A stretch of 64,000 nucleotides of DNA from an uncultured Lentimicrobiaceae bacterium (GTDB lineage Bacteria; Bacteroidota; Bacteroidia; Bacteroidales; F082): positions 8,892 to 72,891 of the forward strand of contig CAYWBO010000003.1 of assembly GCA_964456625.1 (NCBI GenBank), given 5' to 3'. Positions within the stretch are counted from its first letter, which is position 1; each line of letters opens with the position of its first letter. The position numbers were made by a program, and so were the translations under genes. This document shows, piece by piece, positions 1-64,000 of this stretch. Below the pieces are notes generated by a model, which saw only the letters and a program-made list of their open reading frames with translations, ran no database searches and had not been told where the DNA came from.

Positions 1-2
1 AT

Positions 3-926
3 TTTACAGAGCCCAAAAAAGACCGTTCTATTTTCGAGAAAGTTATCGATGATCAGAAAACTCAGGTGAAACATCTGGGTGACAGCCCCAGGATGGTATT
101 TTATGATTCTTTGTATCGTGTGGCAACCATGCATTCGCCGAGAGTGGTGATCATCCCGACGGTGGGCCAGCTCAACAACATCTGGCAATCGCAGATCTAT
201 CATGTATACAAAACCCAGTTCCAGAATCCTGCCGGATTTAAAGTCTTTTTGGTAGGAAATATTGACACGGTCAGACTGAAACCGTTGGTGGAAAAATATC
301 TGGCCAGTTTGCCTGTGAACGGTGATCCGTTGAAATGGAAAGATGTAAGTCTTGGTTTCCCGGAAGGGAAGACGAACGTTGAGGTTCGTAAGGGTTCGGC
401 ACCGCAAAGTATGGTCATGCTGATGATGAAAGGGAAATACCACTATGATTTCGAAAACAATCTGTTGATGGACGCCCTGACACAAACTCTGGATATAGAG
501 CTGCGCGAAGTAGTACGTGAGCAGGAAAGCGGCACCTACGGAATTTATATCAGCCCATCCGTAGAACAGTATCCCAGGCAGAAATATTCACTGAATTTAG
601 GCTTTGGATGTGCTCCCCAGAATGTGGATCGTCTGGTGAAGTCGGTGTTTGATGTCTTTGAGAAATTCCGTAAGGAGGGACCGGATGCATTAACGCTGAA
701 GAAAGTGAAAGAGACTTTCATCAGAACACGGCAGAGTGATGTCAGGGAGAATTCATTCTGGATGAACCAGATCGTGAACGCTCAATTTGAAGGAATTCCC
801 ATCAAAACACAGGGTGAATATGATGCTGCTGTCAACAGTATTACAATATCACAGATAAAAAAAGCGGCTAAAAAATACCTGACCATGGATCATTACGTTC
901 TGGGGGTATTAAAACCGCAGAAATAA
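3..926 (+). CDS. M16-family (insulinase/pitrilysin-like) zinc peptidase, C-terminal part; 5' end lies outside the window
   Basis: Frame 3 is open from the first bases of the window, with no stop before the GTG listed at 66, so the 286-aa track ORF is a truncated view. The sequence resembles the C-terminal non-catalytic half of M16 peptidases. The family call is from memory, not a search. Confidence 0.6.
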   Translation, partial: FTEPKKDRSIFEKVIDDQKTQVKHLGDSPRMVFYDSLYRVATMHSPRVVIIPTVGQLNNIWQSQIYHVYKTQFQNPAGFKVFLVGNIDTVRLKPLVEKYLASLPVNGDPLKWKDVSLGFPEGKTNVEVRKGSAPQSMVMLMMKGKYHYDFENNLLMDALTQTLDIELREVVREQESGTYGIYISPSVEQYPRQKYSLNLGFGCAPQNVDRLVKSVFDVFEKFRKEGPDALTLKKVKETFIRTRQSDVRENSFWMNQIVNAQFEGIPIKTQGEYDAAVNSITISQIKKAAKKYLTMDHYVLGVLKPQK

Positions 927-1183
927 AAGCTGCTTTTCACAAACGATTGAAAAGAGTGTTTCCTGTAATATTACACGATGGCACTCAGGTTTCGGTATGT
1001 AGGTTTATCGTGTCCGTGTGTCTGACTTTGTTTTTATGTAGCTTTGCCCACCTGTCGTGTTATGTGAGAATTTGAGATATTGCAGGGGGTTTAAAAACGG
1101 GGAACTAATTTTTTACCAAAAAATTTTCTTTCGTTAGGTTTATACGATTACATTAAAGGAAAACAGAATTAAAAACTAATTCA

Positions 1184-2278
1184 ATGAAACGTTTATTGAT
1201 AGCTACAGGTGGTGGAGATTGCCCGGGATTAAATGCTGTTATTCGTGCCGTTGTTCACAGGGCTTCTCAGGAACCGGATTGGGAAGTGCTTGGAAGCATT
1301 CAGGCCTTTAACGGTGTCCTCTCGGAGCCGACTGAAGTAGTTCGATTAGACATTAACAAAGTAAAGGGAATCCATTTTCAAGGGGGTACCATTATTGAAA
1401 CTACCAATAAAGGAGGCCCGTTTGCCTGGCCCATTAAAGATAAGGATGGAGAATGGTCTTATGTCGACCGCTCGGATGAAATGATCCGCAAACTACAGGT
1501 GATGCAGATTGATGCAGTGATCAGCATCGGCGGCGACGGTTCACAACAGATCTCAGAAATGTTGTACAAGAAAGGACTCAATATTATTGGGGTCCCCAAA
1601 ACCATTGACAACGACCTGTCCTCTACCGATTCTACTTTCGGATTCCAGACAGCAAATCAAATTGCTACCGAAGCAGTGGATAAGCTGGTGACTACGGCTG
1701 CCAGCCACAATCGGGTTTTTGTGCTGGAAGTCATGGGCCGTGAAGCCGGATGGATTGCTATGAATGCGGCTGTTGCCGGTGGCGCTGACGTTTGTCTGAT
1801 CCCTGAAATGCCTTATAATACTAATATTGTAAAGGAGGCCCTGGAAAAACGCTTTGTTCGCGACCGCGGTTTTGCTGTCGTAGTAATTTCAGAAGGAGCA
1901 AGGCCTAAAGGCGGAAAACTGGCAGTTCAGGAAAATGACGAGGTGGGGTATGCCAACCTCAGGCTGGGGGGGGCAGCCCGCAGACTGATAAATGACCTTA
2001 AAGAAGCCGGTTTTAAACATGATATGCGCGAAACCGTGTTGGGACACTTGCAAAGAGGTGGTGTTCCCATTGCTTACGACCGCGTACTGTCAGCACAATT
2101 TGGAGTGAAAGCTTTTGAGATGGCACTGGCCGGAGACTTTGGTAAAATGGTCTCTTATCAGCACCCCAAATTTGTAGCAGTTCCGCTGAAAGATGCGATT
2201 GCCAAACCCAATTTGGTTACCCCGAATAATGCTTTGGTAAAGACGTTAAAAGGATTGGGCATTTCAATGGGGGTTTAG
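1184..2278 (+). CDS. pfkA: 6-phosphofructokinase
   Basis: 364 aa. PFK motifs read directly: GGGDCPGLNAVIR, IGGDGS, PKTIDNDL, MGREAG. Confidence 0.9.
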   Translation: MKRLLIATGGGDCPGLNAVIRAVVHRASQEPDWEVLGSIQAFNGVLSEPTEVVRLDINKVKGIHFQGGTIIETTNKGGPFAWPIKDKDGEWSYVDRSDEMIRKLQVMQIDAVISIGGDGSQQISEMLYKKGLNIIGVPKTIDNDLSSTDSTFGFQTANQIATEAVDKLVTTAASHNRVFVLEVMGREAGWIAMNAAVAGGADVCLIPEMPYNTNIVKEALEKRFVRDRGFAVVVISEGARPKGGKLAVQENDEVGYANLRLGGAARRLINDLKEAGFKHDMRETVLGHLQRGGVPIAYDRVLSAQFGVKAFEMALAGDFGKMVSYQHPKFVAVPLKDAIAKPNLVTPNNALVKTLKGLGISMGV

Positions 2279-2321
2279 GCTTTTAGATTACACATTAACA
2301 ACTTTTGCTCATTGTTAATTG

Positions 2322-2351
2322 AAGCTCCGGAAATTTCTCCGGGGCTTTTTT
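2322..2351 (+). terminator. Rho-independent terminator after pfkA
   Basis: GC hairpin (agctccgga...tctccggggct) followed by a T-run. Confidence 0.6.
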
Positions 2352-2416
2352 GTTGTATGTGAATTGTCTGTTAAAAATGATTACATGATACATTATCTGT
2401 TATCTTTGCTGCCCTC

Positions 2417-3364
2417 ATGATGATGATGAACAATAATAGAATAAATGGCGGTCTCCTTTCGTGGGTTTTACTTGTCGGCCTGATGTTTATTTGGGGAAGC
2501 TCTTTTATTTTGATGAAAGAGGGACTCATTTATTTTACAGGGAAAGAAGTTGGCCTGATTCGTATCAGCATCGCCTTTCTGGTTCTGTTGCCATTTGCAA
2601 TAAAAAGATTAAGAACCATCAATAAAAAATATTTTCTCCTTTTGGCTTTTTCCGGCACGATTGGGAGTTTGATCCCGGCCATATTATTTGCTACTTCCGA
2701 AATGCGGATTGACAGTGCGCTGGCAGGAACTTTAAATTCATTAACGCCTTTGTTTACTTTGGTTATCGGTCTGCTTTTGTTTAAGCAGAAAACACACTGG
2801 TTTAATGTTGTGGGAGTTTTCATCGGGCTGGCAGGAGCTCTGGGACTTATTTTATCCAGTACAGATGGCAAAATGCAGGGCGATGTGTTTTATGCGTCAC
2901 TTGTTGTGTTGGCAACATTGCTTTACGGTGTCAATATTAATTTTGTGAAGCATTTCTTTAAAGGCATTACTGCCCTGGATATTACTGTGATGTCGTTTTT
3001 CTTTATCGGCATTCCGGTATTGATCTACACCTTGTTTTTTACGCCCGTCATTCACAAGTTGGCAACGCAACCCGAATCATGGAAAAGCCTGGGTTTTATT
3101 GCCATTTTAGCCATTGCAGGGACGGGGCTGGCATTGATTATTTATAATTATCTGATAAAACTTACAACGGCTGTTTTTGCATCGTCGGTTACCTACTTTA
3201 TTCCGGGTGTTGCCATTATGTGGGGGGTGCTGGATGGTGAAAAACTTTCCCCGTTCTTTTTTGTATGGTTTTTGGTAATTTTGACCGGAGTGTTCCTGGT
3301 CAATGCTAAATCTTTAACCAATATAAATTTAGCTTCGAAGATTATATTTTGGAAAAATAAATGA
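2417..3364 (+). CDS. EamA/DMT-superfamily permease
   Basis: 315 aa with about 10 hydrophobic segments in two similar halves, as in EamA-domain transporters. Confidence 0.8.
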   Translation: MMMMNNNRINGGLLSWVLLVGLMFIWGSSFILMKEGLIYFTGKEVGLIRISIAFLVLLPFAIKRLRTINKKYFLLLAFSGTIGSLIPAILFATSEMRIDSALAGTLNSLTPLFTLVIGLLLFKQKTHWFNVVGVFIGLAGALGLILSSTDGKMQGDVFYASLVVLATLLYGVNINFVKHFFKGITALDITVMSFFFIGIPVLIYTLFFTPVIHKLATQPESWKSLGFIAILAIAGTGLALIIYNYLIKLTTAVFASSVTYFIPGVAIMWGVLDGEKLSPFFFVWFLVILTGVFLVNAKSLTNINLASKIIFWKNK

Positions 3365-3393
3365 CAATACATTTGTTAGTAATATTTTTTTAG

Positions 3394-3401
3394 TATTTTT
3401 G
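3394..3401 (+). promoter_or_regulatory. Bacteroidota-type -7 promoter element (TATTTTTG) for rplU-rpmA
   Basis: Matches TAnnTTTG, 38 nt upstream of the rplU ATG. Confidence 0.45.
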
Positions 3402-3438
3402 CACCTCCAAAATTGACAGTATTTTAAAGATAAACAGG

Positions 3439-3750
3439 ATGTACGCAATAGTTGATATAGCCGGACAACAGTTTAAAGTAGAACAAGGTCAGGAGATTTT
3501 TGTTCACAGGCTGAGTGAAGAGGAAGGCGCAAATGTAAAATTTGACAAAGTTTTACTGATTGACCAGGATGGCAAAGTAAACGTCGGAACCCCGGTTGTA
3601 GAAGGGGCTAATGTGGACGTAAAGGTTTTGGAACACGTTCGTGGAGACAAAGTGAAAGTCTTCAAGAAAAAAAGAAGAAAAGGCTATCAGAAAGAAACTG
3701 GCCATCGTCAGGATCTGAGCAAAGTACTCATTGAGAAAATTACTTTTTAA
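3439..3750 (+). CDS. rplU: 50S ribosomal protein L21
   Basis: 103 aa starting MYAIVDIAGQQFKV, a typical L21 N-terminus, immediately upstream of L27. Confidence 0.95.
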   Translation: MYAIVDIAGQQFKVEQGQEIFVHRLSEEEGANVKFDKVLLIDQDGKVNVGTPVVEGANVDVKVLEHVRGDKVKVFKKKRRKGYQKETGHRQDLSKVLIEKITF

Positions 3751-3768
3751 CGCAAAAAATTTTAGAAA

Positions 3769-4038
3769 ATGGCTCACAAAAAAGGAATGGGTAGTTCCCA
3801 TAACGGACGCGAATCAGAAAGTAAAAGACTGGGTGTGAAAATTTATGGCGGACAAGCCGCTCAAGCCGGGAACATCATTATCAGACAAAGAGGGACAGTT
3901 CACCACCCGGGACTGAACGTTGGAATGGGAAAAGACCATACGCTGTTTGCCTTGGTTGACGGTGTTGTTGAATTCAGAAAGAGAAAAAACAACCGTTCCT
4001 ACGTTAGTGTTATTACTCCCGAAACAGAAGAAAAATAA
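3769..4038 (+). CDS. rpmA: 50S ribosomal protein L27
   Basis: 89 aa containing [10 protein letters not shown]...[10 protein letters not shown], the L27 signature. Confidence 0.95.
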
Positions 4039-4065
4039 AGTACTATACTTCTCATATATATTAAG

Positions 4066-4095
4066 TCCGGCGCAGCCTTGTGCCGGATTTTTTTT
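4066..4095 (+). terminator. Rho-independent terminator after rpmA
   Basis: Hairpin tccggcgca/tgtgccgga followed by T8. Confidence 0.7.
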
Positions 4096-4292
4096 GTTTC
4101 CCCAAAGCGTTCTTTTCCAAAACGTGCCGGATTTTTTATGATTTGAAAATGAAACGCATTTTTCATTCAGAGGGTTTCCAAACCACTTTTAATCTGCCAA
4201 AGGCGGACAAGGATTTTATCCCCAGTGTCTTAAGGCCATGATTATTTCTTTTTGATTTACGACCTGTTTGCAACTCGATAGTCCATCTTTGC

Positions 4293-4300
4293 TATCTTTG
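4293..4300 (+). promoter_or_regulatory. -7 promoter element (TATCTTTG) for serS
   Basis: TAnnTTTG match 18 nt upstream of the serS ATG. Confidence 0.45.
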
Positions 4301-4317
4301 CGCAAAATCATTATTTC

Positions 4318-5589
4318 ATGCTTGAACTTCAGAGAATCAGGGAAAATAAAGACTACGTGATTGAACGGCTTGCCGTTAAGAATTTCGACGCCGCACCGTT
4401 GGTTGAAAAAATCATCGAACTGGACCAGGATCGCAGGGCCAAACAGAAGGAACTGGATGATCTTTTGGCAAAATCCAATCAGCTGGCCAAGGAAATTGGA
4501 CAGTATTTCAAATCCGGCGAAAAGGAAAAGGCAGAAGCTACCAAGAAAGAAACGGTAGTCTTGAAAGAGAAAACAAAATCACTGAGTGAGGATCTGGATC
4601 GCGTTGTTGTGGAATTGGATGCCGCGCTGATCGAACTTCCCAACCTGCCGCACGAATCGGTGGCTCCCGGCAAGGGAGAAGACGATAATGAGATTGTTTT
4701 TAGCGAGGGCAAGATTCCGGAATTGGCGAAAGACGCCATTCCCCACTGGGAACTGGCAGAGAAATATCAGATCATTGATTTTAACCTGGGTAGCAAGGTC
4801 ACCGGAGCCGGGTTTCCGTTTTATCGCGGAAAAGGTGCCCGTCTTCAGAGAGCGTTGATCAACTTTTTCCTGGACGAAGCGCTGGAGGCAGGTTATCTCG
4901 AATACCAGCCGCCGCTGCTGATCAATGAAGCTTCAGGTTACGGAACAGGACAGATCCCCGATAAGGAAGGACAGATGTATTATGTCGGTGTCGACAAATT
5001 GTATCTGATTCCCACGGCTGAAGTGCCCATCACTAACATTTACAGAAATGTCATGTTGAAAGAGGATGATTTTCCCATCAAAAATGTGGCTTATTCCAAC
5101 TGCTTTCGCCGTGAAGCTGGTTCCTACGGAAAAGATGTCCGCGGTTTGAACCGTCTGCACCAGTTTGACAAAGTGGAAATTGTGCAGATCCAGCATCCTG
5201 AAAAATCCTATGAGACGTTGGAAGCGATGAAAGAACATGTGGCCGGGTTGCTGCGAAAGCTGGAACTTCCTTTCAGGATCTTAAGACTTTGCGGTGGTGA
5301 CATCAGCTTTACTTCGGCGCTGACATTTGATTTTGAAGTTTATTCAGCAGCTCAGAAACGCTGGCTGGAAGTCAGTTCCGTATCCAATTTCGAAAGCTAT
5401 CAGAGCAACCGCATGAAGCTGCGCTTTAAAGATAATAACGGCAAAACTAATCTGGCACACACATTGAACGGAAGTGCCCTGGCATTACCGCGTGTGGTGG
5501 CTGCCTTGCTCGAAAACAATCAAACCGAAAAAGGCATCCGCATCCCGAAGGCCCTCCAAAACTATACGGGCTTCGAATATATCGATTAG
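4318..5589 (+). CDS. serS: Serine--tRNA ligase
   Basis: 423 aa with an N-terminal coiled-coil arm and a class II core (FRREAGS, GSALA motifs). Confidence 0.95.
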   Translation: MLELQRIRENKDYVIERLAVKNFDAAPLVEKIIELDQDRRAKQKELDDLLAKSNQLAKEIGQYFKSGEKEKAEATKKETVVLKEKTKSLSEDLDRVVVELDAALIELPNLPHESVAPGKGEDDNEIVFSEGKIPELAKDAIPHWELAEKYQIIDFNLGSKVTGAGFPFYRGKGARLQRALINFFLDEALEAGYLEYQPPLLINEASGYGTGQIPDKEGQMYYVGVDKLYLIPTAEVPITNIYRNVMLKEDDFPIKNVAYSNCFRREAGSYGKDVRGLNRLHQFDKVEIVQIQHPEKSYETLEAMKEHVAGLLRKLELPFRILRLCGGDISFTSALTFDFEVYSAAQKRWLEVSSVSNFESYQSNRMKLRFKDNNGKTNLAHTLNGSALALPRVVAALLENNQTEKGIRIPKALQNYTGFEYID

Positions 5590-5613
5590 GATCGCAGAAA
5601 CACAATCAATTCT

Positions 5614-6381
5614 ATGGTCAGGCCGAAAAAACATCTGGGGCAGCATTTTTTGACGGATAAAAACATCGCGAAAAAGATTACCCAATGTCTGAGTCCTGAA
5701 TATACTTCGGTTTGTGAGTTGGGTCCGGGAACCGGTGTGCTGACAGAAATCCTTTTGGAAAATCCTTCGATTGCTTCCCTTACATTGGTAGAGATCGACA
5801 CGGAATCCGTGGAATACCTTCATGAACATTTTCATGATGACAGGCTGCAGATTGTGGAAGCCAATTTTCTGAAAACGGATCTTCAGAGAATCATGAAACC
5901 TCCGTTTGCGCTGATCGGGAATTTCCCGTACAATATTTCCAGCCAGATATTTTTCAGGGTGATCGAATACCGGAACCTGATCCCGGAAGTGGTGGGCATG
6001 ATCCAAAAGGAAGTGGCAGAGCGTATTGTAGCCAAATCAGGAAATAAAACCTACGGAATTCTCAGCGTGTTGCTACAGGCATGGTTTGACATAGAATATT
6101 GTTTTACAGTCAACGAGACGGTGTTTTTTCCTCCTCCCAAAGTGAAATCAGCGGTCATCAAGCTGCGCCGCAATGCAACCGAAAATCTGGGTTGTGATGA
6201 AGCGATGTTTTTGAAAGTCGTAAAAGCGGGGTTTGGCCAAAGGAGGAAAACATTGCGAAATGCGCTCAAACCGCTAACCGGAGTTTTGGAAACAGATCAT
6301 GCTTTGTTGTGCCAAAGGGCCGAGCAACTTACCGTAAAGGATTTCGTCAGCCTGACCCGGTTTGTAGAAGCTGTTTTGTAA
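5614..6381 (+). CDS. rsmA: 16S rRNA (adenine1518/1519-N6)-dimethyltransferase
   Basis: 255 aa with KKHLGQHFL at the N-terminus, the SAM motif ELGPGTG, and NFPYNISS. Confidence 0.9.
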   Translation: MVRPKKHLGQHFLTDKNIAKKITQCLSPEYTSVCELGPGTGVLTEILLENPSIASLTLVEIDTESVEYLHEHFHDDRLQIVEANFLKTDLQRIMKPPFALIGNFPYNISSQIFFRVIEYRNLIPEVVGMIQKEVAERIVAKSGNKTYGILSVLLQAWFDIEYCFTVNETVFFPPPKVKSAVIKLRRNATENLGCDEAMFLKVVKAGFGQRRKTLRNALKPLTGVLETDHALLCQRAEQLTVKDFVSLTRFVEAVL

Positions 6382-6418
6382 TCCTGGTAATGGCTATATT
6401 TGTATTTCCGTAATTCGT

Positions 6419-8236
6419 TTGATCTTGAAAGAAGCACCCCCATCTGTAGCCGCTATTGTCAAAAGTCTTCCAGACAGACCGGGCGTTTATCGTTATTACG
6501 ATAAAAGCGGGAAGATCATTTACGTTGGAAAGGCAAAAAATCTTAAGAAACGGGTTTCAAGTTATTTCAACAAAGAGCACGACAGCGGAAAGCTTCGCGT
6601 GTTGGTGAAGAAGATAGCGGATATTCAGTTTATCGTTACCGAAACGGAACTGGACGCTTTGCTGCTGGAAAACAATCTTATCAAGAAATTCCAGCCGCGC
6701 TATAATGTGATGCTCAAGGATGACAAAACCTACCCGTGGCTTTGCATTAAAAAAGAGCCCTTTCCCAGGGTTTTTCCTACCCGGCACGTCATCAACGACG
6801 GATCGGAATATTTCGGGCCTTATGCGTCTGTGAAGATGATGAACACTTTGCTGGACATCATTCGCCAGCTGTATCCGTTACGGACCTGCTCTTTTAATCT
6901 CATCCGGAGGAACATCGAAAAGAAAAAATTCAAAGTCTGTCTTCAGTATCATATCGGGAATTGTCTTGGGCCCTGTGAGGATCTTCAGTCGGAAGAAGAT
7001 TATCTGGAAACACTGGATCAGGTACGCAATCTGATCAAAGGAAATCTGAACAAGGTGATCGATAACCTGAAGAAGATCATGAAGCAATATGCCAAAGATC
7101 TCCAGTTTGAGCGGGCGCAGCAGGTGAAGGAGAAGATAGAGATCCTTGAAAAATACAGAAGCAAATCCGTGATCGTGAACCCACGTATCAATAATGTGGA
7201 TGTAGTCTCTGTCCTGGACGGACAAACCGAGGCATACGTCAATTACCTGAAAGTGGTACAGGGCTCTGTGATGCAATCACATACGGTAGAGGTAAAGAAG
7301 AAGCTGGATGAAACACCCGAGGAAATCCTGTTGCTGGCTATGACGGATCTGCGGCAGCGTTTTGAAAGTACTTCCAAAGAGATCATCCTTCCGTTCAACG
7401 TGGCTTTCCCTTATGAAGATGTCAGGATCACGATACCGCAAAGGGGAGAGAAAAAGCAGCTGCTTGAACTCAGTCAGCGGAATGCGTGGTATTTTAAAAT
7501 GGAGCGGGCCAAGCAGCAGGAACTGGTGGATCCCGAGCGGCACAGCCGGCGGATACTGGAGCGCATGAAAACCGACCTGCGCATGAACGAACTCCCGGTC
7601 ACCATCGAGTGTTTTGATAATTCCAACTTCCAGGGCGCGTATCCGGTGGCTTCCATGGTGCAGTTTGTGAATGCCAAACCCATGAAAAAGGAATACCGCC
7701 ATTTTAACATCAAAACAGTGGAAGGACCCAACGATTTTGCCTCCATGGAAGAGATCATTATGCGGAGGTATGGTCGGTTGTTATCGGAGCAGAAAAGTCT
7801 TCCCAATCTGATCATCGTGGACGGTGGCAAAGGGCAGCTTAGTGCGGCGGTGAAAAGCCTGAAAGAATTGCGGCTGTACGGAAAGATCACCATCATTGGC
7901 ATTGCCAAGAAACTGGAAGAGCTTTATTATCCCAACGATCCGCTACCATTGTATCTTGATAAAAGGTCGGAAACGCTTCGGGTGATTCAGCAGCTGCGGG
8001 ATGAGGCGCATCGATTCGGGATTACCCATCACCGGAAAAGAAGAGACAAGGGGACCCTGAAAACAGAGTTGGATTCCATCAAAGGAATCGGCCCGGAGAC
8101 AGCAGAGAAACTTTTGCGGGAATTTAAATCTGTGAAAAAGATTAAAGAGCTGGACGAAGGCCCCTTAGCTCAGGTTGTGGGAAAGGCCAAGGCTTCAGTA
8201 ATCGTGAAATATTTTAAATCGGAAGAGCGTAAATAA
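6419..8236 (+). CDS. uvrC: Excinuclease ABC subunit C
   Basis: 605 aa with a GIY-YIG N-terminus (GVYRYYD...IYVGKAKNLKKR), a UVR domain and a C-terminal HhH. The start is TTG, 16 nt after a TATATTTG motif (6395-6402). Confidence 0.92.
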   Translation: MILKEAPPSVAAIVKSLPDRPGVYRYYDKSGKIIYVGKAKNLKKRVSSYFNKEHDSGKLRVLVKKIADIQFIVTETELDALLLENNLIKKFQPRYNVMLKDDKTYPWLCIKKEPFPRVFPTRHVINDGSEYFGPYASVKMMNTLLDIIRQLYPLRTCSFNLIRRNIEKKKFKVCLQYHIGNCLGPCEDLQSEEDYLETLDQVRNLIKGNLNKVIDNLKKIMKQYAKDLQFERAQQVKEKIEILEKYRSKSVIVNPRINNVDVVSVLDGQTEAYVNYLKVVQGSVMQSHTVEVKKKLDETPEEILLLAMTDLRQRFESTSKEIILPFNVAFPYEDVRITIPQRGEKKQLLELSQRNAWYFKMERAKQQELVDPERHSRRILERMKTDLRMNELPVTIECFDNSNFQGAYPVASMVQFVNAKPMKKEYRHFNIKTVEGPNDFASMEEIIMRRYGRLLSEQKSLPNLIIVDGGKGQLSAAVKSLKELRLYGKITIIGIAKKLEELYYPNDPLPLYLDKRSETLRVIQQLRDEAHRFGITHHRKRRDKGTLKTELDSIKGIGPETAEKLLREFKSVKKIKELDEGPLAQVVGKAKASVIVKYFKSEERK

Positions 8237-8264
8237 TTATCCTTTGCGTAACAATTAACGGCAC

Positions 8265-8292
8265 AAAAAGGCGCTTTCCAGGCGCCTTTTTT
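8265..8292. terminator. Bidirectional terminator between uvrC and the first TonB paralogue
   Basis: Stem ggcgc/gcgcc flanked by an A-run and a T-run. Confidence 0.7.
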
Positions 8293-8306
8293 GTAGGCTT
8301 TCAAAT

Positions 8307-8975
8307 TTATTGAAGTATAAATTTAACGGGGATATTAAAGAATACGCGCACCGGTTTTCCGCGTTGTTTGCCGGGAACCCACTTAGGCATACTTTTTACG
8401 ACCCGCATCGCTTCCTTGTCGCAACCGCCACCAATGCCACGGATAATTTCCACCTGGTCTATACTACCGTCCGGTTCTACTACGAATTTAACAAATACCG
8501 TTCCCTGAACCCCAATTTCTTTGGCCATTTCGGGATATTGAATGTGGGCAGAAAGATATTTCATCAGGGCAACTTCCCCACCTTTAAAATGAGGCATGTC
8601 TTCCACAACCTGGAAAATTGTTTTTTCCGGTACTTCCTCCTCTGTGGGTGAGGCGTAATTGGTCACGGGCGTACTCTGTGAAGCCCCTACATCAATATCA
8701 ATGTTTTCATTGATTTTCATGCTGTTGCTGACAATTTTGATTTGAGTCACCTGCTTGGGAGGTGGGGGTGGTAGTTTTTCTTTTTGTACCGTAACGGGTA
8801 CGCTTTCCTGAATGGTTTGCTGAGTTTTCTGCTGTAGCAGATTCAGGCTCTGCTTCTGATAACTCCTGGCATTAAAAGCAAAATAGACAACACCCAGGGC
8901 GAAAATAAGGCCAATTTCAAAGAAAATCGCCGTCTTGTTCTCCAAATCGCTTTTTGTTGTTTTTCTGGCTTTCAT
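8307..8975 (-). CDS. TonB-family energy transducer (paralogue 1)
   Basis: 222 aa with an N-terminal TM anchor, a Pro-rich linker (LPPPPPK) and a TonB C-terminal domain (YPEMAKEIGVQGTVFVKFVV...). Confidence 0.8.
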   Translation of the reverse strand: MKARKTTKSDLENKTAIFFEIGLIFALGVVYFAFNARSYQKQSLNLLQQKTQQTIQESVPVTVQKEKLPPPPPKQVTQIKIVSNSMKINENIDIDVGASQSTPVTNYASPTEEEVPEKTIFQVVEDMPHFKGGEVALMKYLSAHIQYPEMAKEIGVQGTVFVKFVVEPDGSIDQVEIIRGIGGGCDKEAMRVVKSMPKWVPGKQRGKPVRVFFNIPVKFILQ

Positions 8976-9136
8976 CTTCTTGTATTTGGTTTATACTCGG
9001 TTAATCTTAACTAAGATAGTTCATTTTCTGCATTATTTCAAGTGTTTTGGAGGTTTTTTTAAAAGACGGGGTGCCGAATTAAGCCAATGGGCATTTGGTT
9101 TGTTGAAGAATTCAGGGGTTAGGGGCGTATTCATAA

Positions 9137-9169
9137 CAAAAAAAGGCGCTTCGAAAAGCGCCTTTTTTT
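9137..9169. terminator. Bidirectional terminator between the TonB paralogues
   Basis: Stem ggcgctt-cgaa-aagcgcc flanked by an A-run and a T-run. It resembles the hairpin at 8265-8292. Confidence 0.7.
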
Positions 9170-9188
9170 ATTGTTTTATTACAAGATT

Positions 9189-9866
9189 TTATTCGAGTGT
9201 AAATTTCACAGGAAGGTTGAAAGATACACGAACCGGTTTCCCGCGTTGTTTACCGGGAATCCATTTCGGCATACTTTTTACAACCCGGACAGCTTCTTCG
9301 TCGCAACCGCCACCAATACCACGGAGAACCTTCACATGGTCGATTTGTCCGTTGGGCTCAACTACGAAGTTGATAAATACACGTCCCTGAATTCCGCTTT
9401 CCTTTGCCAAAGCAGGATATTGAATATGAGTAGCAAGAAACTTCATCAAAGCACCCATTCCACCAGGGAACTGAGGCATGTCTTCAACGACTACGAAAAT
9501 TTGCTGTTGCTGAACATCTTCGTCTTCAACAGGCGGAGTATATTTAGCAACGGCGGTGTTCATATTAGCACTTACGTCAATATCAACGTTATCGTTGACT
9601 TTTACATCATTACTAACGATCTTAATTTGCGTTACTTGTTTCGGCGGAGGTGGCGGAGGTGGCAGTTTTTGTTTTTGTTCTGTGATAGGAACTAATTCTT
9701 CAGTGTTATGCTGCACCTGTTGCTTAAACGTAGCTGCAGATCGCTTTTCATAACTTTTTGCATTTAAGGAGATATAGACGAGCGCCATGGCAATCACAAG
9801 GCCAATCTCGAAAAAGATCGCTTTTTTGCTCTCCAAATCCCCTTTCGCTGTTTTTCTGGATTCCAT
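9189..9866 (-). CDS. TonB-family energy transducer (paralogue 2)
   Basis: 225 aa, collinear with the 8307-8975 product, sharing KQVTQIKIVSN, RGIGGGCD, VVKSMPKW and PGKQRGKPVRV. Confidence 0.8.
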   Translation of the reverse strand: MESRKTAKGDLESKKAIFFEIGLVIAMALVYISLNAKSYEKRSAATFKQQVQHNTEELVPITEQKQKLPPPPPPPKQVTQIKIVSNDVKVNDNVDIDVSANMNTAVAKYTPPVEDEDVQQQQIFVVVEDMPQFPGGMGALMKFLATHIQYPALAKESGIQGRVFINFVVEPNGQIDHVKVLRGIGGGCDEEAVRVVKSMPKWIPGKQRGKPVRVSFNLPVKFTLE

Positions 9867-9926
9867 CTTAATTTATTTATGTTCAAATTTTCCGCAGCTA
9901 AAATAGTTAATTTATCTTTCACTACT

Positions 9927-10319
9927 TTATGCACTTCTGATTTTTTTTCTAAAAACGAGGTAAAAGCCGATCCACCCTAAGAGCGCTCCTACAGCGTCTG
10001 CGTAGAAGTCAAAACGGCTTCCACTTCGACCTACAAATACATATAGTTGCAATATTTCTGTAATCATTCCATATACTGAAGTAATTACTACAGAAATTAT
10101 GCCAAACCAATAACGTTTTTTACTATAAAAGTATTTTTCCCTGAAACCATAAAGTATCAGAAACACCAATGTGCCGAAAATAAAAAGATGCACCGCCTTA
10201 TCCGGTTCGAGCCATCCCCAGAAGTTCTGTACCCTTGGAATATAAGAACCCGGAATGCCGGTAAGAATAAGTATGACAAGTGACCAAATGATGGCGGGCA
10301 AAAATCTTTTTAACATCAA
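9927..10319 (-). CDS. VanZ-like small membrane protein
   Basis: 130 aa with four hydrophobic segments. The VanZ-family assignment is from memory. Confidence 0.65.
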   Translation of the reverse strand: MMLKRFLPAIIWSLVILILTGIPGSYIPRVQNFWGWLEPDKAVHLFIFGTLVFLILYGFREKYFYSKKRYWFGIISVVITSVYGMITEILQLYVFVGRSGSRFDFYADAVGALLGWIGFYLVFRKKIRSA

Positions 10320-10323
10320 AATA

Positions 10324-10704
10324 CTAAGCTTCAGTTAATTCCTTGTAGGCGGCAGCATCCAGCAGACCGTCCAGCTCAGAAGGATCGGTTATTTTAATTT
10401 TGACAATCCAACCTTCCCCGTAAGGATCTTTGTTGATGAGCTCCGGAGTGTCTTCCAGCTTTTCGTTTAGCGCCAGAATGGTTCCACCGATCGGAAGCAA
10501 CAGGTCGGAAACGGTCTTAACAGCCTCAACAGTTCCAAAAACTTCTTCTTTGTCCAGTGTTTCGTCCATCGTTTCAACTTCCACAAAAACAATGTCTCCC
10601 AGCTCTTTCTGAGCGAAGTCGGTTACTCCAATCAAGGCTTCGTTGCCCTCAACTTTGATCCATTCGTGATCATTCGAATACTTTAAATTTTCTGGTATGT
10701 GCAT
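10324..10704 (-). CDS. gcvH: Glycine cleavage system protein H
   Basis: 126 aa with YSNDHEWIK and the lipoyl-lysine context VEAVKTVSD. Confidence 0.93.
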   Translation of the reverse strand: MHIPENLKYSNDHEWIKVEGNEALIGVTDFAQKELGDIVFVEVETMDETLDKEEVFGTVEAVKTVSDLLLPIGGTILALNEKLEDTPELINKDPYGEGWIVKIKITDPSELDGLLDAAAYKELTEA

Positions 10705-10906
10705 TTCTTTTTCTGTTAGAATTAAGGCTTCAAATTTAGGATATTTTTTTATCGGTACTTCATGACTTTTGATATTAAATGTCTGTTGGTTAAATCAAAG
10801 TAGCGGGAAACTTTGGTGAAGATTTTTCCGGTTTCCCGGGAAGGAATTGAAGGCTCTTACGGGTTATCTGACGCATAAATGATACTTTTGCAGAAAAATA
10901 ATCGGG

Positions 10907-12838
10907 ATGATCTCAGTCAACAATCTTTCTGTTGAATTTAGCGGTACGGCGTTGTTTGAACAGGTTTCTTTTCATGTGAGTGAAAAGGAACGGATCGGGC
11001 TGGCCGGGAAGAACGGTGCCGGAAAGACGACATTGTTACGGATTTTATGCGGCGAACAGGATGCTTCTTCCGGAAATGTGGTCATTCCTGAAAATGAAAG
11101 AGTGGGCTACTTGCCTCAGGAAAAGAAAGTTCGGAGCAAAAAAAGTGTTTTGGAAGAAGCGCTGTCGGCATTTTCCAATGTGGAAGATCTGAAAAAGCAA
11201 CGTGATAAAGTTCAGCAGGAGTTAGTTACGCGCACCGATTATGAAAGCAAATCGTATCTGAAACTTTTCGAAGAGCTGAATGCACTTAACGATCGGTTGG
11301 CTATTCTGGATGAAGGTCAGTTGGAAGGCATGGCTGTAAAGGTACTGAGGGGCTTAGGTTTTCTGGAGGAAGAGTTGAACCGTCAGGTAAATACGTTCTC
11401 TCTGGGGTGGCAGATGCGCATTGAGCTGGCAAAACTGCTGTTGCTCCAACCCGGATTGTTATTACTTGACGAGCCTACGAATCACCTGGATTTGGATGCC
11501 ATCCAATGGCTGGAAAACTATCTGAAAAGTTATAAAGGTTCGGTGATCCTGGTTTCCCATGACCGGAGTTTTCTCGATAACCTGACCACAAGGACCATCG
11601 AAATCAACAATGGGAAAATATACGATTATAAGGTTTCCTATTCCCATTATCTTGAACTCCGTGACGAACGCATCAATCAGCAGAAGGCGGAATACAATAA
11701 TCAGCAAAAGCAGATCAAAGAAGTCGAACGCTTTATCGAAAGGTTCCGATCCAAGGCTACCAAAGCCAGGCAGGTTCAGTCGCGCGTAAAGCATCTTGAG
11801 AAAATGGAACGTGTGGCTATCGATGATCTGGATGCCTCCGGGATTCATTTCCGTTTTCCTCCCGCTCCGCGAAGCGGAAAAGTAGTGGTGGAAGGAAGCT
11901 CCGTTTCAAAGGCTTACGGTCCAAAAAAAGTGCTGAATCAGGTTGATTTTCAGATCATCAAAGGAGAAAAAGTAGCTTTTGTAGGAAGGAATGGGGAAGG
12001 AAAGACGACGCTTTCAAAGATCCTGGCCCATCAACTGGACTCGGAGGGCGAAATCAAATTCGGACATAATGTTCATATCGGATATTATGCCCAGGATCAG
12101 TGGGAGATGCTTGATCCGTCCAAAACCGTTTTTGAAACTGTGGATGACGTGGCGGTGGGAGATATCCGGAAAAGACTGACTTCCATTCTGGGCGCATTTT
12201 TGTTCCAGGGGGAGGATATCGATAAGAAAATCAGTGTGCTTTCGGGGGGTGAAAAAGCGCGCCTTTCGTTGGCAAAACTTTTGCTAAATCCTTCTAACTT
12301 CCTTATTCTCGATGAACCTACCAACCATCTTGACCTGTTGTCGAAAGACATTCTGAAAACCGCCCTGCTGGAATACGACGGTACACTGATCCTGGTGTCC
12401 CACGACCGTGATTTTCTGAATGGCCTGACGGAGCGGTTCTATGAATTCAGAAATCATCAGATCAAAGAATTCCGTGGAACGCTGGAAGAATATCTCGAAA
12501 AGAGAAACATTGAACAGCTTCAGGAACTGGAGGCGAAAAATCCACAAAAAAAAGAACAGAAATCCACGACTTCCGACTCTCAGCTTGACTGGGCAGCAAA
12601 AAAAGAGAAAGACCGGAAACAACGCAAGTTGAAAAAAGAGCTGGAAAGAATCGAGGCAGACATTGAGAAGCTTGAGCAGGAACTGCGCGCGGTTAACGAA
12701 AAGCTTTCCCGTCCCGAAGATTTTATGGAAGAAATTAAAAACGGCCACTTATCGAAAGAACACGGCAGGCTACAGTCGGACATCGACCGGAATTATGAGA
12801 CATGGGAAGAAATACATCTTCAACTGGAGGAGGAATAG
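10907..12838 (+). CDS. ABC-F family ATPase with Lys/Glu-rich C-terminal coiled coil
   Basis: 643 aa with two ABC cassettes (GKNGAGKTT and GRNGEGKTT Walker A; LSGGEKARL signature) and no TM domain. A TACTTTTG promoter motif lies at 10883-10890. Confidence 0.9.
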   Translation: MISVNNLSVEFSGTALFEQVSFHVSEKERIGLAGKNGAGKTTLLRILCGEQDASSGNVVIPENERVGYLPQEKKVRSKKSVLEEALSAFSNVEDLKKQRDKVQQELVTRTDYESKSYLKLFEELNALNDRLAILDEGQLEGMAVKVLRGLGFLEEELNRQVNTFSLGWQMRIELAKLLLLQPGLLLLDEPTNHLDLDAIQWLENYLKSYKGSVILVSHDRSFLDNLTTRTIEINNGKIYDYKVSYSHYLELRDERINQQKAEYNNQQKQIKEVERFIERFRSKATKARQVQSRVKHLEKMERVAIDDLDASGIHFRFPPAPRSGKVVVEGSSVSKAYGPKKVLNQVDFQIIKGEKVAFVGRNGEGKTTLSKILAHQLDSEGEIKFGHNVHIGYYAQDQWEMLDPSKTVFETVDDVAVGDIRKRLTSILGAFLFQGEDIDKKISVLSGGEKARLSLAKLLLNPSNFLILDEPTNHLDLLSKDILKTALLEYDGTLILVSHDRDFLNGLTERFYEFRNHQIKEFRGTLEEYLEKRNIEQLQELEAKNPQKKEQKSTTSDSQLDWAAKKEKDRKQRKLKKELERIEADIEKLEQELRAVNEKLSRPEDFMEEIKNGHLSKEHGRLQSDIDRNYETWEEIHLQLEEE

Positions 12839-12841
12839 CAA

Positions 12842-13816
12842 TTATTTTTTCCTGGAAATCATTTGTTTGGCAAGCTTTTCAAGTACTACTTTGCTTTCTT
12901 TGGGCCGATTTACCTGTTCTATGCCTGTAAGGCTCTGATTTACATAATCCTCTATTGCCTGGTTGGTGACCTTTTCAATCTCAAGGGTGTCAAAAATGCC
13001 CTTTACTTTAGCAATTTTTTCTTCCGGTACTGCCTGTATATCATGGTAACACGACCATAACTGATCTTTGGTCTTGTCATCAGCGAGTTCCATGGCAGCA
13101 ACGAAAAGGTAGGTTTTTTTGTTTTCGATGATGTCGAGTCCGGTCTTTTTTCCGAAGTCTTTTTGTTCCCCGTACAAATCGAGCAGATCATCCCTTAGCT
13201 GGAAAGCCATTCCCAGATTCCTTCCGTACTGCGACAAGCGATCAACGTCTTCCTCCGGCGCTCCGGCGATGATGGCACCGATACGCATGCTGGCGCCGAA
13301 AAGGGCAGCCGTTTTATAATTGCTCATCAGAAGGTAATCTTCTTTGGAAACCATATCCAGACTTTCAAAATTGATGTCCATCTGCTGCCCTTCACAGGCT
13401 TCCAGGGCCGTACTATTAAAGGTCTCCAGAATAGAAGGAAGCAAATCTTTGTCCGATTGCATTACGTAACGATAAGCCAGCGCATATAAGGTATCGCCGG
13501 CCAGAATGGCAAGCTTCTGGTTCCAGCGGGTATGCACAGTTTCCTGTCCATGGCGCAACGGTGCCTCATCCATAATATCATCATGCACCAGCGTGAAATT
13601 GTGAAGCAGCTCGATAGCCAGCGCCTGAGGAATGGATTTGTAAATATCACCGCCAAACAAATCGCACGCCATCAGCGTGAAAATGGGACGGAGCCGTTTC
13701 CCTGACTGAGAAAGTGTATAAGCGATGGGTTCGTATAATTCTTTGGGACTTTTGGTAAAATTTTGTTTTCCCAGTTCTTCTGAGAATATCTGGTATAGCT
13801 GCTCGAAAGAATACAT
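12842..13816 (-). CDS. Polyprenyl diphosphate synthase (trans-IPPS family)
   Basis: Two Asp-rich motifs are present (LVHDDIMD, FQLRDDLLD). The start is moved to the internal ATG (MYSFEQLYQ) because the track start at 13870 overlaps the rfbA 3' end. Confidence 0.85.
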   Translation of the reverse strand: MYSFEQLYQIFSEELGKQNFTKSPKELYEPIAYTLSQSGKRLRPIFTLMACDLFGGDIYKSIPQALAIELLHNFTLVHDDIMDEAPLRHGQETVHTRWNQKLAILAGDTLYALAYRYVMQSDKDLLPSILETFNSTALEACEGQQMDINFESLDMVSKEDYLLMSNYKTAALFGASMRIGAIIAGAPEEDVDRLSQYGRNLGMAFQLRDDLLDLYGEQKDFGKKTGLDIIENKKTYLFVAAMELADDKTKDQLWSCYHDIQAVPEEKIAKVKGIFDTLEIEKVTNQAIEDYVNQSLTGIEQVNRPKESKVVLEKLAKQMISRKK

Positions 13817-13832
13817 TGTTTGCAGATAATGA

Positions 13833-14693
13833 TTAATGAATGAGATCAAGGAGATATTCTCCATAACCACTTTTTAAAAGAGGCTCCGCAATCTCCCGAA
13901 GTTGTTCGGCATTGATGAATCCTTTTTTATAAGCGATTTCTTCAATGCAGCCGATCTTCAAGTTCTGTCTTTCCTGAATAACTTCCACAAATGAAGAGGC
14001 TTGTGTCAGGGAAGCAAAAGTTCCCGTGTCCAGCCAGGCAGTGCCGCGGCTTAACATCCCCACTTTTAATTTTCCCTGCGCAAGATAATATTTATTTACA
14101 TCGGTGATCTCGTATTCACCACGTGCACTGGGCTTGAGATTTTTAGCTAGTTCAACTACCGAATTATCATAAAAATAAAGTCCCGGTACAGCAAACTGCG
14201 ATTTGGGTTTGGCCGGTTTTTCCTCGATGGAAAGCGCGTTCATGTCTTCATCGAATTCGACGACGCCATACCTTTCAGGATCTTTCACATGATAGGCGAA
14301 TACGATGCCGCCGTCGGGGTCAGAACAGTTCATTAATAACTGCTGCAATCCGGATCCGTAAAAAATGTTGTCCCCCAAAACCAGGGCCACTTTATCCTTC
14401 CCGATGAACTTTTCTCCGATGACAAAAGCCTGTGCCAATCCGTTGGGAACTTCCTGAACGGCGTATTCAAAATTACATCCGATACGCGAACCGTCTCCCA
14501 GCAACAATTTAAAATTGGGCGTGTCGTGAGGTGTTGAGATGATCAGGACGTCCCGGATGCCTGCCATCAGAAGAATGGACAGCGGGTAATAGATCATGGG
14601 TTTATCGTAAATGGGCATAAGCTGTTTGCTGACTGCCAGTGTCAGGGGATGGAGTCTTGTGCCGGAACCGCCTGCTAAAATTATACCTTTCAT
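13833..14693 (-). CDS. rfbA: Glucose-1-phosphate thymidylyltransferase
   Basis: 286 aa starting [18 protein letters not shown], typical of RmlA throughout. Confidence 0.93.
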
Positions 14694-14717
14694 AGTGTCG
14701 AATTTTGGGTCCTCAAT

Positions 14718-17135
14718 TTACGAATGATCTTTTATTTTTTCCAACTCTTCTTTGACAACTTTATCCAACTGGGGATTCACATCATCCGTAAATAGTTTAC
14801 TTTTTGATGTTTTAAATGCTGGTGTAAGCAGCCACTTATCCAAAGTGATGAGTAAAGACGGCAAGACAATCAGGTTGGTAAACAGTGCCACCAGCAGGGT
14901 TAAAGACACCAAAAATCCCAGGGCCTGGGTCCCTCCGAAGGATGAGAGGATAAAGACAAGAAATCCAAAGAAAAGGACAATTCCCGTAAAAATCATGCTA
15001 TGGCCCGTTTCCGTCAAAGCAGCGAATACCGATTCGCGGATCCGCCAGTTATTGGCTTTCAGATGGAGACGGTATCGCGACAAAAATTGAATGGTGTTGT
15101 CCACACTGATCCCCAGGGCAATGCTGAAGATGATGATGGTGGATGGCTTAATGGATACACCAAAATAGCCCATCATGCCCGCCGTGAGTATCAGCGGTAT
15201 TGTATTGGGAATAAACGAAATGAGGATCATCTTTATGGATGAAAAAATCGCTGACATCAACAAAGCAATGACAACAATGGCCAACAACAAACTCATGAAA
15301 AGGTTCTTAACAAGATAGTTGGTGCTTTTCAAAAAGACCACACTGGTTCCCGTAAGGTGGACGTTATATTTCTCTGGCGGAAAAATCTTGTTGATTTTTG
15401 GACGGATGGTACGAATGATGCTGTCGATTTCGTTGGTTCCAATGTTAGCCATTTGCACAGAAATCCGCGTTACACGGTAAGTCGAATCTACAAAAGTATT
15501 CAAAAGACTCTTTTTCTTACTGTGAATGCTGGGGATGTAAGTCATGATAAAATTCTTTTCCTGACTGTTCGGCAGGGAATACATCTCCGGGTTCCCGTTA
15601 TAAAAAGCCTGCTTGGCAGATTTAACGATTTCTACGACTGACACCGGCCTTGCAAATTGCGGATAGAGCGCTAAAGTATCCTGCAATTGACTGATTTTAT
15701 TTAAGTTATATAAACTAAGAACGCCCCCCGGCTTTTTTGTATCTACTGAAATTTCGAGTGGCATGACCCCTTTGAAATTCTTCTCGAAAAAATTCAAGTC
15801 CTTACGTAACTGGTTGCTCTTGGAAATGTCGTCCACAATAGATCCGGTGGTTTTAAGTTTGGTCGTCCCGTAGACGCCTCCCAGGATTAAAACGAGGGTT
15901 GCCAGATAAACCCAGCCCCGGTAACCGGACACAAGAACGGCCACCTTTTTCAAAAACCTGGAAATGATATTTGTATCACTTTCAAGGTGCTTCAGGTGCT
16001 TGGCAGTAGGCAGCGGAAAGTAGCTGAATAAGATAGGCAACAGCAACATCGAGAGCACATAAATAACCAGAATATTGATGGTGGCGATGATCCCGAATTC
16101 TACAAGGAATGAGTTGGAAGTGATGACAAATGAAGCGAAACCTGCTGCAGTAGTGGCATTGGTAAGCAGATTTGCTTTGCCAACCCGGGTGATCATCCGG
16201 GAAAGAGCCAGCGTCTTGTTATGATGTATGCGGATTTCATCAAGATACTTATTCAGAAAGAATATGGTGTTTTCCACCCCGATTACAATGAGCAGCGGCG
16301 GTAAAACTCCTGTCAGAATGGTGAATTTGTAACCCATCAGGGTGATGCTGCCCAAAGTAAAGATAACGGCAACAATCACCAACACCATAGCGAAAAATAC
16401 CGCCCTTCTGGACCGGAACAACAGAAATAATAAAACAAATGTGACGAAAGCCGAAAGAAAAATAAAAAAGAAAGATTCTTTGAGAATAAGTTGACTCTGA
16501 ATGGTCCGAATGTAAGGCAACCCGGAATACCTCATTTTGAGGTGATACTTCTGTCCGTAGTCATCCACTGTTTGGGTGATTTTCCGCATCAGCGGGATGC
16601 GCGCCTTGGAATTGAGTATCTTGCTGTCTACCGTGATCATCATCAGGTGAACATGGTCTTCTCTGTTATATAACCGCCCTTGGTAAAGTGGAAGATTATA
16701 CAGCGCGGTTTTAATGGAATCGACTTGTTTTTGTGTGGTGGGTTTCGTGGGAACAAGATCCACAAAATCAAATTTATGTTCCTTTTCGTTTTTAACCAGC
16801 GTAAAAAGCCGGGCAGAAGAAATAACCTGAGTTACCCCTTGAATTTTCATCAGTTTATGGGTGATGTTGTACCAGTCGTCAAAATGTTCCAAGGTGAACA
16901 AATTAGGATCTTGTACGGCTACAAAACTGATACTCCCATCTCCGCTCTGGCCGAATTCCTTTTTAAACGTATTGTATTCAATACTGGTGGGATCGCTCGA
17001 GGGAAGCATTTTAGCAAGTTCGTAAGATAGCTCTACTTTTGACCCTTCAAAACCCATAAAAACAGTCAACAACCCAATTGTAATTAATATTGCAAGCCTG
17101 TTTCTAAGGATAAACTTAACGAGAAATTGCCACAT
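14718..17135 (-). CDS. RND-superfamily (MMPL/SSD-type) transporter
   Basis: 805 aa with two blocks of about 5-6 TM helices, each preceded by a large soluble loop. Confidence 0.78.
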   Translation of the reverse strand: MWQFLVKFILRNRLAILITIGLLTVFMGFEGSKVELSYELAKMLPSSDPTSIEYNTFKKEFGQSGDGSISFVAVQDPNLFTLEHFDDWYNITHKLMKIQGVTQVISSARLFTLVKNEKEHKFDFVDLVPTKPTTQKQVDSIKTALYNLPLYQGRLYNREDHVHLMMITVDSKILNSKARIPLMRKITQTVDDYGQKYHLKMRYSGLPYIRTIQSQLILKESFFFIFLSAFVTFVLLFLLFRSRRAVFFAMVLVIVAVIFTLGSITLMGYKFTILTGVLPPLLIVIGVENTIFFLNKYLDEIRIHHNKTLALSRMITRVGKANLLTNATTAAGFASFVITSNSFLVEFGIIATINILVIYVLSMLLLPILFSYFPLPTAKHLKHLESDTNIISRFLKKVAVLVSGYRGWVYLATLVLILGGVYGTTKLKTTGSIVDDISKSNQLRKDLNFFEKNFKGVMPLEISVDTKKPGGVLSLYNLNKISQLQDTLALYPQFARPVSVVEIVKSAKQAFYNGNPEMYSLPNSQEKNFIMTYIPSIHSKKKSLLNTFVDSTYRVTRISVQMANIGTNEIDSIIRTIRPKINKIFPPEKYNVHLTGTSVVFLKSTNYLVKNLFMSLLLAIVVIALLMSAIFSSIKMILISFIPNTIPLILTAGMMGYFGVSIKPSTIIIFSIALGISVDNTIQFLSRYRLHLKANNWRIRESVFAALTETGHSMIFTGIVLFFGFLVFILSSFGGTQALGFLVSLTLLVALFTNLIVLPSLLITLDKWLLTPAFKTSKSKLFTDDVNPQLDKVVKEELEKIKDHS

Positions 17136-17466
17136 GTACCCCTTTATTCGTAATCAAAAACTAAATATTCTATATTATTTGCTCATTTCCAGCTGCAAGC
17201 GATCCTTTCCGAGCGCCTAAAACGAGTGGGCAAAGGTAAGATTTGTTTTAAAGCATACAAAATATTGCTAAGATGAATTTTAGGTGAAAATTTTATCGGG
17301 TCGGAAAGTTGTTACTACAGTCACAGGAATCCGGCAGTATACTTAGAAAAATGTCATTTTTCCGAATGATGTAATGGAATAAAATAACTTGTTGTTATCC
17401 CTTCGAAGCGCTTTTTTCGGAAATTTGCATTCGAAAGCGCCACTTCATGAAAAATGAAAATCTGAA

Positions 17467-18414
17467 ATGAAAAAAGTTTTATTTATCGACAGCACACATC
17501 CTTCACTGGTCGAAGGCCTTGAAAAAGCCGGTTTCTCCTGCGATTATTTTCCGGAGTTCAAAAGGGAAGATTTTATCAGAATAATAGAAGGATATGAAGG
17601 CGTCATCATCCGCAGTAAAATCAAGCTTGACGAGGAAATTTTGTCACATGCAAAAAAACTGAAGTTTATCGGACGGGTAGGAGCCGGGATGGAAAACATT
17701 GATGTGGATTATGCCGAAAATCATGGCATTGCCTGCATGAATGCGCCGGAAGGCAATCGTGGTGCCGTGGGTGAGCAGGCTGTCGGGATGCTGTTGATGC
17801 TGTTCAATCATTTGCTTTGGGCGGATGCGGAGGTCCGAAAGGGCATCTGGCGCCGGGAGGAAAACCGGGGGTTAGAAATCGAAGGGAGAACTGTCGGAAT
17901 CATCGGTTATGGGAACACCGGAGGCTCTTTTGCTCGCAAGTTGCAGGGCTTTCGGCCGAAGGTGATTGCCTACGATAAATACAAAACTGATTTCTCGGAT
18001 GCTTATGCACAGGAAGCGACCATGGAAAAGTTGTTTGAGGAATGCGATGTGGTAAGTTTGCATCTTCCTCTGACGGATGAAACCCGGTTTCTGGTGGATG
18101 ATGATTTTATCGGGAAATTCAAAAAGCCATTTTTTCTGATCAATACCTCTAGGGGTAAAATCGTAAAAACCGATGACCTGGTCAGAAATCTGAAGTCGGG
18201 AAAAGTGCTGGGGGCCTGCCTGGACGTGCTTGAATTTGAAGGCTTATCCTTTGAAAGCCTGAACCAGGACAACCTGCCGAAAGCTTTCATGGAGCTGGTA
18301 CAGATGGATAATGTGGTGCTGTCGCCACACATCGCCGGATGGACACACGAATCCAATCTGAAACTTTCCGCTACCATCGTAAGAAAAGTGAAAGCTTTGT
18401 ATGGTTTGCTATAA
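17467..18414 (+). CDS. D-isomer-specific 2-hydroxyacid dehydrogenase (phosphoglycerate dehydrogenase-like)
   Basis: 315 aa with the NAD-binding motif GIIGYGNTGGSF and the catalytic-region motif SPHIAG. Confidence 0.85.
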   Translation: MKKVLFIDSTHPSLVEGLEKAGFSCDYFPEFKREDFIRIIEGYEGVIIRSKIKLDEEILSHAKKLKFIGRVGAGMENIDVDYAENHGIACMNAPEGNRGAVGEQAVGMLLMLFNHLLWADAEVRKGIWRREENRGLEIEGRTVGIIGYGNTGGSFARKLQGFRPKVIAYDKYKTDFSDAYAQEATMEKLFEECDVVSLHLPLTDETRFLVDDDFIGKFKKPFFLINTSRGKIVKTDDLVRNLKSGKVLGACLDVLEFEGLSFESLNQDNLPKAFMELVQMDNVVLSPHIAGWTHESNLKLSATIVRKVKALYGLL

Positions 18415-18440
18415 ATCTTTTCCGAACAGGAAACAGAAAT

Positions 18441-19196
18441 CTAAATTCCCAGCTGGTCCTTTAACTGTTTGACGCGGCTTTTGCTCACCATCACCTTGGT
18501 TTTGTCTTTTAAGATGATAACATAGTTTTCCTTGCCGTATTTTTCCAACTTTTCAATTTGCTGCACGTTGATGATGGAAGAGCGGTGCACGCGAATAAAA
18601 TATTCTTCGGGAAGTCGTTTTTCAATGCTGCCCATGGTTTCGTTTTTCAGAAACTTTCCTTTTGGGGTGTGTAGTTCTATGTAATCGTCCTGGGCCTCGA
18701 TGTGTGTGATCTCCATAACGGGAATGACGTCAATATGACTGCCCGTTTTCACAAAAATACGATCGACAGGTCCGCCTTCTTCACGGATCTTTTCCTTTAA
18801 CTTTTCGATTTTTTCGAAAGATTCCGTTCTGTTTTTCATTCTGTCGAAAGCTTTTGTCAGAGCTTGGTCGAAGCGTTCTTTTGAAAAAGGTTTCATCAGG
18901 TAATCCACAGCATTGAATTCAAAAGCACGGATGGCAAACTGATCGTATGCCGTTGTAAAAATGATTTCCGGAGGTTCGTCCAGGAGTTCCAGCATTTCAA
19001 ATCCGGTGAGTTTGGGCATCTGGATATCCAGAAAGATCAGGTCGGGAAGAGTTTCGGTGATGGCTTTGATCCCTGCAAAACCATTTTCACATTCCCCCAC
19101 AAGCTGGATGTTTTCGTGGGGCGCCAGGTATGCTTTCAGTAAATTTCTTGCGGGCTCTTCGTCTTCAACGATAATAGCACGTATGTCCGGTTTCAT
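18441..19196 (-). CDS. LytTR-family response regulator
   Basis: 251 aa with a receiver domain (DLIFLDIQMP) and a C-terminal LytTR DNA-binding domain (FIRVHRSSIINV). Confidence 0.9.
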   Translation of the reverse strand: MKPDIRAIIVEDEEPARNLLKAYLAPHENIQLVGECENGFAGIKAITETLPDLIFLDIQMPKLTGFEMLELLDEPPEIIFTTAYDQFAIRAFEFNAVDYLMKPFSKERFDQALTKAFDRMKNRTESFEKIEKLKEKIREEGGPVDRIFVKTGSHIDVIPVMEITHIEAQDDYIELHTPKGKFLKNETMGSIEKRLPEEYFIRVHRSSIINVQQIEKLEKYGKENYVIILKDKTKVMVSKSRVKQLKDQLGI

Positions 19197-19199
19197 GGT

Positions 19200-20249
19200 T
19201 TAATTTTTTGGCAGTTTCAAAATAGCTTTAAAGATCATTTTCTCGGCTACGGTTTCCAACAGGTCATTCCGTCCATAGATCAGCAAGAGCCGTTTTCTGA
19301 TGTTTTTCAACCCCACGCCTTCTCCTACCGGCTTCTTCGTATCCGGATCATAATCGTTTGTAATTTCTATTGCAATATAGTCATTTTCTTCCCTGCACCG
19401 GATGTCAACTTCGGTTTCTTCCGAGCTTTTATAAACCCCGTGTTTGATGGAATTTTCAATTAAAGGCTGAAGGATCATGTTGGGAATTCGGCTGTCGTAA
19501 CACTTGTCGGGAACGTCAAAGATAAATTTGAGCCTGTTGCCAAAACGGATTTTTTCAATCTCGAGATAGCGCCTTAGGTTTTCAAACTCTTCTTTCAGAC
19601 TGGCCTGCTCGTTTTTGCTGTGACTCAGCGAATAGCGCAGGAAATCGGAAAGTTTGATGACCATGTCCTGGGCTTTTTCGGGTTTTGTGATGGTCAGCGA
19701 ACTGATGGAGTTTAGACTGTTGAAAAGAAAGTGCGGGTTTATCTGTGATTTCAGGGCATCCAATTCGGCCTTGGTTACCAGTTTCTGTAGCTCGCTTTCT
19801 GTTTTCAGCTTCTCCTGAAGGTCGTCGTAATACAGGATCAGGTAGTAAAACATCACGAAAAGCAGATAGTAAAAAACCCCGGTAACGGAACGCCAGGCAA
19901 GCGAATGTCGCAAGAAAGTGATGTAATCAGCGTTGTTGGGAAACAAATTAACAAGGATAAAGTATCCAACACCAAGCCAGAGCACAATGATTACCAGGGC
20001 TACCAGCAGATGGTTGAAAATGATGTCGATGATCGAAGGTTTCTCTTTCAGGTTGAACCGGATGACATACCAGAGGCTGAATCCGATCACCATAAAAATG
20101 ACATTGAAAACCAGGGAATCCCCCAGGCTGGTCAGACTGTTAATCCCGTAAAATAGATTGATAATCAAGGTATGCAGCGCGATGATGGCGGCCCATACCA
20201 TGATGTAGGTTGCAATATAACTTCTGTTTTGAGATAAAGGATTTAGCAT
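19200..20249 (-). CDS. LytS/YpdA-type sensor histidine kinase
   Basis: 349 aa with an N-terminal multi-TM sensor and the QINPHFLFNSLNSI His-kinase motif. It ends 4 nt before the response regulator start. Confidence 0.88.
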   Translation of the reverse strand: MLNPLSQNRSYIATYIMVWAAIIALHTLIINLFYGINSLTSLGDSLVFNVIFMVIGFSLWYVIRFNLKEKPSIIDIIFNHLLVALVIIVLWLGVGYFILVNLFPNNADYITFLRHSLAWRSVTGVFYYLLFVMFYYLILYYDDLQEKLKTESELQKLVTKAELDALKSQINPHFLFNSLNSISSLTITKPEKAQDMVIKLSDFLRYSLSHSKNEQASLKEEFENLRRYLEIEKIRFGNRLKFIFDVPDKCYDSRIPNMILQPLIENSIKHGVYKSSEETEVDIRCREENDYIAIEITNDYDPDTKKPVGEGVGLKNIRKRLLLIYGRNDLLETVAEKMIFKAILKLPKN

Positions 20250-20282
20250 GACTTCAGAAAATCGGGTTAGTTACAAAGGGGA

Positions 20283-20501
20283 TTAAATCCTGACTGTTTC
20301 GATATGCCGTACTCTGTTCTCTAAATTATACTGGTCTACCATACCATCGATGAGAAACAGGTCAATAATCCAGCCGATGCCTAAAAGCTGGCCGGTGAGC
20401 AGATAGATGATCCCGCTTGTTACTTTTCCAAGGTAAAATCTGTGGGCTGAAAAGATTCCGAAAAAGAACCATAAAAAATACGTTGCTGCTTTTGATTTCA
20501 T
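20283..20501 (-). CDS. TM2 domain-containing small membrane protein
   Basis: 72 aa with two TM helices and the HRFYLGK...GIGWIIDL pattern. Confidence 0.7.
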   Translation of the reverse strand: MKSKAATYFLWFFFGIFSAHRFYLGKVTSGIIYLLTGQLLGIGWIIDLFLIDGMVDQYNLENRVRHIETVRI

Positions 20502-20518
20502 ATCAGGGAAAATTTGAA

Positions 20519-21241
20519 TTAAAAACTTTTGATTTCAACACCACCCAGGATGATCATTCCTTTGATGATCAATACCTTTCCGTCGGCATTGCTCAGCGTT
20601 CTTCTCCTTTTATCGGTGAACCCGCCAAAGAGGGTCACGGCTTCCGAATGAACGTTCCATCCTTCGGGTATGATAAATTTCGTGCCGCCGAACAAGGCAA
20701 AAACGTCAATGATGGCTGTGTCAGATTCCATTTCTACCTGGGTCAGGTCAAACTCGGAACCACCGAAGATGGCGGTGATGTTGCCTCCTTTGAAGTTGGT
20801 AGACTGCACAATCTTTACACTACCTCCGAAGAATGATAAGTGATCCAGGTAACCGGTTACTTTCTCGTCGGGGTTTTCTGTGTTGTGCCGTCCTTTCCAC
20901 CCGGTGTTATGCTGACGGGTGATCAGCAGATAACCTAATCCGATCAGGATCAATGGCCAGAATACATCGCCCAGACGGACACTTTGCCCAAGGAGTGAAG
21001 GGAACCAAAATAAGATTCCCAATCCGATGAGTACGTAAGCTGTGTTCTTGTTCGGACGGGTTGCCAGGAAATAGATGCCTAAATAGATAAGAAAGCTCTT
21101 CCAGTTAAAGATGTAGTAGGATAAGTTTATGTTGATAAAGTCAAAATTTCCCAGCATGATGATCGCCCCTGCTAAAACCAGCAGACCTCCGAAAACGTAT
21201 CTCCCGTTCGATGTGCGAGGATATTTTTTGTTACTTTCCAT
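20519..21241 (-). CDS. LiaF-like / cell-wall-active-antibiotic response protein
   Basis: 240 aa with N-terminal TM helices and a C-terminal domain carrying repeated FGG motifs (IFGGSEF, LFGGTKF, LFGGFTD). Confidence 0.65.
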   Translation of the reverse strand: MESNKKYPRTSNGRYVFGGLLVLAGAIIMLGNFDFININLSYYIFNWKSFLIYLGIYFLATRPNKNTAYVLIGLGILFWFPSLLGQSVRLGDVFWPLILIGLGYLLITRQHNTGWKGRHNTENPDEKVTGYLDHLSFFGGSVKIVQSTNFKGGNITAIFGGSEFDLTQVEMESDTAIIDVFALFGGTKFIIPEGWNVHSEAVTLFGGFTDKRRRTLSNADGKVLIIKGMIILGGVEIKSF

Positions 21242-21462
21242 GGTAATGATTTTTATATTGCAAATATAGAATGTTGTGACGGTCAGGTAAAATAAAATTC
21301 GGCGAACGGGGGAAGGTGGTCGGTAAACGGCGAAAAACTATTTTTTGCTTCATATAACGCAATGTATTTCAATGAATTTATCGAAATTAAGAAAATTGCT
21401 GATCTGAGCATCAGAATAATGCCTTATTTTTGGAAGAACGAAATCCAAAAAGTGTTGAATAT

Positions 21463-22158
21463 ATGAAAAAACCGGGCTTGATCGGAGGGGTGACATGGAC
21501 CTCTACCATCGACTATTACAGACTGATAAATGAATTGTCTAACAAGGCGTTGGGATCACATGATACATTGGAGGTTTTGCTTTATTCCATGAATTTTGAA
21601 GAGATCCTGCAGATGATGACACATCAGCAATGGGCCGAAATAGAAACCTTGTTTACTGTGAAAGCGAAAGCTTTGAGAAATGCCGGAGCTGATTTTTTTG
21701 CCATCTGTTCCAACACATTGGCGAAAGTGGGCCATCCTGTTTCAGAAGCAAGCGGGTTGCCCATTCTGGATATGGTAGCTTCGGTGGCGGACGCCATCCG
21801 GAAGAAAGGTTTCGAAAAAGTGGCTTTCTTAGGGACTTCATTTGCCATGAATGATTCTTATTATAGTGATGATCTGAATTCTTTTGGTATTGAAGCATTT
21901 ATTCCGGAACCGGAACAGCGAGAAGTGATCAACAGGATCATCATGGAAGAACTGGCTTATGACCTGCTGAAACCGGAGAGCCGGAAAACGATTTTGAATA
22001 TTATGAATCGGATGCGGCGGGATTATAACATTGAAGGTGTCATCCTGGGCTGTACGGAACTGCCCATGCTCATCAAGCAAGCCGATATGGACATTCCGGT
22101 TTTTGATACGGCGGCCATTCATGCAAAAGCCATTGTTGACTTTGCGTTAAAATCCTAA
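21463..22158 (+). CDS. Aspartate/glutamate racemase-family protein
   Basis: The two catalytic Cys contexts are present (ICSNT and GCTELP). The start is moved to the ATG at 21463 (MKKPGLIGG) from the TTG at 21430. Confidence 0.85.
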   Translation: MKKPGLIGGVTWTSTIDYYRLINELSNKALGSHDTLEVLLYSMNFEEILQMMTHQQWAEIETLFTVKAKALRNAGADFFAICSNTLAKVGHPVSEASGLPILDMVASVADAIRKKGFEKVAFLGTSFAMNDSYYSDDLNSFGIEAFIPEPEQREVINRIIMEELAYDLLKPESRKTILNIMNRMRRDYNIEGVILGCTELPMLIKQADMDIPVFDTAAIHAKAIVDFALKS

Positions 22159-22171
22159 AGAGTTTTTAATA

Positions 22172-22208
22172 AAAGAAAAGGCCCTGCCGATATCGGCAGG
22201 GCCTTTTA
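22172..22208. terminator. Bidirectional terminator between the racemase gene and korB
   Basis: Perfect 11-bp stem ggccctgccga/tcggcagggcc flanked by A-rich and T-rich runs. Confidence 0.75.
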
Positions 22209-22226
22209 TATAGACAATTGTTTTAA

Positions 22227-23270
22227 TTATTGAATTTCCCAGGTGTTTCCGCTGTTGAGTAGATCGTCCACCGATTTGTAAGGCGAAACTTCCTTTTCGT
22301 GTTCCACGGAATTCCAAACGGCATCTTCCAGTGTTTCGGAAGTTACCGAACGGATCACCCCCAGTGCAATCGGATAATCAGGCAGGGACATGCTGGCCAG
22401 CATCATGTGAATTCCTGCATCTTCCGTCGTGGGATCGTGAACCAGAATATCGTCCAACGTGATTCCGTCTTCTCCTACTGTGACAACTTTCAATTGTGTT
22501 CCTTCCAGGATCAACCCTTTTTCTTTGTTCTTTCCAAAGAGCATCGGCTTCCCTGCTTCCAGGATTAGCTGGCTGTCGTATTTGGTCTCTTTCCCCGAAA
22601 TCAGTTCGTGGGCTTTGTTGTTGAAAATCACACAGTTTTGCAAGATTTCAACAATGGAAGTTCCATGATGCAACCCTGCTTCCAGGAACACCTGCTGCAT
22701 CAATTTCATATCGGTATCGATGGCTCGGGCGAAAAATTTACCACGGGCGCCGATGACCAGTTCGCCAGGATTGAAAGGTGTTTCAAAAGATCCCTGCGGG
22801 GAAGTTTTCGTTTTTTTCCCTTTCGGTGTGGTGGGCGAATACTGGCCTTTGGTAAGGCCGTAGATTTGGTTGTTGAACATTAAATAGTTAATGTCGGGGT
22901 TTCTGCGGGCAATATGAATGAAATGGTTTCCGCCAATCGCCATCGAGTCACCGTCACCGCTGATCATCCAGACACAGAGTTTCGGATTGGTAAGTTTGAT
23001 ACCCATGGCCAGTGCTGCAGCGCGCCCGTGGATGCCATGAATTCCGTAAGTATTCATGTAATAAGGAAAACGCGAAGAGCATCCGATACCGGAAACCACC
23101 ACAAAATCTTCTTTTTTATAACCCATTTTTTCTCCTACCAAAGGGAAAACATTTTCCACTGATTTCAGGATGGCATGGTCCCCACAACCCGGACACCATT
23201 TTACCATCTGGTCGCTTTCGAAATCAACTTTGGTAAGTTCTATTTCCTGAAGTTCTATTTTTTGATCCAT
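22227..23270 (-). CDS. korB: 2-oxoglutarate:ferredoxin oxidoreductase, beta (TPP-binding) subunit
   Basis: 347 aa with the WCPGCGDH N-terminal motif and the GDGD TPP-binding motif. It lies directly downstream of the alpha subunit. Confidence 0.88.
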   Translation of the reverse strand: MDQKIELQEIELTKVDFESDQMVKWCPGCGDHAILKSVENVFPLVGEKMGYKKEDFVVVSGIGCSSRFPYYMNTYGIHGIHGRAAALAMGIKLTNPKLCVWMISGDGDSMAIGGNHFIHIARRNPDINYLMFNNQIYGLTKGQYSPTTPKGKKTKTSPQGSFETPFNPGELVIGARGKFFARAIDTDMKLMQQVFLEAGLHHGTSIVEILQNCVIFNNKAHELISGKETKYDSQLILEAGKPMLFGKNKEKGLILEGTQLKVVTVGEDGITLDDILVHDPTTEDAGIHMMLASMSLPDYPIALGVIRSVTSETLEDAVWNSVEHEKEVSPYKSVDDLLNSGNTWEIQ

Positions 23271-23274
23271 GATC

Positions 23275-25122
23275 TTATTCGTTTAAAAGGGTGTCGAATT
23301 TTGTTTTCAGTTCAGACACCATAAAAGGCAGCCCTTGTACCTTATTATACTGTTGATATCTGAAATCAGGATGAGTCATCCGCAAATAGTTTGCAAACTG
23401 ACCCATGTTGATTTCACAGACAATGATCTTTTTGAATTTTGAAAATACATCATCCACATTTTTGGGCAATGGCATGATGTGTTTAAAATGAGCCAGGCTG
23501 ATGGATTTGCCTTCTTCGCGGAGCTCTTCCACAGCGGTGCGCAAAACGCCGAGAGTGCCGCCCCATCCCACAACCAGAACATCACCTTCCGGATCACCTT
23601 CTACTTCCAGGTTGGGAATATAATTTGCAACACGCATCACCTTTTCCTGGCGAAGGTCTGTCATTCTCTGGTGGTTTACAGGATCGTGAGAAACATTACC
23701 TGTAATATCTTCTTTTTCAAGACCTCCCAGGCGATGTCTTAATCCGGGGGTTCCGGCAATAGCCCACTGACGATTCAGCTTTTCAGGATCTCTTTTGTAA
23801 GGTTCGTAATCCGGATCGTTGGCTTTCGCGATGGGAGGATTAATGTCCGGAAGATCGGCAACTTTCGGAATCTTGAAAACTTCCGAGCCGTTTCCGATGG
23901 ATCCGTCCGTCAGCAAAATAACCGGTGTCATGTGTTCCATAGCCAGCTTGGCAGATTCATAGGCCGAATAGAAAGCATCAACAGCGCTGGAAGCAGCAAT
24001 TACGATCACGGGGGCCTCCCCGTTTCTTCCATATAAGGCCTGCATCAGGTCCGATTGTTCCGATTTGGTGGGAAGCCCGGTGGACGGGCCGCCACGCTGA
24101 ACATCCACAATCACCATGGGCAATTCGGTCATCACGGCCAGTCCGATGGCTTCACTTTTCAGTGAAAGTCCCGGGCCGGAAGTGGTGGTCACCGCCAAAG
24201 CACCGGCAAAACTACCTCCGATGGTGGAAACAACCCCTGCAATTTCATCTTCGGCCTGTTGTGTGATGCAGGTAAACTGTTTGTGTTTTGACAGTTCCTG
24301 AAGGATGTCCGTGGCTGGTGTAATAGGATAAGAACCTAAATAAATATTTCTTCCCGAACGTTCTGCAGCGGCCAGAAAACCCCAGGCGGTGGCCAGGTTT
24401 CCGGTGACATTGCGGTAACGTCCTTTTTCAAGATTTGCTTTTTCAATGCGGAAAGTATTGGTGAATGCTTCCAGGGTTTCAGCATAATTATACCCTGCAG
24501 CCAGTACTTTCTTGTTGGCTTCAACAACGAGCGGATTCTTTTTGAATTTGGTTTCAAAATAGCGATAGGTCTTCGTGTAATCCCTGTTAAACAGATAAAA
24601 GATCACACCGAGGGCAAACATATTTTTGGACTTCAGTGCGGATTTATTATCCAAATCAAGATCTTTTACGGTCTCGCGTGTCATTTCCGTCAGCGGGGCT
24701 CTGATGACCTGGTGATCGATCAGTGAATCGTCTTCCAGTGGATTCGAGGTCCAGCCGGCTTTGTCCAGGTTTTTATCTGTAAAGGAATCACTGTCAACAA
24801 TGATGATGGCATCATCCTTAATCCATTTCAAATTTGCTTTCAAAGAGGCGGGGTTCATGGCGACCAGGACGTCTGCTAAATCACCTGTAGTATGAACACT
24901 TTTGTGCCCGAAATGGATCTGAAAACCTGATACCCCCGAGATGGTACCCTGAGGTGCCCGAATCTCGGACGGAAAATCAGGAAAAGTTGCAAAATCGTTT
25001 CCTGCAAAGGCGGTTGAATCTGAGAAAAGGCTCCCGGTTAACTGCATCCCATCCCCGGAATCACCAGCAAATCGAACAACAGCAGACTCCAGTTCAACCA
25101 CTTTTTCTTTTTTCGTTGTCAT
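23275..25122 (-). CDS. korA: 2-oxoglutarate:ferredoxin oxidoreductase, alpha subunit
   Basis: 615 aa with fused gamma-like and alpha domains, typical of two-subunit 2-oxoacid:ferredoxin oxidoreductases. Confidence 0.88.
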   Translation of the reverse strand: MTTKKEKVVELESAVVRFAGDSGDGMQLTGSLFSDSTAFAGNDFATFPDFPSEIRAPQGTISGVSGFQIHFGHKSVHTTGDLADVLVAMNPASLKANLKWIKDDAIIIVDSDSFTDKNLDKAGWTSNPLEDDSLIDHQVIRAPLTEMTRETVKDLDLDNKSALKSKNMFALGVIFYLFNRDYTKTYRYFETKFKKNPLVVEANKKVLAAGYNYAETLEAFTNTFRIEKANLEKGRYRNVTGNLATAWGFLAAAERSGRNIYLGSYPITPATDILQELSKHKQFTCITQQAEDEIAGVVSTIGGSFAGALAVTTTSGPGLSLKSEAIGLAVMTELPMVIVDVQRGGPSTGLPTKSEQSDLMQALYGRNGEAPVIVIAASSAVDAFYSAYESAKLAMEHMTPVILLTDGSIGNGSEVFKIPKVADLPDINPPIAKANDPDYEPYKRDPEKLNRQWAIAGTPGLRHRLGGLEKEDITGNVSHDPVNHQRMTDLRQEKVMRVANYIPNLEVEGDPEGDVLVVGWGGTLGVLRTAVEELREEGKSISLAHFKHIMPLPKNVDDVFSKFKKIIVCEINMGQFANYLRMTHPDFRYQQYNKVQGLPFMVSELKTKFDTLLNE

Positions 25123-25148
25123 ATAATTTTATTATTAATAAAACACGG

Positions 25149-25156
25149 CAAAATTA
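25149..25156 (-). promoter_or_regulatory. -7 promoter element for korAB (TAATTTTG on the minus strand)
   Basis: CAAAATTA on the plus strand, 27 nt upstream of the korA start. Confidence 0.4.
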
Positions 25157-25421
25157 AGGCAATTATTTTCCTATACGCTAATCCGCATCTTTTTTTTTAA
25201 AACGATTGAAATGGGGCTTTTCGGAAAACAACACGTTTTAAAATATCTATATATCAATATATTAAAAAGAAATTGTTAGCAAATCACAGCCCGTTTTTGC
25301 TAATTAAAACGAGTCTAAATTTGTTTGCTTTATGAGATGTGCCAGTAATTAAGACTGAGTAATAATTAGACCGTCTGTGAATTTTTTATGGCAATCATCT
25401 GTTGCTTTAAAACTTTCATTT

Positions 25422-25429
25422 TATATTTG
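25422..25429 (+). promoter_or_regulatory. -7 promoter element (TATATTTG) for ferredoxin copy 1
   Basis: TAnnTTTG match 31 nt upstream of the ATG at 25460. Confidence 0.5.
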
Positions 25430-25459
25430 TAGTACTTGTAACTTAAAAAATTAACTGCT

Positions 25460-25633
25460 ATGGCCTATAAAATTGAACCAGATTTATGTACAGCTTGTGG
25501 CGCTTGCATTGATGAATGTGCTTTTGACGCCATTTCAGATGAAGGTGATGTTTATGTAATTGATCCTGAAAAATGCACCGACGACGCTGCTTGCGTTGAT
25601 GTTTGCCCTACCGAAGCCATTGTTCCGGAGTAA
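25460..25633 (+). CDS. Small ferredoxin, copy 1 (57 aa; second cluster motif CxxDxxCxxxCP)
   Basis: Hand translation: MAYKIEPDLCTACGACIDECAFDAISDEGDVYVIDPEKCTDDAACVDVCPTEAIVPE. It is not in the ORF track because it is under 60 aa. Confidence 0.85.
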   Translation: MAYKIEPDLCTACGACIDECAFDAISDEGDVYVIDPEKCTDDAACVDVCPTEAIVPE

Positions 25634-25655
25634 CGGGAAGGTGGAAAGAAATTGA

Positions 25656-25684
25656 AACCCGCATGGACACTTGCGGGTTTTTTT
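25656..25684 (+). terminator. Rho-independent terminator of ferredoxin copy 1
   Basis: Stem aacccgca/tgcgggtt followed by a T-run. Confidence 0.75.
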
Positions 25685-25766
25685 ATTCCTGGCCGTTTCC
25701 ATTTTTATAATTATTATAAATTAAGGAGAAATCCCGATCTGTCTTGGCATGAATAGACATTCATCC

Positions 25767-25774
25767 TATATTTG
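25767..25774 (+). promoter_or_regulatory. -7 promoter element (TATATTTG) for ferredoxin copy 2
   Basis: TAnnTTTG match 31 nt upstream of the ATG at 25805. The preceding agacattcatc is shared with copy 3. Confidence 0.5.
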
Positions 25775-25804
25775 CCCGATTTTTAAACTTAAAAGTGAAA
25801 AGCC

Positions 25805-25975
25805 ATGGCTTATAAAATTGATCCTGATGCTTGTACAGCTTGCGGAGCTTGTATTGACGAATGTCCTGTAGAAGCCATTTCTGAAGGTGATGTTTACGTA
25901 ATTGATCCTGAAAAATGTACAGATGATGGTCTTTGCGCAGATGTTTGCCCTACCGAAGCTATCTCGCAGGCTTAA
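25805..25975 (+). CDS. Small ferredoxin, copy 2 (56 aa; second cluster motif CxxDxxCxxxCP)
   Basis: Hand translation: MAYKIDPDACTACGACIDECPVEAISEGDVYVIDPEKCTDDGLCADVCPTEAISQA. Confidence 0.85.
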   Translation: MAYKIDPDACTACGACIDECPVEAISEGDVYVIDPEKCTDDGLCADVCPTEAISQA

Positions 25976-25996
25976 AAAGCATTGAAAGAAAGATTA

Positions 25997-26028
25997 AATC
26001 CCGCTTGTTTTCCTTGCGGGATTTTTTT
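25997..26028 (+). terminator. Rho-independent terminator of ferredoxin copy 2
   Basis: Stem aatcccgc/gcgggatt followed by T7. Confidence 0.75.
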
Positions 26029-26102
26029 GTATCTTAAATTAGTATTTTGGTATTTTTATAAATAAATCGTCTCCGTATCCTCAACCGTAAAGACATTCAT
26101 CA

Positions 26103-26110
26103 TATCTTTG
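26103..26110 (+). promoter_or_regulatory. -7 promoter element (TATCTTTG) for ferredoxin copy 3
   Basis: TAnnTTTG match 34 nt upstream of the ATG at 26144. Confidence 0.5.
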
Positions 26111-26143
26111 CCACGTTTTTAGAAATTTTTAAAACTAATAGCT

Positions 26144-26314
26144 ATGGCATACAAAATAGATCCCGATTTATGTACTGCATGTGGAACATGCATTGACGAA
26201 TGTCCTGTAGAAGCCATTTCTGAAGGTGATGTTTATGTAATTGATCCTGATTTGTGCACAGACTGCGGCGCTTGCGCTGATGTTTGTCCTACAGAAGCCA
26301 TACACCCGGAATAA
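26144..26314 (+). CDS. Small 2x[4Fe-4S] ferredoxin, copy 3 (56 aa; both motifs canonical CxxCxxCxxxCP)
   Basis: Hand translation: MAYKIDPDLCTACGTCIDECPVEAISEGDVYVIDPDLCTDCGACADVCPTEAIHPE. Confidence 0.88.
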   Translation: MAYKIDPDLCTACGTCIDECPVEAISEGDVYVIDPDLCTDCGACADVCPTEAIHPE

Positions 26315-26336
26315 TCTATCCCGGCGAAAGTTTATG

Positions 26337-26367
26337 GATCCCGCATGAATTGATGCGGGATTTTTTT
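26337..26367 (+). terminator. Rho-independent terminator of ferredoxin copy 3
   Basis: Stem gatcccgcat/atgcgggat followed by T7. Confidence 0.75.
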
Positions 26368-26473
26368 GTACTTTCCCTCTTCGTTTCCAGGCGCAGTGTT
26401 GGCGTTGTTTTCTGGTTAAAGATTGCCATCCGTTGCGTTCTTTAAAATAATTCTAAATAACCTAAATAATTAT

Positions 26474-26481
26474 TACTTTTG
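26474..26481 (+). promoter_or_regulatory. -7 promoter element (TACTTTTG) for sucAB
   Basis: TAnnTTTG match 25 nt upstream of the sucA ATG. Confidence 0.45.
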
Positions 26482-26505
26482 TCATGTCATTAGCAAGTAA
26501 GCAGA

Positions 26506-29361
26506 ATGGATAATTACAATTTTTTAAATAGTACGGATCCTGCTGTTATAGAGGAGCTTTACCAGCGATTTAAAGAAAATCCTGAATCTGTAGAAAAAGG
26601 CTGGCGTCAGTTTTTTGAGGGATACGAGTTTGCTCAGAATGCTTATCCGGCCAAAAGATCTGAAAGTTGGGAAACATCAGATGAATTTAAGGTGATCAAT
26701 CTTTTGATGGATTACCGCCGTCGTGGTCATCTTTTTACCAAAACCAATCCGGTTCGAAAAAGGCGAGACTACCGTCCGACACTTGATATTGAAAATTACG
26801 GCCTGCAGCAAAGTGATCTGGATCGTGTTTTTTATGCAGGAAATGAAATTGGTATCGGCCCTGTGAAACTCAGGGATATCGTTAACTTTCTGGAAGAAAC
26901 CTATTGCCGCTCGCTGGGAGTGGAATACATGTTTATCCGTGACACGGAGATCGTTAGCTGGCTGCGGAATTATTTTGAATCCACACGTAACAGACCTCAT
27001 TACACCGTTGAGGAGAAAAAACTGATCCTGAAAAAGCTCAGAAGAGCTGTTTTTCTGGAAAAATTCCTGCAAAAGAAATTTCCCGGACAGAAGCGCTTCT
27101 CGCTCGAAGGTGCCGAAGCCCTGATCCCGGCCCTGGATGCTGTCATGGAAAAAGGGACGGAACTCGGAATAGAAGAATTTATTATTGGCATGTCACACCG
27201 CGGAAGGCTGAACGTACTGGCCAATATTTTGAGAAAGCCTTTCGAAGATATTTTCTCCGAATTCGAAGGTGTGGAATATGAGGACGAAACGTTGCTGGGA
27301 GATGTAAAATATCACCTCGGTTATACCATCCAACGTAAAACCAGCAAAGGCAAACCGGTTCAGTTCACATTATCTCCCAACCCATCACACCTGGAAGCTG
27401 TCGATCCGGTAGTGGAAGGGATTACCCGTGCAAAAATCGGGGAATATAAAAAGGGAGATGTCAATAAAATTGCGCCTATCCTTATCCATGGTGATTCATC
27501 TATGGCCGGGCAGGGTGTCGTTTATGAAGTGATCCAAATGTCTGGTTTAAAAGGATTTTCAACCGGCGGGACCATCCACCTGGTCATCAACAACCAGGTC
27601 GGTTTTACCACCGATTATCTGGATGCACGAAGCAGCACCTATTGTACGGATGTCGCCAAGACGATCCTTTCCCCCGTTTTTCATGTCAACGGTGATGATG
27701 CGGAAGCCGTTGTTTTCACAATTCAGCTTGCCATGGAATTCAGGAACCGTTTCCATAACGATGTTTTCATCGACATTCTCTGTTATCGCCGATACGGTCA
27801 TAATGAAGGTGATGAACCACGGTTTACGCAGCCCATGCTTTACAAAGCCATCGAAAAACATCCTGATGCGTACAGCATTTACAAGAAGGAACTTTTGGAT
27901 CAGGGCGTGATCACTAAGGAAGAATGTGCCGGTGATGAAGATCATTTCAATGAGAAGCTGGAAGTCAACTATGAAAAATCGAAGACCCATCAGAAGGCCA
28001 ACATCAACAGCTTCCTTCAGGATATCTGGAAAGATATTCCCAGGGCTTCGGATAAGGATTTTGTTTCTTCGCCGGATACTTCAATTTCAAAGGAAATGTT
28101 GCTGAAAATCACGGAAGGAGTGACCCGTCTTCCTGAGCATAAGAATTTTTTCAGAAAAAGCATCCGCCTGCAGCAAAGCAGGAAGGATATGGTTCTGAAA
28201 GATAATATGCTTGACTGGGGTATGGGCGAAATGTTGGCATACGGAAGTCTTGTATTGGAAAAAACACCGGTGCGCATCAGCGGGCAGGATGTGGAAAGAG
28301 GCACGTTTTCGCATCGCCATGCCGTGTTGAGTATCGAAGACTCCAATGAAAAATATGTGCCGTTGAATCATCTGGATAAAGATCAGGCACTTTTTGAAAT
28401 TTATAATTCGTCACTTTCGGAATATGGTGTCCTCGGGTTTGAATATGGTTATTCTCTGGCTGCGCCCCATTCGTTGGTGATCTGGGAAGCCCAGTTCGGC
28501 GATTTCGCCAACACAGCCCAGGTGGTCTTTGACCAGTTCCTCAGCAGTGCTGAAGAAAAATGGAATACCATGGACGGACTGGTGGTTCTTTTGCCTCATG
28601 GTTTTGAAGGGCAGGGAGCAGAGCACTCCAGTGCACGCCTGGAACGTTTCCTGATCCTGGCAGCGGAAAACAATATGCAGATCGCCAATTGTACCACTCC
28701 GGCTAACTTCTTCCATTTATTGAGAAGGCAGATACGGCGTCCGTTCCGGAAACCGTTGGTTGTCTTCACGCCCAAGAGCTTGTTGCGTCACCCCAAAGCC
28801 GTTTCACCTGTGGAAAGCTTTACCAAAGGCGGTTTTCAGGAAGTGATAGATGATGCGGAAGCCAGCCCGGAAAAAGTGACACGGGTTGTCCTGTGTTCCG
28901 GAAAGGTTTACTATGATTTGCTGGCTGAAAAGGAAAAGATCCAAAATGATTCTGTGGCATTGATCCGGATTGAGCAGTTGTATCCATTCCCTGCTGCTGC
29001 CATTGACACCATTACCAAGAAGTACAAGAAAGCCAAGGATATTGTCTGGACACAGGAAGAGCCTGCCAATATGGGGGCCTGGCAGTTTATTAAAAAAGAA
29101 ATGGGTGATGAATTTAAACTGAAGTTGATAGCCCGTCCGGCCAGTGGAAGCCCGGCTACCGGTTCGTCGAAATTCCATGCCCTCAGTCAGCAAAAAATTG
29201 TGGACAAAGCTTTTTTGGAATGTGATTGCCCGTTCCTTCAGAAGGATTGTGAGATGGTATGTATCGGAAACCGGTGGCAGTCGTTCGAAAAAGAGTTGCA
29301 TGAGCTGCATGTGGACCATGTGGACAGTACATTCCATACCATGAAAAAACCCTTGAAATAA
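26506..29361 (+). CDS. sucA: 2-oxoglutarate dehydrogenase E1 component
   Basis: 951 aa with a typical N-terminus (FLNS...YQRFKENPESVEKGWRQFF), a TPP-binding region and GEGDFANTAQV-like motifs. It carries an unusual Cys-rich C-terminal tail (see findings). Confidence 0.92.
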   Translation: MDNYNFLNSTDPAVIEELYQRFKENPESVEKGWRQFFEGYEFAQNAYPAKRSESWETSDEFKVINLLMDYRRRGHLFTKTNPVRKRRDYRPTLDIENYGLQQSDLDRVFYAGNEIGIGPVKLRDIVNFLEETYCRSLGVEYMFIRDTEIVSWLRNYFESTRNRPHYTVEEKKLILKKLRRAVFLEKFLQKKFPGQKRFSLEGAEALIPALDAVMEKGTELGIEEFIIGMSHRGRLNVLANILRKPFEDIFSEFEGVEYEDETLLGDVKYHLGYTIQRKTSKGKPVQFTLSPNPSHLEAVDPVVEGITRAKIGEYKKGDVNKIAPILIHGDSSMAGQGVVYEVIQMSGLKGFSTGGTIHLVINNQVGFTTDYLDARSSTYCTDVAKTILSPVFHVNGDDAEAVVFTIQLAMEFRNRFHNDVFIDILCYRRYGHNEGDEPRFTQPMLYKAIEKHPDAYSIYKKELLDQGVITKEECAGDEDHFNEKLEVNYEKSKTHQKANINSFLQDIWKDIPRASDKDFVSSPDTSISKEMLLKITEGVTRLPEHKNFFRKSIRLQQSRKDMVLKDNMLDWGMGEMLAYGSLVLEKTPVRISGQDVERGTFSHRHAVLSIEDSNEKYVPLNHLDKDQALFEIYNSSLSEYGVLGFEYGYSLAAPHSLVIWEAQFGDFANTAQVVFDQFLSSAEEKWNTMDGLVVLLPHGFEGQGAEHSSARLERFLILAAENNMQIANCTTPANFFHLLRRQIRRPFRKPLVVFTPKSLLRHPKAVSPVESFTKGGFQEVIDDAEASPEKVTRVVLCSGKVYYDLLAEKEKIQNDSVALIRIEQLYPFPAAAIDTITKKYKKAKDIVWTQEEPANMGAWQFIKKEMGDEFKLKLIARPASGSPATGSSKFHALSQQKIVDKAFLECDCPFLQKDCEMVCIGNRWQSFEKELHELHVDHVDSTFHTMKKPLK

Positions 29362-29377
29362 TTAAAGAATTCTCATC

Positions 29378-30673
29378 ATGATAGTTGAAGTTAAAGTTCC
29401 GAGTCCGGGAGAATCCATCAGTGAGGTTCAATTGGCAAACTGGCTGGTCGAAGACGGCCAGCAGGTTGAAAAGGACCAGGACATTGTAGAGATTGATTCC
29501 GACAAGGCTACCCTGAGCATTGTGGCCGAAGAAAGCGGGAAGATCAAATTCCAGGCCGCAGAAGGCGATACCCTGGCCGTGGGATCTGTTATTGCTACGA
29601 TCGACACGGAAGCGGCCGGTACGGTGGTAAAAAAAGAAAAGACTCAGGAAAAAGCGGAAAAACCTGCCGAAGAAAAACCGACCCCCAAAGCGGAAACCAG
29701 AGCGCCGGTTGAGCCTCAGAAAAAAGAATCGGTTCCTGCAAAGAAAGCAGCTCCAGCCGAAGTGGAACTCACTGTTTCGCCGCTGGCAAGAAAGATCATG
29801 AAACAGGAAGGCGTTTCGGATCAGGAATTGCTGGACTTTTTTAAGCATTATCGTTTCGGAAAAGAAGACGTTCAGTTTTATCTTGAAAACAAAGGAAATG
29901 TTAAGCCACCTCAGCCTCCGACTGTAACCAGCTGGCCGGGGGGACGAGAAACGGCGCATGTAAAAATGAGTATGCTGCGAAAGAAACTGGCCCAGAGGCT
30001 GGTTTCGGTAAAGAACGAAACCGCCATGTTGACCACCTTTAACGAGGTAAACATGACACCGATCATGGAAATCCGCAAAAAGTATAAAGAGGCCTTTCAG
30101 AAGAAACACGATGTGGGCCTGGGCTTCATGTCGTTTTTCACCAAAGCCGTTACGGAAGCACTCAAACTGTTTCCACAGGTGAACTCCCAGATTTCCGGCG
30201 ATGAATTCATTTCCTTTAAATATGTGGATGTCAGCATCGCGGTAAGTGCCCCCAAAGGATTGGTGGTTCCTGTGATTCGCAATGCCGAGCTGATGAGTCT
30301 GGCTGAGATTGAAATGGCCATCAAGGAGCTGGCCACCAAAGCCCGCGACAACAAAATTACGCTGGAAGACATGGAAGGCGGCACTTTTACCATTTCCAAC
30401 GGAGGGGTTTTCGGTTCGATGATGTCCACTCCTATCATTAACCCGCCGCAAAGTGCCATCCTGGGGATGCACAACATTGTGGAGCGTCCCATTGCCGTGA
30501 ACGGCAAAGTGGAGATCCACCCGATGATGTATGTGGCATTGTCTTACGATCACAGGATCATTGACGGCCGGGAATCAGTCAGTTTCCTCGTCAAAGTCAA
30601 AGAGATGCTGGAACACCCCGAAAGGATGCTTTTTGAAGCGAAAGATCCGGTAGAGACATTATTAGGATTATAA
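29378..30673 (+). CDS. sucB: Dihydrolipoyllysine-residue succinyltransferase (E2 of 2-oxoglutarate dehydrogenase)
   Basis: 431 aa with a lipoyl domain ([11 protein letters not shown]), an Ala/Pro/Lys-rich linker, a subunit-binding domain and the catalytic motif DHRIIDGRE. Confidence 0.92.
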
Positions 30674-30682
30674 AATAAAAAA

Positions 30683-30711
30683 GCCCCGACATTTATTTGC
30701 CGGGGTTTTTT
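30683..30711. terminator. Bidirectional terminator between sucB and the serine hydrolase gene
   Basis: Stem ccccg/cgggg with an A-run on the left and a T-run on the right. Confidence 0.65.
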
Positions 30712-30730
30712 ATGGTTTTCAGGCGAAAGC

Positions 30731-32068
30731 CTAATTCTTGAAAGCTGCCAGAATAGAAGTAACGAACTTGTTGAAATCGAACTGACCTTTAGAATTCAAT
30801 CCCATTCTTACAATAACCAGATCTTTTGACGGGATGATGAACACCCGTTGTCCGTGAAATCCATCGCAATAATAAATGTCAGGATAGCCTTTTATTTCTT
30901 GCGTTCCCTTGTTCAGCCAGAACTGGGCTCCGTATTGGTCATGGGATTTACGGGCCGGCGTGGTAACATATTTCACCCATCCTTTTGGCAGGATCTGTTT
31001 CCCTTGCCAGGTGCCGTTTTGCAGGTACAATAGTCCGAATCGCGCCCAGTCGCGCGGGGTAGCAAAACAATAGGAGGACCCGACGAAATTTCCGCTGGCA
31101 TCGGTTTCCAACACGGCACTGCGCATTCCGATCTTGTTAAAAAGTGCTTTCCGTGGAAAATTCCAGTATTCCTGATTGTTGCCGATGGTGCGACGGATAA
31201 TTTCCGAGATCACATTGGTATTTCCCGAAGAGTAATACCATACGGAATCAGGTGGATAAACGGCCGGTTTGTTGATCACAAATTTTGCCATGTTGGCCCT
31301 GTGATAAAGCATCACCGTAACATCCGAAATATCACCGTAATTTTCGTCCCATTGCAGGCCGCTGCTTTGATGTAGCAGATCTTCCAGCCGGATATTTTTC
31401 CTTGAATCGGTTGCCCATTCCTTAATAGGTGCAGGAGCCTCTACATTCAGTTTGCCCTCCTTTACCAAAATGCCGATGAGCGAACAGGTGATGCTTTTCG
31501 TCATGGACCAGCCCAGAATTCGGGTGTTTTTGTCAAATCCCTTGGCGTATTTATCTCTCATAAAAACGGTGTCGTAAGCCACGACGACTGCCCTTGTATT
31601 GCCTTGGTTGAACGCGGAGTCCATGGCGGCATTCAATTTCTGCAAGTCCACACCGGGAGGGTTTGTATTGCGCATTTTGTTACCCATGGGCCAGTAAAGC
31701 GAATCCGGGTCCGTCGGCAGAATGGGCTCCGTCATTTTTTGTTTCATAACAGAATCCGGATTGGCGTCTGCCAGCAGCGTACAACCCAAACCGGGGCGAT
31801 AGACAGCAATCTGTTTTGCCATGCCAAGAAACGTGCTTACTACTTCTTTTTTCTCGGGATAAATTACGTTATGTGAAAGATTTACAGGGAAGAAGCTCAG
31901 ATCGTGTTTTTCGATATCAGCTTGTGTACGATGGGTCAGGAATGTCCAGGAGGCCAGATCTTTGGCCGCATATCCTGTAAAAATCGGTGCCCGGGCAATG
32001 AAATAATTGGCCCCGTAAGCAATCCCTCCTAAAACGATCAGGATGACAATGTATTTTACTTTTTTCAT
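30731..32068 (-). CDS. Serine hydrolase (beta-lactamase/transpeptidase-like family)
   Basis: 445 aa with an N-terminal TM/signal segment and an SxxK motif (SMTKS). Confidence 0.82.
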   Translation of the reverse strand: MKKVKYIVILIVLGGIAYGANYFIARAPIFTGYAAKDLASWTFLTHRTQADIEKHDLSFFPVNLSHNVIYPEKKEVVSTFLGMAKQIAVYRPGLGCTLLADANPDSVMKQKMTEPILPTDPDSLYWPMGNKMRNTNPPGVDLQKLNAAMDSAFNQGNTRAVVVAYDTVFMRDKYAKGFDKNTRILGWSMTKSITCSLIGILVKEGKLNVEAPAPIKEWATDSRKNIRLEDLLHQSSGLQWDENYGDISDVTVMLYHRANMAKFVINKPAVYPPDSVWYYSSGNTNVISEIIRRTIGNNQEYWNFPRKALFNKIGMRSAVLETDASGNFVGSSYCFATPRDWARFGLLYLQNGTWQGKQILPKGWVKYVTTPARKSHDQYGAQFWLNKGTQEIKGYPDIYYCDGFHGQRVFIIPSKDLVIVRMGLNSKGQFDFNKFVTSILAAFKN

Positions 32069-32225
32069 GGCAGGTTAAAAATGAAGCGTTTATAAGTCAA
32101 ATATATTAAAATATCCTTTTGGACGGTACGGAAGCGGATCGTCAATTTTGGCGCACGAAAAGCAAGATAAAGCGAAATCGAAAGTTGAATTGACCTACCT
32201 TTGCGGAGTAATAATATTGCATAAC

Positions 32226-33788
32226 ATGCAAAGAAAAGTTGATTTTTTGGTTATCGGCTCCGGAAGTGCAGGATTGATTTATGCACTGAAGGTAGCTGAG
32301 TTTGGCAAAGTACTGATTCTTACAAAATCGACGGTGGAAAACACCGCTACGGCTTATGCCCAGGGTGGTATCGCGGCGGTAATGTATTCCCCCGACAATT
32401 ATGAAAAGCACATTCAGGATACGCTGGTTGCCGGCGGCGGCATCAACGATAAAGAAATCGTGCGCATCACCATTACTGAATCCACGGTGCGTATTAAAGA
32501 GCTAATCGAATGGGGAACCAATTTTGATAAAGATACCTCAGGAAAATACGTGCTGGCAAGGGAAGGGGGGCACTCCGAGTCACGCATATTGCATCATCGT
32601 GATAACACGGGATTTGAGATTCAGCGAGCGCTGAGCGCCCGGGCTATGAGACACCCCAACATTGAAATCCTGGAAAATTACTTTACCATCGACCTGATAA
32701 CCCAGCACCATCTGAATGAAGAGGTGACCCGCCGCCGTCCGGACATCAAATGTTTCGGGGCATATGCCTTGAATAAGGAAACCAATCAGGTGGAAACCAT
32801 ATTGGCGAAGACTACATTGATTGCTACGGGTGGGATGGGCAACATTTATCAGACAACGACGAACCCGCTGGTTTCTACAGGTGACGGACTGGCTATGGCC
32901 TACAGGGCGAAAGCACATCTTGAGCACCTTGAATTTGTTCAGTTTCACCCGACTTCTTTGTATAATCCGGGTGAAAGGCCTTCGTTTTTAATTACGGAAG
33001 CTTTACGGGGCTCCGGTGCGATATTGAAGACCCGGGACGGGAAGGAATTCATGGAAAAATACCACGAACTGGGTTCTCTTGCTCCGCGTGACATTGTGGC
33101 CCGTGCCATCGACAACGAGATGAAGCTTTCGGGGGATGACTTTGTGTATCTGGATGCCCGGAGTATCAGCAAAAATGAAATCATTTCACATTTCCCGACC
33201 ATCTATGCAAAATGTCTTAGCATCGGTCTGGATATTACAAAAGAAATGATCCCGGTGGTTCCGGCAGCGCATTACGCCTGTGGAGGGGTCAAGACTGACA
33301 AAGACGGCAGAACGTCCATCAAGAATCTTTATGCTGCCGGAGAAGCTGCCTGTACCGGGCTGCATGGTGCCAACAGGCTGGCATCAAACTCCCTGTTGGA
33401 ATCGGCCGTATTTTCGCACCGGGCTGCATTAGATGCTTCCGATGTGGCAAAAGACACAGGATTTATGGATAACGTTCCCGACTGGGATGCGGAAGGAAGG
33501 GTACTGAATGAGGAAATGATCCTGATCACACAATCCAAAAAGGAACTGCAGGGCATCATGAGCAATTATGTGGGTATCGTTCGCTCGAATCTGCGTTTGC
33601 AAAGGGCCATGGACCGCCTGGAGATCCTTTACCGGGAAACGGAAGATCTGTATGAGAAATCCATTGTTTCCAAAGATATTTGTGAATTGCGCAACATGAT
33701 CAACGTGTCTTATCTGGTCATCAAAATGGCGATGAACCGGAAAGAAAGCATCGGGTTGCACTATTCGATTGATTATCCTAATAAATAG
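32226..33788 (+). CDS. nadB: L-aspartate oxidase
   Basis: FAD motif DFLVIGSGSAGL. The start is set at the ATG at 32226, 22 nt after a TACCTTTG motif (32196-32203); the track start at 32148 lies upstream of that promoter motif. Confidence 0.9.
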   Translation: MQRKVDFLVIGSGSAGLIYALKVAEFGKVLILTKSTVENTATAYAQGGIAAVMYSPDNYEKHIQDTLVAGGGINDKEIVRITITESTVRIKELIEWGTNFDKDTSGKYVLAREGGHSESRILHHRDNTGFEIQRALSARAMRHPNIEILENYFTIDLITQHHLNEEVTRRRPDIKCFGAYALNKETNQVETILAKTTLIATGGMGNIYQTTTNPLVSTGDGLAMAYRAKAHLEHLEFVQFHPTSLYNPGERPSFLITEALRGSGAILKTRDGKEFMEKYHELGSLAPRDIVARAIDNEMKLSGDDFVYLDARSISKNEIISHFPTIYAKCLSIGLDITKEMIPVVPAAHYACGGVKTDKDGRTSIKNLYAAGEAACTGLHGANRLASNSLLESAVFSHRAALDASDVAKDTGFMDNVPDWDAEGRVLNEEMILITQSKKELQGIMSNYVGIVRSNLRLQRAMDRLEILYRETEDLYEKSIVSKDICELRNMINVSYLVIKMAMNRKESIGLHYSIDYPNK

Positions 33789-33795
33789 TTTGAAA

Positions 33796-34311
33796 ATGGC
33801 TTTGATTAAAGAAATAAAAGGAATAAAACCCCGGTGGGGGGAAGAGTGCTACATTGCCGAGAATGCGACGCTGGTGGGCGATGTGGTTATGGGAAAAGGT
33901 TGCAGTGTTTGGTTTAACACAGTACTTCGGGGCGATGTGCATTATATTAAGATCGGTGACCACGTGAATATTCAGGATGGTGCCATCGTCCACTGCACTT
34001 ACCAGAGGTCACCGGTAAATATCGGTAACAATGTTTCCATAGGCCACGGGGCCATCATTCACGGTTGCACCATTCATGATGATGTTTTGATCGGGATGGG
34101 AGCCATCGTAATGGACGATGCGGTGATTGAAAGGAACTCCGTGATTGCTGCCGGTGCTGTTGTCGCAAAAAATACGATCGTTAAATCCGGAAGTGTATAT
34201 GCCGGAATACCGGCAAAGAAAATAAAAGAAGTGGATCAGGAGATTCTGGAACGGGATATTCATCGCATTGCCGGCAATTACAAATTTTACGCCGGCTGGT
34301 ATCAGGAATAG
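33796..34311 (+). CDS. Gamma-carbonic-anhydrase-like hexapeptide-repeat protein
   Basis: Left-handed beta-helix repeats are visible (IGDHVNIQDGAIVH, IGNNVSIGHGAIIHG). The start is set at MALIKEIKG, after the nadB stop. Confidence 0.85.
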   Translation: MALIKEIKGIKPRWGEECYIAENATLVGDVVMGKGCSVWFNTVLRGDVHYIKIGDHVNIQDGAIVHCTYQRSPVNIGNNVSIGHGAIIHGCTIHDDVLIGMGAIVMDDAVIERNSVIAAGAVVAKNTIVKSGSVYAGIPAKKIKEVDQEILERDIHRIAGNYKFYAGWYQE

Positions 34312-34325
34312 ATAGAATCCGGCTT

Positions 34326-34365
34326 AAAAACAAAAAGCCTGACCATGGTCAGGCTTTTTGTTTTT
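34326..34365. terminator. Bidirectional terminator
   Basis: Stem agcctgacc/ggtcaggct flanked by an A-run and a T-run. Confidence 0.75.
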
Positions 34366-34378
34366 ACAGTCTTTCAAA

Positions 34379-34894
34379 TTATTTAAGACCTAATTTTTTC
34401 TTTACTAATGGAGTCACATCGTCTCCATTGTAATATAATACTAAGCCCTGAGAAACGTCAAGAATATACGTATAATGATATTCTTTGCCGACAGCATCGA
34501 TAGCATCCTTTACTTTCTTGATGATGGGCTGGTAAAGTGCCTGTTGTTTTTGCTGAATTGCGTCTTGGGCAGAGCTCTGGAAAGCCTGAATACGCTGCTG
34601 TAAGTCGCCAATTTCTTTTTCTTTGGTTTGACGGATCAGGTCAGACATAGTGCCTACATTATTTTGGTAAGCCTGTACCTTATTTTTGTACTCCTGGCCC
34701 ATAGTCTGCAGCTGAGACTGCATGGTCTGTTCAAATTGTTTAAGTTTAACTTGTGCTGTGTCCGTCTCTGGCATTTCATTCATTAGTTTGCCTGAGTCAA
34801 TATAGCCGATTTTAAGTGTTCCCTGGGCAAATCCAGCGCCTGCAAATAAAAGTGCTACCGCTAAAAGCAAAAATCCTTTTCTAATTGTTTTCAT
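34379..34894 (-). CDS. OmpH/Skp-family periplasmic chaperone
   Basis: 171 aa with a signal peptide and a Gln/Lys-rich coiled coil, located downstream of bamA. Confidence 0.85.
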   Translation of the reverse strand: MKTIRKGFLLLAVALLFAGAGFAQGTLKIGYIDSGKLMNEMPETDTAQVKLKQFEQTMQSQLQTMGQEYKNKVQAYQNNVGTMSDLIRQTKEKEIGDLQQRIQAFQSSAQDAIQQKQQALYQPIIKKVKDAIDAVGKEYHYTYILDVSQGLVLYYNGDDVTPLVKKKLGLK

Positions 34895-35099
34895 TTAAAT
34901 TATTATTTATTAATAGATTATCCAAATTCCAAAGCACAAATGTAAAAAATTTTTTAGTTGTGAAAGATCATAAAAAACCTTAAATGTACGACACTACAGA
35001 AGTGTTTTTTTTCAGAAATTTTGTTTTGGTTTCTGTCTCAGGCGTATATTTTCACATTTTGTGATCCAACGGTTTTCCCAGACGCCGTCCTAGCTGGTT

Positions 35100-35663
35100 T
35101 TATTTGCGTTGTGCCGGCGTGGCGGTTTGCATTACTTTCCCCACTTCATCGAGTACTGCATCGCTGATATCGTATTTGGGATTACCATAGATCAGAGTTG
35201 GGCTGCTGGCCTTGTCGAACACAAAGTCAATATTTTCATTGTTGGCAACAGTTTGTATGGCATTATAGACTTTTTCCTGGATGGGGCCGACAAGTTCCTG
35301 GCGTTTCTTGAAAAGTTCACCATCAGGACCGAAATATTTTTTTTGCAATACTGTGACTTCCTGGTTTGCTTTTTCGATTTCTGTCTGTCTGCTTTTCCTC
35401 ACATCCGCAGGAAGCAGGATTGACTCTGCCTGGAATTTTTGAACCATCTGCTGCACCTGTTGATGTTTTTCTGCAATTTCTTTCTGCCATTTTGCTGAGA
35501 GGCTATTGAGCGTTTCCTGGGCATCGTTGTATTCGGGTATGTTATTCAGGATGTACTGTGAATCGATAAAAGCTTCCTTTTGGGCGAAAGCCCGGGTCGA
35601 GATCCCGGTCAGCATCAAAACAAAAGCAACGGTAAGAAGCTTTTGGAAATTTATATTTTTCAT
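35100..35663 (-). CDS. OmpH/Skp-family periplasmic chaperone (second copy)
   Basis: The start is set at MKNINFQKLL (signal peptide). The coiled-coil composition matches the neighbouring copy. Confidence 0.8.
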   Translation of the reverse strand: MKNINFQKLLTVAFVLMLTGISTRAFAQKEAFIDSQYILNNIPEYNDAQETLNSLSAKWQKEIAEKHQQVQQMVQKFQAESILLPADVRKSRQTEIEKANQEVTVLQKKYFGPDGELFKKRQELVGPIQEKVYNAIQTVANNENIDFVFDKASSPTLIYGNPKYDISDAVLDEVGKVMQTATPAQRK

Positions 35664-35798
35664 AACATGATATTTATCAATTTTCTTCTGCAGGCTAAAA
35701 CACAAAAATACAACAAGAAAGTCAGATTTTAAAATTAACAAAAGAGCCTTGTCATAAAGAAACGACAAGGCTCCTGAATTTATTCTTATGACGGATTA

Positions 35799-38483
35799 TT
35801 AATCCAACGAGTTGTTCATAGAGAAGCTAAACTGGCTCTTATTTGCAGAGGGCAGTCCCGGAATCGGGTCAAATCCGTAACCCCAGTCAAGGCCTAGCAT
35901 CCCGAACATCGGCAGATAGATTCTGGCACCAATACCGGCAGCCCGTTTCACGTTGAACGGATCGAAATTGCTGGTCCCCAGCCAGTCGTTTCCTGCTTCA
36001 AAGAACGCCTGTACATAAATGGTGGAAGTCGGTGCCAGTGAAACAGGATAACGTAGTTCCAGTGTATAACGGGCAAAGATGGTTCCCCCAATGTTCTGGT
36101 TGCTGTAGTACATGGGTGTAATAGACTGATCGGAATATCCACGCATTGCGATGATCTCACGACCGTCGTAGTTGTAATATCCCGAGAGTCCGCTACCCCC
36201 CAGATAGAAGCGCTCAAACGGAGTTACGCCCAGTCTGTTGTTGTAGGCACCGAGGAATCCGAACCTGAGTTCAGGATGAAGGATCAGTTTACCCACAAGC
36301 GGGAGATAAAAGTCACCTTTGAATTTCCATTTGTAGTATTCGATCCATTTGTACTTCTGCTCGTCACTCATATTCGCATAATCCTTGTTCTTTGAGAACA
36401 GAGAATAGGGTGGTGTCAGCTGAAGTGAGAATGACAATTGTGAACCGCTTTCCGGGAAAATAGGCTGGCTTATAGAGTTACGACCCAAAGCAATGTTATA
36501 AGCGATGTTGTTGTACTTTCCGTTTCCGTTTCCGATGTTAAATATGCTGGCGTAATTTTCCAGGCTGTATAACTGAACATTGATGGATTGTTCCAGGGTA
36601 AAGTAATCATCAGGCCATGAAAGCCGTTTTCCCAAACCGATTGAAAAGCCATTCGTGGCAAAGCGGCTTGGCACGGTGGCATAGGTCGTCGGGTCGATTG
36701 TCCTGGTTGCAAAAATGGAATGGAAATAAGAAACAGTCAGCGAATTGGGTTTTCTGCCACCGAGCCACGGCTCAGTAAATGCAATGTTCCAGTTCATGTA
36801 ACCTGCTCCATAGGTCTGGAAATGGAGTGATAACTTCTGTCCATCGCCGGAAGGTACTGGTCTCCATGCATTCCCATGAAAGATATTCTTCAACGAGAAG
36901 TTGTTAAAGCTAAGGCCGATGGTACCGATAATACTTCCGTAACCCCAACCTCCTGAAAGTTCAATCTGGTCGGCGGAAGTTTCCTGGACTTTGTAATTGA
37001 TATCAACCGTACCGTTTGTTGGATTCGGTTTGATATCCGGCTTGATACTCTGTGCATCGAAATATTTCAGATTTGCCAGCTCACGTACCGAACGGATCAC
37101 GGCAGAGCGGTTGAACAGCTGTCCCGGCATGGTTCTGAGTTCACGGATCGCCACATGGTCGTTGGTTTTCGTGTTCCCGGAAATGGTTACTTTATTAATT
37201 CGAGCCTGTTTTCCTTCGTGGATTCTGATTTCCAGATCAATGGAATCGTTTCCTACGTAAGTTTCTACCGGTGTGGCATTGAAGAACAGATAGCCGTTGT
37301 CCATGTAAAGACTACTTACGTCATATCCTTTATCGTTATAATCCAGATTGGTTTCCAGCAATTTTTTATTGTAAACGTCGCCTGGTTTAATGCCCAGTAC
37401 TTCACTCAGGAATTTAGAGGGATAAACGGTATTGCCCACCCAGGTGATCTTCCGGTAGTAATACTTCGGTCCTTCATACAGGTAAAGATTAATACCGAGA
37501 CGGTCGTGTTTTGTTTTATAAACGGAATCCCTCATCACCTGTGCATCACGGTAACCTTCTTTGTTATAACTGGTCACGATGCTGGCCAGGTCGTCGTTGA
37601 ATTTAGATTCGACAAATTTGGATGCCTTAAAAATCCTGGGGTTATAATTTTTCAAAAAGTAGTTGAGCACTTCGTCGCTGAGCTTATGAAAACGCAGTGT
37701 GAAAAGGTCCCCGGTTACATCAACAACCAAGGGTCCCAAAGGTTTCAACGGAGTAAGACGCCCCATTTCCTTTGTGTTTTTCATGGCCTTTTTCACCTGC
37801 TCTGCCGTGAAGGCCTTGTTCCCATAAATATTAATCTGGGCAATTTTAACCCTTGCGTTTTTCCTGACATGGATGTTGAGGTTCACCAGATGGCTGCTGC
37901 CGGTACGGGAACCTGCTTTGCTTTCCGTGATGTTGACATCGGTATTCAGGAATCCTTTGCTTCTGTAATAATCTTTGATGATGCGTGCCGTCCTTGTAAG
38001 CAGGTGGTTGGTAACCACATCGCCACGGGTAAGGTTGATTTTATCTTTTAAGTCGGATTGCGCCGATTTTTTGATCCCGGAGAACGTATATTGCGCCAGC
38101 CTGGGTTTTTCATCCAGGTAAATGTTGAGGTATATGGTATCACTCACGACTTTTGTAGCCGAAATGCGGATGTCGTCAAAAAGCCCTTGCTTCCATAATT
38201 TCCTGATGGCATCGGTGACATCATCGCCGGGTACCCGGATAGATTTACCAACTTCCAGATCGGAAAGCATGATGACGACCGATTTGTCGATATAACTGTT
38301 CCCTGAAACGGTAACGCCACCCAGAATATAAGCCTGCGGGTTGCTGTAACTCAGGTTAAGTGATTGTAAACCATTACCATTGGATGTATCCTGGGCTTTC
38401 ACTCCGGGAATTGTTAGGAGCGTACCAATAAAAAGTAAAAGCCAAAACCGGCTCTTTGTACTAATCTTCATTCCGTTCTTCAA
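35799..38483 (-). CDS. bamA: Outer membrane protein assembly factor BamA
   Basis: 894 aa with a signal peptide, POTRA repeats and a C-terminal beta-barrel. The start may instead be the second ATG at 38471. Confidence 0.92.
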   Translation of the reverse strand: MKNGMKISTKSRFWLLLFIGTLLTIPGVKAQDTSNGNGLQSLNLSYSNPQAYILGGVTVSGNSYIDKSVVIMLSDLEVGKSIRVPGDDVTDAIRKLWKQGLFDDIRISATKVVSDTIYLNIYLDEKPRLAQYTFSGIKKSAQSDLKDKINLTRGDVVTNHLLTRTARIIKDYYRSKGFLNTDVNITESKAGSRTGSSHLVNLNIHVRKNARVKIAQINIYGNKAFTAEQVKKAMKNTKEMGRLTPLKPLGPLVVDVTGDLFTLRFHKLSDEVLNYFLKNYNPRIFKASKFVESKFNDDLASIVTSYNKEGYRDAQVMRDSVYKTKHDRLGINLYLYEGPKYYYRKITWVGNTVYPSKFLSEVLGIKPGDVYNKKLLETNLDYNDKGYDVSSLYMDNGYLFFNATPVETYVGNDSIDLEIRIHEGKQARINKVTISGNTKTNDHVAIRELRTMPGQLFNRSAVIRSVRELANLKYFDAQSIKPDIKPNPTNGTVDINYKVQETSADQIELSGGWGYGSIIGTIGLSFNNFSLKNIFHGNAWRPVPSGDGQKLSLHFQTYGAGYMNWNIAFTEPWLGGRKPNSLTVSYFHSIFATRTIDPTTYATVPSRFATNGFSIGLGKRLSWPDDYFTLEQSINVQLYSLENYASIFNIGNGNGKYNNIAYNIALGRNSISQPIFPESGSQLSFSLQLTPPYSLFSKNKDYANMSDEQKYKWIEYYKWKFKGDFYLPLVGKLILHPELRFGFLGAYNNRLGVTPFERFYLGGSGLSGYYNYDGREIIAMRGYSDQSITPMYYSNQNIGGTIFARYTLELRYPVSLAPTSTIYVQAFFEAGNDWLGTSNFDPFNVKRAAGIGARIYLPMFGMLGLDWGYGFDPIPGLPSANKSQFSFSMNNSLD

Positions 38484-39222
38484 ATTTTAATTGCTCACTT
38501 GTTAAACCAAATCTTCTTTCCCTGTTTTGGTATTCCAGGATGGCTTTGTAAAAATCATTTGCTGAAAAAGCAGGCCAGTATTTCGGAGAAAAGTACAACT
38601 CTGAGTATGCCAGCTGCCAAAGTAAAAAATTACTGATGCGCTGTTCGCCGCTTGTCCTGATAATCAATTCGGGTTCCGGCATGTTGGCGGTTGTCAGATA
38701 ACCTGAAAACATATTGTCGTTCAAGTTTTCCGAAGTTACTTTTCCGTTTTTATAGTCTTCACAAATCTTTTTCACCGCATTCACAATCTCCCACCGTCCA
38801 CTATAACTTATTGCCAAAGTAAGTGTCATTTTATCATTGTGGCTGGTTTGTTCGATGGTGCTCAACAATTTTTTCCGGTTTTTCTCCGGAAGACTGTCGA
38901 TATCGCCGATAGCAAAAAGACGTATGTTGTTATTGTTCAGTGTGGGAATTTCTTTTTCGATGGTTTCCAGAAACAGTTCCATGAGTGCATCCACTTCTTC
39001 CTTTGGACGGTTCCAGTTTTCGGTAGAAAAAGTATACAATGTCAGGTATTTGATGCCCAGCTCTGCTGCTGCTTCCATGATCTTACGAACGGCATCTACC
39101 CCCTTATGATGTCCGAAAACGCGATCTTTCCCATGCTGATGGGCCCACCGTCCGTTTCCATCCATAACGATGGCAACATGCTTCGGCAGTTTTTCTTTAT
39201 TGATGCGATTCAGATATCTCAT
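38461..39222 (-). CDS. uppS: Isoprenyl transferase (undecaprenyl diphosphate synthase)
   Basis: 253 aa with the motifs HVAIVMDGNGRWA and RTSGEQRISNFLLWQ. Confidence 0.93.
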   Translation of the reverse strand: MRYLNRINKEKLPKHVAIVMDGNGRWAHQHGKDRVFGHHKGVDAVRKIMEAAAELGIKYLTLYTFSTENWNRPKEEVDALMELFLETIEKEIPTLNNNNIRLFAIGDIDSLPEKNRKKLLSTIEQTSHNDKMTLTLAISYSGRWEIVNAVKKICEDYKNGKVTSENLNDNMFSGYLTTANMPEPELIIRTSGEQRISNFLLWQLAYSELYFSPKYWPAFSANDFYKAILEYQNRERRFGLTSEQLKFEERNED

Positions 39223-39229
39223 TTCTTAA

Positions 39230-39931
39230 TTACCACGTTAAAGTTTTGCAGCTCATTCCGCTCGCCAGGTCAATTTTGTATGTTATGCTGGCCACCGTGA
39301 AGTTGTACCAGTCTTTTGAATTCAAATTTGTGGCGTAGGGATAGCTTACATTATCCAGATTGTCGGTAAGCGTTTTTCTCATACCCCATTCGGCTGCCAG
39401 TCCTATTTTTTTCGTCACACTGTATTTAAATCCGAACCCAAAAAGCATTGCCGGGCTGATGCCATTGTAATGGCTTAAATTAGTGTCTTTATAAGCGCTG
39501 CCATGATAACGGAAGAGTCCGCCTCCGCCCATAATATATGGAGTAAAACGGTGCATACTGCTTCCGGTTTCATATTCCCAGAAGTTAAATTCCCCGGTCA
39601 CGGCTATCTCATCAATATCGGTTGAAAAATTCACTCCCATTGTGGTGCTATTATCCGGAGCCGGAACATAACCGGATCCCGAAATCGTTCCATGAGAAAA
39701 GGAAGCCTTCACCGCCCATCGGTCATTGAGATTATATCTTGCCAGTAAACCATAAGTTGCCTGCGGCTTCACAAACGGTTTCCCGGGATTGACGTCACCA
39801 TTGTAATAAGCCACACCGCCCAGAATTCCCGCCTCAACAGATTGCTGAGCCTGCAATTCAAGCGGAAAGACCATCCCTACCAACACAATAATAGCAATGA
39901 AAGAACATTGCTTTTGGTAACCATCTTTCAT
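39230..39931 (-). CDS. Small outer-membrane beta-barrel protein of unknown function
   Basis: It has a signal peptide, alternating beta-strand pattern and aromatic-rich strands. The start is chosen at MKDGYQK because the track start overlaps nadK. Confidence 0.6.
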   Translation of the reverse strand: MKDGYQKQCSFIAIIVLVGMVFPLELQAQQSVEAGILGGVAYYNGDVNPGKPFVKPQATYGLLARYNLNDRWAVKASFSHGTISGSGYVPAPDNSTTMGVNFSTDIDEIAVTGEFNFWEYETGSSMHRFTPYIMGGGGLFRYHGSAYKDTNLSHYNGISPAMLFGFGFKYSVTKKIGLAAEWGMRKTLTDNLDNVSYPYATNLNSKDWYNFTVASITYKIDLASGMSCKTLTW

Positions 39932-39993
39932 AGACCGACGCTTGTCCCTGATTTTGAGCGGCAAATTTATCATTTTTTTAACAATTCTGACTT

Positions 39994-40869
39994 CTAATTT
40001 CGGATGTCTACTCCCCAAAATAGTTTCTCCCTGATGGTAGAGAAAAAGTTATGTTCAGGCATCCTGACCAGGTTAATTTTAAAATCGCTCTTACCAAGGA
40101 TAATTTCTTCTGTTTTTTTGATTGTAGCGAGTCTGGAATCCATCGTCATCAAATATGTATTTTCCCTTCCTTCAATTTTTAGCTTTATCGAACTCTTGTC
40201 TGAAATAACGATAGGACGCACGGTTAAATTGTGCGAGGCAATAGGCGCGATGACAAAATTCTCGGAGCCCGGTGTAATGATGGGTCCGCCGACACTTAAC
40301 GAGTAAGCTGTGGAACCGGTTGGCGTGGATATGATTAAGCCGTCGCCCCAATAAGTGTTTAAAAACAGATCGTCAACATAGACATGAACAGCCACCAATG
40401 AGGTTTTGTTGTTCCGGTACACGGTGGCGTCGTTCAAGGCAAAGTCTAAATCGCCGAACAGGTTTGCTGGCTTCTTCAGTTGCAGCAATGCACGCTGATC
40501 CAGGATAAAATTCTTTTCGTAGATATGATCGATGGCTTGCCTGAGTTCGAATCTAGAAATGGAAGACAGAAATCCCAACCGCCCCAGGTTAATACCCAGG
40601 ATCGGAGTATTCGAATCGCGAACGTAAGGCACTGCGTCAAGCAAGGTGCCGTCGCCCCCGATAGAAAACAAAAAATCCAAACCCTTAATGTCCTCGCTGG
40701 TGGTGAAAACTTCCGGTTTGGAAGGAAATTCTATCTTCTTGGCAAGTTTCTCAAAGTAAGGCCTGAACACAAAAACCTCAGCTTTGCGATGATGTAACTC
40801 ATCAAACAACTGCTTCAGGTATGGAATATGTGCTTCTTCAAGCTGCTTGCCAAAGACTACAATCTTCAT
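39994..40869 (-). CDS. nadK: NAD kinase
   Basis: 291 aa with the GGDGT motif and the TPTGSTAYSLS motif. A TACATTTG promoter motif (minus strand) lies at 40893-40900. Confidence 0.92.
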   Translation of the reverse strand: MKIVVFGKQLEEAHIPYLKQLFDELHHRKAEVFVFRPYFEKLAKKIEFPSKPEVFTTSEDIKGLDFLFSIGGDGTLLDAVPYVRDSNTPILGINLGRLGFLSSISRFELRQAIDHIYEKNFILDQRALLQLKKPANLFGDLDFALNDATVYRNNKTSLVAVHVYVDDLFLNTYWGDGLIISTPTGSTAYSLSVGGPIITPGSENFVIAPIASHNLTVRPIVISDKSSIKLKIEGRENTYLMTMDSRLATIKKTEEIILGKSDFKINLVRMPEHNFFSTIREKLFWGVDIRN

Positions 40870-41167
40870 GGAAAATGGGCATTGTTTGTAGGCAAATGTA
40901 GTCTAAAAAATCAATAATTTAGTAGCTTTGTTTGGTAAGGGCCACATAATTTATGGTCTTTTAAGTTTCGTTAACGCATATAAACAAATGTTTTATGATA
41001 TCTTGAGCCAAGATACTGAAGGACAACACCGCCGGTTTTTTTAACTTTTTTTTGCTTTTAGACAGAAAATCAACCGGGTTTTTTCAAAAATTGACTTTTT
41101 ATACGTCATAAAAATTTCGGCGAAGCACCTTAATTATGCGCGTTAAGCTTTTGATAAAAATGAATTT

Positions 41168-42652
41168 ATGAAGAAAATAGCCCTTGTTATTTTATCTTGT
41201 TTTCTTGTGGAAATTATGCCTGCCCAGCAGGTTGTTTTAAATGCACCCGTGAAGAAGGCTTATGAAGACATTCTTGCGCTTAAACTGGGCAGTGCCAGCA
41301 GGATACTGACAAGTGAGAAACAAAAAGATCCGCAAAACGTTTTTGTGGATTATCTTGAGAATTACAGCGATTTTATCCGGGTTTTTATCAGTGAGGATTT
41401 TAATTTCTTTCAAAAGGCCGATGACCATTTCTCGGCAAGGTATCAGCGGATTGAAAATCTGCCGGATAACAAACCCTATAAAAACCTGATGCTGGCGAAT
41501 ATGAACCTTCAGTGGGCTTTCGCCCGATTGAAATTCGGACAGTATGTTCGGGGGGCCTGGCAGATCAACAAAGCTTACCGGCTGATAACGGTAAATCAGC
41601 AGCAGTTTCCCGGATTCCTTCCGGATGAAATTACATTAGGAGTGCTTCATGTCATCATCGGACTGGTGCCCTCACAATATCAATGGATGATGAAGATTAT
41701 TTCCATGAAAGGCAGTGTGGAACAGGGAAAAAGAGAAATTTATCATGTGCTGCAAACCAGTAGTCTGGATACGAACTATGCCTATCTGAGAAATGAAGCG
41801 TTGTTTTTTCTCGGATTCATCGAGCTAAACCTGGCACCTAACCAACAGGCGCTGGAGAAATTATCAGCAGAGCTGAACCGTGTCGATACCAGCAACATGA
41901 TGCTGGCTTACCTGAAAGTGGATATTCTGATGCGGCATGGAGAGAATGATGCTGCCCTGAAGATCATATCCCGAATGGGAAACAGACATGATTATTACCG
42001 TTTTTACTATCTGGATTATCTGCACGGAGAATGCCTGCTAAAGAAACTGGATTTAAATGCTGGAGCGTATTACAGAATTTTCCTCAAGAATTTCAAAGGC
42101 GTCAATTACGTGAAAGATGCCTGGCGGAAACTGGCCTGGGTTGATTTTCTGAAAGGGGATACGCTGGGTTATTTTCAAAATATGGATTCGGTATTGGTAA
42201 AGGGAAATCAGGTGGTGGATGCAGATAAACAGGCGTTGCAGGAAGCAAAATCTCACAAACTCCCCAACTGGGCTTTACTACACGTGAGACTGCTGTTTGA
42301 TGGGGGCTATTATCCGCAAGCCGAAAAGATTCTTAATGAAATGCAGGATGCCGGAATGACATCAGAAGAATCACTGGAACGGACGTACCGTTACGGCCGG
42401 ATTGCGGAAAAAGAAGGCCGGGTGCCGGCTGCCAAAAACTGGTACAGGAAAACCCTGCAGCAAGGACAAAATTCTCCGAGATATTTTGCCGCTAATGCAT
42501 CGCTGATGCTGGGCAGAATGTATGAATCGGAAGATAGCCTGTCGCTTGCAAAGAAGTATTACAAAAGATGCCTTACCCTGGATTTTGACGAATACCACAA
42601 TAGTATTTGCGGGGAAGCACGGGAGTCGCTGAACCGCATTCAGCACCAATAG
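41168..42652 (+). CDS. Secreted helical-repeat (TPR-like) protein of unknown function
   Basis: 494 aa with a signal peptide and helical-repeat character. No catalytic motif was recognised. Confidence 0.65.
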   Translation: MKKIALVILSCFLVEIMPAQQVVLNAPVKKAYEDILALKLGSASRILTSEKQKDPQNVFVDYLENYSDFIRVFISEDFNFFQKADDHFSARYQRIENLPDNKPYKNLMLANMNLQWAFARLKFGQYVRGAWQINKAYRLITVNQQQFPGFLPDEITLGVLHVIIGLVPSQYQWMMKIISMKGSVEQGKREIYHVLQTSSLDTNYAYLRNEALFFLGFIELNLAPNQQALEKLSAELNRVDTSNMMLAYLKVDILMRHGENDAALKIISRMGNRHDYYRFYYLDYLHGECLLKKLDLNAGAYYRIFLKNFKGVNYVKDAWRKLAWVDFLKGDTLGYFQNMDSVLVKGNQVVDADKQALQEAKSHKLPNWALLHVRLLFDGGYYPQAEKILNEMQDAGMTSEESLERTYRYGRIAEKEGRVPAAKNWYRKTLQQGQNSPRYFAANASLMLGRMYESEDSLSLAKKYYKRCLTLDFDEYHNSICGEARESLNRIQHQ

Positions 42653-42753
42653 AAAGAGAGGAGCATAAAATGAAAGCCGCTGATCGTAAGTGTTTCCACT
42701 CATGACCTGCGGCTTGTCGAATTATTATGAGAATAGAAGAAATTTTTGTTTTA

Positions 42754-44223
42754 TCAGAACCTGTAACCTACCGTAAACACGTAGGCGTTGTAGTTATATG
42801 TGTTGCTGGCGGGATTTACCGTTACCTGTGAATCTCCGTACATGTAATAATCTTGTTTCTGAACCGAATGTACGTAAGCCAGATCCAGCGAATAGTTGTT
42901 GATGTGAAATCCGATACCGCCCGAAACGGAGTTTCTTGAACCGCTGTTCAGGTTGTTGGCATACGGACTGCCATAATAAGCATATCCGGCACGAAGATCG
43001 GTATTGCCAAAACGCCATTCCGTACCCAAACGGATGTTATTGGCGGCGGTATAATAGCTCTTGATATTGGCATTTTCTGTAGCAAAATTATAGTCCGACG
43101 AATTAAATTTCATGGTTGAATAATCTACCCGCTCATATTCTGCCGAAATGGAGCCGTAGTTGCCGATGATAATCCCAACATCACCCAGGATCTTCATGGG
43201 CGTTGTAAGGGTATAATTGAAATTTCCGACCGGCGACTGGATAGAACTTGGGCTTAACCATCCGAGATCAGCATGGGTATTCGTCTGCCAGGTGTCGTTC
43301 ATGTTCCAGTAATAGGTCGGTGTATGGAATGCCAAACCCAGGCGCAGCCAGCTGGCCGGCTGGACAATAACCCCCAGTTTTAAATTGACGCCGGTTCCGC
43401 TGGTTTCCACTTTCTCATCTACACCCCAGCTGTTGAAATAAGGAATGGTATCGGCAGCGTCGACTTCGGAATAATAAGAGTTGCTCACGTATTTCAGTGA
43501 ATTAAATCCCAGCGTTGCACCGACATACAAAACGTTGTTGTAGTTAGCCGAAACTGTGAAAAACCATTGGTTCACGGCACCCGAAGTGTTTTTTACCAGC
43601 CTCTGGTATGTTCCACCGAAAGGAACCGGGCTGTAATACATATTGGAATATCCCGGGATGGTGTCGATCAGGTAAAGATCCCAAGCGGGTTGGAGATAGT
43701 AAGTATAGTTGTTGTTTGTGTTGTTAGCAATATCATTGTAGTTTATTCCGTTAGCACTGTTTAAGTAGGTGTCCAATCTCGAGTTTAATGCATTAGGTCC
43801 TTGCATGTCGATACTGGAATTAAATCCATTCATCTTGTTCATGCCAAAGGCAAGCTGGACATATTTCCATCCTTGCTGATTGTCATTACCTAACTTTCTG
43901 GCAGAAACAAATCCCAGATTATCAATGCCGACATTTACTTCGTTATCATTCATTCCCACACCATTGTATAAGGAATGTGCGTTATTAAAATTGAAAGCCG
44001 GGGTTATGGAATATTCACTGAACCGGTAAAGTCCCATTCCTGCGGGGTTTGTGCTGGCCACTGAAAGATCAGCTCCCAAAGCCCCAAACGCCCCACCCAT
44101 AGCGATGCTACGTGCTGTTCCCGTGTAAAATACCTGGGAATAAATTAAGGCATCTTCGGCCGACTGAGCATATAAGGAGCCCCATAAGCCCGCTAGGGCT
44201 ACAATTAAAAACAGCTTTTTCAT
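42754..44223 (-). CDS. FadL/OmpP1-like outer-membrane beta-barrel protein
   Basis: 489 aa with a signal peptide. The N-terminal segment GTARSIAMGGAFGALGADLSVASTNPAG parallels the FadL hatch region, and the protein ends in an aromatic residue (YRF). Confidence 0.68.
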   Translation of the reverse strand: MKKLFLIVALAGLWGSLYAQSAEDALIYSQVFYTGTARSIAMGGAFGALGADLSVASTNPAGMGLYRFSEYSITPAFNFNNAHSLYNGVGMNDNEVNVGIDNLGFVSARKLGNDNQQGWKYVQLAFGMNKMNGFNSSIDMQGPNALNSRLDTYLNSANGINYNDIANNTNNNYTYYLQPAWDLYLIDTIPGYSNMYYSPVPFGGTYQRLVKNTSGAVNQWFFTVSANYNNVLYVGATLGFNSLKYVSNSYYSEVDAADTIPYFNSWGVDEKVETSGTGVNLKLGVIVQPASWLRLGLAFHTPTYYWNMNDTWQTNTHADLGWLSPSSIQSPVGNFNYTLTTPMKILGDVGIIIGNYGSISAEYERVDYSTMKFNSSDYNFATENANIKSYYTAANNIRLGTEWRFGNTDLRAGYAYYGSPYANNLNSGSRNSVSGGIGFHINNYSLDLAYVHSVQKQDYYMYGDSQVTVNPASNTYNYNAYVFTVGYRF

Positions 44224-44264
44224 GATGAATAATTTTAATGAAAGAACTTAGATTATAAGGTCGG

Positions 44265-45683
44265 TTATTTCCGGATAGGTCCGCCACCACCACCACCACC
44301 ACGGGTGCCGCCACCGCTGCTGCCACCACTGTTACCCCCGCCCGTCGAAATTCGGACCGGTGGAGTGTAACTCCTGGTAGTATTACTACCGTTGCTCCTG
44401 TTATAGGTTGGCGACGAATTAAATCTCTGACTTGGAGAATAATTCCTCCTGGTCGGAGTAGGCCTGGATGTTCTGATCCAGGAGTTTCTGTACACCGGTC
44501 TTGTGAAATTATTGTACGACCTAGTGTTGGCAGGCCTGTAAATGTTAAAGTGTTGAGGTGCCCTGTATGTATTTACCCTTGTTGCTTTGCCATTGATAAT
44601 GGTCTGAGGCTGTGGTCTGAAATATTCGTTACGGCTTCGTGGTTGTCTGGTATCCAGACTCTGATACTGTTTCGGCTTCTGATAGCGTGGCACGGACATA
44701 TTTGCAGGCTGTTGCCTGTACTGAGGTCTTTGATACTGCGGACGTACCAGACCATTGCCTCCTCTGTAAACGGGTGGTTTCTGAAGCCTGTTTCCATTGG
44801 CTTCTACCGGTACAGACTTGGCATCTTTCAATACTTTCTGATATCTGATAGAACCGGCAGGCCTTGTTGCGGTAGTATTTTCACCCTTAGCAACAGTAGC
44901 TGATGGCCTGATGCCTGAAGGTCTCACATTACCGGCAGTGCTCGACTTTGCCCCGGCCAGATGGAATCCTTCCGGAATCATCGGTAAAGCGGAACCGCTA
45001 ATCCTTGAGCCACGATGTCCGTAATATCTGTAATTTCTTCCAAGATATGATTGTAATCCTCCGTAATAATAGTAAGGATAACCAAAACCGTATCCGTAGT
45101 AAGGACCGTATCCGTAATAAGGATAACCAAATCCATACCCGCCCCCGTATGGATATCCAAAGCCGTACAGCGACCAGCCACCATAATATCCGAACGGATA
45201 GCTATAATACGGATAGTAGGAATAGGGGTAGTTAAAGTCGTACCAGAACGGGTCATAAGAGAAAGTATTATAACCAAAGATCCCTGCATAACCTCCCAGC
45301 GACCAGCTGGAAACTCCCGTGCCAAAATATGGACTGTTGAAACCTAAATTCGTATTGATTTTACTGTACACCACTGAATCGGCATTGTTGGTTTTAATGG
45401 TGTCAGTGCGGAGTGTGTCAATTGTATAGCCTTCTTCTTTGGGATTTATCGAAGATACATTTTGCCCTGATGTGTTTAAAGTTTCCAGTGACCCTGTTTC
45501 ATAGCGTGCCGGAGCAGCAGCAACAGTTGCATTGTTCTGCAGAGCGGCAACATCCTTCGAAGCCCCCTTGGTAGTGGAATAGTAAACATCATCGTAAGGG
45601 ATGTTTTGCATCGTCGTACATCCTGTGGCGAAGAAGAGGCCCACAACTGTAATAGCTAAAAGGAACTGTTTTATTGTCTTCAT
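44265..45683 (-). CDS. Low-complexity Tyr/Gly/Pro/Arg-rich lipoprotein of unknown function
   Basis: 472 aa with a signal peptide and lipobox (FATGC). Residues ~127-222 are almost only Y/G/P/F. The C-terminal half is R/P/Q/N/Y-rich and ends in a Gly run. It is co-directional with, and 41 nt upstream of, the FadL-like gene. Confidence 0.7.
   Translation of the reverse strand: MKTIKQFLLAITVVGLFFATGCTTMQNIPYDDVYYSTTKGASKDVAALQNNATVAAAPARYETGSLETLNTSGQNVSSINPKEEGYTIDTLRTDTIKTNNADSVVYSKINTNLGFNSPYFGTGVSSWSLGGYAGIFGYNTFSYDPFWYDFNYPYSYYPYYSYPFGYYGGWSLYGFGYPYGGGYGFGYPYYGYGPYYGYGFGYPYYYYGGLQSYLGRNYRYYGHRGSRISGSALPMIPEGFHLAGAKSSTAGNVRPSGIRPSATVAKGENTTATRPAGSIRYQKVLKDAKSVPVEANGNRLQKPPVYRGGNGLVRPQYQRPQYRQQPANMSVPRYQKPKQYQSLDTRQPRSRNEYFRPQPQTIINGKATRVNTYRAPQHFNIYRPANTRSYNNFTRPVYRNSWIRTSRPTPTRRNYSPSQRFNSSPTYNRSNGSNTTRSYTPPVRISTGGGNSGGSSGGGTRGGGGGGGPIRK
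44284..44301 (-). repeat. (CCA)6 trinucleotide repeat, read GGT on the coding strand (Gly codons)
   Basis: Six perfect CCA units read directly. They sit in frame at the 3' end of the lipoprotein gene. Confidence 0.9.
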
Positions 45684-45766
45684 GGTTATAATTATTGTGC
45701 GTCTATAAACATTGTTTATTTTTGCCGTTGTTTAATAAGTTGCAAAGACTATACCAAAATTCAAAA

Positions 45767-47236
45767 ATGGCAAAAAAACTTACAAGTAGGAGCGAAAATT
45801 ATTCTCAATGGTACAATGAACTGGTGATGGAAGCCAATCTTGCTGAGAATTCGGCTGTTAGGGGTTGTATGGTGATAAAACCTTATGGCTATGCGCTTTG
45901 GGAAAAAATGCAAAGGGTGTTGGATGACATGTTTAAGGAAACGGGTCATGAGAATGCCTATTTCCCGTTGTTCATACCGAAATCATTTTTTAGTAAAGAA
46001 GCCAGCCATGTAGAAGGCTTTGCCAAGGAATGTGCCGTGGTGACGCATTATCGGTTAAAGACTGATGAGAAAGGCGGTGTTACCGTTGACCCTGAAGCCA
46101 AACTGGAAGAAGAACTGATCGTTCGCCCTACTTCTGAGACCATTATCTGGGATACTTATAAAAACTGGATCCAGTCCTATCGGGATTTGCCGTTGCTTAT
46201 CAACCAGTGGGCCAATGTAGTACGGTGGGAAATGAGAACGCGTCTGTTTTTGAGAACGGCCGAATTTCTTTGGCAGGAGGGGCACACGGCTCATGCTACC
46301 ATGGGGGAAGCAGTTAAAGAAGCGGAGACCATTCTGGGAGTGTACGCCGATTTTGCGGAAAATTATATGGGCGTACCGGTTTTGAAAGGGGTGAAATCAC
46401 CCAACGAACGTTTTGCAGGCGCGGTGGAGACTTACTGTATTGAGGCCTTGATGCAGGACGGAAAGGCACTGCAGGCCGGGACTTCTCATTTCCTGGGGCA
46501 GAATTTTGCCAAAGCTTTTGATGTAAAGTTCCTGAATAAGGAAAATAAACTGGAATATGTCTGGGCTACATCCTGGGGCGTTTCCACCCGTCTGATCGGC
46601 GCTTTGATCATGGCACATTCCGACGATAACGGTTTGGTGCTGCCACCGAAACTGGCCCCGATTCAGGTTGTAATCGTGCCGATCTATAAAAAAGAAGAGG
46701 AACTGACTTCCATATCCGTGCAGGCTGAAAAGATCAGCAAAGCATTGAAAAAGGCAGGCATTTCCGTGAAATATGACGATCGCGATACCTATAAACCGGG
46801 CTTTAAATTTGCCGACTGGGAAATGAAAGGCGTTCCGGTACGGCTTGCCATCGGTCCGAGGGATCTGGCCAACGGAACCGTGGAAGTTGCCCGCCGCGAC
46901 ACGCTGGAAAAAGAGGTGCTGCGTGTTGAAAATATCGCTGAAAAGGTGGAAAACCTGTTGGATCAGATACAAAAGAATATTTATCAGAAGGCACTGGACT
47001 TCAGGGAAGACAATACCTTTAAGGTGGATAGCTGGGAAGACTTCAAAAAACAGATTGAAAAAGGCGGTTTTGTCCTGGCCCATTGGGACGGCACGCCCGA
47101 AACGGAGCAGAAAATAAAAGACGAAACCAAAGCCACCATCCGTCTGATCCCTATGGATCAGGAAAGAAATCCCGGAAAATGTATTTATACCGGGGCCCCG
47201 TCAAAAGGGCGCGTGGTTTTTGCCAAAGCCTATTAA
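45767..47236 (+). CDS. proS: Proline--tRNA ligase (archaeal/eukaryote-like short form)
   Basis: The start is set at [20 protein letters not shown], 43 nt after a TATTTTTG motif (45717-45724). Class II motifs are present and there is no large editing insertion. Confidence 0.92.
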
Positions 47237-47263
47237 AAGAAGAAGTTTTCAATACTGAATAAA

Positions 47264-47297
47264 AGCCATTTGCATTATAAATGCAGGTGGCTTTTTT
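47264..47297 (+). terminator. Rho-independent terminator after proS
   Basis: Stem agccatttgcat/atgcaggtggct followed by T6. Confidence 0.7.
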
Positions 47298-47319
47298 GTT
47301 AAAAGGTCGTGGGTTAAAA

Positions 47320-47346
47320 TAAAAAACCCCACGAAAGATCGCGGGG
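47320..47346 (-). terminator. Terminator downstream of the tRNA (minus strand)
   Basis: The minus-strand RNA reads CCCCGCG-AUCUUU-CGUGGGG followed by a U-run. Confidence 0.55.
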
Positions 47347-47354
47347 TATCATCG

Positions 47355-47428
47355 TGGGCCCACCAGGACTTGAACCTGGGACCACCTGATTATGAGTCAG
47401 GTGCTCTAACCAACTGAGCTATAGGCCC
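47355..47428 (-). tRNA. Elongator-type tRNA with CAT anticodon (tRNA-Met, or tRNA-Ile2 if lysidine-modified)
   Basis: The reverse complement folds as a canonical cloverleaf: GGGCCTA acceptor, GCTC/GAGC D-stem, CCTGA-CTCATAA-TCAGG anticodon arm, CCAGG-TTCAAGT-CCTGG T-arm. No CCA is encoded. Confidence 0.9.
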
Positions 47429-47898
47429 TAAAAATTGATATTCAGTTTGTTATCAATTTTATATTTTAATTAAATTCAAAAATTTGCAAGTGATTTTTCA
47501 AGCAAATCTTTTCTTTTTTCACTCTCTGATGAACGGACGGCAAAATTAACCATTAATTTTAATTCCCATAGGAAAAAACAAAAATATGTATTGCGATAAT
47601 ATTACCTCTGTAAAGTTAATAACTGACGAGTAAAACAGCTAACGTGAGAATAACATTTTACTTTGAAATGAATTAGTGCAGCTGTATATGTAAACGGGAG
47701 TTCTCCCTGTCAAAATACTCTATCTACTTGGAAGGAAGTATTAAGTCCTTCGTTGCGCCATCTCATAATTTCCTGAATTCAAGGACATTTTTCCAGGAAT
47801 ATTTCTAAATTCGTGACATAAAACCCGTTGAAAATGCCCAAATACCATTTTCTGTTTCGGATGATATGTTTTCTCTTATAAAATTCAGGTGCTATAAA

Positions 47899-49854
47899 AT
47901 GGAAAATATTACACATAAACCGAATGGATTTCGAACCTATAACATCAATTATCAGATTATTCTTCTTTACAGGTTCTTATTGCTGATGGCTTTATTCACC
48001 ATTTCGAGGCTTGGTTTTTATTATTTCAGTACCGGGCACTACCCGGATATGACTTTCGAAAGGTTTATGAGAATAATGCAGGGAGGGCTTAAATTTGATG
48101 TTGCGGGGATTCTATATGTAAATGTATTATACATAGTTCTTTATCATCTACCATTTCCTTTCAGAAATGCTAAAATTTATAGACGTTTTTTAAAATGGTG
48201 GTTTTTTATATCGAATGGGATAGCATTAGCAGCCAATGTGTGTGATTTTTTTTACTTTGATTTTATTTTAAAGCGTTCTACGGCAGATGTTTTTATGTTT
48301 GCTAAAGAAGGAAATATATTAACCCTTTTTATTCACTTTATTGTAGATTACTGGCAGGGACTTGTTTTCTGGTTATTACAAATGGCTATTCTTATTTGGG
48401 GCTATGATAAGGTGAAGCTTCTGACAGAAGTTAAGCCGAAAAAATTATCTTTTTATATTTCCGCTGTATTCTGGCTATTAATAAGTGTTTATTTTTCCGT
48501 TATTGGGATTCGTGGAGGTTTTACAGGAACTACCCGACCCATTACGTTGGGTAATGCCGGGGCTTATACGCAAAAACCGCTTGAAATGGCCATCGTTTTA
48601 AATACTCCTTTTAGCATTATTCGCACACTGAATAAAAAGCCTTTAAAAGAGGAACATTATTTCTCGGATGAGGAACTGGAACAAATTTACTCTCCCATTC
48701 ATCCAGCTCATACTTCCGGGGCATTTAAACCACTAAATGTGGTCGTTCTCATCATGGAAAGCTTTGCTAAAGAGTACGTGGGCGCTTATAATCGGAATTT
48801 GGATCATGGTGAATATCGGGGGTATACACCATTTTTGGATTCATTGATTGGTGAAAGCAAGTGTTTTCAATATTCATTTGCCAATGGTCGGAAATCAATT
48901 GATGCATTGCCATCTATTACATCCAGTATTCCTTCAATGGTCAACCCGTACGTAACTTCTGTGTATGCATCAAATAAAATTAACAGTCTGGCCATTACTT
49001 TGAAACAGAAGGGTTACCAAACGGCATTTTTTCATGGGGCACCAAATGGGTCAATGGGCTTTGATGCTTTCATGAAGGTGGCCGGTTATGATAAGTATTA
49101 CGGCATGACGGAATACGGAAACAATGATGATTTTGACGGTTCATGGGGGATTTGGGACGAAGAATTTATGCAATACATGGCGGATGAAATCGGAAAATTT
49201 AAACAACCGTTTCTTGCCACTTTCTTTTCAGTATCCTCTCATCACCCTTTCAAAGTACCCAAAAAATACAAAGGAGTATTTCGGAAAGGAACACTTGAAT
49301 TCCATATTCCCATTCAATATTCTGATTTGGCTCTTAGAAAGTTTTTTGCAAGAGCGTCAAAAGAACCCTGGTTTAAAAATACCCTCTTTGTATTAACGGC
49401 TGATCATTCTAATCATGCGTGGCATCCTGAATATAAAACTTCAATTGGTGATTTTTCAATTCCCATTTTGTTTTATCAACCGGCAGATACTTTGTTAAAA
49501 GGGGTGGACTCAACCAGTGTTGCACAGCAAATAGACATTATGCCAACCATCCTGGATTATTTAAATTATGATAAAGAATATTTTGCTTTTGGTGTAGATT
49601 TACTGGATAGCACTGCAACAAAGTTTGCAGTCAATTATAACAACAGTACGTATCAATTTATTCAGGGAAATTATGTGCTGCAGTTTCTTAATGACAAAAC
49701 CATTGCTGTTTATGATTATGTAAATGATCCGCTACTCAAGACAAACTTAGTTGGAAAAGTTCCTGTCATTCAGGCAAAAACAGAAAAAATGATCAAGGCG
49801 TTTATTCAGCAATATAACAACCGGATGATTCGTAATCAACTGGTCGTAAATTGA
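47899..49854 (+). CDS. LtaS-like sulfatase / phosphoglycerol-transferase-family membrane protein
   Basis: It has an N-terminal polytopic membrane region and a C-terminal alkaline-phosphatase-superfamily (sulfatase) domain. The start is uncertain (47866 or 47899). The gene is AT-rich. Confidence 0.8.
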   Translation: MENITHKPNGFRTYNINYQIILLYRFLLLMALFTISRLGFYYFSTGHYPDMTFERFMRIMQGGLKFDVAGILYVNVLYIVLYHLPFPFRNAKIYRRFLKWWFFISNGIALAANVCDFFYFDFILKRSTADVFMFAKEGNILTLFIHFIVDYWQGLVFWLLQMAILIWGYDKVKLLTEVKPKKLSFYISAVFWLLISVYFSVIGIRGGFTGTTRPITLGNAGAYTQKPLEMAIVLNTPFSIIRTLNKKPLKEEHYFSDEELEQIYSPIHPAHTSGAFKPLNVVVLIMESFAKEYVGAYNRNLDHGEYRGYTPFLDSLIGESKCFQYSFANGRKSIDALPSITSSIPSMVNPYVTSVYASNKINSLAITLKQKGYQTAFFHGAPNGSMGFDAFMKVAGYDKYYGMTEYGNNDDFDGSWGIWDEEFMQYMADEIGKFKQPFLATFFSVSSHHPFKVPKKYKGVFRKGTLEFHIPIQYSDLALRKFFARASKEPWFKNTLFVLTADHSNHAWHPEYKTSIGDFSIPILFYQPADTLLKGVDSTSVAQQIDIMPTILDYLNYDKEYFAFGVDLLDSTATKFAVNYNNSTYQFIQGNYVLQFLNDKTIAVYDYVNDPLLKTNLVGKVPVIQAKTEKMIKAFIQQYNNRMIRNQLVVN

Positions 49855-50233
49855 GAATGAGTTTATAGTGTACCTACCTATCAAGAATGTTAAATGAATA
49901 CTTTGTTATCCTTTAAAAAACCATCGCCTTAGACGGTGGTGATGTAAGTTAAAGCTGAGCTATAAAAATGACTAATTTTGGGACTGTGGTAAAATATAAG
50001 AAGTTCACCCATACAATATAACACTACAACTATCATATGGTTTTTGTATCCAGGTAAAGGTATCGGATATTTGAGGGAACGATATCGGAGTTTGTGGAAA
50101 AGAAGATCGTTCAATTAAATGAATGGCATATGGAGGAGAAACAGCGAGAACAAGAGTGTGATAATTACAAACTCTTTTAGAGTTAACAGTTTTATAAAGA
50201 CCATCCCTGGTGGTGGGAGTTTACTTCACGGTT

Positions 50234-51115
50234 ATGAGTTGGGAAAATGACGTATCGGAGCTGTTAACCGATCAGCTGGGAAAGCCGGTCGGAATTCTGT
50301 CATTCTCATCGGTAGGTGGCGGTTCCATCAACCTGGCCTATCGACTGGAAACCACCGAAGGATCATTCTTTATAAAAATAAACGATGCTTCCCGTTACCC
50401 TGAAATGTTTCAGAAAGAAGCGGTGGGGTTACAGGTTCTTTCCGATGCGCGTGAAATACCGGTTCCCGAAGTGATCGGTTTCGGAGAAAGCGGAAACCAG
50501 TCGTTTTTGGTGTTGAAGTTTATCGAATCCAGGTCACATGCCCCGGATTTCTGGGAGGATTTCGGACACCGGCTGGCCGCGTTGCACAAGCATAGCCAAC
50601 CTGCATTCGGACTTTCTCACGATAATTATATCGGATCCTTGTATCAAAGTAATAAGGAACATGATTCATGGGGCGTATTTTTTACCGAAGAGCGACTCAG
50701 GCCGATGATCCGCATGGCGTTCGATCATGGCCGGATGGACCGGGACGATGTGAAAGCTTTTGATCTCTTCGAAAAATATCTGCCTGAAGTTTTTCCGGAA
50801 GAACCGCCGGCCTTGATCCACGGAGATCTGTGGAGCGGAAATTATATGGCGGATGAGCAAGGCCATGCCGTGATTATAGACCCGGCAGTATATTACGGTC
50901 ATCGTGAAATGGACCTGGGCATGTCGCAGCTTTTCGGGGGGTTCCATTCCCGGTTTTATGAAGCGTATCATGAGGCCCATCCGCTGTATCCCGGATGGCA
51001 GAAAAGATTGGATTATTGCAATCTGTATCCGTTGCTGGTGCATGTAAACCTGTTCGGTAGATCTTACCTTGGTGAAGTCAGATCCATCCTGCGAAAATTC
51101 AGCATGAATAACTGA
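50234..51115 (+). CDS. Fructosamine/ketosamine-3-kinase-family protein
   Basis: Kinase-like fold motifs include HGDLWSGN. The start is set at the ATG (MSWENDV) rather than the GTG at 50210. Confidence 0.82.
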   Translation: MSWENDVSELLTDQLGKPVGILSFSSVGGGSINLAYRLETTEGSFFIKINDASRYPEMFQKEAVGLQVLSDAREIPVPEVIGFGESGNQSFLVLKFIESRSHAPDFWEDFGHRLAALHKHSQPAFGLSHDNYIGSLYQSNKEHDSWGVFFTEERLRPMIRMAFDHGRMDRDDVKAFDLFEKYLPEVFPEEPPALIHGDLWSGNYMADEQGHAVIIDPAVYYGHREMDLGMSQLFGGFHSRFYEAYHEAHPLYPGWQKRLDYCNLYPLLVHVNLFGRSYLGEVRSILRKFSMNN

Positions 51116-51279
51116 TGAAATATAATTTTCCCGGTTTTTATTCATTGCTTTTCATCAGGAACATAGCGAAGTTGTTAATTCTCTAAAGTCATCCCTATAA
51201 AAACAACGATAAATCCGTTAAGTCTCACTTTTTCAAAGATCATTGCGTATATTTGTACAACCAATTTTTCTTGCCTGCT

Positions 51280-52389
51280 ATGGAAAAACACCTTTTCATC
51301 AACGATCGCATTTTCAGAGCTTCTCTTTTCACTGCCGCGGTGATCATTATCCTTGCCGGTGTGATGATGGCAGAGTCGATCATCACCATGTTGTTGATGG
51401 CTTTTTTCATCAGTGTGATCGGCGCTCACCTGGTTTCGTGGATTGATGAGAAGAAAGTGCCGCATGTGCTCTCTGTCATTATCGTGATGCTTGGCATCTT
51501 ACTGATCATTCTGGGTTTGAGCAGCATTATCGGTGGTTCTGTTTCCAGTTTTACCTCCCATCTGGGAAAATATGAAAATCGTCTTACGGGCATTATATCT
51601 TCTGTAAATCAGGAATTTACACGATTTGGTTTCAATTTCTCCACGCAAAAAATCACCCAGATGTTCGACCCGGTCAAGATTCTGGATATTACCGCGTCCA
51701 CACTGGGACAACTGGGAAATGTGATGAGCAACACCACGCTGATCTTTTTCATTGTGTTGTTTGTCTTGCTTGAAATGAAAAGTATTTCCCTGAAATCCAA
51801 GATTTTCGGCGCTTCTTCTGCCGGAAAAACGATGAAGAACCTTTCTCGTATTGAAAGAAGTGTACGGCATTACCTGGTCATCAAGACGGTTGTCAGTTTG
51901 ATGACCGGGATTCTGATAGGGATCTGGTTGAGTATCCTGGGTGTTGAATACGCCATTCTGTGGGCGCTGATCGCCTTTTTGCTGAACTATATCCCGAACA
52001 TTGGTTCGATCATCGCCGCGATTCCGGCTATGTTATTTACCTGGATTCAGCTGGGATTTATTCCCATGATCTGGGTCGCCGTGGGTTATCTGGCCGTCAA
52101 CCTGCTGATCGGTTATTTCTTCGAGCCGAGGATCATGGGACGCGGCATGGGACTTTCCACACTGGTGGTGTTCCTCTCCCTGATCGTTTGGGGATATGTG
52201 CTTGGGGTTGTGGGGATGTTCCTATCGGTGCCGCTGACCATGACGCTGAAGATTATCCTGGAATACAACGAAAATACCAAGGCGCTGGCCGCCATGCTGG
52301 GTACTGATGAGGAAGCACTAAAACTGATCAACGAAAAGGAGCTGCGCCGTCTTAATAATAACCCGGAAAATTTTTCAGAGCAACAATAG
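51280..52389 (+). CDS. AI-2E family (PerM/UPF0118) transporter
   Basis: Polytopic membrane protein typical of this family. The start is set at MEKHLF, 25 nt after a TATATTTG motif (51248-51255). Confidence 0.85.
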   Translation: MEKHLFINDRIFRASLFTAAVIIILAGVMMAESIITMLLMAFFISVIGAHLVSWIDEKKVPHVLSVIIVMLGILLIILGLSSIIGGSVSSFTSHLGKYENRLTGIISSVNQEFTRFGFNFSTQKITQMFDPVKILDITASTLGQLGNVMSNTTLIFFIVLFVLLEMKSISLKSKIFGASSAGKTMKNLSRIERSVRHYLVIKTVVSLMTGILIGIWLSILGVEYAILWALIAFLLNYIPNIGSIIAAIPAMLFTWIQLGFIPMIWVAVGYLAVNLLIGYFFEPRIMGRGMGLSTLVVFLSLIVWGYVLGVVGMFLSVPLTMTLKIILEYNENTKALAAMLGTDEEALKLINEKELRRLNNNPENFSEQQ

Positions 52390-52489
52390 AATTAAAAGCA
52401 TTGCGGGCATCCTATTTAGCATGATTATATGATATTTTCTATTGCTTTTCTCAGTATTTTTGCCCCCTTATTTAAATAAACATTTTTGT

Positions 52490-54166
52490 ATGGAACCGGC
52501 CGAAGGCAACATTAAGTCACTTAATTTTATAGAGTCGATTATTGAAGACGACCTTAAAAAAGGAAAGCATAAGGAAAGGATTCATTTTCGTTTTCCACCG
52601 GAACCCAATGGTTTTCTGCACATCGGTCATGCCAAAGCTATTTGCCTGAATTTTGGACTGGCAGAAAGGTACAACGGACTTTGCAATTTACGTTTTGACG
52701 ATACCAATCCTACCAAGGAGGAGACAAAATATGTGGAGTCCATCCAGGAAGATATCCGCTGGCTCGGATTTCAGTGGCACGATAAACCGTTTTATGCTTC
52801 CGATTATTTTGATCAGCTTTATGAATGGGCAGTTCAGATGATCAAAGACGGCAAAGCTTATGTGGATGAACAAACTCAGGAAACCATCAGCCAGCAACGG
52901 GGAATTCCGACCCGTCCCGGAACGGAAAGTCCATACAGAAATCGTTCTGTGGAGGAAAATCTTGCCCTTTTCGAAAGGATGAAAAACGGAGAGATCCAGG
53001 ATGGCACGATGGTGTTGCGCGCCAAAGTGGATATGAATTCTCCCAACATGCACATGCGCGACCCGATTATGTACCGTGTGCTGCATGCCCATCATCACAG
53101 GACTAAAGACAAATGGAATATTTATCCCATGTACGATTATGCCCACGGGCAGTCGGACTATATCGAAGGCATCACCCATTCGTTGTGCACGCTGGAGTTT
53201 GAAATTCACCGTCCGCTTTACGACTGGTTTCTTGATCAGGTAGCCGACGGCCCAAGGCCGCGGCAGATTGAATTTGCCCGCCTGAACCTGAGTTATACCG
53301 TGATGAGCAAACGCAAGTTGCTGGAGCTTGTGAATAAGGCGCTGGTGTCCGGCTGGGACGATCCCCGGATGCCTACTATTTCGGGCTTGCGTCGCCGCGG
53401 CTACACCCCGGAATCCATCCGTGATTTTGCCGACCGTATCGGTATTGCCAAACGCGACAATGTAATTGATGTGAGTCTGCTGGAGTTCAGCGTGCGCGAA
53501 CATCTGAATAAAGTGGCTCCCCGTGTTTTCAGCGTGCTGGATCCAGTCAAGGTTATTCTGACCAACTATCCTGAAGATAAGGTGGAGGTTCTGGAAATTG
53601 AAAACAATCCGGAAGATCCGGAAAGCGGAAAAAGGAAAATTCCTTTCTCAAGGGAATTGTACATCGAGCGTGAGGACTTCATGGAAAATCCACCGAAAAA
53701 ATTCTTCCGGCTGGGACCCGGAACCGAGGTTCGTCTGAAAGGCGCTTACATTATCAAATGTGAGAACTACAAGACAGATGAAAATGGTAAAATTACTGAA
53801 ATCTACTGTACTTACGATGAAGGAACCAAAAGCGGCGGACACGACCAGCGGAAAGTGAAAGGAACCTTGCACTGGGTTTCGGTACCGCATGCCATAGATG
53901 CGGAAGTCAGGCTTTACGACCGGCTTTTCTTGGATGAAGATCCTGCCGGGCACAAAGAAGTCGACTTTAAAGAATTTTTAAATCCCGACTCACTGAAAGT
54001 GCTGCAGAATTGCAAGCTGGAGCCTTCGCTTCAGGATGCTGTTGCCGGAGACAAGTTTCAGTTCCAGCGTTTGGGATATTTCTGCGTTGACCTGGACAGC
54101 AAGCCGGGACACATCGTCTTTAACAGGACCGTGCCGTTGCGTGACAGCTGGGCCAAGAAAAACTGA
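52490..54166 (+). CDS. glnS: Glutamine--tRNA ligase
   Basis: HIGH motif ([13 protein letters not shown]) and KMSKS-type motif (VMSKR). The start is set at MEPAEGN, 28 nt after a TATTTTTG motif (52455-52462). Confidence 0.92.
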
Positions 54167-54183
54167 TCTAAAATTATCTGAAA

Positions 54184-54699
54184 TTATTTTTTCCCTGCTT
54201 TTGATTTGCGCAGGTGATTGTGGTATTCTTTGTCAGCGATGTAAAGAAGCTTCTCCACCGTGGCATAAATGGTGCCGTTGTTGTCCACAAAACTGGCCGG
54301 CAGGCTTAGGTGCATCTTTTTGTTGGCCGCTACCTCTTTTTTGATTTCTTCCAACAGTTCATTGGTAATTAAAAACCTGGCAATCACAGTTTTGTCGACG
54401 GGTCTCAAAAAACGGACACTCGCCTCTTTGTCCCAAACCACATAATCTTTCCCCAGAATATTGATGAGTTGCACCATGTACATCGGGTCGAGGGCACCGA
54501 AGATGCTTCCGCCGAAAACGGTCCCCACGTAATTCTTTGTTCGCCAGTAAAGCCGCAACCTGACGTGAATTTCCCTGTAATCGGAAGAAATGAATTTTAC
54601 CCGGGCGCCGGTGCTGCGGTATGCCGGAAAGAAATTGAAATACAATCTTCTGATCCGTGTTGCACGGCTCTCTTTCTTTTCGGTTTCAAAAAGCTTCAC
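54184..54699 (-). CDS. Hot-dog-fold thioesterase-like protein (DUF4442/YiiD C-terminal-like)
   Basis: 171 aa. The family assignment is from memory of the general sequence pattern only. Confidence 0.5.
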   Translation of the reverse strand: MKLFETEKKESRATRIRRLYFNFFPAYRSTGARVKFISSDYREIHVRLRLYWRTKNYVGTVFGGSIFGALDPMYMVQLINILGKDYVVWDKEASVRFLRPVDKTVIARFLITNELLEEIKKEVAANKKMHLSLPASFVDNNGTIYATVEKLLYIADKEYHNHLRKSKAGKK

Positions 54700-54721
54700 G
54701 TGAGATGGGTTTAATGGAATA

Positions 54722-55702
54722 TCAGGGGATGTAAACTTCCAGAAGCTTGGTGGTACCGTTGGTATCCAGCAGGATCTCTTCTATGACGTTCGGTACCAAT
54801 ACGGCTTCTCCTTTCCTGATCTCCAAGGTACCTTTGCTCCAGGCAATTCTTCCTGAACCTTCCACACACATGTAGATGACAAAGGAATCCATTTCTTCCA
54901 GATTTTTGGTAATGGGCTGGTCGAACTCAAGCACATTGGTAATGAAGTACGGGCTTTTCACGAGCGTTGCCGTCCTGTTTTTGGAGGTGGCAAATTCAGT
55001 TTTGTAATGCGGTGGCACGGCATAATCGATGGCGTCCAGGGCCTGTTCTGTGTGCAGTTCCCGCTTTATCCCGGCTTCATCAACCCGATCCCAGTCGTAG
55101 ATGCGATAGGTAGCGTCTGAGTTTTGCTGGATTTCTGCCAGCAGGATGCCGGGGCCGGTAGCATGAACCCTGCCTGCGGGCATAAAAAACACGTCGCCCG
55201 CCTTCACCGTTTCATAGTTGAGGATCTCGGGAAGCTTGCTTTCGTTCAGATATTTTAAATAGAGTTCCTTGTCGATTTTTTCCTTAAAACCGATGATGAG
55301 TTGTGCATTTTCATCGGCCTGCAGGATGTACCACATTTCGGTTTTTCCGTTGGGCAGCTTTCTTTTTTGTGCCAACTCGTCATCAGGATGCACCTGAATG
55401 GACAGCCAGTCGCGGGCATCAATAAATTTCAGCAGTAATGGAAACTCATCTCCAAACGCTTCATAGACCGAATCACCTACCAAATCACCCATGTAAACGC
55501 TGATGAGCTCGTTCAGGTCGTTGCCTTCAAGGAAGCCGTTTTGGACAATGGAAACATTGTCTTTGTACCCTGAAATGACCCAAGCTTCGCCGCAGTTGGG
55601 CAGCTTACCGAAATCCAAATCCAGTACGGTTTTAATTTTATCGCCACCCCAGAGTTTGTCTTTAAAAAGGGGGTGGAATTTCAGAGGATATAATGAGTTC
55701 AT
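54722..55702 (-). CDS. Class I mannose-6-phosphate isomerase
   Basis: The N-terminus YPLKFHPLFKDKLWGG and the cupin motifs (QVHPDD, HA.GPG) are present. The start is set at MNSLYPLKF. Confidence 0.83.
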   Translation of the reverse strand: MNSLYPLKFHPLFKDKLWGGDKIKTVLDLDFGKLPNCGEAWVISGYKDNVSIVQNGFLEGNDLNELISVYMGDLVGDSVYEAFGDEFPLLLKFIDARDWLSIQVHPDDELAQKRKLPNGKTEMWYILQADENAQLIIGFKEKIDKELYLKYLNESKLPEILNYETVKAGDVFFMPAGRVHATGPGILLAEIQQNSDATYRIYDWDRVDEAGIKRELHTEQALDAIDYAVPPHYKTEFATSKNRTATLVKSPYFITNVLEFDQPITKNLEEMDSFVIYMCVEGSGRIAWSKGTLEIRKGEAVLVPNVIEEILLDTNGTTKLLEVYIP

Positions 55703-55818
55703 TTTTTTTTCGTTGAAGGGCAAAACTACATAATTTTTTCCTTCTGATTTTTTTGCATTCATGTTGAAGCTTTCATCATGTTTAAGATGCAGAAACAATC
55801 TTTTTTTACTTTTATACC

Positions 55819-56085
55819 ATGATATTCATTGGAGGCCTCTACCCAAAAACGGAGCAATATCGTTCAAACGTCAAAGAGCATTGTTTTCACTGCAACAATG
55901 ACGCATACTGGATTTTACAGAAGACCCGGCAGGTGCTGAGCCTGTTTTTTCTGCCCATTGCCAGGTTTAAAACAGAATATTTCTATCATTGTCCCGTTTG
56001 CGGACAGGGAAGAAATCTGGATCCGGATGAATTCGACGAAAAAGCCCGTCAAGCGGAAAAGATACTCACGCAGGGTAAACAATGA
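55819..56085 (+). CDS. Small zinc-ribbon protein
   Basis: 88 aa with two CxxC pairs (CFHC and CPVC). Confidence 0.55.
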   Translation: MIFIGGLYPKTEQYRSNVKEHCFHCNNDAYWILQKTRQVLSLFFLPIARFKTEYFYHCPVCGQGRNLDPDEFDEKARQAEKILTQGKQ

Positions 56086-56115
56086 AATTTCTATAACCTT
56101 ATAAATAAAAACCGA

Positions 56116-56856
56116 ATGGAAAAATTAGAACTTAACAAAAAGGAAAAACTTGGATTGATCTTTGATTTTATGCAACGGACTATGGTGCATTATGCCCTGT
56201 GGTACCAGGAGGTGAAAGAGAACTTTGGGGCCGAACGGGCCGCCGAAATTATGGACGACGCCTGGCAGAAAAGTTTTTCCATTCAGATGAAAAGGTTGTC
56301 AAAGGTTATGGATTTTGAGCTGGAAGACGGCTTTCCGAAAGCTTTGCTGGAGCTGGATGACAGCAAACTTGACGAACTGCGTGAAGCCGTGGCTGTTAAC
56401 TGGCTGGCTAATGACGGCGTGTGGTTTCAGGCGGTGGAATTTTCGGAAGGCATGACGCCAGCCAAAAAATGCAACGACGCCGCCTGGGGAAAATTCTCTC
56501 CTTATGAAGCGTTGCGGATTAAGAAGATCCTGAATCTTACGGAAAAACCAGGCATTGCCGGATTGAAAAAGGCGATGGCTTTCAGACTGTACGGAACGGT
56601 GAATACCCAGTCGTTTGCCAACGAAACTAAACACAGCATCGATTTCTTTATGAATGAGTGCCGCGTGCAGTCGGCGCGAAAGAGAAAGGGACTGGATGAT
56701 TATCCCTGTAAATCGGGCGGGATTATCGAATACACCACTTTTGCCAAAACCATCGATTCGCGTATTAAAACCCGCATCATCGGCTGTCCGCCGGATGTGC
56801 ATCCGGATAATTGGTACTGTGGATGGCGGTTTTATATAAGTACGAATGATGAATGA
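56116..56856 (+). CDS. Hypothetical protein with a Cys-containing C-terminal region
   Basis: 246 aa and soluble. It lies 30 nt downstream of the zinc-ribbon gene. I cannot assign a family with confidence. Confidence 0.7.
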   Translation: MEKLELNKKEKLGLIFDFMQRTMVHYALWYQEVKENFGAERAAEIMDDAWQKSFSIQMKRLSKVMDFELEDGFPKALLELDDSKLDELREAVAVNWLANDGVWFQAVEFSEGMTPAKKCNDAAWGKFSPYEALRIKKILNLTEKPGIAGLKKAMAFRLYGTVNTQSFANETKHSIDFFMNECRVQSARKRKGLDDYPCKSGGIIEYTTFAKTIDSRIKTRIIGCPPDVHPDNWYCGWRFYISTNDE

Positions 56857-56916
56857 TTATCGATGAAGTTGAAAGTCGGAAGACCGAAACTTATCATGAA
56901 TCGATCAACATTCATC
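56848..56916. other. Long imperfect hairpin spanning the stop codon of the 56116-56856 gene
   Basis: Pairings read directly: GATGAATG 56848-55 with CATTCATC 56909-16; ATCGAT 56859-64 with ATCGAT 56900-05; AAGTT 56866-70 with AACTT 56888-92; TCGG 56876-79 with CCGA 56884-87. Confidence 0.6.
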
Positions 56917-56920
56917 ATTC

Positions 56921-57150
56921 CATCTGCGGCAGGGATTGAAGTGGAAGCTTGCCGAAAGCGCTGCGTATGAAGCTGCCGGCGGGTGGAGGCGACCGGAGGA
57001 AGCCCACGCACCGCATGTAGATACACGCAAGGGCTGAGGCAACTTGAGCGGAAAGCCCGGTTCAGCCGCCCGGAAAAGGTGGCCAGGTGACTGTGTGACG
57101 GGTGACAAAAACGCACGGTGCCAACGGCCAACGCTAACGTCAACAGCCAT
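56921..57150. ncRNA. Candidate structured non-coding RNA or element of unknown family (strand unresolved)
   Basis: The block is about 61% G+C by hand count, lies between convergent genes, contains multiple Watson-Crick helices and has no plausible CDS (see findings). Confidence 0.3.
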
Positions 57151-57162
57151 TCGTTATTCCGA

Positions 57163-58056
57163 TTAGGTGGTTAATTTCTCCTGTAGCGATTTGAAACCTT
57201 CGCCAAGGATCTCGTTGGAGTTGAGTACCGTGACAAAAGCACGCGGGTCGATGTTGTTGATATACGACTGCAAAATGACGGCTTCGCGGCGGTTGACCAC
57301 CGTGAAAATGATCTGTTTTTCCTGCTGGTGATACATGCCGCTGCCGTGGAGCAAAGTGCCGCCGCGGTTAAGGTCGCCCATGATCTTCTTGCCGATTTCC
57401 TCGTATTTGTCGGAGATGATGAGCAGCACTTTGTCGTAGTTCATCCCTTCGAGGAATGTATCGACCACTTTGCCGGTGATGAAGATGACGATGAGTGAGT
57501 ACAGTGGTATTTTCCAGTCTCTGAAGAAAATAAGTCCGAGCAGGACGATGGTGGAATCGACCATGATCATGAGTTGGCCCACGGGAAGGCGCGTGTATTT
57601 ACTGATAATCATGGCGATGATGTCGCTGCCACCGGAGGTGGCTTTGGATTTGAAGATGAGCCCCAGCCCGATACCAAGGAACAGCCCTCCGAAGATGGAA
57701 GAAAGGAGCGCATCACCCACCACAAGCGGTTTATAGCCGTAGAAATACGTGATGCCATCGTTGAAGAATGCCGTGAGGACAAAACCCACAACAGTTTTGA
57801 TTCCAAAACGAGGCCCCAGGATCTTCAGCCCGATGATAGTGAGCGGGATGTCGAATGCGAGTGCCACCATTCCCACCGGTGTGTGAAACAGATAGTGGAT
57901 GATGATGGAAATGCCGTAAACACCACCCGGAACGATTTTGTAAGGGGTGATAAAAAGTACAAAACCTGAGGCCAGAATGAACGACCCCACCACAATAAGG
58001 CTGTAATCGATGAACCACCTTTTGCTGAAGACCTTGTCTTTAATAATGAATGCCAT
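57163..58056 (-). CDS. YitT-family membrane protein (DUF2179 C-terminal domain)
   Basis: 297 aa with five or six TM helices and a C-terminal soluble domain typical of YitT proteins. Confidence 0.85.
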   Translation of the reverse strand: MAFIIKDKVFSKRWFIDYSLIVVGSFILASGFVLFITPYKIVPGGVYGISIIIHYLFHTPVGMVALAFDIPLTIIGLKILGPRFGIKTVVGFVLTAFFNDGITYFYGYKPLVVGDALLSSIFGGLFLGIGLGLIFKSKATSGGSDIIAMIISKYTRLPVGQLMIMVDSTIVLLGLIFFRDWKIPLYSLIVIFITGKVVDTFLEGMNYDKVLLIISDKYEEIGKKIMGDLNRGGTLLHGSGMYHQQEKQIIFTVVNRREAVILQSYINNIDPRAFVTVLNSNEILGEGFKSLQEKLTT

Positions 58057-58226
58057 GATGCCGAATTTTCATTTTCTGCTGCCCTATAAGAAGGCAGCGG
58101 TTTATTTAATTATGTGCCTGAAAAGTAGGCCTTTAAAAAGGCGGCAAAATTAGGCATTTAAACCGAAAGGATGATCTGTTTGTTTCAATTTTTTTAAGCT
58201 CGGAAGCAATCGGTTTCTTCATATGC

Positions 58227-58262
58227 AAAAAAAAATCCGCTCCTCATAAGGCGGATTTTTTT
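58227..58262 (-). terminator. Terminator of the 58288-58689 gene
   Basis: Stem atccgc/gcggat flanked by an A-run and a T-run. Confidence 0.7.
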
Positions 58263-58287
58263 AGTTGCGTCTTTTTTTAACAAAAAA

Positions 58288-58689
58288 TTATCTATTAGTG
58301 AGCAACTGTTTATTTGTCTGAAGAAATTGGAAAATTTTTGCCGTATTGAACGGGATGTCGTTAACGTTTTTTTCTTCTGCAACTCTGAACACTTGGGTTA
58401 ATGCCTTCTGACGCAAGCAAGTCATTGCAATTTCTTCTGTGTCAAAAGGAATGTCTTTTACTTCTTGTTCTTCGGGTACGGTAAACTGAACCTTGAGCGC
58501 TTTTTGATATTGAGCTTCGGCAGCTATTTTAGCTGTATTGAACGGAATGTCGTTTACATATTGTTCTTCTACGGGAGCAAATGTAGTTTCGGCGAAGTAG
58601 CTTGAGTCAGCTGTGTTTGCACAGGCTGAACCGGAAAGGGCGATGAGTGTGATTGCCAACCCTGCTAAGATATTTTTTATTGTTTTCAT
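58288..58689 (-). CDS. Small secreted protein with three VNDIPFNT repeats (paralogue A)
   Basis: 133 aa with a signal peptide (MKTIKNILAGLAITLIALSGSACA) followed by three ~32-aa repeats centred on V[NK]DIPF[ND]T. Confidence 0.75.
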   Translation of the reverse strand: MKTIKNILAGLAITLIALSGSACANTADSSYFAETTFAPVEEQYVNDIPFNTAKIAAEAQYQKALKVQFTVPEEQEVKDIPFDTEEIAMTCLRQKALTQVFRVAEEKNVNDIPFNTAKIFQFLQTNKQLLTNR

Positions 58690-58836
58690 TGTTTTGTGCT
58701 TTATGTCGTTGTTATTCTTTACATCGTTTCGTACTAGCTAATATACCAGTACTGTGCCAAAATTTATAAATATCTATAATACAATATATTATAAGTGATT
58801 TAAAGATCCTATTATGAGGAAAATGATACTATAAAA

Positions 58837-58862
58837 CGAACAGAATTGTTCGCTTATGAACA
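58837..58862. promoter_or_regulatory. Putative operator: CGAACAGAATTGTTCG palindrome plus a third GAACA half-site
   Basis: Read directly. It lies 148 nt upstream of the paralogue A start and is conserved in unit B. Confidence 0.5.
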
Positions 58863-59044
58863 ATAAAAAATTATTTTAGAGAGTATGGAATTCTTTCCGT
58901 GAACGGGGTGATTTTTTTGGTTGCCCGCAGTTTTGTGTATTGCAGCCGACGCTGATTCGGAACCCGTTATATATTGAAGTTCAATGTTTGAAGGATTTTT
59001 TGGATTTATGAAGATCAGATCCGGTCGATGAGGTAGTGCGGGGA

Positions 59045-59076
59045 CAAAAAAAACCCGCCTTATTGCAGGCAGGTTT
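59045..59076 (-). terminator. Terminator of the 59099-59500 gene
   Basis: The minus-strand RNA reads ACCUGCCU-GCAAUA-AGGCGGGU followed by U8. Confidence 0.7.
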
Positions 59077-59098
59077 TTCATCGCAATTTAACAAAAAA

Positions 59099-59500
59099 CT
59101 ATTTATTGGTGAGTAAGAGTTGGCTTGTCCGGATAGATTCGAAAACTTTTTCCGTATTAAATGGAATGTCGTTCACGTCTTTATCTTTGGGGACATTGAA
59201 TATCTGGGTCAGGGCTTTATGGCGCAGATAATTCATGGCAATTTTTTCAGTATTAAACGGAATATCGTCTACATCTTTTTCTGCAGGTACGGTGAACTGA
59301 ACCTGGACGGCTTTCTGATACTGAGCTTCGGCAGCTATTTTAGCTGTATTGAACGGAATGTCGTTTACATATTGCTCTTCAATAGGAGCCAATGTGGATT
59401 CGGCGAGGTAGCTTGAATCAGCCGTGTTTGCGATGGCTGAACCGGAAAGGGCGATGAGTGCGATTGCGAGCCCTGCTAAGATATTTTTTATTGTTTTCAT
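59099..59500 (-). CDS. Small secreted protein with three VNDIPFNT repeats (paralogue B)
   Basis: 133 aa, collinear with paralogue A, with the same signal peptide and three repeats. Confidence 0.75.
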   Translation of the reverse strand: MKTIKNILAGLAIALIALSGSAIANTADSSYLAESTLAPIEEQYVNDIPFNTAKIAAEAQYQKAVQVQFTVPAEKDVDDIPFNTEKIAMNYLRHKALTQIFNVPKDKDVNDIPFNTEKVFESIRTSQLLLTNK

Positions 59501-59648
59501 TGTTTTATGTTTTATGTCCTTAAGACTTTTTGTTTCGTTTTGTACTAATTGTTGATCCAGTATCGTGCCAAAGTCTGTAATCTATTAAAATACAAGCAAA
59601 TAAACATAAATATCAAATCTTTTGGAAGGGGTTTATGATTGTATAAAA

Positions 59649-59674
59649 CGAACAATATTGTTCGCTTATGAACA
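59649..59674. promoter_or_regulatory. Putative operator: perfect 16-bp palindrome CGAACAATATTGTTCG plus a third GAACA half-site
   Basis: Read directly. It lies 149 nt upstream of the paralogue B start. Confidence 0.5.
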
Positions 59675-59750
59675 ATAAAAACATTTTGAACAGTACGGGA
59701 AAATGGAGCGTCCGATGATCGGTTTCTGATCCCTTAAGGTAGGATTTTCT

Positions 59751-60842
59751 CTACTTGATTCCTTTTAAGTAATGCGAAAGAAGCTGTTCGGAAGCTTCAT
59801 AAGGCGATAATTTCTTTTCCAGGATCTGAATCCTGAAAGATTCCAGCAACTGATCAATTTCGGGATGATTGAAAAAATGTTCGGTGATGCCGGTATGGAG
59901 GGTTTCGTCCAGAATTTGCAGCGCTTGCTGATGGCGGTTGTTTTCAAAGAAACCGTTCTTTTTGGTCAGATTGAGGAAGCACTCCATCCGGCTCCAGATG
60001 TCTTCCAGTCCTTCTTTCTGAAGGGCAGAGGCTTTCATGACCTCCGGTCGCCAGCCGTTGGGCAGCGGAGGAAACAGATGCAATGCCTGTTTGTACTCCT
60101 GAACGGCCATTTCAGCTTTCTTTTGGTTGTCGCCGTCGGCTTTGTTGATCACAACCAGATCGGCCATCTCCATGATCCCCCGTTTGATGCCCTGAAGTTC
60201 GTCGCCACCGCCGGACAACATGAGCAGGAGGAAAAAATCCACCAGATGCGACACGGCGGTTTCCGACTGTCCGACTCCGACCGTTTCGATGAAGATCATG
60301 TCAAAACCGGCCGCTTCGCAAAGGATCATGCTTTCGCGGGTCTTCCGTGCCACACCGCCCAGCGTTCCGGCACTGGCTGACGGCCGGATAAAGGCATCGC
60401 GGTGATTCCCCAAGGCTTCCATGCGGGTTTTATCGCCCAGGATGCTTCCCTTGGTACGCAGGCTGCTGGGGTCGATGGCCAGCACGGCTACGCGTTTGCC
60501 TTTTTCGATCAGCAACAGACCAAAGGATTCGATGAACGTACTTTTGCCCACGCCCGGTACACCTGTAATACCCAGCCGGAAAGAATTTCCCGAATGGGGT
60601 AGACACATTTGTATCAGTTGCTGTGCGGCAGGCCTGTCTCCCGGAAGTGTGCTTTCGATCAGCGTAATGCCACGGCCCAGCGCTGTCGGATCGCTTTTGC
60701 GGATGCCCTCGAATAGTTTCTGTACATCGGGTTTTTCCCGCGTGTATTTTTTCTTTCCGGAACGGAATGCAGGATTCACTGGATCGGGTTTTTCCACTCC
60801 CGGATTCACTTTGAGCGCTGACTTGTAAGGTTTGTCTGACAC
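59751..60842 (-). CDS. meaB: MeaB/ArgK-type G3E-family GTPase (methylmalonyl-CoA mutase chaperone)
   Basis: P-loop GVPGVGKST and the NKAD motif are present. The start is uncertain: GTG at 60842 is preferred over the TTG at 60899. Confidence 0.85.
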   Translation of the reverse strand: MSDKPYKSALKVNPGVEKPDPVNPAFRSGKKKYTREKPDVQKLFEGIRKSDPTALGRGITLIESTLPGDRPAAQQLIQMCLPHSGNSFRLGITGVPGVGKSTFIESFGLLLIEKGKRVAVLAIDPSSLRTKGSILGDKTRMEALGNHRDAFIRPSASAGTLGGVARKTRESMILCEAAGFDMIFIETVGVGQSETAVSHLVDFFLLLMLSGGGDELQGIKRGIMEMADLVVINKADGDNQKKAEMAVQEYKQALHLFPPLPNGWRPEVMKASALQKEGLEDIWSRMECFLNLTKKNGFFENNRHQQALQILDETLHTGITEHFFNHPEIDQLLESFRIQILEKKLSPYEASEQLLSHYLKGIK

Positions 60843-61066
60843 GGTCGCTAGATTTATTCGTACAAACAAAAATAAGGAAATTGAACAGAGGTGAGGCAAA
60901 AGGCATTTGTTTCTTTTAGTTTCGAGATAGAAGATGGGATCGGGCTATTTCTTCGAGTGAAGTTTTCTGCCTTATCCTATTTGATAAAATCAAAAAAAAC
61001 GTACTTTTGCAAACCCGAAAAGAAAATGAATTTCTGATTCGGGTGGCTCTTTGCAAGAAATGTTTA

Positions 61067-61139
<73 letters not shown>

Positions 61140-61150
61140 CACTAAAACAC

Positions 61151-61192
61151 AACAGGCTACATCATTTTGTAATGGTGTAGCCTGTTTTATTT
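61151..61192 (+). terminator. Terminator after tRNA-Lys
   Basis: 11-bp stem aacaggctaca/tgtagcctgtt followed by a T-rich run. Confidence 0.7.
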
Positions 61193-61340
61193 GTATAAAA
61201 ATATCCCTGAAATCAGCGATTTCTCCTATCCTCTCTTTTGCAAATGCAGAAGGAGTATTATCACCATCAATTAATATGGATAGATTTATGTTTCGGGGTT
61301 TCTTTTGAGCAAAATAGATATGTGATTGATCGGTAGATGA

Positions 61341-61790
61341 TTAAATGATTTTTACATTGACAGCCTTTAAACCTTTTAACCCTTTTTCGATTTCAAATTC
61401 GACTTTGCAACCGGTTCTTAACTCGCCATCACAATCATTGTTATGGACAAATATGGATTCATTGCTTTCCGAGTCCATAATAAAACCAAAACCTTTCATA
61501 TCATTATAATTTCTAAGGACGCCGGTCCTTATTTTGTTATTGATACGGAATTCTGACTTAGGGACTCCAATCTCAATACTTTCAGCTTTAATTTCTTTCT
61601 TCTTCTTCGTTAAATCCGGAGGCGTTGACGTAATGAGCCCATCCTCATCAACCCAGGCTATCATATCATCAAGGTCACCTTTTTTACCTTGTTCTTTCTT
61701 TTCAAGCCTACGCTTTTCTTTGTCTTTTCTTTTTTTCTCTTTTTTATTTCTTACTTCTTTTTTGCCGAAAGTTTCTTTGGATCTGCCCAT
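61341..61790 (-). CDS. Cold-shock-domain protein with a Lys/Glu-rich N-terminal extension
   Basis: 149 aa. The C-terminal CSD carries RNP motifs (KGFGFI, IFVH). The N-terminal ~45 aa are highly basic (KKEKKRKDKEKRR). Confidence 0.8.
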   Translation of the reverse strand: MGRSKETFGKKEVRNKKEKKRKDKEKRRLEKKEQGKKGDLDDMIAWVDEDGLITSTPPDLTKKKKEIKAESIEIGVPKSEFRINNKIRTGVLRNYNDMKGFGFIMDSESNESIFVHNNDCDGELRTGCKVEFEIEKGLKGLKAVNVKII

Positions 61791-61805
61791 TCAATATATT
61801 TTTAG

Positions 61806-62873
61806 TTATAAACTGTTATAAAATTCTTTTTTCAGACGTTCAAATACTTCCTTAACAGTAGTAATTGATTTAATATTATACCCTTTAGCCCCTGAAAATG
61901 CAAAACCTGCATCAAATTTACCATAATATGCCGATAATAAAGCATCTGCAATACAGTAATTGGTTGTTTTGGGATTACAGGACTTGATACAACGATACTT
62001 ACATTTCTCCGGCCGTTTTTCGCCACGCTCGGCGGCCAACAGAAAATCGTTTTCAATGGCTCGTCCTGGCATGCCCACAGGGCTTTTTATGAGCCGTATC
62101 TTTTTTTGGACCGCATCAATGACAGCTTGTTTGAAATTATTGGAAGCATCACATTCCTGGGTGGGGATAAAACTGGTTCCCAGTTGAACACCAGAAACGC
62201 CGAGATTAAAAAGTTTATTTATTTGCCCCCCGGAAGTAACGCCTCCGCCCGCAATGACAGGTATTTCTTTATTGTATGTGGATTTTAGATCTTTGATAAC
62301 TTTTAATACATCCTGTACAATAGTTTGAAGGTTGTATTTGTTTGTTTCCAGGTCGTTAAAACTAAATCCCAAATGTCCTCCGGCTTCCGGTCCCTCCACA
62401 ACAAAGGCATCGGGTAAATAATTATAGTTCTGCAACCACTTTTTTGCAATGATAAGGGCAGCTCTCCCTGACGAAACAATAGGAACGAGTTTAGTGACAC
62501 TCCCGTTGGTTTTATATTTGGGTAAATCCAGCGGTAACCCTGCCCCGGAAAATATGATGTCAATTTTCTCTTTTATCGAAGTCTGTACTAAATCACTGAA
62601 ATTAGAAAGTACCGACATGATATTGACGGCAAGTACTCCTGTTGTTAACTGACGGGCTTTGCGGATTTCCCCGATTAAACCTTCAATGTTATTTTGTCTG
62701 TAAGATTTATCCGGAGTGCCGTGTATTAAGCCTGTGCCTACTGCAGCAATTGTGCCAATTCCACCTTCTTTTGCAACAGCAGAAGCAAGGCCTGACAAGG
62801 AAATCCCAATGCCCATCCCTCCTTGAATTATCGGAACAGGTATGGTTAAATCTCCGATTTGGAATGATTTCAA
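61806..62873 (-). CDS. NAD(P)H-dependent flavin oxidoreductase (nitronate monooxygenase / FabK-like)
   Basis: 355 aa, TIM-barrel FMN enzyme pattern (IIQGGMG near the N-terminus, VVEGPEAGGH). Confidence 0.82.
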   Translation of the reverse strand: MKSFQIGDLTIPVPIIQGGMGIGISLSGLASAVAKEGGIGTIAAVGTGLIHGTPDKSYRQNNIEGLIGEIRKARQLTTGVLAVNIMSVLSNFSDLVQTSIKEKIDIIFSGAGLPLDLPKYKTNGSVTKLVPIVSSGRAALIIAKKWLQNYNYLPDAFVVEGPEAGGHLGFSFNDLETNKYNLQTIVQDVLKVIKDLKSTYNKEIPVIAGGGVTSGGQINKLFNLGVSGVQLGTSFIPTQECDASNNFKQAVIDAVQKKIRLIKSPVGMPGRAIENDFLLAAERGEKRPEKCKYRCIKSCNPKTTNYCIADALLSAYYGKFDAGFAFSGAKGYNIKSITTVKEVFERLKKEFYNSL

Positions 62874-62882
62874 ATTCGTACT

Positions 62883-63074
62883 CTATTTTACGTTAAAAGC
62901 AACTTCTCCTTTATCACCTTGTTTGGTCTCAAAAGTTACTTTTTGCCCTTCGGAAAGACCGAGATAAGGACTTATTAATCCCGAGCGATGTACAAAAACA
63001 TCCTTTTTCCCTTCTGCTTCAATAAAACCAAATCCTTTGATTTCATTAAACCATTTTACTTTTCCTTCACTCAT
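62883..63074 (-). CDS. Cold-shock protein (CspA family)
   Basis: 63 aa containing [15 protein letters not shown] and DVFVH. Confidence 0.92.
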
Positions 63075-63077
63075 GAC

Positions 63078-63347
63078 TTAGTACCTTCCTCTGTTATCCG
63101 ATTCGCGTTTTTCACGCGCTTCGTTTACGACCATTTCGCGGTTTTTTAATGTTGCACCATTCAATTCGCTTATGGCTTTTTTTGCTTCGGCAGGATCATT
63201 CATGGTAACAAAACCAAATCCTTTGCTCCGTCCGCTGTATTTATCAATGATGATTTTAGCTTCGTCTACGGAACCATACTTTTCGAAAATGCCTTTTAAT
63301 TCATTTTCATCAACCTTAAAATCAAGGTTGCCAACATAAATATTCAT
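63078..63347 (-). CDS. RRM-type RNA-binding protein
   Basis: The start is set at MNIYVGNLDF (RNP2). RNP1 is KGFGFVTM. There is a short Arg-rich tail. Confidence 0.88.
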   Translation of the reverse strand: MNIYVGNLDFKVDENELKGIFEKYGSVDEAKIIIDKYSGRSKGFGFVTMNDPAEAKKAISELNGATLKNREMVVNEAREKRESDNRGRY

Positions 63348-63542
63348 ATTATTTAAAATAATTAAGCTTGATAAATCTTCAAGCCAGATTAATACTGAGC
63401 AGCATTTTAGGGAGGGAAGCATGTGATACAACTTTTCCTTTTTCTAAGCGTACTGCATTTTGTTTTTGAAAAAGGACAAAAAAATGTATCAGTCTATACT
63501 AACAAAGAATAAAATGTACTATTTCAATATTCAATTTCGTGG

Positions 63543-63558
63543 CAAAGATACAAAAATA
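63543..63558 (-). promoter_or_regulatory. Two adjacent candidate -7 elements (TATCTTTG, TATTTTTG on the minus strand) for the RRM-csp operon
   Basis: CAAAGATA and CAAAAATA on the plus strand. They would give a leader of about 190 nt. Confidence 0.35.
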
Positions 63559-63781
63559 TATACCGTATTTGACAGAAAATGAACGAATTAATTGTTATTG
63601 CAGCTAAAAACAGTCACAAATTGTTATGGGTTAGGTTATTAAGCAAGAGATTATTCTTTCCTTTCAAAAATGTGCCTGGCTCACTTCTGATTTTTGTGAG
63701 AAAAGAATTGCGTTTCTGAAGCAAAACAAGGCAATCAGGCTTTTCCATGGTTTTAATGTCATAAAATTAGAAAATTCCTAA

Positions 63782-63855
63782 GGCCTCATAGTTCGAGGGA
63801 TAGAAATAGGAGTTTCCTAAACTCTTGATCCAGGTTCGAGCCCTTCCGGGAGGCA
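63782..63855 (+). tRNA. Degenerate tRNA-like sequence (anticodon-loop TTCCTAA, CCT = Arg), possibly a pseudo-tRNA
   Basis: It is 74 nt with a TA-G..C D-region, a GGAGT-TTCCTAA-ACTCT anticodon arm and a TTCGAGC T-loop. The T-stem has only 3 bp and the acceptor stem is imperfect. The 3' part is identical to tRNA-Lys over 19 nt. Confidence 0.35.
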
Positions 63856-63858
63856 TTT

Positions 63859-63896
63859 AAAAAAAAGGGAACGAATTTCATTCGTTCCCTTTTTTG
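63859..63896. terminator. Strong hairpin terminator after the tRNA-like sequence
   Basis: 10-bp stem gggaacgaat/attcgttccc flanked by A8 and T6. Confidence 0.75.
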
Positions 63897-64000
63897 TTTC
63901 CATAACTCTTTAAAATCCGTCACATTTTGCACTATCCTTTTTCAGTATGTCCGTTTTAAACTGACAGAACGGGAGAAATTTTTTCATCTTTTTTCGATTT

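Follow-up and report, generated by a model that had tools for sequence, protein, structure and literature searches.

A probable Flavo-1-type RNA, divergent and enlarged, between convergent DUF6125 and YitT genes of a Bacteroidota genome

Flavo-1 and other described elements

Flavo-1 (RF01705) was described with 239 members, nearly all from Flavobacteria, as a family with covariation and stems of variable length, and was judged a probable non-coding RNA of unknown function that is not cis-regulatory and not a switch (Weinberg et al. 2010, Genome Biol 11:R31; PMC2864571). The supplementary alignment has two subtypes, one of which reads GCGUK-A-GGGAUW...AGCCCGACC, its members reach ~150 nt, the same apical insert turns up at more than one locus and in more than one genome, and the family is multi-copy in Flavobacteria, with at least 19 entries on the record NC_009613.1 (PMC2864571 supplement). 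In five flanked sequences taken from supplement file 29 (PMC2864571), the ‘GCGU’ subtype carries an outer helix (GCGUG/CACGC or GCGUU/AACGC) and an optional hairpin in the 3' linker, and ends in CC followed by an A-rich run. In Flavobacterium psychrophilum, Flavo-1 matches are found in either orientation relative to transcribed regions, and many of them show no transcription (PMC9723704). The family is among the most abundant of the bacterial ‘sRNA’ families in Rfam.

We propose that a GC-rich hairpin between two convergent genes of a Bacteroidota genome is a divergent, enlarged member of Flavo-1, an assignment that is well supported by comparison of sequences and pairing patterns. The element is thus not a new class of RNA, and belongs to a family that is already described but uncharacterised.

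Two groups of intergenic repeats also invite comparison. The ERIC/IRU and Correia-type repeats of Proteobacteria are imperfect palindromes of ~100-150 nt with conserved ends, exist in long and short forms through internal indels, are patchily distributed between strains, and yield RNA hairpins upon co-transcription; in all of this the element would be like them. However, it has no sequence similarity to them, they are near-perfect inverted repeats, and its conserved module is a non-Watson-Crick, purine-rich and strand-specific loop in a lineage where copy number appears low. The REP/REPIN sequences with their RAYT transposases are likewise intergenic hairpin repeats with a short conserved motif beside the stem and long persistence, as in the element, yet no RAYT or other transposase was seen near the element, its GTAG-motif position (GnAG) is variable, and REP sequences are species-specific whereas the arms of the element are invariant across distant taxa.

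Among stable RNAs, SRP (4.5S) and 6S RNAs resemble the element in being GC-rich rods with conserved internal loops in an AT-richer genome, and the SRP string CCGGAAGGAAGC is faintly echoed in its apical CCGGAGGAAGCC. Unlike these RNAs, it has no Rfam match to them even at E<=10 and its apical domain is dispensable, as short forms attest; since it is missing in close strains, it is not a housekeeping RNA of their kind. We dropped SRP RNA, 6S RNA, tRNA-like/tmRNA, self-cleaving ribozymes, riboswitch aptamers, integron attC, a rolling-circle origin with iterons, and the kink-turn, in each case for want of an Rfam match, missing defining bases, or a wrong context.

The spacer and the architecture of the element

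The window (the whole 64-kb stretch of DNA that was analysed) contains the following features around the element:

56116-56856, + strand: gene for a DUF6125 family protein (Pfam PF19620, E 1e-70)
56844-56920, unstranded: separate AT-rich, long imperfect hairpin upstream of the element, overlapping the DUF6125 stop codon (inverted repeat from self-BLAST)
56926-57071, + strand: conserved core, a Flavo-1-type rod-shaped hairpin ending in CC (homologues, R1 covariance model, Rfam Flavo-1 match)
57072-57106, + strand: A-rich linker GGAAAAG, then a GTGAC-type array, kept in some relatives
57107-57162, unstranded: rest of the spacer including CAACG-like repeats, outside the element and not conserved
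57163-58056, - strand: gene for a YitT-family membrane protein with a DUF2179 domain (Pfam PF02588, PF10035)

The nearest relatives of both flanking genes are in Bacteroidales, Candidatus Sulfidibacterium and Lentimicrobiaceae MAGs, which indicates a Bacteroidota host. An initial sequence-only reading had placed a GC-rich, non-coding block at 56921-57150, in a spacer of 306 nt between the stops at 56856 (+ strand) and 57163 (- strand), and these stops and this length agree with ours. Its hand count of about 141 G+C in 230 nt (~61%) is reproduced exactly (141/230 nt, 61.3%), and this is the maximum among 230-nt stretches of the window (mean 43.7%, sd 5.7%). Two minus-strand ORFs cross the block (56832-57143 and 56905-57150); neither has a Pfam match, in keeping with the earlier impression that they are not protein-like and that the block is non-coding.

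The AT-rich hairpin at 56844-56920 is stable (-28 kcal/mol, z -4.08, as good in 0 of 200 shuffles), its left half also occurs in L129 (relatives are given by locus number), a locus without the element, and it is probably the terminator region of the DUF6125 gene. The one sigma-70-like match in the spacer, at 56869-56897, equals chance expectation and is not of the Bacteroidota promoter type, and no Bacteroidota promoter is recognisable at a fixed distance from the element. A scan for intrinsic terminators (GC-rich hairpin plus U run) found none; an A-rich run follows the element on the + strand. A weak hairpin with UUUUUG on the - strand (57107-57156) was rejected as a YitT terminator, being no better than shuffles.

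The core itself is built as follows:

56926-56930, + strand: 5' strand GCGGC of the outer helix P1, pairing with GCCGC at 57065-57069; invariant in the subfamily
56931-56944, + strand: invariant 5' arm AGGGAUUGAAGUGG, fitting both the sequence and the structure line of the Rfam consensus ccGAUuGaAGcGGAA for Flavo-1
56945-56953, + strand: 5' strand of P2, AAG(C)UUGCC with a bulged C, pairing with GGCAACUU at 57038-57045 (comparative structure)
56954-57037, + strand: GC-rich apical extension of the long form, with irregular helices, conserved in seven long-form sequences
57046-57064, + strand: invariant 3' arm GAGCGGAAAGCCCG and linker GUUCA, in agreement with the Rfam consensus AgCGgAaAGCgg
57065-57071, + strand: 3' strand GCCGC of P1, then an invariant CC, followed in most members by an A-rich run

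The sequence-only reading could name no family for the block, and had proposed an Rfam cmscan. At the gathering threshold (window) and at E<=10 (601 nt), Rfam gives no match, so that a default run misses the block. The Flavo-1 link surfaced first in a scan of relatives, where RF01705 scored 38.6 bits (L099), 37.9 (L088) and 29.4 (L084) on the element's strand, and then in a 171-nt slice of the window, where 56924-57066 on the + strand scored 21.6 bits (E 0.014) only when these 171 nt were searched; with a gathering threshold of 42 bits, the window and all scored relatives lie below it. The cmscan thus gave a sub-threshold match in place of a confident one, and the arms do have a named family.

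Window positions 56932-56946 (GGGAUUGAAGUGGAA) align to the Flavo-1 5' core ccGAUuGaAGcGGAA at high posterior probability, positions 57047-57058 (AGCGGAAAGCCC) meet the 3' core AgCGgAaAGCgg, and the consensus ccGAUuGaAGcGGAA...AgCGgAaAGCgg is the element's own pair of invariant arms. The 5' core is invariant in all members bar its n and y positions, and CGGAAAGCCCGGUUCAGCCGCCC in the 3' arm is identical across all full members. Shared with Flavo-1 are the arms GAUWGnAGyGG ... ArCGnAWAGC, the helices GGG/CCC, UW/WA and GY/RC, an apical hairpin of variable length, and a Bacteroidota host. With the ‘GCGU’ subtype, as represented by the flanked supplementary sequences, the element also shares a 5-bp outer helix and then CC plus an A-rich tail, the window's plan being GCGGC/GCCGC, a plain GGUUCA linker, and CC + GGAAAAG.

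There are also differences from Flavo-1. The outer helix is GCGGC/GCCGC versus GCGUG/CACGC, and the linker is plain GGUUCA versus GACC plus a small hairpin (a small hairpin also takes the place of the plain linker in L105 and L005, as in the ‘GCGU’ subtype). Two further features set the element apart: a GC-rich apical domain of 84 nt that seven sequences conserve in its own right and, in some members, a tail of GTGAC repeats. Its lineage resembles Sulfidibacterium/Lentimicrobiaceae, versus Flavobacteria for Flavo-1, and one copy was seen in 64 kb versus tens per Flavobacterium genome; canonical Flavo-1 copies number zero in 136 kb of relatives. Our findings therefore extend the reach of Flavo-1, below threshold, to Sulfidibacterium/Lentimicrobiaceae-like Bacteroidota. 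The published model leaves out the outer helix, the linker and the CC tail, and these covary between subfamilies as far as the flanked sequences go.

According to the Flavo-1 structure line, GGG (56932-34) pairs with CCC (57056-58), UU (56936-37) with AA (57053-54), and GU (56941-42) with GC (57048-49), and the remaining bases of the 5' arm form a purine-rich loop. The same word, UUG-N-A-(two paired bases)-G-G/N-A-A, can be read in the sequence of each arm, and when the arms are paired antiparallel two purine-rich 3x3 (or 2x2) loops flank a 2-bp helix. The arm module would thus present a non-Watson-Crick surface of nearly two-fold symmetry, and such a pair of purine loops is the kind of surface that a dimeric protein would read. 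The purine loops of the + strand would be pyrimidine loops on the opposite strand.

Beyond the arms, P2 is swapped for other complementary sequences in L100 (ACCCC/GGGU) and L084, and its sequence type is retained in L099 (UAG(C)UUG/CAACUA). The apical extension is conserved in seven sequences, the long forms (window, L119, L002, L088, L003, L100 and L005), and ends in a hairpin of GGC (56988-90) with GCC (57002-04) around the purine-rich loop GACCGGAGGAA (56991-57001); in the short forms L084, L099 and L087 it is missing or replaced.

The helix strings, seven GGA triplets and CAACG-like repeats quoted in the sequence-only reading are all present at the coordinates it gave. Its pairing of GCGG+GTGG (56979-86) with 57004-14 fits the comparative structure, although the register slips between sequences: the U-A of the window is C-G in L003 in one register, and the others use the neighbouring one. 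The remaining helices it proposed did not survive comparison. CGGCAG (56927-32) with CTGCCG (56973-78) competes for the outer-helix bases; GGCTGA (57032-37) with TCAGCC (57062-67) occupies them too, and GGCTGA is lost in L003 and L088; GCCGCC (57065-70) with GGTGGC (57078-83), and the pseudoknot or switch between GGTGC (57117-21) and GCACC (57008-12), draw on bases that are not conserved in relatives. Its emphasis on GGA and CAACG repeats finds no support from relatives, and its boundaries change: the conserved unit is 56926-57071, and 57107-57150 occurs in no relative and is unstructured. For 57107-57162 as a whole there is no counterpart in L002, L003 or L119, and structure is not above shuffles on either strand.

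Relatives, strain distribution and covariation

Homologues were sought in several ways. A protein-anchored scan with one genome per species gave 80 loci with a DUF6125 relative, of which only L002 (Candidatus Sulfidibacterium MAG) and L003 (Lentimicrobiaceae MAG) match the spacer, and then over ~56923-57075 only. A metagenome scan with a 19-mer of the 3' arm as query gave the true relatives L088, L100, L084/L096, L099/L101, L087 and L091, the rest being chance matches in GC-rich coding DNA. The covariance model R1, built on six long forms, finds the core in all of these and added a divergent copy in L005. Eight look-ups of YitT homologues beyond the window's own protein added one new copy only, L119. 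In total there are ten other distinct loci, over which ~45 bases are invariant. The arms common to all members are GCGGCAGGGAUUGnAGyGG (5') and ArCGGAAAGCCCGGUUCAGCCGCCC (3'), and between them lies anything from a 9-nt loop (L087) up to ~100 nt (window, L088, L100).

The gene contexts of these loci are unrelated. The element is divergent from AhpC/redoxin genes in L084 and L088 and from DUF6125 in L005, has a FabH-like gene upstream in L100, is flanked by AbiEii and GH92 genes in L099, and is upstream of CorA in L091; in L003 the match follows the YitT stop at a distance of 13 nt, with DUF6125 630 nt away. No protein is common to the different contexts, and together with their diversity this argues that the element is not a regulator of either neighbouring gene. 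A riboswitch or 5' cis-regulator would call for a consistent upstream position, one gene family and the same orientation; what we find is convergent genes in the window and varying contexts elsewhere, which agrees with the earlier verdict against a 5' riboswitch of either flanking gene.

The element is present once in the 64-kb window, where a repeat search gave no second copy and Tandem Repeats Finder gave nothing, and ~900 kb of related loci contain no copies besides the retrieved homologues. BLAST found nothing in phage and plasmid collections, and three viral-contig scans yielded one probable relative, L105 on an IMG/VR contig, besides chance matches in coding DNA rich in GC. A literature search on the sequence strings of the element returned unrelated primers only. 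The caution, voiced at the outset, that dispersed copies would point to a repeat thus applies in part, at the level of the Flavo-1 family in Flavobacteria, and not to the window with its single copy.

As the YitT protein is highly conserved, one spacer can be compared finely across strains. The element is present in the window and the identical contigs L117/L118, in L119 (YitT identity to the window 98%), in L002 (94%) and in L003. It is absent from L129 (97%), L001/L120 (95%), L121 (93%), L122 (92%), L124-L128 (89-90%) and Ca. S. hydrothermale (84%). In L001 the same gene pair, with a DUF6125 protein 91% identical, is separated by a spacer of ~60 nt without the element, and strains without it have ordinary small terminator hairpins in the spacer. 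Between filled spacers and the empty ones of L001, L120 and L129, we found no target-site duplication or clean insertion boundary; the spacers differ throughout. Where the element is kept as an orthologous copy (L002, L003 and L119), core identities to the window of 90, 82 and 91% compare with 78-89% for flanking coding DNA and ~70% at third codon positions in L119, and there are compensatory changes among the orthologous copies themselves. Patchy presence and compensatory change together indicate that the element is dispensable across strains, and that those which keep it preserve its structure. In one metagenome sample, both a long form (L088) and an internally deleted short form (L087) occur.

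Folding energies localise the structure. For the spacer as a whole, the minimum free energy does not stand out from shuffles (z -0.77 on the + strand, -0.10 on the - strand), whereas the 147-nt core on the + strand reaches -61.2 kcal/mol (z -1.84, as good in 11 of 200 shuffles) and on the - strand -48.1 kcal/mol (z +0.48), which is no better than shuffles. Hence the description of the block as ‘helix-dense’ fails for the spacer as a whole and holds for the 147-nt core, on the + strand only.

Covariation was assessed on few sequences. In the spliced core alignment A8, where arms taken from nine members and from five Flavo-1 sequences with flanks (PMC2864571 supplement) were joined by hand and without gaps, 99.4% of cells are paired, although the hand splicing leans the alignment towards structure. 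Its covariation score was reached in 0 of 500 shuffles, and sliding the partners as a control lowers pairing to 30-48% of cells. Compensatory changes occur in 4 of 12 pairs: one in UW/WA, one in GY/RC (C-G in 8, U-A in 4 and U-G in 2 sequences) and two in the outer helix, i.e. two of the five P1 pairs against GCGUG/CACGC or GCGUU/AACGC at the same place in the sampled ‘GCGU’ sequences. The long-form alignment of six sequences, combining the Rfam-type base with an RNAalifold apex, has 94.3% of cells paired and 12 compensatory pairs (0 of 500 shuffles at this score), but as most changes come from L100 this evidence is supportive and not decisive. L005, whose base was misaligned by both MAFFT and the model, was used qualitatively only. 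The RNAalifold basal helix GGAUUG/CGGUUC, with three G-U pairs, was replaced by the Rfam pairing GGG/CCC and UU/AA, because the Flavo-1 subtypes do not retain that complementarity. Taken with the invariant arms of the homologues, the covarying stems bear out the original suggestion of a conserved structured element.

Possible roles of the element

If the element is a Flavo-1 member, what might it do? We consider it probably a structured RNA module of the Flavo-1 class, acting in the + sense as a protein-docking hairpin, and give this reading a probability of roughly 0.6. The element would be transcribed in the + sense, through read-through from DUF6125 or from a putative promoter of its own, and act as RNA. 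A protein, plausibly a dimeric one, would dock on the invariant non-Watson-Crick module, and the hairpin would then serve as a portable unit for recognition, stability or processing, and neither as a base-pairing regulator nor as a riboswitch. A role at the RNA level is favoured because the invariant bases lie in non-Watson-Crick loops of one strand, the stems covary, and orthologous copies are under purifying selection; counting against a general role of this kind, the F. psychrophilum matches are not tied to transcript orientation and many lack transcription (PMC9723704).

The shortlist of the sequence-only reading (an independent sRNA, a 3'-UTR element or a repeat-type element) was a sensible one, and its last entry is the main rival. 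Here the element would be a DNA-level repeat or mobile element (REP/REPIN, ERIC or MITE-like) with incidental RNA structure, its hairpin mattering as extruded or single-stranded DNA read by a transposase or recombinase. The multi-copy state of Flavo-1, combined with gain or loss at YitT identities of 97-98%, fits such an element, and so do presence and absence at the same spacer among strains with YitT 89-98% identical, the recurrence of identical apical inserts at different loci and genomes, the F. psychrophilum matches that ignore transcript orientation (PMC9723704), the long and internally deleted forms in one sample, and the relative on a viral contig. Against it stand the single copy in 64 kb with none elsewhere in ~900 kb besides the retrieved homologues, the empty sites that show neither duplication nor boundary, and the lack of an adjacent transposase or of a protein common to the contexts. 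Furthermore, orthologous copies that are more conserved than coding DNA and carry compensatory changes are unexpected for a decaying insertion, and the invariant loops are purine-rich on a single strand only. We therefore hold a DNA repeat to be a serious contender, although a doubtful one.

REP and ERIC elements can protect an mRNA by forming a stable, GC-rich hairpin at its 3' end, and by analogy the element might shield a transcript as a terminator or 3'-UTR stabiliser of DUF6125 (+) or YitT (-), given its place between convergent genes and next to the YitT stop in four orthologous loci (13 nt away in L003). Such a cis-acting role is improbable, because contexts vary, with other members between divergent genes or upstream of unrelated ones, the sequence after the hairpin on the structured strand is A-rich and not U-rich, and the scan gave no terminator-like site; the close strains, moreover, manage with their ordinary small hairpins, and the - strand folds no better than shuffles. 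As for a functionless chance GC-rich stretch or gene remnant, the crossing minus-strand ORFs and the unremarkable folding of the whole spacer could be cited for it, yet it is contradicted by ~45 invariant bases over ten other loci in unrelated contexts, by covarying stems, and by ORFs that have no Pfam match and inserts whose lengths ignore the reading frame, so that we give it almost no credence.

To return to the RNA module, orthologous copies are maintained by compensatory evolution, yet close strains live without the element; together with the wider reach of the family, the features missing from the published model and the symmetric purine loops, this narrows the choice between a ‘functional RNA module’ and a ‘selfish repeat’. 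The strains with and without it form a natural comparison pair. A more specific version, which we regard as a long shot, is that the Sulfidibacterium/Lentimicrobiaceae subfamily, with its GCGGC outer helix, its conserved ~85-95 nt apical domain with a GGAGGA-type purine loop, and its GUGAC tail in part of the clade, would act on its own as a stable regulatory RNA, titrating a protein that binds RNA. To our knowledge, Bacteroidota have no Hfq, ProQ or CsrA. If true, such a role would be the first functional handle on a fold that has been an orphan for 15 years.

In the window's sub-lineage, the single-stranded GUGAC tail may supply a second protein-binding platform. The array consists of GTGGC at 57079-83 and GTGAC at 57087-91, 57095-99 and 57102-06 (periods 8, 8 and 7). 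After the CC, an A-rich linker leads into four or five GTGAC units with a spacing of 8 nt in the window, L087 and L088, and into a degenerate copy in L002; no such array follows the element in L003, L119, L084, L099, L100 and L005. Besides these element tails, ~950 kb of collected sequence contain an array of at least three GTGAC at one site only, an unrelated tandem repeat in L096. With z +1.94, the L087 tail is less stably folded than 198 of 200 shuffles, as expected of a single-stranded platform.

GTGAC arrays beside the element

Arrays of 4 or 5 GTGAC units at 8-nt spacing lie immediately 3' of the element (the divergent Flavo-1-type structured RNA) and its A-rich linker, an arrangement that has, to our knowledge, no known counterpart.

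GTGAC arrays and the L096 repeat
Window 57079-57106: GTGAC array
L087 ~752-785: GTGAC array
L088 ~2293-2335: GTGAC array
L002 ~3877-3905: GTGAC array
L096 ~7400-7440, - strand: (AGTGACT)n tandem repeat

At L002, where the element occupies the spacer by YitT, four TTTTGAGC-like units come after the array, likewise spaced at 8 nt. In about 950 kb of sequence examined, the sole GTGAC array besides the element-linked ones is the L096 repeat, 5.5 kb away from the Flavo-1-like element on the same contig.

Short, long and probable further forms

The metagenome Ga0307440 yields both L087 and L088, loci with element relatives in other gene contexts: a minimal form of ~52 nt alongside a full form of ~150 nt. 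Common to the two are the A-rich linker, the GTGAC array and a CTTAGA downstream. The short form resembles the long one with the stretch between its two GAAAGC repeats deleted.

A probable GC-rich relative was found on an IMG/VR contig:

L105 4010-4137, - strand: probable element relative

It reads GGCGGCAGGGAUUGAAGCGG ... CGAAAGCCCG-AUCCGAAGGA-GCCGCCC and has the Flavo-1-style linker hairpin, and its score with R1 (the covariance model built from six long-form sequences) is only 16.9 bits. It overlaps ORFs on both strands, in surroundings that look like a tightly packed phage-like operon.

Hairpin and palindromes on the DUF6125 side

Folding and sequence identify a long structure overlapping the DUF6125 stop codon:

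Window 56844-56920: long AT-rich imperfect hairpin

Here GAATGATGAATG...CATTCATCATTC enclose an inner CGG-AAGA-CCG hairpin, with a folding energy of -28 kcal/mol (z -4.08) that was equalled by 0 of 200 shuffles. Pieces of it (GATGAATGAT.., GTCCGAAG, TTCATCATTCC) also occur in L002, L119 and L129, the last of which is without the Flavo-1-like element. In L003, ~630 nt of additional AT-rich sequence (4735-5350) separates DUF6125 from the element and holds the perfect palindromes GTAGCCCGGGGCTTAAGCCCCGGGCTAC and GTCGGGCTTTCAGCCC along with a GGCACGCGCTGCAA motif. L088 has this motif too, at ~2070, again upstream of the element; this may represent another small repeat family.

Rfam searches and neighbouring genes

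The Flavo-1 match was listed only when the 171-nt slice 56915-57085 served as the Rfam query, and neither in a 601-nt Rfam search at E<=10 nor in whole-window Rfam searches; search filters easily drop sub-threshold family members with long inserts. Above threshold, the Rfam matches within the window were two tRNA genes only:

Window 47355-47428, - strand: tRNA gene (76.2 bits)
Window 61067-61139, + strand: tRNA gene (65.5 bits)

Beyond YitT lie two tandem paralogues with no Pfam match:

Window 58288-58689, - strand: ORF, 133 aa
Window 59099-59500, - strand: ORF, 133 aa

L003 carries one homologue (6741-7163), 74% and 66% identical to them.
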